From Clostridia bacterium (GTDB taxonomy: Bacteria; Bacillota; Clostridia; Oscillospirales; CAG-272): a stretch of 31,549 nt of DNA. Position numbers and translations under genes: made by a program. The notes below the pieces were generated by a model. That model did not search any database and was not told the DNA's origin. It was given only the letters and a program-made list of their open reading frames with translations. The stretch is taken from NCBI GenBank assembly GCA_017407375.1, contig JAFQWT010000095.1:1-31549 (forward strand). Direction: 5' to 3'. Shown here in pieces: positions 1-31,549 of this stretch (the stretch's first letter is position 1; each line of letters starts with the position of its first letter).

Positions 1-8
1 AAAAGCAA

Positions 9-40
9 AGAAAAAATCCCCCCTGTGGGGGATTTTTTCT
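9..40. terminator. Intrinsic terminator, likely bidirectional, downstream of the oxidoreductase
   Basis: Perfect 14-bp inverted repeat AGAAAAAATCCCCC-ctgt-GGGGGATTTTTTCT directly after the stop at 41-43. Confidence 0.85.
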
Positions 41-1021
41 TCAACCTTGAAAAGCAAGCTCCCGCAAAAGGAACTCAAGCGAGGAAACGCCGTCCGCCAG
101 GGTCGCACACGCGATCGGCTCGCCCGCCTTGGCGCGCTCCGTGAAGTAAAGAAGCTCGTTGTAATAGCCGCCAAGGTCCGAGATATTGTCGCCCTTGTAG
201 CCGCCCGCCAGCTCCTTTTTCTCGATCGCGATCGGGTGGGCGCCGTCCGCATCGTACCGAAGGAAGCCCGCGCCCGCGTTCTCAATGACGCCGCGCTCAA
301 ACACCACGCGGAAGGCCGCCTCAAAGGGACGGGCGGCGGGGAGATCCCACGTGCCCTCCACGCTGACGGCAAAGTCCTCATACTGCAAGAGGGTATGGAC
401 GTAGGAATTCTTCTCGCCGAGAGTGTTCTTCACCGAGAAGAAGCGGCGCGGCTCACCAAAGAGCGAAAGGACGTAATCGACGTCATGGATATGGAGATCC
501 TGCGCGGCACCGCCCGAGCGCGCGGTGTCCAGAAGCCATTCCTCCCAGCCCCAGGTGGGGCGGGGGCTGAGGCGGCGGAAGGAGGCGTTGACCACACGGC
601 CGAGCGTCCCCTCACGGACGATCTTGCCGAGCTCCACGTACTCGTCCCAGAAGCGAATGACCTGGCCGACCTGCACGTGGGCGCCCGTCCTTTGGCTCTT
701 TTCGAGAAGGGCGTGGCCCTCCTCCGCCGTGAGTGCCACGGGCTTTTCGATAAAGACGTACTTCACCCGATCCATCGCAAGGAGCGCATACTCGGTGTGG
801 AGGTAGGTCGGCAGGCAGACGTCGATGACATCCACCTCCGCCGTGGCGATGAGGTCACGGCCGTCCGCATAGATCGCGGCGTCGGTGCCTTCGGCCACCG
901 CCTCCGCCTTATCACGGCGAAGGTCTGCGACGGCGGCGAGGGTGACGCCTTCCATGTTCTTATAGCAGTCGGCGTGCATCGTCCCCATAAAGCCGCAGCC
1001 GATCAATCCGATTTTCAACAT
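41..1021 (-). CDS. Gfo/Idh/MocA family NAD(P)-dependent oxidoreductase
   Basis: Rossmann motif IGLIGCGFMG, VFIEKP motif, DLHIHDVD motif; 326 aa; 5 bp from the upstream gene. Confidence 0.92.
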   Translation of the reverse strand: MLKIGLIGCGFMGTMHADCYKNMEGVTLAAVADLRRDKAEAVAEGTDAAIYADGRDLIATAEVDVIDVCLPTYLHTEYALLAMDRVKYVFIEKPVALTAEEGHALLEKSQRTGAHVQVGQVIRFWDEYVELGKIVREGTLGRVVNASFRRLSPRPTWGWEEWLLDTARSGGAAQDLHIHDVDYVLSLFGEPRRFFSVKNTLGEKNSYVHTLLQYEDFAVSVEGTWDLPAARPFEAAFRVVFERGVIENAGAGFLRYDADGAHPIAIEKKELAGGYKGDNISDLGGYYNELLYFTERAKAGEPIACATLADGVSSLEFLLRELAFQG

Positions 1022-1026
1022 ACTCT

Positions 1027-1863
1027 TTACCTTCTTCCTAAAATTCTGTCCATAGCGTAGGACGTGTTGTAGAGGATCGCCGAGGTGTGGTGGCGGTAGG
1101 CGGGGATCATCTCGGCCGTGACCCAGCCGTCATAGCCCACGTCACAAAGGGCGCGCATCACGGCGGGGTAATCGACGTCCCCCGCAAGAAGGTCGACAAA
1201 GCCGTCAAGGCCGCCGACGGCAGTGCGATAGTCCTTGAAGTGGACCTTTTTGATGCGCTCGCCAAGAATGCGGATCCACTGGTCGGGATAGCCGTTCGCG
1301 AGAATATTGCCAACGTCAAGGTAACTGCCGACGAAGGGGCTGCCCACGCGGTCAATGAAGTCGCGCAGCTCGAGGGGCGAGGTCAAGAACTTATTCCAAA
1401 CGTTTTCAAGGCCGATCGAAACGCCCACGCCCTCGGCATAGGGGGCAAGCTCCCGCATCGCCTCCAGGGCGCGGTCATACGCCGCGGCGTAATCCACGAT
1501 CCTCTCGGGATCCGAAAAGGCGTTCACGCAGCCGGGGAGAACGAGGATCGTATCGGCGCCGAGGGCGGCGGCCGTATCCAGCTGGCGCTTCACAATGTCC
1601 TTGGCCTTCTCCCTCTCGGCGGCGTCATCGGCGGTCAGCCAATGCTGCCAGTAAAGGCCCGAGGCCACGCTGTAAAGCGCAATGCCCGCGTCGGCGGCGG
1701 TGCGGCGGACGGCCAGAAGCTCCCCCTCGGTCGAGGTGAGCGAGACCTCCCCCGTCTCATCGAGGGCGACCTCCACCCCCTCAAAGCCCGCGTCCTTGGC
1801 CAGCGCAAACGCCGAGGCCAGCGGGGCGGGAGCAAAGGACCAGATGCTGATACCCTTTTTCAT
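1027..1863 (-). CDS. Sugar phosphate isomerase/epimerase (xylose-isomerase-like TIM barrel)
   Basis: Metal-ligand motifs LENVWN, YLDVGN, VHFKD, TAEM. ATG at 1863 chosen over TTG at 1869 because AAGGAG (1870-1875) lies 6 nt upstream. Confidence 0.9.
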   Translation of the reverse strand: MKKGISIWSFAPAPLASAFALAKDAGFEGVEVALDETGEVSLTSTEGELLAVRRTAADAGIALYSVASGLYWQHWLTADDAAEREKAKDIVKRQLDTAAALGADTILVLPGCVNAFSDPERIVDYAAAYDRALEAMRELAPYAEGVGVSIGLENVWNKFLTSPLELRDFIDRVGSPFVGSYLDVGNILANGYPDQWIRILGERIKKVHFKDYRTAVGGLDGFVDLLAGDVDYPAVMRALCDVGYDGWVTAEMIPAYRHHTSAILYNTSYAMDRILGRR

Positions 1864-1873
1864 AGTCAACTCC

Positions 1874-1903
1874 TTGATTTTTTCTTTGGCGGTGTGCTAT
1901 AAT
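1874..1903 (+). promoter_or_regulatory. Sigma70/A-type promoter for the AraC gene
   Basis: TTGATT (1874-1879), 18-nt spacer, extended -10 TGcTATAAT (1895-1903). Confidence 0.55.
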
Positions 1904-1992
1904 AATGATACCGCATCCGTCGCGCCGGCGACAGATATTTTTTTGCCCTATCCGTTCACTTTTTTCCACAAGAAAAATGAGGAAGCACGAAT

Positions 1993-2871
1993 ATGAAAGC
2001 TACCTACATCAAAACATCACCGACGGGCGTTTTCAACGTCTCCCGCATTGTCACGGTGCATTATTACGAGTTTGACAAGAGCTTTACCTTTGCGGGCGAG
2101 AGCCACGATTTCTGGGAGATGGTGTACGTTGACCGCGGGCAGGTCATGGTCAGCCGTGACGGCGAGGAGCTTCTTCTCTCGCAGGGGGAGCTGGTCTTTC
2201 ACAAGCCCCACGAGTTCCACGCGATCCGCGCCCACGGCTCGGCACCCAACTTTTTTGTCATCTCCTTTGTCTGCACCTCGGCGGCGATGCAGTCGTTTGA
2301 GCGCTACCGCACGCGCCTTGACACCGGTATGACGCCCCTCATCTCGGGCATGATGCGGGAGGCGGAGGGGGCGTACGTCCTGCCCCGCAACGATCCCACG
2401 CTGCGCCGCCTTGTCCGCCGCGAGAGCGCGCCCGTGGGCGCTGAGCAGCTGGTGAAGCTCTACCTTGAGGAATTCCTGATCCTGCTTCTCCGTTCGGCGG
2501 CCGAGGGGGCGCGCCCCGCCGTGTTTCCCTCCAAGGAAAGCATGGAAAACCACCTCGTGACCGAGGTGCGGCGCACAATCGCCGAGCGGGCGGAGGCCCC
2601 CCTCTCGATCGGGGAGCTGTGCGCGCGCCTTGGGTACAGCAAAAGCTACCTCTGCCGCCTTTTCCGCGAGCAAACGGGTGACACGATCGCCGCGACCGCC
2701 ACCCGGGAGCGCATTGCCGCAGCGCGGCGCCTCATTCGCGAGGGCACCATGAATTTTTCCGAGATCTCCGACCGCCTCGGCTTTGACAATCCGCAGTACT
2801 TCTCGCGCGTTTTTCGCCGTGTGACGGGCATGACCCCCTCCGAGTTCCGCGCCTCGCTGAAGTCGCGATGA
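1993..2871 (+). CDS. AraC family transcriptional regulator (cupin sensor + HTH)
   Basis: N-terminal ESHDFWEMVYVDRG cupin motif; C-terminal GFDNPQYFSRVFRRVTGMTPSEFR AraC signature; divergent from the isomerase/oxidoreductase pair. Confidence 0.95.
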   Translation: MKATYIKTSPTGVFNVSRIVTVHYYEFDKSFTFAGESHDFWEMVYVDRGQVMVSRDGEELLLSQGELVFHKPHEFHAIRAHGSAPNFFVISFVCTSAAMQSFERYRTRLDTGMTPLISGMMREAEGAYVLPRNDPTLRRLVRRESAPVGAEQLVKLYLEEFLILLLRSAAEGARPAVFPSKESMENHLVTEVRRTIAERAEAPLSIGELCARLGYSKSYLCRLFREQTGDTIAATATRERIAAARRLIREGTMNFSEISDRLGFDNPQYFSRVFRRVTGMTPSEFRASLKSR

Positions 2872-2879
2872 CGGAAAGT

Positions 2880-2917
2880 GAAAAAAATACCGAGGCCGTA
2901 CGGCCTCGGTTTTTTTT
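2880..2917. terminator. Bidirectional intrinsic terminator between convergent AraC and GH39 genes
   Basis: A-tract, ACCGAGGCCG-ta-CGGCCTCGGT, T7. Confidence 0.88.
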
Positions 2918-4265
2918 ATTCCTTAACGATCTTCAAAAGGGCGGTGGTGTAGAGGGGCATGCGGAGGGTGACGGTGTGGCTCTCTCCCGTGACGGGCTCA
3001 CCAAAGCAGAGGTCGGCATTGTACTTATCGTCCAGGCGGTAGACCTCCAGGCGGCGGCCGGCGGCCGTGCCGCAAAGCTCCACCGTTACCGTCTTTTCGG
3101 GCATCGTATCGTCGTCACTGTAGTAGGTCAGCATCACGGCCTGCTCGTCCCCCGCGGCGGCGGCGGCGTACACGTCCTCATCGTCACTTTCTACGGCCAC
3201 GGCGGTCTTTTGCCGATAGAGCTGGTTGAACATATAGAAGGGGTAGTAGCCCTTCAGCTTATCCGAGACCATATCGGTCGAGAACAGGCAGTTCCAGGCG
3301 CTCGGACGGGCGTCGTAATACATCAGCATATCGACGGGCTCATACTGGCTCATCAGCATCGTGGCGGCCACAAAGGCGGCGCCCTTCAGTGATTTGATGG
3401 TGCGGAGCGACTCGACAAAGGCGTCGCCGTCCCAGCCCTTGACGTAATTCCACTCGTTGAGGATGCTCTCAACGCCCGTGTGGCCCCAGCGGTCAAGGAA
3501 GTCCTTGGCCAGGTGGATGGCCTTTTTCATTTTCGGGATATCGGCGCCGTAGCAATGCCAGGAGAAGAAGTCGGGGCGAAGGTCGCCAAGGGCCTTGAAG
3601 TACCCGTCCACCCACGCGCCGCGATGGAAGAGCGTGTTGACGGCGGGACCGCCGATCTTCAGGTGCGGGAACTTCTCCTTGAGGTGGGTATAAGCCACGC
3701 GGAAGAACTCGTAAAACTCGGCCGCGGTGCCGCCCCAGGAGCATTTCTTGATGGGCTCGGCATCGTCCTCCTCGGAGCTGGCCTCGTTCCAGATCTCCCA
3801 GTATTCGATGCCCATATGCATACCGTCGGCCCAGCCCTCGTTGTAGTGCCTTATGATATGCTCACAGATGACCGCCCACTTTTTGAAATCCTTCGGGGGC
3901 AGGGTGTTGTACTTTTTGACCTCATGCTCGATGCGCGTGCCCAGGCGGTAAAAGGGCTTGAGCCCTGCCGCCTCGTGCACCTTCATATAGTAGTCGGTGC
4001 AGGCAAAGTCGTAGGACGCAGGGTCGGTCGGGTCGGCATCCCAATTGGTGAAGATGAAGTTGACGTCCACCGTGTGGTTGCCGCCGTAGTTCGCGTTGAA
4101 GGAGGCATCGTGATTTCTTGCGTAGGGGATGCCCGCCTCTATGAAGGCGTCAAGGTTTGAGATGCGCTGATGCGCCCCAAACTTGTGGATCGGGCCGTTA
4201 TTGACGGCGTGCATCGGCTTCATAGGGCCGACGGGCTTTTGAAGATCAACGGTAATCTTGCTCAT
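2916..4265 (-). CDS. GH39-like (clan GH-A) glycoside hydrolase
   Basis: YWEIWNEA acid/base motif, KIGGPA, DFFSWHCY, ILNEWN nucleophile motif. Start moved to ATG 4265 (MSKITVDL) behind an AAGGAG RBS. Confidence 0.82.
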   Translation of the reverse strand: MSKITVDLQKPVGPMKPMHAVNNGPIHKFGAHQRISNLDAFIEAGIPYARNHDASFNANYGGNHTVDVNFIFTNWDADPTDPASYDFACTDYYMKVHEAAGLKPFYRLGTRIEHEVKKYNTLPPKDFKKWAVICEHIIRHYNEGWADGMHMGIEYWEIWNEASSEEDDAEPIKKCSWGGTAAEFYEFFRVAYTHLKEKFPHLKIGGPAVNTLFHRGAWVDGYFKALGDLRPDFFSWHCYGADIPKMKKAIHLAKDFLDRWGHTGVESILNEWNYVKGWDGDAFVESLRTIKSLKGAAFVAATMLMSQYEPVDMLMYYDARPSAWNCLFSTDMVSDKLKGYYPFYMFNQLYRQKTAVAVESDDEDVYAAAAAGDEQAVMLTYYSDDDTMPEKTVTVELCGTAAGRRLEVYRLDDKYNADLCFGEPVTGESHTVTLRMPLYTTALLKIVKE

Positions 4266-4293
4266 AGCGTACTCCTTTTTGGTGGTTACCTTG

Positions 4294-4322
4294 ATAGTAG
4301 CATACCTCCCGCGGGAATGCAA
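4294..4322 (-). promoter_or_regulatory. Promoter of the GH39-like gene
   Basis: TTGCAT-N17-TACTAT with an extended -10 TG. Confidence 0.6.
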
Positions 4323-4355
4323 GGGGTGCGGGGATTTTTTCTTATAGAAAATACA

Positions 4356-4383
4356 AAGGGGCATTGCCTTGGCAATGCCCCTT
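4356..4383 (-). terminator. Hairpin/terminator after the SGNH gene
   Basis: Perfect 13-bp IR AAGGGGCATTGCC-tt-GGCAATGCCCCTT followed by T-rich sequence on the minus strand. Confidence 0.7.
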
Positions 4384-4387
4384 GGCG

Positions 4388-5397
4388 TCAGCCCTCGAGG
4401 ATCTTACGGAGGATCGGCTCGTAGCCCTTGGCCATCAGATAGTGGCCAAGGTCGTTCGGGTGGCAGGTGTCGGTGGTGCAGAGGTAGCGCTCCTCGGTGC
4501 CGAAGAAGGTCTCACCGTCAATGAAGTAGACGTTCTTGTCGCCCGCGGCCACGGCCCTCTCGTAGGTGGCGCGGATGACCTCGCGGCGCTCCTTCGCCTG
4601 TGGCTTATGCTCAAAGTTCGGGAGCGAGGTGAGGATAATGGGGGTATCGGGCTTTCTCTCGCGGATGCAGCGGAAGAAGGGCTCGTGGGTCTTTTGGAGG
4701 TACTCGACGTCGGGCGCGTTATGGTCGTAGTCGATGATGTAGGCGCTCATATCGAGGTGGTGGTGTACTCGGCAATGTCTAACTGCCCCTTGGCGCTGCC
4801 CGAAAAGCCGAAGTTGTAGTAATCAACGCTAAGGCGCTGGGAAAGGAGCGCCGTGTAAGCGCTGAAGGGGTGGCAGGCGTGGGCGCCCTCGGTGATCGAG
4901 GAGCCGTAAAAGACGAGCGGGCGGGAGTGCTTCGGGGGGGTGGGCGCCTCGATCGCGGCACCGTCCTCGATCTCGATCCAGACGTTCTCAATGAGCTCGG
5001 CCATCGGGAGGTAGAGCGTGACGTCCTCCATGCGCGAGGACTTGCTCACCACGCCCTCAAAGCTCTTATTCTCATACTTCGCGGGATAGACGAGGCCCGC
5101 ATAGCGCAGGTTCGGGTAGTTACCGACCAGGACGTTGACCGACTGGCAGGCAAAGATCGCCATGCCAATATCGGGCGCGAGGGTCGAAAGCTCCACGCCG
5201 ATCCTGAGGGTTGCGGAGTCCGTGCGGAAGGCAAGGCGCCCGCCCGCACAGCGAAGTCCCACGCGCGGCCAGGCACCAAGGACGCCGCAGTAGCGGTTGG
5301 CGATCTCCTCGGGGAGGCGGCGCAGGACGCGCTTTTCCTCAAAGTGAGGAACGCCGAGGACACGGATGGGGGCATCGAGGAAGGTATAACGCTTCAT
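4388..5397 (-). pseudogene. SGNH/GDSL hydrolase family protein split by a single-base frameshift near 4757 (true lesion or sequencing error)
   Basis: The first ORF carries FYGSSITEG (block I) and NFGFSGSAKG. The second ORF continues MSAYIIDYDHNAP...DTCHPND (catalytic D-x-x-H). Adding one base in ...TACACCACCACCTCGATATG restores ...YTTTLDMSAY. Start ATG 5397 has an RBS. Confidence 0.8.
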
Positions 5398-5438
5398 ACT
5401 GTTTTTTCCTTTATCTAAGATTTTGTTACCGCCGCCCC

Positions 5439-5467
5439 TTGCAATTTCCCGTGGACGGTGGTACAAT
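5439..5467 (+). promoter_or_regulatory. Promoter of the YwlG-like gene
   Basis: TTGCAA-N17-TACAAT with an extended -10 TG. Confidence 0.65.
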
Positions 5468-5495
5468 GAAACCAATAAAAACCGAGGTGAACGCT

Positions 5496-6047
5496 ATGAA
5501 AAACCAAACCGATCTTACCGCCGCGTGCTACGCCGCCGCCTGCGAGCTCTGCCGTGTGGCAGGGCTCCGCCGTGGCGATATTCTGGTGGTGGGCTGCTCA
5601 ACGAGCGAGGTCGTCGGTGAGACGATCGGCAAGGGCTCCGACCCGACGGCGGCCGAGGCGATCCTTTCGGGCCTTGTCCGCGCGGCCGAGGAGCACGGCG
5701 TTTTTCTTGCCGTGCAGTGCTGTGAGCACCTCAACCGTGCGCTGGTGGTCGAGCGGGCCGCCGTACCGATGGCCGAGCCCGTGAACGCCGTCCCCCAGCC
5801 GAAGGCGGGCGGCAGTCTTGCCGCGGCGGCCTACGCGCGCTTTTCCGACCCCGTGGTCATTGAAACGATCCGCGCCCACGCGGGGCTTGACATTGGGGAT
5901 ACGCTGATCGGCATGCACCTTAAGCGGGTGGCCGTGCCCGTGCGGCTTTCCGTCCGCGCGATCGGGCAGGCGCACCTCACCGCCGCCAGAACGCGCCCGC
6001 CCTTCATCGGGGGGTGCCGCGCCGTGTACGACGAGGAGCTTCTTTAA
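5496..6047 (+). CDS. ywlG: TIGR01440 / UPF0340 (YwlG-like) protein
   Basis: [38 protein letters not shown] and TRPPFIGG motifs typical of the family; GAGGTGA RBS before ATG 5496; 183 aa. Confidence 0.88.
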
Positions 6048-6054
6048 TATCGGC

Positions 6055-6085
6055 AAGGGGCCGTGCCACAGCACGGTCCTTTTTT
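6055..6085. terminator. Bidirectional terminator between convergent genes
   Basis: AAGGGGCCGTGC-caca-GCACGGTCCTTT followed by a T-run. Confidence 0.75.
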
Positions 6086-6911
6086 ATTCCGCCGTCCTTT
6101 TGCGGTATTCCCGCGGAGAAAGGCCCGTGTGCTTTTTGAAAAAGCGGCTGAAATAGAGGGTATCCTCCATGCCGCAAAGGGCGGCCACCTCCCCCACCGT
6201 GTGGTCGGTGGTCGAGAGCAGGTGGCGGCTCCGCTCGATCAAAAGGTCGGCGTAATAGCGCTGGGGGGTGGTCCCCGTCACGCTTTTGAAGAGCTTCAGG
6301 AATTGCTGCTCGGAAAGTCCCGTAAGGAGCGCCAGCTCCCGATTTTGCCGCCGCACCTCACACTCCGAGCGCATCAAGCGCAGGACGGGGGCCATGCGGT
6401 CATGCGCGCGGGCGAGGTCCTCGTCCACCGTCACGCGCTCGGAAAGGCGGGCGCAAAGCGCGATCAGCTCGCCCTCATAGAGGAGCTGGCGGTAGGTGTC
6501 GTCGGCACGGAAGTGCTCGCGGCTCCTGTCGCAATAGCGCTCAAACTCGTAAAAATCCCCAACGGTATAGACCCGCTCGGTGAAAAAGGCGACAAGGCGC
6601 GCGGCCTCGGTCCCCGTGAAATGGATAAAGGAAAAGGAAAGGGGGGACTCACCAAGGCGGTAGAACTGCGGCTCATGCGGGCGGAAAAGGCAGATCCTGC
6701 CCGCGCCCACGGCCATTTCCTCTTTCCCGTCAAAAACGGTGAGCAGGCCGCTCCGCACGTAGATGAGCTGGTAGTCAACGCGCCCGCGGGGGCGGCGGAT
6801 GTCGCAGTGCTTGAGGTCCTCATAGCTCCTAAAGCTGTTGATCGCCAGGTAGCGGTCGCTGTACACCTCCGAGCTGCCCTGGCCGTGCGGGAAATAGGTA
6901 AACACACGCAT
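6084..6911 (-). CDS. AraC family transcriptional regulator
   Basis: RPRGRVDYQLIYVRSG sensor domain; C-terminal GMEDTLYFSRFFKKHTGLSPREYR. Start is ATG 6911 or GTG 6914. Confidence 0.93.
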   Translation of the reverse strand: MRVFTYFPHGQGSSEVYSDRYLAINSFRSYEDLKHCDIRRPRGRVDYQLIYVRSGLLTVFDGKEEMAVGAGRICLFRPHEPQFYRLGESPLSFSFIHFTGTEAARLVAFFTERVYTVGDFYEFERYCDRSREHFRADDTYRQLLYEGELIALCARLSERVTVDEDLARAHDRMAPVLRLMRSECEVRRQNRELALLTGLSEQQFLKLFKSVTGTTPQRYYADLLIERSRHLLSTTDHTVGEVAALCGMEDTLYFSRFFKKHTGLSPREYRKRTAE

Positions 6912-6940
6912 CACCTGCCCTTTTTCTTATCCTTGCCCTT

Positions 6941-7018
6941 ATTATAGCACGAAAAAGAGTTTTGTCCATATTTTTCAGTGTGAAAAATATGGACAAAACT
7001 CGCCCGCCACCCTATAAT
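6941..7018. promoter_or_regulatory. Back-to-back divergent promoters embedded in a perfect 21-bp inverted repeat
   Basis: IR 6957-6977 / 6981-7001 (loop gtg). Each arm supplies TGGACA: minus strand N16 to TATAAT (6946-6941, with TG), plus strand N17 to TATAAT (7013-7018). Confidence 0.7.
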
Positions 7019-7072
7019 TGGGGGGGAAGGCCCGAGATCTCTTTCATAATTCCATAACAAGGAGACCTTATC

Positions 7073-8932
7073 GTGAAACCATCGCTTCTTTCCTTTGATG
7101 CCGACGGCTTTTATCTTAACGGCGAGCCCTTCCGCATTTTGGCGGGGGAGATCCATTATTTTCGCAGCATGCCCTCCGACTGGGAGCGCCGCCTTCTCTC
7201 GGCCCGCGACTTCGGTCTTAACACCATCGTGACCTACGTGCCGTGGAATTCCCACGAGCCGAGCGAGGGGCACTTCTGCTTTGAAAACGAGCTGGACCTG
7301 GCCGCCTTCCTTACGCTTTGCAAACGCCTTGGCCTTTACGTGCTGCTCCGCCCCTCTCCTTACATCTGCTCCGAGTGGGAGCTTGGAGGGCTTCCCGCGC
7401 GGCTGCTTGCCGACAGGAGCATGACTCTCCGCTCCTCCGACCCCGCCTACCTTTCCGCCGTCCGCCGCTATTACGACCGCCTGGTGCCCGAATTCCTCCC
7501 CTACCTTTCGACAAGGGGCGGACCGATCCTTGCGGTGGCGGTCGAGAACGAATACGGAAGCTACGCCTGCGATGACGAGTATCTTTGCGCCTTAGCCGCT
7601 ATGCTCCGTGAGCGCGGCGTGGACGTCCCCCTCTATACCACCGACGGGCAGGCGCCCCAAATGCTGACCTTCGGGCGCGAAAAAACGGGTGGCTTTGTCG
7701 GCGTCAATTACCGTGGGACGCAGGGCGCAGGGTCTTCGGCGCTGGCCGCCGTCCGTGCCTACGCCAAGGACAGCCCCCTCTTTGTCGGAGAATTCTGGGC
7801 GGGGCGCTCCATGCACTGGGGAGAGCCCTACACTCCTCGCGACGCTTCCGACACGGCCGAGGCCTTCCGTGAGGCGCTGGCGATGGGAGCGAGCGGTTCC
7901 TTTTATATGTTCTCGGGCGGCACCAACTTCGGCTTTATGGGCGGTGCCAATTTCGGCAGATCCTACAGTCCGCGCGAGGGCACACCCGACCGCTATATTC
8001 CTATGGCGACCTCCTACGATGTCGATGCCCTCCTTGACGAGGCGGGCTATCCCACCGAAAAATACTTTCTCTGCCGTGACGTCCTTGACGACTTCCTCGG
8101 TAAGCCACGGCGGCCGCACACCGCGCCCGAGCACAAAACGCAGGCGCTCACCGTGCCTCTCACCGAGTGCGCCGAGCTGTTTTCTAGTCTCGATGCCCTC
8201 ACCACCCACCGTGAGAGAACGCACCGCCCCCGTCCTATGGAGGATTTTGGCGAAAGCTACGGCCTGATCCTTTACACGACCACTCTCCCCGCCTTTACCG
8301 AGGGGGCCTATAACCTTGAGCCCCACCGCTACCGCGACCGCGTGACCCTGTTTGCCGACGGCGAGTATTTCGCCACCTTTCTCCGCGACCGCGGCCTGAC
8401 GCGGCGGGCGGCGGGGGTCGGCCTCTTCCGCGGTGGCCCCGCCCTTGTCCCCACGGGGAAGGAGCGGCGCATCGATGCGCTGTGCGAGAACCTGGGGCGC
8501 ATCAACCACGGCCGCCTCATTCCCGAGGAAAGGAAGGGTATGGAGGAGGCGCTCACGTACGTGGATTCCATGCTATTCGGATACGAGACGCGCACCCTGC
8601 CGCTTGACGACCTTACGGGCCTTACCCTTGCGGAGGGACTTCCGCGCCCCGATATCCCCTGCTTTCTCCGCGCCCGCTTTGATGCCGAGGCGGGGGTCGA
8701 CACCTACGTGCTGACCGAGGGGCTTGGCCACGGCTACCTTTTTGTGAACGGCAAAAACCTCGGGCGCTATGACGAGGCGGGGCCCCAAAAAACGCTTTAT
8801 CTCCCGGGAGCGCTCCTGCGGGAAAGGGACAACGAGCTTATCGTTCTCGACCTGGCTCCCCGCGGCGGTGGCGTTACGCTCTCTCTCCTTGACCACGCCG
8901 TCCTTACGGGCGAGGGACAAGCACTCACGTAA
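7073..8932 (+). CDS. GH35 beta-galactosidase (copy 1)
   Basis: GEIHYFR, LRPSPYICSEWELGGLP, VENEYGSY (acid/base), VGEFWAG (nucleophile), YMFSGGTNFG; GTG start with AAGGAG RBS. Confidence 0.93.
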   Translation: MKPSLLSFDADGFYLNGEPFRILAGEIHYFRSMPSDWERRLLSARDFGLNTIVTYVPWNSHEPSEGHFCFENELDLAAFLTLCKRLGLYVLLRPSPYICSEWELGGLPARLLADRSMTLRSSDPAYLSAVRRYYDRLVPEFLPYLSTRGGPILAVAVENEYGSYACDDEYLCALAAMLRERGVDVPLYTTDGQAPQMLTFGREKTGGFVGVNYRGTQGAGSSALAAVRAYAKDSPLFVGEFWAGRSMHWGEPYTPRDASDTAEAFREALAMGASGSFYMFSGGTNFGFMGGANFGRSYSPREGTPDRYIPMATSYDVDALLDEAGYPTEKYFLCRDVLDDFLGKPRRPHTAPEHKTQALTVPLTECAELFSSLDALTTHRERTHRPRPMEDFGESYGLILYTTTLPAFTEGAYNLEPHRYRDRVTLFADGEYFATFLRDRGLTRRAAGVGLFRGGPALVPTGKERRIDALCENLGRINHGRLIPEERKGMEEALTYVDSMLFGYETRTLPLDDLTGLTLAEGLPRPDIPCFLRARFDAEAGVDTYVLTEGLGHGYLFVNGKNLGRYDEAGPQKTLYLPGALLRERDNELIVLDLAPRGGGVTLSLLDHAVLTGEGQALT

Positions 8933-8970
8933 AAGGGCCGCGTGCGGCACGGGCGCTTCTCTCCTTCGCC

Positions 8971-9222
8971 CAACGCGTTTTTCACCGAAGGAGGATCGTT
9001 TGTCAGGATACCGTCGATGCCCATGGCGCGGTAGCGCTTGGCCTCCTCAGCATAATAGGCAAAGAAAACGTTACATTTGATGCCGTTTTCGTGCGCGCGT
9101 TTGACGGTTTTTTCGGTGAAGTGGGGCTTGAACAGCGGAATTCGGTCCACCCCGAGGGCAAGGGCCCTGTCCACCATGGACAAAAGCTCGGAAAAGCAGA
9201 CGTCAAGCTCCTCGGCGTTCAT
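8971..9222 (-). pseudogene. C-terminal remnant of a glycerophosphodiester phosphodiesterase (GDPD) family gene
   Basis: Translation ...KRAHENGIKCNVFF...YRAMGIDGILTNDP matches the GDPD C-terminal pattern. The catalytic N-terminal part is absent, and the frame runs on into the GH35 3' end without a timely stop. Confidence 0.65.
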
Positions 9223-9303
9223 CGAATAGCGCGGAGGACCGCCCTTTTGAAGCCGATTTTCCCGAATCTTCGTCCGAATTTCTCTTTCCATTCCGCAAAA
9301 GTA

Positions 9304-9312
9304 TGCTATAAT
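9304..9312 (+). promoter_or_regulatory. Extended -10 promoter for the DUF4091 / GH35 pair
   Basis: TGCTATAAT 28 nt upstream of ATG 9341; no good -35. Confidence 0.5.
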
Positions 9313-9340
9313 GAAGAAAAAGCGCGAAAGGAGCTCCCGT

Positions 9341-11050
9341 ATGTCCGCCATTACCGCCGTCATCACCTCCTCTCTTGAAAAGCTGTATCCCGAGGTCGAG
9401 CCGAGGGCCATGGACACCGCAGGGCTTTCCTGCCTGGCCAACGAGCCCTTTTCCTTTGCCGTGGCGTACAAGCTCTCCCCCACCTACGCCAACGCCACGG
9501 GCATTTACGTGCGGGTGGAGACCGACCTCCCCGTCTCTCTCTATTCCGTGCGGCACGTGCCCGTCCCCCAAGCAAAGGACCCGAAGCTTGACGACGAGTG
9601 CCGCGCGGGGCTCATCGGGGACATTCTCATCCCCAAAAGGACCAACGCCCCCCTCACGACCGTCCGTTACCCCTGGCCCGAGGAGTTTACCGTGGAGGCG
9701 GGCGATGCCCCCCTCTTTGCACGGAGCGAGTCGTGGGAGGCGCTCTTTCTGACGGTGAACGAGGAGGGGCGAGCGCTGGCGGGCGGCACCTATCCCATAA
9801 GGATCACCTTCCACGCGAGCAAGGGCGGCGGCCTTCTTGGCGAGTGCGCGCTGACGCTCACGGTCATCGGGGCGCGGCTTCCGCGGCAGAAGCTGAAGTA
9901 CACCAGCTGGTTCCACGCGGACTGCCTGTGCGATGCCTACGGCGTTGCCCCCTTCTCGGATAGGTTTTTTGAGATCTTTGAGTCCTACGTGCGGGTCGGC
10001 GCCCGCCACGGCATGAACGTCCTCTTTACCCCCTGCTTCACGCCCCCGCTTGACACGCCCGTGGGGGGTGAGCGCATGACGGTGCAGCTTATCGGCGTGG
10101 CCCGTGTGCGCGGCCACTACCGCTTTGACTTTACCCTCCTTGACCGCTATATGGACATTGCTCTTCGGGCGGGTGTCACGCATTTTGAGCATTCCCACCT
10201 CTTTACCCAGTGGGGGGCCAAGCACGCCCCGAAGATCGTGGGTAGGGTCGGCGGACGGGAGGTGCGCCTTTTCGGCTGGGAGACCGACGCCACCGACGAG
10301 GAATACGGGCGCTTTTTGCGCTCCTACCTCAAGGCCCTCCTTGCCCACCTTAAGGAAAGGGGCTTGGATGACCGCTTCATCTTCCACATCTCGGATGAGC
10401 CCGGCCCCCAAACGCACGAGAATTATAAGCGCGCCAAGGCGCTGCTCGGCGGTCTGCTTGACGGCTACACCGTCGGGGATGCGCTCTCGCATTACGAGTA
10501 TTACGAGGACGGCACGGTGCCCCTGCCCATCGTCTGTACCGAAAGCATTGCCGATTTCTGCGGTAAGGCCAAGCACTTCTGGGCCTACTACACGGGCGGC
10601 CAGACCGAGGGCGGCCTCTCCAACCGCAAGCTGAACTGCTCGGGCGAGCGCAACCGTATGCTGGGTATCCAGATGTATTTCCACGGTGTGGAGGGCTTTT
10701 TGCACTGGGGCTATAACTATTGGTACAGCATCCTCTCCCGGGGCTTTACTGACCCCACGCTCGATGCCTGCGGCTACGGCGGCGCCAACCCCGGCACCTC
10801 CTCCCTCGTGTACCCCGCCCTCGACGGGACCTGCCTGCCCTCCATCCGCCAAAAGGTGTTTTACGAGGCCATCTGCGATATGCGCGCCCTCCTCCTCTAT
10901 GAGCGCCTGGCAGGCAAGCGCGCCGCCCACGCCCTCGTCCGTGAGGCCTTTGGCGAGGTGACCTTCCGCACCCACCCCGAAAGCGCCGAAAAGCTCCTTG
11001 CCTTCCGCCGCACCCTCAACGGGCGAATCGCGGAGAAGCTATCCACCTGA
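9341..11050 (+). CDS. DUF4091 domain-containing glycoside hydrolase (GH123-like, possible beta-N-acetylgalactosaminidase)
   Basis: FHISDEP with adjacent Asp-Glu pair; C-terminal EGFLHWGYNYW...LVYP...SIRQKVFYEAICDMRAL typical of DUF4091; AAAGGAG RBS before ATG 9341. Confidence 0.78.
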   Translation: MSAITAVITSSLEKLYPEVEPRAMDTAGLSCLANEPFSFAVAYKLSPTYANATGIYVRVETDLPVSLYSVRHVPVPQAKDPKLDDECRAGLIGDILIPKRTNAPLTTVRYPWPEEFTVEAGDAPLFARSESWEALFLTVNEEGRALAGGTYPIRITFHASKGGGLLGECALTLTVIGARLPRQKLKYTSWFHADCLCDAYGVAPFSDRFFEIFESYVRVGARHGMNVLFTPCFTPPLDTPVGGERMTVQLIGVARVRGHYRFDFTLLDRYMDIALRAGVTHFEHSHLFTQWGAKHAPKIVGRVGGREVRLFGWETDATDEEYGRFLRSYLKALLAHLKERGLDDRFIFHISDEPGPQTHENYKRAKALLGGLLDGYTVGDALSHYEYYEDGTVPLPIVCTESIADFCGKAKHFWAYYTGGQTEGGLSNRKLNCSGERNRMLGIQMYFHGVEGFLHWGYNYWYSILSRGFTDPTLDACGYGGANPGTSSLVYPALDGTCLPSIRQKVFYEAICDMRALLLYERLAGKRAAHALVREAFGEVTFRTHPESAEKLLAFRRTLNGRIAEKLST

Positions 11051-11068
11051 GAAAGGAAGAAACCGCCG

Positions 11069-12832
11069 ATGAGACACCTGACCTACGACAGCGACCGCTT
11101 TTACCTGAACGGAGAGCCACACACGATCCTCTCGGGCGCGATGCACTACTTCCGCATTCCCCGCGAGTACTGGCGCGACCGTCTCCAAAAGCTCTACGAA
11201 TGCGGCTTCAATACGGTCGAGACCTACACCCCCTGGAACCTGCACGAGCCGCGCGAGGGCGAGTTTGATTTTGAGGGCAACCTCGACGTTGCCGCCTTCA
11301 TCGCCGAGGCCGCCGCCGTGGGGCTGGACGTCATTCTCCGCCCGGGGCCTTACATCTGCGCCGAGTGGGAATTCGGCGGTCTTCCCGCGTGGCTCCTGAC
11401 CTACGGAGATATGGCGCTCCGCTGTAACGATCCCCTCTTTCTCTCCAAGGTCGAGCGCTATTACGACGCCCTTTTGCCGCGCGTCCGTCCCTATCTCGGC
11501 TCGGCGGGGGGGCCGCTTCTTATGCTCCAGGTCGAGAACGAGTACGGCAGCTACGGCAACGATAAGGACTACCTCCGCGCCATCAAGGCGATCTACGAGA
11601 GGCACGGCATGGACTGCCTGTACTTCACCTCGGACGGCCCCTGCTACTCGATGATGCAGGGCGGAACGCTGGACGGCGTTTTGGCGGTGGCCAACTTCGG
11701 CTCGAGGCCCCATGAGCGGCTCGGCTTTCTGAAGCAGTATCGCCCCGACCAGCCCCTGATGTGCGGTGAATACTGGTGCGGCTGGTTTGACCACTGGGGC
11801 GAGGAGCATCACTTCTGCACGGTCGAGGAGACGGCGGGTGACCTTGAGGAATTCTTCCGTATGGGCGCCTCCTTCAACTTCTATATGTTCCACGGCGGCA
11901 CCAACTTTGGCTTTATGAACGGTGCCAATTACGGCGACCGCTATCTGCCCACCGTCACAAGCTACGATTACGGCGCGCCCCTCACGGAGGCAGGCGACCG
12001 TACCCCGACCTATTACGCCCTGCGTGATATGGTAACGCGTTATTACGGCGCCCCGCCCGCCCTCACGGCAAGCGAGACGAGAAAGGCCGCCTACGGACGG
12101 GTGCGCTTCACCGAGGCCGCGCCCCTTCTTGAAAACCTTGAGGCCATCGCCTCGCCCGTCAGTACTCCCACCCCTCGGTTTATGGAAGACCTCGGTCAGA
12201 GCTACGGCTATATCCTCTACCGCACGCACGTCAAGGGGCCGCTCGACCCCCGTCCCCTCACCTTGGAGGCCTTCCACGATAAGGCCGACGTCTATCTAAA
12301 CGGGGAGCGCATCGCCTCCTACCTCCGCTGGGCGCCGCCCGCCGAGGAAGAAAAGCCGATCCTCGGCCCTCGCGACGGCGAGACCTTGCAGCTCGATATC
12401 CTTTGCGAGAATATGGGGCGCGTCAATTACGGCCCACACCTCCTTGACCGCAAGGGTGTGCGCGGTGTACGCCTCGGAAATTTCTATCACTTCGGCTGGC
12501 AGACCTACCCCTTGCCGATGACCGACCTTTCGCGCCTTTCCTTTGCTCCGATCCCCGAGGGCGGCGTCCGCGCGCCAGCGTTTCTGCGTGCCACCCTGAC
12601 GGTCGAGGGCGCCCCCGCCGACACCTTCCTCCGCACGTGCGGTCTTAAGAAGGGCTTTGTCACGGTCAACGGCAAAAACATCGGCCGCTATTATAACGAT
12701 GCAGGCCCCACGCAGACCCTCTACGTTCCCGCGCCCTTTCTCCGCGAGGGCGAGAACGAGATCCTCGTTTTTGAGACCGACGGCATCGAAGCCCCCGTAG
12801 CCGAATTCTGTTCCGATCCGATCTTAGGGTAA
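11069..12832 (+). CDS. GH35 beta-galactosidase (copy 2)
   Basis: SGAMHYFR, LRPGPYICAEWEFGGLPAWL, QVENEYGS, CGEYWCGWFDHWG, YMFHGGTNFG, SYDYGAPL. Confidence 0.95.
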   Translation: MRHLTYDSDRFYLNGEPHTILSGAMHYFRIPREYWRDRLQKLYECGFNTVETYTPWNLHEPREGEFDFEGNLDVAAFIAEAAAVGLDVILRPGPYICAEWEFGGLPAWLLTYGDMALRCNDPLFLSKVERYYDALLPRVRPYLGSAGGPLLMLQVENEYGSYGNDKDYLRAIKAIYERHGMDCLYFTSDGPCYSMMQGGTLDGVLAVANFGSRPHERLGFLKQYRPDQPLMCGEYWCGWFDHWGEEHHFCTVEETAGDLEEFFRMGASFNFYMFHGGTNFGFMNGANYGDRYLPTVTSYDYGAPLTEAGDRTPTYYALRDMVTRYYGAPPALTASETRKAAYGRVRFTEAAPLLENLEAIASPVSTPTPRFMEDLGQSYGYILYRTHVKGPLDPRPLTLEAFHDKADVYLNGERIASYLRWAPPAEEEKPILGPRDGETLQLDILCENMGRVNYGPHLLDRKGVRGVRLGNFYHFGWQTYPLPMTDLSRLSFAPIPEGGVRAPAFLRATLTVEGAPADTFLRTCGLKKGFVTVNGKNIGRYYNDAGPTQTLYVPAPFLREGENEILVFETDGIEAPVAEFCSDPILG

Positions 12833-12833
12833 G

Positions 12834-12869
12834 AAAAAAAGACAGAGAACCGTGTTCTCTGTCTTTTTT
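12834..12869. terminator. Intrinsic terminator after GH35 copy 2
   Basis: AAAAAAGACAGAGAAC-cgt-GTTCTCTGTCTTTTTT. Confidence 0.88.
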
Positions 12870-12997
12870 GTGCCATTAGCGCGGCAGTTGGCATCGAGAA
12901 ATTCCGTACGTCGCGTGTGAAAGAGGCGCGACCGATACCAAAATCCGCCGCCAAGAGCGTGGGAATTTCGTGGAGAAATTGCCGTTTGTGAGGTGAT

Positions 12998-13357
12998 GGC
13001 GTATTTCCATACGTCAAGGGGAGCGAGCGGGAATTTATGCCGAATTTTACCCGCTCGCGGAGAAAATTTTGCGCAGAAATTTTTGGCTGCGACCCGCCGG
13101 CGTATTTCCATACGTCAAGGGGTGGGAGCGGGAATTTATGCCGAAAATTACCCGCTCGCGGAGAAAATTTTGTGCAGAAATTTTTGGCCGTGACCCGCCG
13201 GCGTATTTCCATACGTCAAGGAGAGGGAGCGGGAATTTATGCCGAAATTTACCCGCTCGCGGAGAAAATTTTGTGCAGAAATTTTTGGCCGTGACCCGCC
13301 GGCGTATTTTCATACGTCAAGGGGAGCGGACGGGAATTTATGCCAAAATTTACCCGC
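12998..13357. repeat. Tandem array of a 101-bp palindrome-rich unit (3 full copies plus about 0.55 copy)
   Basis: Unit starts GGCGTATTT at 12998, 13099, 13200 and 13301 (exact 101-bp period). The copies differ at only a few positions each. Confidence 0.95.
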
Positions 13358-14042
13358 GAGAAGCGAGGCGGACGGTTGCCTTTGCCAACTCCAACGTCGG
13401 ATCGCAGGTCGGATACCGAAGGTCGTACCTCTCTACCGCCACGGGAAGCTCGGTGCAGCCGAGAAGCAGAAGCTCTGCCCCGCGGGAGAGGAGGTCCTCC
13501 ATGGCGGCGCGGGCGGGGGCGATGTCGTGATCCTGCCTTCCCGCCTTGACGCCGTTATAGATGAGGTCGGTGATGGCGCGTTGCCCGCGCTCATCGGGCA
13601 GAAGGAGCGAGAGGCCACTTTCCCGGAGGGAGGCGGCGTAAATGCCGCTTTTGACCGTTCCCTCGGTGGCGAGGAGCCCCACCGTGCGCACGCCACGCGC
13701 TACGAGGGCGTCCCGCGTGAGGTCGATCATGTGGAGCAGGGGGATCCCCACGGCGGCCTGCACCTCGGCATGGAAGTGGTGCGCCGTGTTGCAGGGCATC
13801 ACCAGCAGCTCCGCCCCCATCGCCCAAAGCGAGAGGGCGCTTTCCCGCATCTTTGGCACGGGGCTCCGCCCACGGCCGAGAATGGCCGCGGTCCTATCGG
13901 GGATCGCGGTGTTGTTGTCCAAAAGGATCCGCAGATGCTCCCCGTCACTCTCCGCCTCGGTATTTTCGATGATCTTTTTAAATAGGTCGGCCGTTGCCAG
14001 GGGGCCCATCCCCCCGATAATGCCGACGGTCTTTTTCTTCAT
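13350..14042 (-). CDS. Aspartate/glutamate racemase family protein (probable amino-acid/aspartate racemase)
   Basis: IIGGMGPLAT, both catalytic cysteines present (MPCNTAH, LGCTELP); 230 aa. Confidence 0.92.
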   Translation of the reverse strand: MKKKTVGIIGGMGPLATADLFKKIIENTEAESDGEHLRILLDNNTAIPDRTAAILGRGRSPVPKMRESALSLWAMGAELLVMPCNTAHHFHAEVQAAVGIPLLHMIDLTRDALVARGVRTVGLLATEGTVKSGIYAASLRESGLSLLLPDERGQRAITDLIYNGVKAGRQDHDIAPARAAMEDLLSRGAELLLLGCTELPVAVERYDLRYPTCDPTLELAKATVRLASRG

Positions 14043-14135
14043 GCTCTGTCTCCCCCTGTTTTCTCAGCCATTATATTCTGCCCCAAATTCTCAAAAGCTT
14101 TCCCCCCCTTGTCGGCTTTCGGGAGACGGTTTTCA

Positions 14136-14174
14136 AAAAAGAACGGAGAACGCTGTGCGTTCTCCGTTCTTTTT
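14136..14174. terminator. Intrinsic terminator after the CE15-like esterase
   Basis: Perfect 18-bp IR AAAAAGAACGGAGAACGC-tgt-GCGTTCTCCGTTCTTTTT. Confidence 0.9.
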
Positions 14175-14177
14175 CCT

Positions 14178-15266
14178 TTATCGCTTGCTGTCCAGAAAAT
14201 CAAGGTAGGCCGCCCAGTCCTCCCGCGAGAGGTAGTGCGTGCCGCGGCGGTAGTGGTAGAGGATGCTCCCCTCCCCAAGGTAGGCGCCCGGCTTTGGCAG
14301 CTCGTCAGGGGTGACGAGGCCGCGCTCGCCCAACAGCTCCCAAACGGGGGAGGCGTGCAGGGTCGTCAGGAATTCCGAGGCGGGATCGGCGTGGCTGTCA
14401 AGCTCGGCCGAGCCGACAAGGAGATAGCGCGGGGCAATGAGCGAGAGGAGGAAGCTTTGGTCGTAGGGCTTATCGTCCTCGCGGTCGGCGTAGTCCTTGA
14501 AGGCCTCGCAGAACCAGTCCCAGGAGCCCGCCTTAAGGAAGTCGGTGATGCGCTCCCCCGCCCCATGCTTGGAGGAGGCGGCGCCGCCATAGCCCGAGTT
14601 GTTGGAGATAACGGCAAAAAAGCGAGGGTCCAGCGCACCGCACCACAGGGCGGTCTTCCCAAGGCGCGAGTGGCCGATGACGGCGCACCTTTCGGTGTTG
14701 AGCCCGGGGCGCGCGGCTATGAGATAATCCAGCACGCGGGAGGCGGCAAAGGCCCACATCCCGATCTTGCCCCATTCGTCCTTCGCGCGGGCGGCGGTGG
14801 TGCCAAAGTGGGCGGCGACCCCGTCCGAAAAGTCACCGTGGCCGCGGTCATTGACCACCGCGGCGTAATCGAGGACGGCCAGCGCCCAGCCGCGCTCCAC
14901 GATCTCCTCCACGGGAATGTAGCAGTGGGGCGCCTCCCCAAACGCGATGTGGAGAATGACGGGCGGGTGGGGGACGGCCGTGGGCGTGAAGATCTGCACG
15001 GGGAAGCTCCCCTCGCCGTTGGGGGTGGTGTAGACCAGCGTCACACGCTCCTCGGTGCATTTGCCGGCGCAGGTGTAGAAACCGCGGACGGTGCCAGCCG
15101 CACGGACGGTAACGTCAACGGCGGGCGTTTTACCGTAGGCGTAGGTCTCAAGGAGGCGGCGCAGCTCCCCGCGGCGCTTCTCCCAGGTCTTTCTTGTGAC
15201 GGGGGTGCCATCCCCGTGGGTAAGGATGGGGAGATAGTTTTTCTCGGAAAGAAGCTCTTTCAGCAT
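14178..15266 (-). CDS. CE15-like (glucuronoyl esterase family) alpha/beta hydrolase
   Basis: GHSRLGKTAL nucleophile elbow (G-x-S-R-x-G), WGKIGMWAFAASRVLDYL, His in GTHYL. The canonical acid position reads SNNSG (non-canonical type); no signal peptide. Confidence 0.8.
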   Translation of the reverse strand: MLKELLSEKNYLPILTHGDGTPVTRKTWEKRRGELRRLLETYAYGKTPAVDVTVRAAGTVRGFYTCAGKCTEERVTLVYTTPNGEGSFPVQIFTPTAVPHPPVILHIAFGEAPHCYIPVEEIVERGWALAVLDYAAVVNDRGHGDFSDGVAAHFGTTAARAKDEWGKIGMWAFAASRVLDYLIAARPGLNTERCAVIGHSRLGKTALWCGALDPRFFAVISNNSGYGGAASSKHGAGERITDFLKAGSWDWFCEAFKDYADREDDKPYDQSFLLSLIAPRYLLVGSAELDSHADPASEFLTTLHASPVWELLGERGLVTPDELPKPGAYLGEGSILYHYRRGTHYLSREDWAAYLDFLDSKR

Positions 15267-15344
15267 AAAATCCTCTTTTTGTAAATCTTACTTTGCTGTT
15301 TTGGCAAAAACGGCGCCAAGGGGGCGGGCATGACGCGGGCGGCG

Positions 15345-16124
15345 TCAGGTCGCGGGGATCGGGTCCCTTTCTATCAGCTTATCAAGCCCGCGCTCGAGCG
15401 AGGTGAGAAAGCACCCCCACTCGTCAGCGTCCCGCACGTCCTTACCCTCCTCGGCCTTCCACATCTTGCCGAGGGTGTTGGTCTGCCCGGGGTGGTTGCC
15501 AAGCACAAGCTCACACCTCTCAGCCGAGAGGCGGCGGAGCGAGCGGCGGAAGTCCTCGCGGCAGGTGGCGGGGAGCCCGTAGGCCGAGAGGAAGGGGGTG
15601 GACATCGTGTTGAAGCCCGCGCCGCCCAGCATCGCGGCGACCGTGCCGTCGGGAAGCGTAATAAAGAAGGAGAGCGTGCCCGCCGTGTGGCCGGGGGTGA
15701 GCAGGCAACGCACGTGCGTTTTGCCGAAGGTGAACTCGTCCCCGTCCTCGACGAGGACGTCGGAGTGGAAGGGGGGAATGACCCGAAGCCCCAGCTCCTT
15801 GGCCCAGGTGAGGTCGGTGGGGCCGTTGAAGATCTCGTCGTCGACGCGGCTCATATAGGTGGCAGCGCCCGAAAGCGCCACGAATTCCCGCGTTGAGCCG
15901 AAGTGGTCGACGTGCGCGTGGGAATGGAGAATGGCCGTAATGCTCTCGGGCGCAAAGCCGAGGGCGCGGATATTTTCAAGGATCGTCTCCCGCATTACGG
16001 GGTAGCCCGTGTCGATGAGGACAAGGCCCGCCTCGGTATCAAGAAGATGGACCGAGACCGCTTCGGTCCCGATAAAATACAGATTCTCGTGCAGGCGGAA
16101 GGCGTGCAGCGTGGCTTCGCCCAT
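15345..16124 (-). CDS. MBL-fold metallo-hydrolase, subclass-B3-like
   Basis: NLYFIGT...LIDTG, HAHVDH (HxHxDH), TPGHT, GNHP; no obvious signal peptide. Confidence 0.87.
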   Translation of the reverse strand: MGEATLHAFRLHENLYFIGTEAVSVHLLDTEAGLVLIDTGYPVMRETILENIRALGFAPESITAILHSHAHVDHFGSTREFVALSGAATYMSRVDDEIFNGPTDLTWAKELGLRVIPPFHSDVLVEDGDEFTFGKTHVRCLLTPGHTAGTLSFFITLPDGTVAAMLGGAGFNTMSTPFLSAYGLPATCREDFRRSLRRLSAERCELVLGNHPGQTNTLGKMWKAEEGKDVRDADEWGCFLTSLERGLDKLIERDPIPAT

Positions 16125-16137
16125 AACTTTTCTCCTT

Positions 16138-16956
16138 TCAGAGCCCCAAAAGGCGGGGCAGCTCCGCGATCACGCGGGCGATGGCGCTTTCCTCATTGCT
16201 GACGGTCACGTAGTCCGCCGCGGCACGGGCGGCGGGGCAGGCATTGGCGACCGCCACACCGACGTGCGCCGTGCGGAACATGCCGATGTCGTTGTCGTAA
16301 TCCCCGATCGCCACGGTCATCTTGGGGTCGATGCCGAGGTGCTCGGCCAGCTTTTGGAGGGCAAGGCCCTTGTGGACGCCCTTCGGCAGGATCTCAAAGA
16401 GGTGGGTCTCCGAGCGGATGAAGTCGAATTCCTCCGCCAGCGGGTGACTCCGCAGGGTGCGCTCCACGGCCAGCAGCTCCTCCTCCGTTTTGATGCCAAA
16501 GAGGACCTTGGAAAGCGGCTCCTCCACCTCACGGTACGGGCAGACGAGGTTTTCAAGGCCCGTCACACGGCGGAAGTGGTACATGACCTCGTTCTCCCTT
16601 GAGAAATAGGCCCTCTCGAAGGCGCTCATCTGGATGCCGACCTCGGGAAAGGCCTCGGCAACACACGCAACAAGCGCCAGCGCGCGGCGGTCAAGCTCAC
16701 AGCGCCACACGTAGCGCCCGGCTTCCCCGTCGTAAAGGGCGCCGCCGTTGGCGCAGCCGTAGGGCACGTTGGGCGCGGCGGCCCGATAGGCGCTCTCCGC
16801 GTAGAAGGGGAGACGCCCCGTCATAAAGGTAAAGGCGCCGCCCTCGTGCTTAAAATATTCAATGGCCTCGCGGTTCTCGCGCGAGACGGTCTTATCGCTC
16901 CGAAAAAGCGTTCCGTCAAGATCGGTACAGACGAGAACGCCGTCAAATTTCCCCAT
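16138..16956 (-). CDS. Cof-type HAD-IIB family hydrolase
   Basis: TDLDGTL motif I, KGVHKG, AIGDYDND motif IV; AAGGAGG RBS. Confidence 0.92.
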   Translation of the reverse strand: MGKFDGVLVCTDLDGTLFRSDKTVSRENREAIEYFKHEGGAFTFMTGRLPFYAESAYRAAAPNVPYGCANGGALYDGEAGRYVWRCELDRRALALVACVAEAFPEVGIQMSAFERAYFSRENEVMYHFRRVTGLENLVCPYREVEEPLSKVLFGIKTEEELLAVERTLRSHPLAEEFDFIRSETHLFEILPKGVHKGLALQKLAEHLGIDPKMTVAIGDYDNDIGMFRTAHVGVAVANACPAARAAADYVTVSNEESAIARVIAELPRLLGL

Positions 16957-16973
16957 GGGGCCCTCCTTGCCTC

Positions 16974-18497
16974 TTACGGCTCAATGACAAGATCCTTAAC
17001 GTTATGAAAATGGTTGGGAAGCGGCTCGCCAAGGTCGCTGGCGAGGACGCGCACGTTCTTAAGGCGGACGCCCTCGAGCGCACCCTCCGGCTCATCAAAG
17101 CCGTCAAAATTCAGGGGGGTCATCCGGCGGGGCTTCTCTACGGTGCCGCCGTACACGCCCGTCACGGTCAGGTTCTCAAACGTGAGGTCGGAGATCTTCG
17201 TGAGACAGCCCGCGCTCTCCCCGTCATTATTGTAATTGACCTTGGTCCGCACCATGACCGAGGTAACGAGCGAGTCGCGCGCGTGGACGCCCCGGATGTA
17301 GGCACCGCGGTCCCGTGTGGTCTTGATGTTGATGCCGTAGCCGAAAAGCTCGCAGTCCCAGACGTAGACGTCCTCGATCCCGCCCGAAAGCTCGGTGCCG
17401 ATGGCCACGTCAAGACCGCGGCAGTCAAAGACGTACACCCCGCGTGTCGGACGGGCGATGGCGTTGCCCTCGGGATTTTTGCCCGACTTGATGGCAATGG
17501 AGTTGTCGTAGGTATCGAAGGCGGTGCCAAAGATCACGCAATTCTCCGAGGAGTCGGGGTCCCAGCCATCCCCGTTCCAGACGGGCTCGCGCAGGAGCGT
17601 GCCGTCCTCCGCGTAGGTCGGTGCCGAGATGATGCGGCAGTTGTAGGTCACGATATCGCGGCTGTAAATGAAGTGCAAAAGCCAGGAGGCACCGTAGCCG
17701 AGTGTCAGCCCGCCGATGACAACGCCGCGGCAGTTGCCCACCTGGATGAGGCGGCCGCGGGCGCGCCCCGGGATGGTGTTGGCGTTCTCGCAGGTCTTGA
17801 CGTAGTCGGCGTTCTCCGCGAGGAAGGTGGCAAGAGCGGCGCGCTCGGTCTCCAGGATGTCGGTGGCCAGGGGGCGGCCGCCGCCAAAGACGGTGCCGTG
17901 ACCGCGCAGGACCACGTCCTCGCAGGTGTAGCCGCCGTTACGGTCGACCGTGCCGACGTTCAGAAGTGAGCGGTAGCACTGCATATGCGTGCCCTCAAAG
18001 CGGCTCTCGATCTTCGGAAGGTAGTCGGCGGCCCTCTCGCTGCCCTGAAGGGTAGCGCCCTCGGCAAGGTAGAGCTCGGTGTGGCTATGAACGTCAAGTG
18101 CCCCCGTGAGGTAGGTGCCCGCAGGGAGATACACGCAGTCCCTTGCCGTGCAGTCGCAAAGCGCCCTCTGGATGGCCGCCGTGCAGTCGGTCACGCCGTC
18201 GCCCACGGCCAGGTAGGGGGGCGCCGTTACGTCCAGCCGCCGCTTTTTCTTGGCGGTGGTGACGGTAAGCTCTGCCGTCCCTTGGGGAGCGCCCGCCCTC
18301 TCTGCCTCGATGCGTACGGTGTACGTGCGGGCGGCCGCAAGGTCCGAGAAGGTGTAGTGCGTGGTATCGGTGGTGCCGTGCAGGGTGCCGTCAAGGTAGA
18401 GACGGTAGCCGTCGGCAAAGGTGAAGCTCTCCTTTTTCCACCACAGTGTGATCTCGTCGTCAAAGACGAGCGTTTCTATACCCAAAATTTCGTTCAT
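16974..18497 (-). CDS. FN3 + GH28 (exo-polygalacturonase-like) protein with altered catalytic motifs
   Basis: N-terminal FN3-like domain, AVGDGVTDCTAAIQRA, YLPAGTYLTG, NGDGWDP, IAIKSGKN. GDD is replaced by YDN, GHG is absent and RIK reads NIK. Confidence 0.82.
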   Translation of the reverse strand: MNEILGIETLVFDDEITLWWKKESFTFADGYRLYLDGTLHGTTDTTHYTFSDLAAARTYTVRIEAERAGAPQGTAELTVTTAKKKRRLDVTAPPYLAVGDGVTDCTAAIQRALCDCTARDCVYLPAGTYLTGALDVHSHTELYLAEGATLQGSERAADYLPKIESRFEGTHMQCYRSLLNVGTVDRNGGYTCEDVVLRGHGTVFGGGRPLATDILETERAALATFLAENADYVKTCENANTIPGRARGRLIQVGNCRGVVIGGLTLGYGASWLLHFIYSRDIVTYNCRIISAPTYAEDGTLLREPVWNGDGWDPDSSENCVIFGTAFDTYDNSIAIKSGKNPEGNAIARPTRGVYVFDCRGLDVAIGTELSGGIEDVYVWDCELFGYGINIKTTRDRGAYIRGVHARDSLVTSVMVRTKVNYNNDGESAGCLTKISDLTFENLTVTGVYGGTVEKPRRMTPLNFDGFDEPEGALEGVRLKNVRVLASDLGEPLPNHFHNVKDLVIEP

Positions 18498-18527
18498 ATC
18501 GGTGCCCTCCTCATAATCTTCACACTG

Positions 18528-18556
18528 ATTTTAGCACGAACGGTGCGCAGTGTCAA
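18528..18556 (-). promoter_or_regulatory. Near-consensus promoter heading the GH28-HAD-MBL-CE15 operon
   Basis: TTGACA-N17-TAAAAT with an extended -10 TG. Confidence 0.75.
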
Positions 18557-18596
18557 CCCAAGAAGGAAAAAACGCCCCCAAAGGGGGCGCCCTCAC

Positions 18597-18627
18597 AAAA
18601 AAGGGAGGCGTGCCATGCACGCCTCCC
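18597..18627 (-). terminator. Terminator after the DUF1835 pair
   Basis: GGGAGGCGTGC-cat-GCACGCCTCCC with an A6 tract (U-tract on the minus strand). Confidence 0.8.
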
Positions 18628-18631
18628 CGCT

Positions 18632-19417
18632 TTAGTCCGCGTCGACCCTGCGGATCCACCGCATCCACAGCGGCTCACTTTTGTTCTTACCGACCACCTT
18701 GAAGATCCCTTTTGCGATCATCTCCTCAATGCGGTAATACACAAAGACTGCGTGCATATGGTGAGGACATCCGCCGATCGCCTCTCCGATCAGGGTCACG
18801 ATCCGAAATTCGCCCTCGGTGGGTGCCTTTTTTAATATTTCCCCATCGAGATAGTCGGCGGGAACGCTCGTCAGGCGTTTTTCGGGACCAAGATTTACGC
18901 GCAGCGCGGCGTTTTCCTCTGCCAGGCGGCGCCACTCCTCGGTGAACGCGGCACGCTCGCGGCGGTCAAGCTCCCGCTGCAGCGATAGGCAAGCCGCAAG
19001 CTCACTCGGTGCAAGCTCCCCCCAGCTCTTGTCCCACGTGAGCTCCCTTGTGCCGAGCTCCTGTGGCATCTCCACTACGTAGATGCGGCAGTCCACCTCC
19101 TGCAGGGCGGCAATGAGATGATACGCCCCGCATTTGACAAAGGGAGTGCTCCCATACCAAAGGCGGACCTCTCCCTCACGCCTTGCCGTCTCAATAACGG
19201 CCCGAAAGCCCGCGCATTCGCTCCTCCATTGCTTCAGGGCATCCTTGCCGAACCAACGGGCGTAGACCTCCCGCATCCAGCGCCGCCGCTCCTTCAGAAA
19301 GCGGCGCCCCTCAATGCCTCCATAAGCCAGGTTACCAAAGCCGCGGCCGACCGCCTCATGAGGGAAGGCCTCAAGAAGCATCCCTTGTTCGCTATCACTA
19401 AAGCATACGTTCAGCAT
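18632..19417 (-). CDS. DUF1835/DUF3658 domain-containing protein (paralogue 1)
   Basis: MLNVCFSDSEQG start, VRLWY, WGEL, W..L..ENAALR, SVPADYLDGEIL and YRIEEMI pattern; 261 aa. Confidence 0.75.
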   Translation of the reverse strand: MLNVCFSDSEQGMLLEAFPHEAVGRGFGNLAYGGIEGRRFLKERRRWMREVYARWFGKDALKQWRSECAGFRAVIETARREGEVRLWYGSTPFVKCGAYHLIAALQEVDCRIYVVEMPQELGTRELTWDKSWGELAPSELAACLSLQRELDRRERAAFTEEWRRLAEENAALRVNLGPEKRLTSVPADYLDGEILKKAPTEGEFRIVTLIGEAIGGCPHHMHAVFVYYRIEEMIAKGIFKVVGKNKSEPLWMRWIRRVDAD

Positions 19418-19472
19418 AATTTTCTCGCTTTATGTAAATAATACTTTCCTTTTACGCGCAAGCTCCCACGGC

Positions 19473-20258
19473 TCACGCTTGGGAGAGGCGGAGGGTCGTA
19501 GCCATCACCCCATCCCCTATGGGCTCGGACCTCACCACTGTGAAAAGTCCCGCTTCTGTCATCGCATCGATCCGTTGCTCAATAAAGCCCGGCCACATAT
19601 AATGACGGCTGCGCATGGCCCAGCCGACAAGACTCTGCTTTGAAAACTCCCCGCGTGTGGGAGCAGCGGCAAGGATCTCACCGTCGAGGTGATCGGCAGG
19701 AACGCTCTTGATGAGCGCCTCCTCGTTGACACGGAGCGCGGCGTTTTCTTCACAGAGCTTTTCCCATACGCGCGCCAAAAATTCTCGCGCAGCACGGCCG
19801 ATCTCCCGCTGGTGGCGCAGCTGCTCAAGGACCTCCGGCGGCTCCAGCATATCCCAGGTCGTATCGTAGCCCGCCGGCCTCTTTTTGATGCTTCTCGGAA
19901 TTTCTAAGCAGTAAAGCTTACAGTCGATCCCCTCAAGGGCCGACATGAGGCAAAAAAAGCCGCAGACGGATGCGGGGTTCTGCGAGACCCATACACGGAG
20001 CTCGCCGTCCTCCCTCGCCGCGCGGAGGATCGCCTCAAAGCACCGGCACTCCTCCTGCCACGTCTCCTCCCACACCTCACGGGAGGCGTGGGGGTTCATC
20101 ATACGGATCACCGCGAGGCGCGCTTCCGCAAAGCCGTCGGGGCGGATCCCCCCTATGTTCAGATGGGAGAAAAACGGAAGCGTTTCCTCCTCGTATTCCA
20201 TCATCAGTGTCCAGCGGAGCAGGCCGTATTCGCTCCTCTCAAAGCATACGTTCAGCAT
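19473..20258 (-). CDS. DUF1835/DUF3658 domain-containing protein (paralogue 2)
   Basis: Same architecture and length (261 aa): MLNVCF, LRVWV, WEKLCEENAALR, SVPADHLDGEIL, QRIDAM. Confidence 0.75.
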   Translation of the reverse strand: MLNVCFERSEYGLLRWTLMMEYEEETLPFFSHLNIGGIRPDGFAEARLAVIRMMNPHASREVWEETWQEECRCFEAILRAAREDGELRVWVSQNPASVCGFFCLMSALEGIDCKLYCLEIPRSIKKRPAGYDTTWDMLEPPEVLEQLRHQREIGRAAREFLARVWEKLCEENAALRVNEEALIKSVPADHLDGEILAAAPTRGEFSKQSLVGWAMRSRHYMWPGFIEQRIDAMTEAGLFTVVRSEPIGDGVMATTLRLSQA

Positions 20259-20328
20259 GAGCTTCTCCTGTGTTCTTCAGAATTTCTTTCTATCGTAGCG
20301 CACCGACCGTTTTATGTCAGCAAGCCCA

Positions 20329-20402
20329 AAGCCAAAAGGGGGGCGTACGCAGTGCGCCCCTTGGGGTAGGGGAAGGCGCGCCCCGCAGGGGCGCACCTTC
20401 CG
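20329..20402. terminator. Two adjacent GC hairpins downstream of the 1172-aa gene (probable terminator)
   Basis: GGGGCGTAC-gca-GTGCGCCCC and GGAAGGCGCGCCCC-gca-GGGGCGCACCTTCC. Confidence 0.55.
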
Positions 20403-20424
20403 TTGGTCTTGCCGCGGCAGCAGG

Positions 20425-23400
20425 TCAGAAAATGACGATCTCCTCCCCATCCCTGTAAACGGACGAGCGCGTTTCCCCGTTGAAGGTCCTGCCGTGCATC
20501 TCCTCACCGTGGGAGATCCACCTCTTGGTGATCAGATCGTAGGCATAGATCAGATCCTTTTCTTCTCCGGGGATGTGCTTATCAAACAAAAGAACGCTAT
20601 CCTCGGTAACGAAGCACTCGTTGAACATGTATCCCATATCGTACTCAAAATCAAGAACGAGGATCGTGGCGCTTTTCTCAATGTCATAGATCGCATAGTG
20701 GCCGTTTTCCCAGCCGCCCTCGTGCACGAAATACAACCTGTCGGTATCGTCAATTTCGTAAATTTCATCAAAACGGCACGGTACGACTTCCTTCTCATCC
20801 CGGTCAATGACGCCCCACCGTTCATTCTCGCACCAATACTGCTCCTCGCCGGCCTCCGTGGTGCTTTTGCTCCATTCGCCACGGCAAACGATAGCCCTCC
20901 CGTTTCGGAAGTTCATCGCGTACACGTATTTGGGCTCAATGACCACATGGAAGCTTGTATCAAGCCACCCCCAAAGCCCCGCGCAGGCGTGGCGGTTGTG
21001 ATGATACTGAAGGTCAAGCGCGCCCATTTCACTTACCATGACAAGCCCCTCGGAGCAGCCACCGTAAAACGGATATACGCCAATGGGGGTTTGCTGATAT
21101 TTTTCGGGGAGGGCCGTAGCCGTCATTGTAATTCGGTTGAGCAGGTAGCTCTGGTCTTTAGGATCGAGGTGCGGGATGCTACCTACGGCAAAGCCGCCCT
21201 CATCGTAATCAGACTGGCGCAAAAAGACGTCCATGCCGGTATAATTGAATGTTTCAATAGGATGCCCGTTCTCATACACCTCAAGCGCCGAGATGGCGGC
21301 ACCGCTGATAAACTCGATCCCCTGCCCTCTTTCCGCGTAACGAGCGCCCCCATACTTTGGTTTGGGGATATGGTCGGTAAGCCGTCCGTTGGCAAAGATC
21401 TTATCCGTCATTACCCCGTACTGATACCTTGTAACCTCTCCGTCGCCAAAGTCTCCCGCAAGGTCGTACCGCCTGACCTCGCCGTTTTCAAAGACGGCGC
21501 GGAGGGAGTAACGGCACACGTCCGAGGGGGGCAGAAAGTCCACCGAGACGATCCGTGGTGCTTCATTGGCAGGGGAATGGGTGATGACCTCATCGGAAAC
21601 AAGAAGCTCTCGGTAGGAGTTGTCAAAGGGGTGAACGGTTATGCCGTTAATTTTGTTTTCGGCATTGACGCTGAAGGCGATATATCCATAATCCTCAAGA
21701 TAAGGAACAACGGAATACACATTGTCGTTCAACCGCAAATAGGCAAGCCGCGCCATGCCTTGCTCATCTCTGATATAAGACAGATAGTTATAGAAGCCGC
21801 TATTCAAGCTCCTCCCTTTCTGCTCGTAGGTCTTGAGGTACACGTCCTCGGCGCACATCGCTTGCAGAGCGTCAAGGTCCTTGGTGTTGAACGCCGCCAC
21901 CAGCCGAGGGATCAGATCCATCATTTCCTTGCGGGGGTAGAAGCGGAAAATGCTTTTTCCCATGACCTCCGTCAAAAGCCACGGCTCAGCCGCATGAGTG
22001 GGATCGCCGTAACGGCCAACGGTATATTCTGTTTCGCCCGATTCCGCGGTCTTTTTGGCCACGCTGAGATAAATGACGATCACGCTCCGCCCCTTGGCGA
22101 GCTCGGTGTCACGGAGCGGCTTGCAGTGGTCGGCGGTCAGCGTAACGGTGCGCTCCTCCCCGTAGGCATAGAAGAAAAACGCGTATCCCACGCCCCTTCT
22201 TTCACAGGCATAGCCAAGGCATTCCTCAAGCACAACGGTGTCGGACACCTTATACCCGTTGTCCCTAAACCAGGCAAGCGCAAATTCATCGGCCTTTTTC
22301 CACACATATACTCGGTTCTCGTCAACGGCGGGGATGTCGTTCCCGCGCATCGACCACACCGTGTCCGTGCTGCCGTAAACCTCGGCGAGGATATCTGTGA
22401 CGCTCCTTATTTTCGCACGAGGACGGTATTTGACGTCCTCCCCGTTGAAGGCGTTCAAATAGCCGGGGCTGCGGCTGAGGAGAATGTTGGTGATCTTATG
22501 CTCCTCGTTGTACATAAGGAAAACGACGTACGCCACCTCACCCTCGTAATAAGTGACGGTGCAATGCTTGCCTTGATAAATAAGAGCAAGATCCTCCTGA
22601 TCGCAAAGCTCATCCTTAGCAAGAGCGTGTCTATAGGTGTAGGAGCGCTCTCCCTCCAGCGCCTCCACAACGTCCTTTAAGTGCCGAATGATCTTACAAG
22701 CGCCCACAAGGCATACGTCGGCATAGTCGGAACGGTACATGCAGTTGGGCGCGAGATGCTCCTCCAAAGCGTCGGGCTTTCCGCCGCACATGGCTTCTGC
22801 CAGCACCGCGTGTAGGTGGAGCTCGTGATCAATGCCGAGCTTGTGCCCTTTCGCAGGTAGGAACTCAAGAGAGGATATGAGCCCCTTCTCATCAACGCCA
22901 AAGTGGATCAGGGTATGCGGACGGCGCTTGGAATAAACAACGATAACGTCGTGCCCGAGAAGCCATTTCTTGTCGCAGGACAAGAGGTGCATGACCTCGA
23001 GCTTGTCGATCCTCTTTGGTAAATTCAATCGGAACACCTCTGCAAGGCCGTCCCTGAAGCGCTGGGTGTATTCATCACTCCAATCGATCCCGATATAATC
23101 GATCGTGCCGCGGCAGCAACGGGCAAGACGGGTGTAGTCGCCGCTTTCGATACAACGCATGATCACCCTTTGAACGTTGAAGTACTTGGGGACAAAGCCG
23201 TTTCTGTAGTTCACCTCATCGGCATCGGCGATCACGTCCTTATACGGATCCTCGTAGAAGGGGCGGTCTCTTTCATTCTTATGCCTTTCCCCTATGGCAA
23301 CGTCCATAGAAATGACACCGCTTACTCGAACACGGTCATCGACCGCGGGCGAGAACTCCAGGCGGTCACAAGGGATCAGCACCGTGATCTTGCCGTTTTC

Positions 23401-23943
23401 GGTATCCACGTCAAGCTCCCAAAGCTCGGTCACCTCATTCTCAAAGCCAAACTCGGTGCGCGCAACGTCCGCCACGCGGCCGTTGAGGGTGGCGGTCCTT
23501 TCCCCGCTGGCCGTAACGCGGCCGTCTGCTTGGGCCTCCGCGATCCTTACCACGGTCTTGGCAAAGGCAACGACCTGGCCGTCGATCACGTCTCCCCTCT
23601 CGATGGCGGGAAAAATGTCGGGGCTGACCAACCTTACTGGAATATCCGCGCCGCCGCGGCTGATGAGCGTGTAAAAATGGGCGGTGGAGGAGGTGTCCAA
23701 CGCTCCGCGCACCTCAAGCCCCCAGCAGTTGTATCCGCTGAAATGAATATCCGTGTTGATATGCCTGCCGTCAAGATCCTCACAGCGATGGAATTCCACG
23801 TTCCCGGGGAAGGAGCAAAAGCGGTAATTGTACTGATACCCGGGGACGACGTATCGGGTATTGCTGCAAATATGCTCATCAAGACGTTGCCATACATCCT
23901 CATGAAGAAGGCGACCAAGCCCCATAGCTTTGATAATATTCAT
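20425..23943 (-). CDS. Large multidomain hypothetical protein: DUF3881-like N-terminus, three NTF2/SnoaL-like units, REase-like and DUF2442-like segments, C-terminal WG repeats
   Basis: 1172-aa open frame with GAGGGAG RBS. WG repeats are clear (GLWGWLD...VIEPKY, RWGVID...VVPCRFD). The other domains are called by eye from motif resemblance. Confidence 0.8.
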   Translation of the reverse strand: MNIIKAMGLGRLLHEDVWQRLDEHICSNTRYVVPGYQYNYRFCSFPGNVEFHRCEDLDGRHINTDIHFSGYNCWGLEVRGALDTSSTAHFYTLISRGGADIPVRLVSPDIFPAIERGDVIDGQVVAFAKTVVRIAEAQADGRVTASGERTATLNGRVADVARTEFGFENEVTELWELDVDTENGKITVLIPCDRLEFSPAVDDRVRVSGVISMDVAIGERHKNERDRPFYEDPYKDVIADADEVNYRNGFVPKYFNVQRVIMRCIESGDYTRLARCCRGTIDYIGIDWSDEYTQRFRDGLAEVFRLNLPKRIDKLEVMHLLSCDKKWLLGHDVIVVYSKRRPHTLIHFGVDEKGLISSLEFLPAKGHKLGIDHELHLHAVLAEAMCGGKPDALEEHLAPNCMYRSDYADVCLVGACKIIRHLKDVVEALEGERSYTYRHALAKDELCDQEDLALIYQGKHCTVTYYEGEVAYVVFLMYNEEHKITNILLSRSPGYLNAFNGEDVKYRPRAKIRSVTDILAEVYGSTDTVWSMRGNDIPAVDENRVYVWKKADEFALAWFRDNGYKVSDTVVLEECLGYACERRGVGYAFFFYAYGEERTVTLTADHCKPLRDTELAKGRSVIVIYLSVAKKTAESGETEYTVGRYGDPTHAAEPWLLTEVMGKSIFRFYPRKEMMDLIPRLVAAFNTKDLDALQAMCAEDVYLKTYEQKGRSLNSGFYNYLSYIRDEQGMARLAYLRLNDNVYSVVPYLEDYGYIAFSVNAENKINGITVHPFDNSYRELLVSDEVITHSPANEAPRIVSVDFLPPSDVCRYSLRAVFENGEVRRYDLAGDFGDGEVTRYQYGVMTDKIFANGRLTDHIPKPKYGGARYAERGQGIEFISGAAISALEVYENGHPIETFNYTGMDVFLRQSDYDEGGFAVGSIPHLDPKDQSYLLNRITMTATALPEKYQQTPIGVYPFYGGCSEGLVMVSEMGALDLQYHHNRHACAGLWGWLDTSFHVVIEPKYVYAMNFRNGRAIVCRGEWSKSTTEAGEEQYWCENERWGVIDRDEKEVVPCRFDEIYEIDDTDRLYFVHEGGWENGHYAIYDIEKSATILVLDFEYDMGYMFNECFVTEDSVLLFDKHIPGEEKDLIYAYDLITKRWISHGEEMHGRTFNGETRSSVYRDGEEIVIF

Positions 23944-23958
23944 ACACTCCCTCCTCTC

Positions 23959-24834
23959 TTAGAAGCCGCAACCGTTAACGGCGTCGCATATTTTACTGTA
24001 TTTCTCGGTCCATTCGATCAAAGCGTGAAGCATCGCGGGGTTCTCTTGGCGGTTTTTCCAGACGTTATCCCCCATGTCCAACAGATGATGAAGCGCCTCC
24101 TCGTCTTTTGCGGTAAAGGTATCGTAATCAATGCCGCAAGCGTCCTCAAACGCTTCATCAAAGGTTCTAAAGGAATAAAACCTCTCCCACTTTTCAAGGC
24201 ATTCCCGCCATTTTTCCATGGGGATATGAATATCGTCATACTCGTCGAATTCCTCTCCTACCATTCCGAGAAAAAGACGGAGCTCAGCATAGTACGGCTC
24301 GCTTACGCGCATTTTCCCCTCATCCAGTGAAGTCCCGCCGTTGGCGGGATAAAAGGAAACGAAGGTGAAAAAATCCCTGTATCGAAACAGCGCGGGATCG
24401 CATAGGTCAATGCGGGCGATCTTATCCTCCTCGGTCAGCTTTAGGCGAAGCATAACGCCGTTTGTTTTATCATCAACGGTCTGCTCCATAAGGAGGCACA
24501 GCTCGCCGGGATCGTAAAGGAGACCAAAGGATCCGTGCACCCTTTCTCCGTTGACGTGAAAATCGTCATCTTTGATAGGATTTATATTGCCTATAAGCTC
24601 AACAATGGAGCAGTTCGGAAAATTGCCCGTCCGTTTGAGCGTTTTACCCTTGTCGGTAAGGTACTCCACGATCGCACGACGCCCCTCGTTCGGTGTCAGT
24701 ACCCACTGGGACTGCATAACGCAATCCTCGGAAAGATGAGGAAACACCGGAGAAAAATCGCCGGAGCCGTATCCTTCTTCAAATGTCTCAAGACATTGAT
24801 ACACGATCGCATCCTTTTCAAGCTTTGTTTTCAT
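23959..24834 (-). CDS. Hypothetical protein with an N-terminal NTF2/SnoaL-like domain
   Basis: 291 aa, AAGGAGG RBS, 15 bp upstream of the large gene. GYGSGDFSPVFPHLSEDCVMQSQW...GRRAIVEYL is an NTF2-like pattern. Confidence 0.78.
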   Translation of the reverse strand: MKTKLEKDAIVYQCLETFEEGYGSGDFSPVFPHLSEDCVMQSQWVLTPNEGRRAIVEYLTDKGKTLKRTGNFPNCSIVELIGNINPIKDDDFHVNGERVHGSFGLLYDPGELCLLMEQTVDDKTNGVMLRLKLTEEDKIARIDLCDPALFRYRDFFTFVSFYPANGGTSLDEGKMRVSEPYYAELRLFLGMVGEEFDEYDDIHIPMEKWRECLEKWERFYSFRTFDEAFEDACGIDYDTFTAKDEEALHHLLDMGDNVWKNRQENPAMLHALIEWTEKYSKICDAVNGCGF

Positions 24835-24959
24835 AACCCTTCCTCCTTAATGCCCGAGGGGCGAGGACATAGCACGTCCTCTTATTCTTACATGGCCGCG
24901 TTCCCCTCGGCATCGGCCGCCGCGGGAAGCGCACCGCCTTTCTTGCGGCCGCTGACCTC

Positions 24960-24968
24960 ATTATATCA
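24960..24968 (-). promoter_or_regulatory. Extended -10 promoter for the 291-aa/1172-aa operon
   Basis: TGATATAAT on the minus strand, about 125 nt upstream of ATG 24834. Confidence 0.5.
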
Positions 24969-25067
24969 CGCCGCACATCCCATTTTTGGTACATCAATGA
25001 TACCACAGAACGGCTTTCTTGGCAATAGGAGGACGTGCGCGCCGCACGCCGTCACACCGCCGCTTGC

Positions 25068-25092
25068 AAAAAAGGGCGTGCATGGCACGCCC
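25068..25092 (-). terminator. Terminator after fucU
   Basis: A6 followed by GGGCGTGC-atg-GCACGCCC. The same core occurs in reverse orientation at 18605-18625. Confidence 0.7.
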
Positions 25093-25130
25093 CTTGGTTT
25101 TTTCTTGCCGCAAGACCAAATCGGCGCCGC

Positions 25131-25553
25131 TTACTCCTTCACAACGCCCTTTTTGAGGATGAGGTTCGCGTAAAGTGCGCTCTCCCCCGTCATCACGACG
25201 GCGTAGGCCTTTTTGGCACGCTCATAGAACGCAAAGCGCTCGATCTCTTGCATCTCGGCATCGGTGTGGGGCGCGATGATGCGGCGGTACTCGTCCCAGA
25301 TCGGCGTTTCCACGGGGTCACCGGGCACCTTGGCCATCAGGTACACGGGCGCCTCGTAGGTATCGAGGGGAAAGAGCTTCAAAATGGCCTCGAGAAGCTC
25401 TGCCGCGCCGTGGCCGTCACAGCGGAGGCACTGCCTGCCGTGGGAGGCCCCGGGGAAATTGCCGTCCCCGATCACAAGCTCGTCTCCGTGGCCCATCTCC
25501 ATCATCACCTTGAGAAGCTCGGGCGACAGGATCGAGGGAATTCCTTTTAACAT
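25131..25553 (-). CDS. fucU: L-fucose mutarotase / RbsD-FucU family protein
   Basis: MLKGIPSILSPELLKVMMEMGHGDELVIGDGNFP, IERFAFYERAKKAY, YANLILKKGVV; GGAGG RBS before ATG 25553. Confidence 0.93.
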   Translation of the reverse strand: MLKGIPSILSPELLKVMMEMGHGDELVIGDGNFPGASHGRQCLRCDGHGAAELLEAILKLFPLDTYEAPVYLMAKVPGDPVETPIWDEYRRIIAPHTDAEMQEIERFAFYERAKKAYAVVMTGESALYANLILKKGVVKE

Positions 25554-25579
25554 CGTTATATCCTCCGTTTTTTGAGATA

Positions 25580-25608
25580 AGTATAGCACAACCGCCGCCG
25601 TTTGTCAA
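25580..25608 (-). promoter_or_regulatory. fucU promoter
   Basis: TTGACA-N17-TATACT with an extended -10 TG. Confidence 0.75.
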
Positions 25609-25671
25609 CCAAAAGGGGGGCAAGACGCTGTGGCGGCCACGGCCGGCCAAGGAAAAAATCTCGCCAACGGC

Positions 25672-25700
25672 TTGTCTTGACAGCAAAGCGGGTGTATAAT
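25672..25700 (+). promoter_or_regulatory. ppa promoter
   Basis: TTGTCT-N17-TATAAT. Confidence 0.55.
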
Positions 25701-25743
25701 ATAGGATAGAAAAAGCGCCATGCGCAAAGAAAGGTAAGACCCG

Positions 25744-26274
25744 ATGAATATTTGGCACGACATCAGCCCCAAGCGCATCACCCCCGAGGATTTTGTGGCG
25801 GTGATCGAGATCCCCAAGGGGAGTAAGAAGAAATACGAGCTGGATAAGGAGACCGGCCTTATTATGCTTGACCGCGTTTTGTATACCTCCACGCACTATC
25901 CCGCCAATTACGGCTTTATTCCCCGCTCCTTCGGTGACGACGGAGACCCCCTTGACGTTCTCGTCCTCTGCTCCGAGGCACTTGAGCCCCTCACGCTCGT
26001 CCGTTGCTATCCCATTGGCTACATTTCCATGCTGGACGGGGGGCGCAACGACGAGAAGATCATTGCCATTCCCTTTGGTGACCCCACCTACAACCACTAC
26101 CGGGACATCACCGACCTCCCTCAGCACATTTTTGATGAAATGGTGCATTTCTTTAACGTCTACAAGGCGCTGGAGGAAAAGGAAGCGGTGGCCAAGGACG
26201 TCAACGGCCGCGAGGAGGCCGTCACCGTCATCGCGGGGGCGCTCGCCAATTACGTCGACCGGTTTTGCAAATAA
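25744..26274 (+). CDS. ppa: Inorganic pyrophosphatase, family I
   Basis: IEIPKGSKKKYELDK, YPANYGFIP, DGDPLDVLV, DEKIIA, FFNVYKALE. Confidence 0.96.
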   Translation: MNIWHDISPKRITPEDFVAVIEIPKGSKKKYELDKETGLIMLDRVLYTSTHYPANYGFIPRSFGDDGDPLDVLVLCSEALEPLTLVRCYPIGYISMLDGGRNDEKIIAIPFGDPTYNHYRDITDLPQHIFDEMVHFFNVYKALEEKEAVAKDVNGREEAVTVIAGALANYVDRFCK

Positions 26275-26304
26275 AAAAGCAAGAGCCCACGGCTCTTGCT
26301 TTTT
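26274..26304. terminator. Bidirectional terminator between ppa and MATE
   Basis: AAAAAGCAAGAGCC-cac-GGCTCTTGCTTTTT. Confidence 0.88.
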
Positions 26305-26372
26305 GTTTTACTCCTTGATGGTTCTGCCGCTGCAAGGCGCCGCCTCGCCGAAAATGCGAGGCATAGTTTTCT

Positions 26373-27782
26373 TTACATTTTCGCGCTTTGGGGCGCGTTT
26401 CCCGCGGGGAGTGGCTCGGCTTCGGCCTGCGGCGGGGCAAATTCCCGCTTCAGGCGCTTGACGGTCGGGAAGAAGAAAAAGCAAAGCGTGATGCCCGAGG
26501 CCACCCAGCCGATCGGCCAGATGAGATAGAGAAAGGAGAGCGAGGGCACAAGCGGGAAAACGAGGTACACCCACGGGAAGCGTATGGCGCACATAAAGAG
26601 CATCGTGCAGACCATCGGCACGATCGGACGCCGCATGCCCTTCAGCGAAACGCCCAGGGTCTCGTTGATGCCCATCAGGAAATACATGCTTGAGACGATC
26701 ACCATCTTCTGCCGTGCGTATTCAAGCACCACGGGGTGGTCGGACATCAGGGAGGCAAGCGGAGTGGAGAACAAGGCCGAGAGCGCACCGCCACCGCCAC
26801 CGATGAGCAGGGTGATGAGCATTCCCTTCCAGACCGCCTCCAGGGCGCGCTTGACGTTCTTATTGCCCACGTTCTGGCTGACGTACGGCATCACCGCGTA
26901 GGTGGGGGCCATGGCCAGCTGATAGATGAGGCCGTCAAAGGTATTGGCGATCGCAACGCCGGCCGTGGCGTATTCGCCAAAGGTATTGACGGTGGAGGTG
27001 ATGATGACATTGGCGATCGAATACAGCGCCTGCTGGGCGCCCGTCGGAACGCCGATGAAGAGCATCTCCCGAAGCTCCCCCGAATACAAGCGGAGGTGCT
27101 TCCGCTTCAGCACCACGGCGCCGTCGTTTTTGACGATCGCACGCAGGCACATAAAGCACATATAGCCCCAGGAGAGGATCGTGGCAATGCCAACGCCCAG
27201 GACGTTCAGACCGAGAACGACCACAAAAAGGAAGGTCAGCCCCGCCTTGATCGCGCCGCCCATCAGGGAATAGACCATCGTACGCCGCGTGTCGCCCGCC
27301 GCCCGAAGGATACCCGCGCCGAAGTTATAAAGCATCAGGAGCGGAACGCCGAGAAAATACAGGCGGAAATACTGCACGGCCGATTCCATCAAAACGTCCG
27401 AGCAGTTCAGCATTCGCATAAAGAGCGGGGCAAACGCGATGCCGATCACCGAGAGCAGCGCGCCGCCAAACATCGCAAACAGGATCGACGTGCCAATGCT
27501 TCTTTGCACCCTTTCGCTGTCACCGCGGCCGATCGCCCTGGCAATGACCACCGTATTGCCTGCGGAAATACCGATGAGAAGCCCCGTGATCAGGGAGATC
27601 AGTGTGGAGCTGACGCCCACCGCGCCCGCCGACAGCCCGTCCGAGCTTGCGGCCTTGAGCATGGTCATATCGAGAATGTTGTAGAGCGACTGCAGCACGT
27701 TCATGACCATAATGGGCATCGTGACTGTCAAAAGCCCCTTGAAAACGGAGCCCGAAAGCATATTGACTTCCCGCTTTGTCAT
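26373..27782 (-). CDS. MATE family efflux transporter
   Basis: VNMLSGSVFKGLL...QSLYNILD, ILRAAGDTRR, GVLGVGIAT-like, IGVPTGAQ; about 12 hydrophobic segments; start ATG 27782. Confidence 0.93.
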   Translation of the reverse strand: MTKREVNMLSGSVFKGLLTVTMPIMVMNVLQSLYNILDMTMLKAASSDGLSAGAVGVSSTLISLITGLLIGISAGNTVVIARAIGRGDSERVQRSIGTSILFAMFGGALLSVIGIAFAPLFMRMLNCSDVLMESAVQYFRLYFLGVPLLMLYNFGAGILRAAGDTRRTMVYSLMGGAIKAGLTFLFVVVLGLNVLGVGIATILSWGYMCFMCLRAIVKNDGAVVLKRKHLRLYSGELREMLFIGVPTGAQQALYSIANVIITSTVNTFGEYATAGVAIANTFDGLIYQLAMAPTYAVMPYVSQNVGNKNVKRALEAVWKGMLITLLIGGGGGALSALFSTPLASLMSDHPVVLEYARQKMVIVSSMYFLMGINETLGVSLKGMRRPIVPMVCTMLFMCAIRFPWVYLVFPLVPSLSFLYLIWPIGWVASGITLCFFFFPTVKRLKREFAPPQAEAEPLPAGNAPQSAKM

Positions 27783-27861
27783 GGTTCCTCTCCCCAAAAG
27801 CTCCCATGGATTTTCTCTATCATAGCAAGCGAAAAACGGTCGGTTGAGAAAGCTACTACTA

Positions 27862-28566
27862 TTATAATAAAAACTTTAATTTTTCAGCAACCGTTTGATA
27901 ATCGGAAATTTCTATGTGATCCATACCATAGATGCGAATATGGCTGTCTCCGCCGCCGTCGCCAAAGTCATCGCCTACGTACAGTATTTCTTCTTTCTTG
28001 TACCCATTCTCCTTGGCGTACGCCATGATCGCATCGTATTTGTTATACTTTTTTTCCGTAAAATCAAAAGAGGATGAACCGCCTATATACACCGTGTAAT
28101 CGGGAAAAAGCTCTAACACTTCGGGATATAGCACCCGGCGCTTTTCTCTTGTGGGATCAAAAGCGATCTTATCCGCAACATCGGCTTTTGTTCCCAGCAA
28201 CGGAAGGGTCACCATCCCCGTCGCGTGGAATTCCACGCTTTCGCCTTTGTAGTGCGTATATCCGTATTTTTGGCGCAAATATTCCGCTTTTTCAAGGAAA
28301 TATTCTTTATCGGGCGCTGTCGTAATTTGGCGCACGACCGTAAAGCGTCCGTCCACCATTTTGCTTTCTTCCATGCCGTAATTTGCGATGATATCTATGG
28401 GGTATTCCCCCATTTGCGTGTAAATTCTTTTTGCCGCGCCCGCACCCACCATTATCACTTTATATTTTTCTTGAAGTCTGTCCAAAAGCTCTTTTTTGTC
28501 GTCCTCCAAAGGGGAACGGTGTTGCGTGAGCGTTCCGTCCAGATCAAAACAGATCAACCGTTTCAT
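27862..28566 (-). CDS. HAD-IIB family hydrolase, eukaryote-type phosphomannomutase-like
   Basis: CFDLDGTL, IGGSSSFDF, YNKYDA, LYVGDDFGDGGGD; visibly lower GC than the genes to its left. Confidence 0.85.
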   Translation of the reverse strand: MKRLICFDLDGTLTQHRSPLEDDKKELLDRLQEKYKVIMVGAGAAKRIYTQMGEYPIDIIANYGMEESKMVDGRFTVVRQITTAPDKEYFLEKAEYLRQKYGYTHYKGESVEFHATGMVTLPLLGTKADVADKIAFDPTREKRRVLYPEVLELFPDYTVYIGGSSSFDFTEKKYNKYDAIMAYAKENGYKKEEILYVGDDFGDGGGDSHIRIYGMDHIEISDYQTVAEKLKFLL

Positions 28567-28646
28567 AGTGCACCGCCTTTCTTCGAGCTATTATACCATA
28601 ATACCGAACATTTTTCAACATAACACAAAAATGCTTTTCGCCCCTC
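28561..28646 (-). repeat. 86-bp direct repeat, copy 1 (promoter + RBS + ATGAAA of the HAD gene)
   Basis: 84/86 identical to 30930-31015. Contains TTGAAA-N17-TATAAT (with TG), the AAGGCGGTG RBS and the start codon. Confidence 0.95.
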
Positions 28647-28673
28647 TTGGCTTAGTAGGACAAAATTGCAACT
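28639..28673. repeat. 35-bp direct repeat, copy 1 (putative attR-like junction)
   Basis: CGCCCCTCTTGGCTTAGTAGGACAAAATTGCAACT is identical to 29223-29257. Confidence 0.92.
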
Positions 28674-28884
28674 CGGAATATTGAATGAAGCATCGCCTAA
28701 CGGTGATATGAAGCACTCGCTACGCTCGCATGATGCGTTTGCTTCGCAAACATGAAGCGAAGCGCACACTAACCTCTCCGTGTGCCGAAGGCACGCTTCA
28801 TAGAGCGAAGCTCTGCTTCATTTTTCATGCACCGCAAGGTGCGCTTCACCCCAAAAAGCACTTGCTTTCGCAAGTGCTTTTTTC
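28653..28884. mobile_element. ORF-less structured mini-element (TGAAGC/GCTTCA hairpin stack plus terminator) between two TGGCT cores
   Basis: Repeated TGAAGC+hairpin units followed by hairpin+GCTTCA units, then a terminator at 28853-28883; bounded by TGGCT at 28648-28652 and 28885-28889. Mobility is inferred. Confidence 0.5.
28853..28883. terminator. Bidirectional intrinsic terminator
   Basis: AAAAAGCACTTGC-tttc-GCAAGTGCTTTTTT, directly 3' (minus strand) of the tRNA-end-like sequence. Confidence 0.88.
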
Positions 28885-29176
28885 TGGCTCCCCCTGCTGG
28901 GTGAGCAAAACCAAAACGCCACGGGGCGGCGTTTTGGCGAAGCGAAGTCCTCGGCGCAGGGAGTTGAAGGAGCATCTATGATGCGACACGCAACGACCAT
29001 GCGGCAGGACAGGCCGCGTAGCGGGAACCTGCGACAGCTTGCGGAGCAAGCAGTCGGTGAACGGGCAGTGCCACGACCAAGGCAGGGGCGCTCGAATACC
29101 TAAAGGTACTTCCTCGCTCCGCTCGGTCGCCGCGTCGCCTTCGGCGCGCTGCCCCGTTCACCAGCAGGGGGAGCCA
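28885..29176. repeat. 292-bp structured segment bounded by 16-bp perfect inverted repeats resembling a tRNA-Asn 3' end
   Basis: TGGCTCCCCCTGCTGG (28885-28900) / CCAGCAGGGGGAGCCA (29161-29176), with several internal hairpins. Confidence 0.85.
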
Positions 29177-29222
29177 AGAGGGGCGCAAAAAAACAAAAGA
29201 AAAGGAGCGCACTTTGTGGGTG

Positions 29223-29257
29223 CGCCCCTCTTGGCTTAGTAGGACAAAATTGCAACT
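29223..29257. repeat. 35-bp direct repeat, copy 2 (putative attR-like junction)
   Basis: Identical to 28639-28673; marks the switch to very AT-rich sequence. Confidence 0.92.
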
Positions 29258-29328
29258 TATAGATTATTAGGATAAAAAGTGCAAGAGAATACTTTCCAAC
29301 ATTGACTTTTGAATAATGCTAATTTCAC

Positions 29329-29919
29329 TCAAAGTTCGCTTTTTGAATCATTAGAGTGCTCTTTGATCGAATCAATAAACTTTTCAATGACTGGATATCC
29401 CCCTGCCGAATAGCGGAACTGTGATAACGTGGATCCTTTTGTAGCGTCTTTCAAAAAGGAAAATTGCTCCTCTATCGTTTCTCTATCAACAATCCCCAAA
29501 TCCCATGCGATCAAAACAGTTTCAAGCGTATTCAAATATGTAATAACATGCCACCGCAATTCGGTCAAAATTTTTCCATCCACAACATTACTGTCTTTCA
29601 AGCAACATCCTGCGCATGCTTCCTTGCCCAATGAGCAAAACTTACAAATATCTTTTTTGGTTTGAGGCAAAACCTCAAAAGCCTCGTGCTTATACAAAGA
29701 TATTGCCTGATCATTATTAAGTTTTCTTGCCACCTGCTCCGCAATGCACGTATCTTTTTTTACACAATCACACCATGTAAGCATATAATTAATCGTGTTT
29801 TCTCTTCGGTGTTCCTCATGCTGTTCCTTGATTTGTTTCTTCAGCAAGAAAATTTGTGGGATAATAAGCCCGGCGGAAATGAAAAGAATTGCTACCTCAA
29901 CAATTGATACAAATACCAT
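29329..29919 (-). CDS. DUF4760-like membrane-anchored protein
   Basis: N-terminal TM segment followed by a coiled coil, then YLNTLETVLIAWDLGIVDRETIEEQF, which resembles the DUF4760 core. GGAGG RBS favours ATG 29919 over 29934; TGcTAAAAT at 29957-29965. Confidence 0.65.
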   Translation of the reverse strand: MVFVSIVEVAILFISAGLIIPQIFLLKKQIKEQHEEHRRENTINYMLTWCDCVKKDTCIAEQVARKLNNDQAISLYKHEAFEVLPQTKKDICKFCSLGKEACAGCCLKDSNVVDGKILTELRWHVITYLNTLETVLIAWDLGIVDRETIEEQFSFLKDATKGSTLSQFRYSAGGYPVIEKFIDSIKEHSNDSKSEL

Positions 29920-30114
29920 TTTAAAATCCTCCATCCATAATAGGATTATTTTTATTATTTTAGCATAAAATTATCCAAAAAACAACAATTCCCTTAAAAA
30001 CATTTTGGATTTTACCGCCATGTCAAGAGCCGGTTTCCATACACCGCACTCCGCGCGGTGATTCCATGCCACTCCTTTAGATCGGATAGCAAAAAAACAA
30101 CTTTAAAAATTGGC

Positions 30115-30582
30115 CTATTTCAACCCCAATTGTTCCCTTCTGATCTGTTCCTCTAACTCTTTTTTCTCTTTGTTTATCCTCTCTTGAATTTCTTTGCCTT
30201 TCTTACTTCTGAACAAAACTCCGCCAATAATATAGGCGAGAATATACGGCGCAAGTCCGATTAGTTTCCAATATGACGACAAAAAGAAGATCAAAGGCAG
30301 CTCAAAAGGAATGCAAAGCAAAAACGAATGCTTCAAGTATACATATTGACACGCTTGTTCTTCCTCGGTTAATCTGATCATTTTGCCCACAGGATAAGCG
30401 GTTTCACTGATATCGTTCTTTCTCGTATCTTCTTTAAAAAGCATTATCTGAAATAACATCAGAGCAATAAGAAAAATAGGAACTAAAGATAAACTATGAA
30501 CCTGTATATATAAAGGAAAAGCAACTAAAGACACCATGTTTATAGCAATATGAGCACCGTAATAAACCGTCAGCTTTTTCAT
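30115..30582 (-). CDS. Hypothetical membrane protein (about 4 TM segments)
   Basis: Hydrophobic segments and a charged C-terminal tail. Its ATG overlaps the four-helix-bundle stop (ATGA), with an AAAGGAG RBS. Confidence 0.75.
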   Translation of the reverse strand: MKKLTVYYGAHIAINMVSLVAFPLYIQVHSLSLVPIFLIALMLFQIMLFKEDTRKNDISETAYPVGKMIRLTEEEQACQYVYLKHSFLLCIPFELPLIFFLSSYWKLIGLAPYILAYIIGGVLFRSKKGKEIQERINKEKKELEEQIRREQLGLK

Positions 30583-30935
30583 TGCTTGTTCTCCTTTGCG
30601 GTATTGATGGAAGCGACAAGTATTCTCTTGATTTCCAAACAATCATTTAGCAAAGATTTCCCCATATCATCTGCTATATATTCAGACATGGCAAGTAATT
30701 TCAGCCAATATTCTGTTTCTGCGGTTTCTTTCAAGGCAATATGCATTTTAGAGATAAAATCAGCTTTGCTTTGACCGTAATTTGCTTCATTTATATTCGC
30801 ACCGATGCTTGTACCGCTACGAACAATTTGCTTTGAAATTATCGTTTCTTTCTTCGTCTTTATCAAGTATTGATGAAGCTTTATGATGCGAGAAGCAAAA
30901 GCGATCGATTTATCAATAAGCAAATTTTCTTTCAT
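30579..30935 (-). CDS. Four helix bundle protein (TIGR02436 / 23S rRNA IVS-protein-like family)
   Basis: DKSIAFASRIIKL, SKQIVRSGTSIGANINEA, DFISKMHIALKETAETEYWLKLL. Confidence 0.93.
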   Translation of the reverse strand: MKENLLIDKSIAFASRIIKLHQYLIKTKKETIISKQIVRSGTSIGANINEANYGQSKADFISKMHIALKETAETEYWLKLLAMSEYIADDMGKSLLNDCLEIKRILVASINTAKENKQ

Positions 30936-31015
30936 AATGCACCGCCTTTCTTCGAGTTATTATACCATAATACCGAACATTTTTCAACATAACACAAAAA
31001 TGCTTTTCGCCCCTC
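30930..31015 (-). repeat. 86-bp direct repeat, copy 2 (promoter + RBS + ATGAAA of the four-helix-bundle gene)
   Basis: 84/86 identical to 28561-28646; offset 2369 bp. Confidence 0.95.
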
Positions 31016-31030
31016 CGGAGAAAAGCACCA

Positions 31031-31135
31031 TAATTCTTCATTATTCATCTGCGAAGCGGCTTCATTCTTCATTATTCATTCAAAATCCGCTCTTACCTAA
31101 TGAATGATAAATGATGAATGATGAAAAATGAATAA
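31031..31135. repeat. Low-complexity TTCATT/AATGAA inverted repeat (about 7-nt periodicity)
   Basis: ATTCTTCATTATTCAT twice (31033-31048, 31065-31080) faces AATGAATGATAAATGATGAATGATGAAAAATGAATAA (31099-31135). Confidence 0.8.
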
Positions 31136-31140
31136 TACAA

Positions 31141-31176
31141 ACAAAAATCCGCCTTCTTACGAAAGCGGATTTTGTT
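31141..31176 (-). terminator. Terminator after the last gene
   Basis: ACAAAAATCCGC...GCGGATTTTGT adjoining the stop at 31176. Confidence 0.7.
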
Positions 31177-31549
31177 TATTCTTTTTCCTGCAGTAAATTC
31201 TCAAGAGTTTCCTTTAACTTTCTCGCAGGCTTTACAAATGTAAAATGTAATATCAGCAGCATAATGGGAAAAGTCACTATGAGTAGCAACGACAGCAAAT
31301 ATATTGGCACAAACACGATCAACGTAAGAATATTCATTCTTAGAACGACGGATACAGATGTGATGCCTTCATTTTCGTCAATTTTTGCCCTTGCTATAGG
31401 AGCAAAAGGATTCTGAGTATGTCCTCCCGAATACTTTACATTTTTTTCGGCAAGAAAAAATCCATTTTCCGATACCGTTCCGTAATAATCTGTATATGCG
31501 GGATCAGCAAAGGAGCTTACCTTTTGCAGCACCTCTTGCTTTTTTAATT
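31176..31549 (-). CDS. Hypothetical membrane protein, probably truncated by the window edge
   Basis: The frame stays open past GTG 31532 to the window end; C-terminal hydrophobic hairpin. Confidence 0.65.
   Translation of the reverse strand, partial: LKKQEVLQKVSSFADPAYTDYYGTVSENGFFLAEKNVKYSGGHTQNPFAPIARAKIDENEGITSVSVVLRMNILTLIVFVPIYLLSLLLIVTFPIMLLILHFTFVKPARKLKETLENLLQEKE

Follow-up and report, generated by a model that had tools for sequence, protein, structure and literature searches.

A probable stack of small modules behind a tRNA-Asn 3' end in a Clostridia metagenome-assembled genome

We analysed a contig of 31,549 nucleotides from a metagenome-assembled genome (MAG) of Clostridia, hereafter the window. 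Part of it is probably a head-to-tail stack of small modules, which arrived in succession and were each inserted precisely after the CCA of a tRNA-Asn gene. Each module would open with its own terminator and close with either a copy of the tRNA-Asn 3' end (T-core) or a mimic borne by the element itself (P-core or, in relatives, Q). Since modules of this kind open with a terminator and close in T or P, each seam would show T or P with its ...CA end and then a terminator, and this yields the four arms seen in the region. The minus strand carries, in this order, modules M1, B and C, and then a 9-nt stump of a second B. The features are:

28570-28646, minus strand: promoter/RBS block of a HAD-hydrolase gene, a 99% copy of 30939-31015
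28639-28673, minus strand: P-core-R, copy 1, with P at 28653-28673, the core at 28648-28652 and the first 9 nt of R at 28639-28647
28648-28884, minus strand: module C, 237 bp without genes, running from the E terminator through the H array of words and hairpins to the P-core end
28674-28852, minus strand: H array, in which tetraloop mini-hairpins are set between ATGAAGC / GCTTCAT words
28853-28882, no strand assigned: E terminator, with A and T tracts and a palindrome that is perfect over 13 bp
28885-28901, minus strand: T-core, 17 nt equal to the last 17 nt of the tRNA-Asn gene of the genus; end of module B
28885-29231, minus strand: module B, 347 bp without genes, made up of the R terminator, an inverted remnant of tRNA-Asn, a GC-rich repeat and, at the end, the 17-nt T-core
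28897-29031, plus strand: GC-rich repeat unit with a conserved A-tract hairpin; paralogues in genome G000 on contigs C47, C183, C182 and C57
29100-29176, plus strand: inverted remnant of tRNA-Asn; T-core forms its end at 29161-29176, and R' follows at 29177-29185
29200-29232, minus strand: R terminator, a 13-pair stem then a T run
29223-29257, minus strand: P-core-R, copy 2, the end of module M1 abutting the R terminator of module B
29232-31176, minus strand: module M1, about 35% GC (composition, Pfam matches)

A preliminary description had reported four sites in which the core AGCCA joins a left arm (T or P) to a right arm (E or R). All four were borne out by a check of the window sequence. 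The two P-core-R copies (28639-28673 and 29223-29257) are an exact 35-nt direct repeat, for which we calculate a chance expectation of about 1e-13 in 31.5 kb. The T-cores at 28885-28900 and 29161-29176 make up an inverted pair that is perfect over 16 bp, its arms lying 260 nt apart, and core plus R (29172-29187 and 29221-29236) forms a second such pair; by our arithmetic, a perfect 16-bp inverted repeat is expected by chance about 1e-4 times within 1.1 kb. It is these long arms that carry weight, the AGCCA pentamer by itself carrying none. Both right arms are terminators that begin immediately 3' of the core. E is the 5' arm of the palindromic terminator at 28853-28882, and terminators of this type also lie behind tRNA-Gln, tRNA-Thr and others in G000.

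The reading of T plus core as a tRNA-Asn 3' end held. The tRNA-Asn(GTT) genes of relatives end in ...GGTTCGAGCCCAGCAGGGGGAGCCA, the identity extends to a 17th base at 28901, and T plus core is, judging from sequence, the true 3' end of the tRNA-Asn(GTT) of the genus. ARAGORN identified no tRNA and no tmRNA in the window, and no tRNA-Asn in the source MAG, which is 77% complete. The real gene would be expected past the right end of the contig. In G024, the tRNA-Asn comes directly after the 3' end of the 23S rRNA (read by eye) and is followed by B and C, colinear with the window from 29236 to 28653; the homology begins at GCCA, and module B is 88% identical to the DNA immediately behind this tRNA-Asn. 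In G085 and G059, the tRNA-Asn is followed directly by C, and module C is 96% and 91% identical to the respective trailers. The proposal that the sites are landing pads away from the tRNA gene was thus not upheld: the same DNA stands behind a real tRNA-Asn in these three genomes, and the gene is just missing from the window.

All four arm combinations occur among the window and its relatives, in line with the earlier view that arms are shuffled around one junction. T is joined to E in G085, G059 and G050, and to R in G024; P is joined to R in the window and in metagenome run X7, and to E in G108 and several other genomes. The joint between module M1 (the island) and P is native to the island family, e.g., in G149. 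The order B, C, B recurs in G229 with unrelated sequence. The comparative data all come from MAGs.

Modules B and C encode no ORF of at least 80 aa with a family match. The inverted remnant of module B, whose body was identified as tRNA-Asn by eye, is conserved in G024. In G059, G054 and L110, its place is taken by inverted pseudogenes of tRNA-Asn that are nearly full-length, or by an inverted, convergent copy of tRNA-Asn, the latter read from the letters of its 3' part. B-like insertions of 168-459 bp with a T-core end were found in G014, G068, G097 and G054. On C47 of G000, paralogues of the GC-rich repeat are flanked on one side by tRNA-Met and on the other by a direct repeat of 21 nt of the tRNA-Met 3' end. 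An Rfam scan of the window, at gathering and at permissive thresholds, returned no family and only sub-threshold matches at chance level; a reading of the GC-rich segment as tmRNA, SRP RNA, RNase P RNA or 5S rRNA was dropped for want of Rfam support. We also rejected a MITE for the 292-bp unit at 28885-29176, which lacks a target-site duplication and, despite its 16-bp terminal repeats, has only partial paralogues in G000. Homologues of the H array of module C stand behind tRNA-Thr, tRNA-Cys, tRNA-Gln and tRNA-Asn, and the array reaches a depth of 100-450x in four gut metagenomes.

Module M1 contains a terminator, AT-rich word repeats, a promoter block, a gene of the 23S-IVP family, a 175-aa ORF, a DUF4760-like gene and the P-core end. 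Its homologues lie behind tRNA-Asn, tRNA-Lys, tRNA-Gly or a P-core in G014, G087, G149 and others. The promoter block belongs to a 77-nt repeat (28570-28646 and 30939-31015, 99% identical), of which the second copy precedes the IVP gene and the first supplies the promoter of the HAD gene (TTGAAA-17-TATAAT). At P-core-R copy 1, the 9 nt of R are fused to this HAD promoter block, and the fusion point falls in the shared GAGGGGCG of the terminator loop at 31007-31015. The stump of the second B would have been fused later, through an 8-nt microhomology, to the copy of the promoter block that precedes the HAD gene.

Empty and filled sites differ exactly at the CCA end, by modules of 168, 181, 248, 272, 459, 770, 894, 1465, 1552 and 11047 bp. 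Each insertion has its first base directly behind CCA and its last bases in ...CA, and no sequence is duplicated. The junction is the base after ...CA, and AGCCA as such, which had been proposed as the common core, is not the shared element. A small gene-less unit of about 240 bp (E, hairpin array, P) had been predicted, and the architecture of module C is indeed a discrete insertion: G158 has 248 bp between tRNA-Asn and a flank that in L116 follows tRNA-Asn directly. Gene-less modules of 181 and 248 bp occur in both orders when L116 and G158 are compared. Modules of the B class are accompanied by tRNA-Asn repeats of 17 to 48 nt (G068, G097, G054, G112); we found no direct repeat of a displaced tRNA fragment with modules ending in P-core or Q. 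A crossover at the final CA or close to it is inferred, as are the direction in which the insertions arrived and their order.

P plus core is a 26-nt motif, AGTTGCAWTTTTGTMCTAY+GAGC(N)CA, which is not unique to the window. Searches with the exact 20-nt P arm in public collections gave two chance matches in metagenome contigs and none in genome contigs; the arm was too strict to find relatives, which were retrieved with a degenerate P pattern. With the degenerate P-core, the expectation that P occurs with other flanks was borne out in many genomes. The motif is present in 38 of the 213 genomes of the genus, at 52 places, compared with 14 when the pattern is reversed. Genomes of other species have it in a further 83 stretches, all of them from MAGs of uncultured Clostridia, mostly with animal-gut names. 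Both its edges are sharp and a terminator is always next. The Q motif of relatives, GGTTCGAAATTGTTGGG..CA, is more tRNA-like. Left-flank families are each paired with many right arms. Of the 234 places homologous to these right arms, 126 are preceded by P-core, 25 by tRNA-Asn, 17 by other tRNAs, 11 by Q and 24 by other ...CA ends. The likeness of P-core to the tRNA-Asn end is weak (shuffle p 0.01-0.18), and homology between the two is weakly supported by sequence comparison.

Several known types of site were compared with P and rejected. BLAST of the P site against plasmids and phages gave nothing useful. The left ends do not begin with TG and P does not occur in inverted pairs, unlike the TG..CA ends of Tn7- or Mu-type elements. 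IS200/IS605 or IS91 types were set aside because the P end has no hairpin and no linked transposase was seen, and a Xer/dif-like site because P-core has no dyad symmetry. A RAT- or ops-type antitermination signal was discarded because P stands clear of terminator stems and flush with upstream stop codons.

A large serine recombinase acting in trans would most likely be the mover, since the P or Q end is shared by autonomous relatives that encode one to three enzymes of this type. These genes lie 0.1-1 kb before a P- or Q-type end in G007, G066, G195, G229, L099 and L164. In G007, the order is tRNA-Asn, serine recombinase, ORF and P-core, and the same sequence follows both the tRNA and the P-core. 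Triplets of recombinase genes stand 144 nt (G066) and about 350 nt (G229) before P-core and 105 nt before Q (G195), and the gene is about 1 kb before P in L099 and L164. A recombinase is nearby in only about six of more than 130 P sites examined, and G000 has only a serine recombinase fragment, on C195, away from the window. The linked recombinase that had been anticipated is thus found in relatives, of the serine type, and not in the window. There, the tandem stacking of units with no recombinase in cis was as first described: none is encoded, and the nine window ORFs scanned include no tyrosine integrase. The P-array contigs of five genomes also carry neither a recombinase nor a tyrosine integrase. 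Linkage of P sites to tyrosine integrases was not found (such a gene occurs in 2 of the roughly 170 context loci with a P site, one chance locus aside). A serine integrase normally reads both half-sites, so the sequence differences among the right arms speak against our explanation. The same right arms stand behind several different tRNAs, and a broad or structural target rule would thus be needed.

An account without dedicated recombination is unlikely, if still the most serious rival. The P-core would be a conserved functional 3' element, e.g., the end of a small tRNA-like RNA or a pre-terminator signal, and the terminators and hairpin arrays would be ordinary tRNA trailers. The pattern would come from duplication in place, from template switching where terminators are palindromic, from joins at microhomologies and from homologous exchange between conserved tRNA and P blocks. 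One left-flank family agrees with this, its P having its own TTGACA-17-TATAAT promoter and a hairpin of about 15 bp with a compensatory change, as do L111 and L140, where P-core stands directly before tRNA-Lys, the usual position of tRNA-Asn. G000 has a convergent pair of identical tRNA-Ala genes and a terminator-centred palindrome that includes a tRNA-Cys end, the joint of copy 1 is an 8-nt microhomology, and patterns in which one sequence flanks another on both sides are compatible with Campbell-type homologous integration. Yet, at least ten insertions of unrelated content start at the very base after CCA and finish in ...CA, and two modules are found in both orders. T-core and P-core are too dissimilar for homologous exchange, yet have the same right arms, and serine recombinase genes adjoin P and Q ends far above chance.

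The scheme of the preliminary description, taken exactly, is improbable. It has a 237-bp circle with P-core-E as attP entering orphan T-core-R pads, and the plus-strand T-core-R as an empty inverted attB. The joints of T with R and of P with E in relatives agree with it, as does the discrete insertion of the unit of about 240 bp. Yet T-core-E plus the array is the common trailer of a real tRNA-Asn, and the supposed attB is the end of the inverted remnant inside module B, conserved together with B in G024 and typical of the class. We also compared the region with the contigs of four metagenome runs, including X1, X2 and X7. In these we saw no 237-bp circle and no strain-matched P-core-E joint, nor any other circle or excision product. 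The sole back-join, in contigs of X7, a run that also shows the joint of P with the R terminator, leads from 29222 to 28639; it corresponds to the 584-bp period of B and C and fits a tandem copy or a circle. A joint in X2 from 28887 to 29240 (21-nt sides) is a seam of P-core with E that carries a different core, and hence comes from another locus or organism. X1 and X2 leave 28985-29119 without cover, from which we conclude nothing.

There is an equally slim chance that the assembly is at fault, i.e., that a mis-join over the 35-nt or 77-nt repeat brought together M1, B, C and the HAD gene, which would not be contiguous in one cell. The source MAG comprises 230 contigs, Logan contigs from X1 and X2 stop at repeat edges, and none of the four runs singly covers the joint 29222/29223 with the island on its far side, or has island, P-core and full R terminator together. 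Against this, contigs of X1 and X2 span the joint from P-core-R copy 1 to the HAD promoter block at 100%, every single joint is present in at least one independent run or relative, and the same grammar recurs in more than 80 assemblies of different groups.

Beyond the stack itself, we tentatively consider a wider system, which we hold to be possible rather than probable. Serine recombinases, often in triplets, might insert circular units right after the CCA of many tRNA genes, in an integron-like system of gut Oscillospirales that reads the shape of a tRNA end, or a promoter-driven pseudo-tRNA end (P or Q), and not a fixed two-sided att site. Gene-less cassettes of about 180-350 bp, with nothing but a terminator, a hairpin array like Gut-1 and the end motif, might then be truly mobile, which would give the orphan Gut-1 motif a role. 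We found no paper describing such cassettes. If true, tRNA gene ends would be docking points for cassettes moved by recombinases in trans in many uncultured gut Clostridia. This would account for much of the strain-level gene variation in these genomes, where the cargo seen comprises glycoside hydrolases, sugar-use operons, regulators and four-helix-bundle (IVP/Avd-family) genes, and would provide a genomic context for Gut-1, whose function is unknown. Serine recombinases that cut right after CCA with one conserved half-site would be of practical interest as genome-insertion tools. In annotation, orphan tRNA-end fragments and 26-nt P motifs should be regarded as probable mobile seams.

Integron cassette arrays and CALINs are defined by IntI, by attC hairpins with R and L boxes and by attI. 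The modules resemble them as swappable units in one direction that share a short end motif and would be inserted at the head of the row. Unlike integrons, they have no IntI, attC hairpin or attI: no tyrosine recombinase was found at array heads, P-core lacks a dyad, the anchor is a tRNA end, and the units bring a terminator and often a promoter.

In the islands at tRNA genes found by Islander (PMC4383910) and in tycheposons (bioRxiv 10.1101/2020.12.28.424599), the tRNA gene is split and restored. Newcomers there also insert at the tRNA gene and shift older elements outward, and partial tRNA copies mark old seams, as T-core ends module B. Here, the tRNA gene is left whole, most seams have no tRNA-fragment repeat, and the tyrosine integrase that Islander places within the element was not found among the nine window ORFs or on the P-array contigs of five genomes. 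The H array resembles the Gut-1 RNA motif (RF01706; Weinberg et al. 2010, PMC2864571) in its short word, its UUCG-type mini-hairpins and its restriction to gut metagenomes, from which alone Gut-1 is known. The match, on the minus strand at 28780-28819, has a score of 21.2 bits (E 0.24), below the gathering threshold of 50 bits, and the array differs from Gut-1 in being longer and mirror-symmetric.

CIMEs, which take part in site-specific accretion with ICEs and IMEs, arise by decay of ICEs that have tyrosine integrases and are kb-sized (PMC5704250). Like them, modules B and C keep att-type ends, have no integration or transfer genes, lie in tandem at a tRNA end and presumably use the enzyme of a relative; their seams behave as insertion boundaries in relatives. 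Unlike CIMEs, the units can be shorter than 250 bp, have a designed layout (terminator, hairpin array, end motif) and are linked to a serine recombinase. Elements with large serine recombinases (Tn4451, SCC, ssrA-GI) carry the gene beside an element end; here, it lies 0.1-1 kb before the P or Q end in some relatives and is absent in the window. Such elements cross over at 2 bp, leave no long target duplication and are excised as a circle with attP; the insertions in relatives show no duplication, and the X7 back-join may be either a tandem copy or a circle. In Dehalococcoides, tandem genomic islands at ssrA are moved by the CcrB-like serine recombinase DsiB (PMC3146451). As here, a row of islands stands behind a tRNA-like gene, the seams are 3'-end copies plus an adjacent element-borne motif, a large serine recombinase lies at one end of an element, and the enzyme is missing from decayed members. 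The Dehalococcoides seams all carry 20 bp of the gene end as a repeat, and the islands insert within the T-loop (PMC3146451), whereas here the seams mostly carry a 26-nt mimic, insertion is after CCA without duplication, many members are gene-less units of 170-460 bp, and several tRNAs are used.

All four sites with the core AGCCA in the preliminary description were confirmed in the window, where the core is joined to the arms T, R, P or E; the interpretation given there is supported in part. We consider it fairly probable that the window holds a stack of cassettes, whose units are read along the minus strand.

Features around the AGCCA sites and order of the units
28639-28673 and 29223-29257: P-core-R, exact 35-nt direct repeat
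28885-28900 and 29161-29176: T-core, perfect 16-bp inverted pair
29172-29187 and 29221-29236: core plus R, second perfect 16-bp inverted pair
28853-28882: E terminator, perfect 13-bp palindrome whose first arm is E
29232-29200, minus: R terminator, 13-pair stem plus T run, whose first arm is R
31547-31176, minus: end of an ORF, first in the order
31176-29232, minus: module M1 (terminator, AT-rich words, promoter block, IVP-family gene, 175-aa ORF, DUF4760-like gene, P-core)
29231-28885, minus: module B, after M1
28884-28648, minus: module C, after B
First 9 nt of R, minus: R stump, after module C

The 35-nt and 16-bp repeat lengths far exceed chance, which the pentamer AGCCA by itself does not. 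The window is the entire contig C35 of a MAG (G000; 230 contigs, 1.53 Mb, 61% GC, 77% completeness), and its GC content drops to 35-45% right of 27800. It contains no tRNA and no Rfam family; the 22 tRNA genes of this 77%-complete MAG include no tRNA-Asn. Past the R stump, the sequence crosses within the shared GAGGGGCG into a copy of the promoter block of the IVP-family gene, followed by a HAD-hydrolase gene. This 77-nt promoter/RBS block, 99% identical at 28570-28646 and 30939-31015, precedes two unrelated genes (HAD hydrolase and 23S-IVP-family protein). One copy retains the complete terminator hairpin (31000-31030); the copy at 28639 retains the 3' half alone, fused to core-R via GAGGGGCG. 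The HAD-hydrolase gene (27862-28566, minus) has 40-49% GC, against 61% in the genome, and could itself have been brought in as cargo of the stack. The IVP-family gene (PF05635, four-helix bundle; 30579-30935, minus) is recurrently the leading gene behind a tRNA terminator and hairpin array (L004, L021, L044), and G000 has a second PF05635 copy on contig C149. In four gut metagenomes, the depth of Logan contigs was 100-450x at 28715-28984 and 31010-31144, against 5-10x on the flanks, which indicates that numerous organisms or copies in these communities share the AT-rich word repeats, the E terminator and the hairpin array.

With one mismatch allowed, the 15-mer CAGCAGGGGGAGCCA matched in 31 of 101 genomes of the genus. 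Wherever ARAGORN was run, it was the 3' end of a tRNA-Asn(GTT), ending in ...GCTGGTTCGAGCCCAGCAGGGGGAGCCA. T with the core had been parsed correctly as T-stem strand, acceptor strand, discriminator G and CCA. In the window, identity to tRNA-Asn extends to 17 nt (28885-28901). In the closest relative for the stretch with the four sites (G024), the sequence opens with what we take to be the 3' end of the 23S rRNA, read from the letters by eye rather than with Rfam, and then a tRNA-Asn. Homology to the minus strand of the window starts at GCCA, directly followed by the R terminator, an inverted copy of core and T, 260 GC-rich nucleotides, the hairpin array (ATGAAGC-type words interleaved with mini-hairpins) and the first bases of P. 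Since a true tRNA-Asn in G085 and G059 runs directly into the E terminator, then the hairpin array and P (96% and 91% identity to 28662-28900), T-core-E with the array is the common native trailer of tRNA-Asn. Module B (the GC-rich unit with the R terminator) is an additional piece, placed between tRNA and trailer in G024. Left of core-R in the window, P and low-GC DNA occupy the place of the tRNA body, and we infer that the real tRNA-Asn gene lies beyond the contig end.

The inverted T-core-R site had been interpreted as an empty attB. This does not hold: the site is kept, together with the R part, in G024, and the same place is occupied in G059 and G054 by a near full-length inverted tRNA-Asn pseudogene and in L110 presumably by a convergent inverted tRNA-Asn copy (judged from the letters of its 3' part rather than by ARAGORN). 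It is therefore an internal feature of the class of module B. The motif TGGCT also stands behind many of the terminators that follow P-core. Template switching at a palindromic terminator is one option for the origin of these direct/inverted/direct copies of the tRNA end. Elsewhere in G000, two identical tRNA-Ala(CGC) genes converge on a single shared terminator (C133:13620-13804), and a tRNA-Cys has a terminator palindrome that continues into an inverted copy of the gene's own 3' end, with GC-rich repeat units behind it (C183:17330-17700). At C47:258-880, a tRNA-Met with its terminator precedes two GC-rich repeat units (about 520 bp together), after which come a direct copy of the tRNA-Met 3' end (21 nt) and another terminator. 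Here a gene-less insertion like module B sits at a different tRNA.

The exact 20-nt P arm gave only chance matches in public collections. A degenerate pattern had 52 matches in the genus, spread over 38 of 213 genomes (the reversed control had 14), and it also matched 83 stretches of other species' genomes, all of them MAGs of uncultured Clostridia, Oscillospiraceae, Faecousia, Flemingiibacterium or CAG-448, with names mostly from ruminant or other animal guts. The conserved block has 26 nt, AGTTGCAWTTTTGTMCTAY then GAGC(N)CA (TAAGCCA in the window), and is sharp at both edges. On its left, either one of various unrelated low-GC genes reaches its stop codon or a word-plus-hairpin array has its final unit; on its right a terminator is directly attached, with a sequence that differs between places. 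Several contigs have 2-4 copies of P in the same orientation, kilobases apart, with sugar-use operons, glycoside hydrolases and regulators between them. The joint between the low-GC island of the window and P recurs in G149 and is thus native to that island family. The likeness of P to the tRNA-Asn end is weak.

The 120 nt on the right flank of each P site served to find homologues elsewhere (234 places). The sequence in front of these homologues was P-core in 126 cases, a tRNA-Asn end in 25, a different tRNA end (Lys, Gly, Thr and others) in 17, the second and more tRNA-like end motif Q (GGTTCGAAATTGTTGGG..CA) in 11, other sequences ending in CA in 24, and something else in 31. All four arm combinations named in the preliminary description (T/E, T/R, P/R and P/E) exist. 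An automated search for pairs of loci sharing left and right flanks returned clean empty/filled pairs at the base after CCA, with inserts of 168, 181, 248, 272, 459, 770, 894, 1465, 1552 and 11047 bp. Every such insert has a terminator at its start and P-core, Q, T-core or another ...CA at its end. The strongest case for insertion is a tRNA-Asn followed in L116 by a 181-bp unit and an E-array unit, and in G158 by a 248-bp E-array-P unit and then the 181-bp unit, since simple divergence cannot give two gene-less units in both orders. The order B-C-B' in the window has a 584-bp period. A contig of run X7, from a different study, joins 29222 back to 28639 with the same period, as a tandem copy or a circle would. 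This X-Y-X layout occurs with unrelated sequence in G229 (C-B-C), and also around the recombinase element of G007; it would fit homology-driven integration of a two-module circle.

The window lacks a recombinase, as previously noted, and recombinase genes of the tyrosine or serine type are also absent from the P-array contigs of five genomes. When all context loci were searched with profiles, L128/G229, L099 and L164 proved to have large serine recombinase genes shortly before P and on its strand. The best homologues of one of them in the genus adjoin seams, i.e., junctions of CA and terminator:

Recombinase genes near seams
G007: tRNA-Lys, tRNA-Asn, x, 593-aa recombinase, ORF, P-core, x
G066: recombinase triplet ending 144 nt before P-core, two further P-ended modules behind
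G195: recombinase triplet whose end lies 105 nt before Q
G047: pair of recombinase genes at 2.3 kb from a convergent tRNA-Asn

Roughly 0.05 such co-locations would be expected by chance. The P variant beside recombinase genes (AGTTGTAATTTTGTCCTRTAACCACA) is the closest to that of the window. The autonomous elements with serine recombinases have a strong promoter some 50 nt ahead of P or Q, which reads TTGACA-17-TATAAT in L099, L164, L226:7220-7385 and L229:5280-5410. A short transcript from it would form a hairpin of about 15 bp or a mini tRNA-like acceptor end, then the terminator; one stem position of the predicted hairpin shows a compensatory change. G000 itself retains a large serine recombinase only as a C-terminal fragment of 340 aa (C195:1-1230), which stops about 100 nt short of the terminator of a convergent tRNA-Leu(CAG).

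Serine integrases normally read both half-sites, and the variable right arms go against this norm. Several different tRNAs act as anchors, no excision product was seen, the relatives compared are MAGs throughout, and in no single run does one contig span the island, P and the complete R terminator. For these reasons, and given the weak likeness of P, three rivals to the cassette stack are kept. The first is a non-recombinase origin of the pattern. The second is the preliminary scheme exactly as written, of which the identity of T and the arm shuffling stand and the inverted empty attB does not. The third is mis-assembly.

The described systems nearest to the cassette stack are the islands with a serine recombinase that pile up behind ssrA in Dehalococcoides (PMC3146451), CIMEs and accretion (PMC5704250), canonical tRNA-gene islands (PMC4383910) and tycheposons (bioRxiv 10.1101/2020.12.28.424599). 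Unlike in these four, insertion here appears to be behind CCA and to leave the tRNA gene unsplit, most ends bear a 26-nt mimic in place of a tRNA-fragment repeat, a fixed design is common to the gene-less units (about 180-350 bp), and the tRNA used is not always the same one. The hairpin array resembles Gut-1 (PMC2864571), of which it is not a member by Rfam score.
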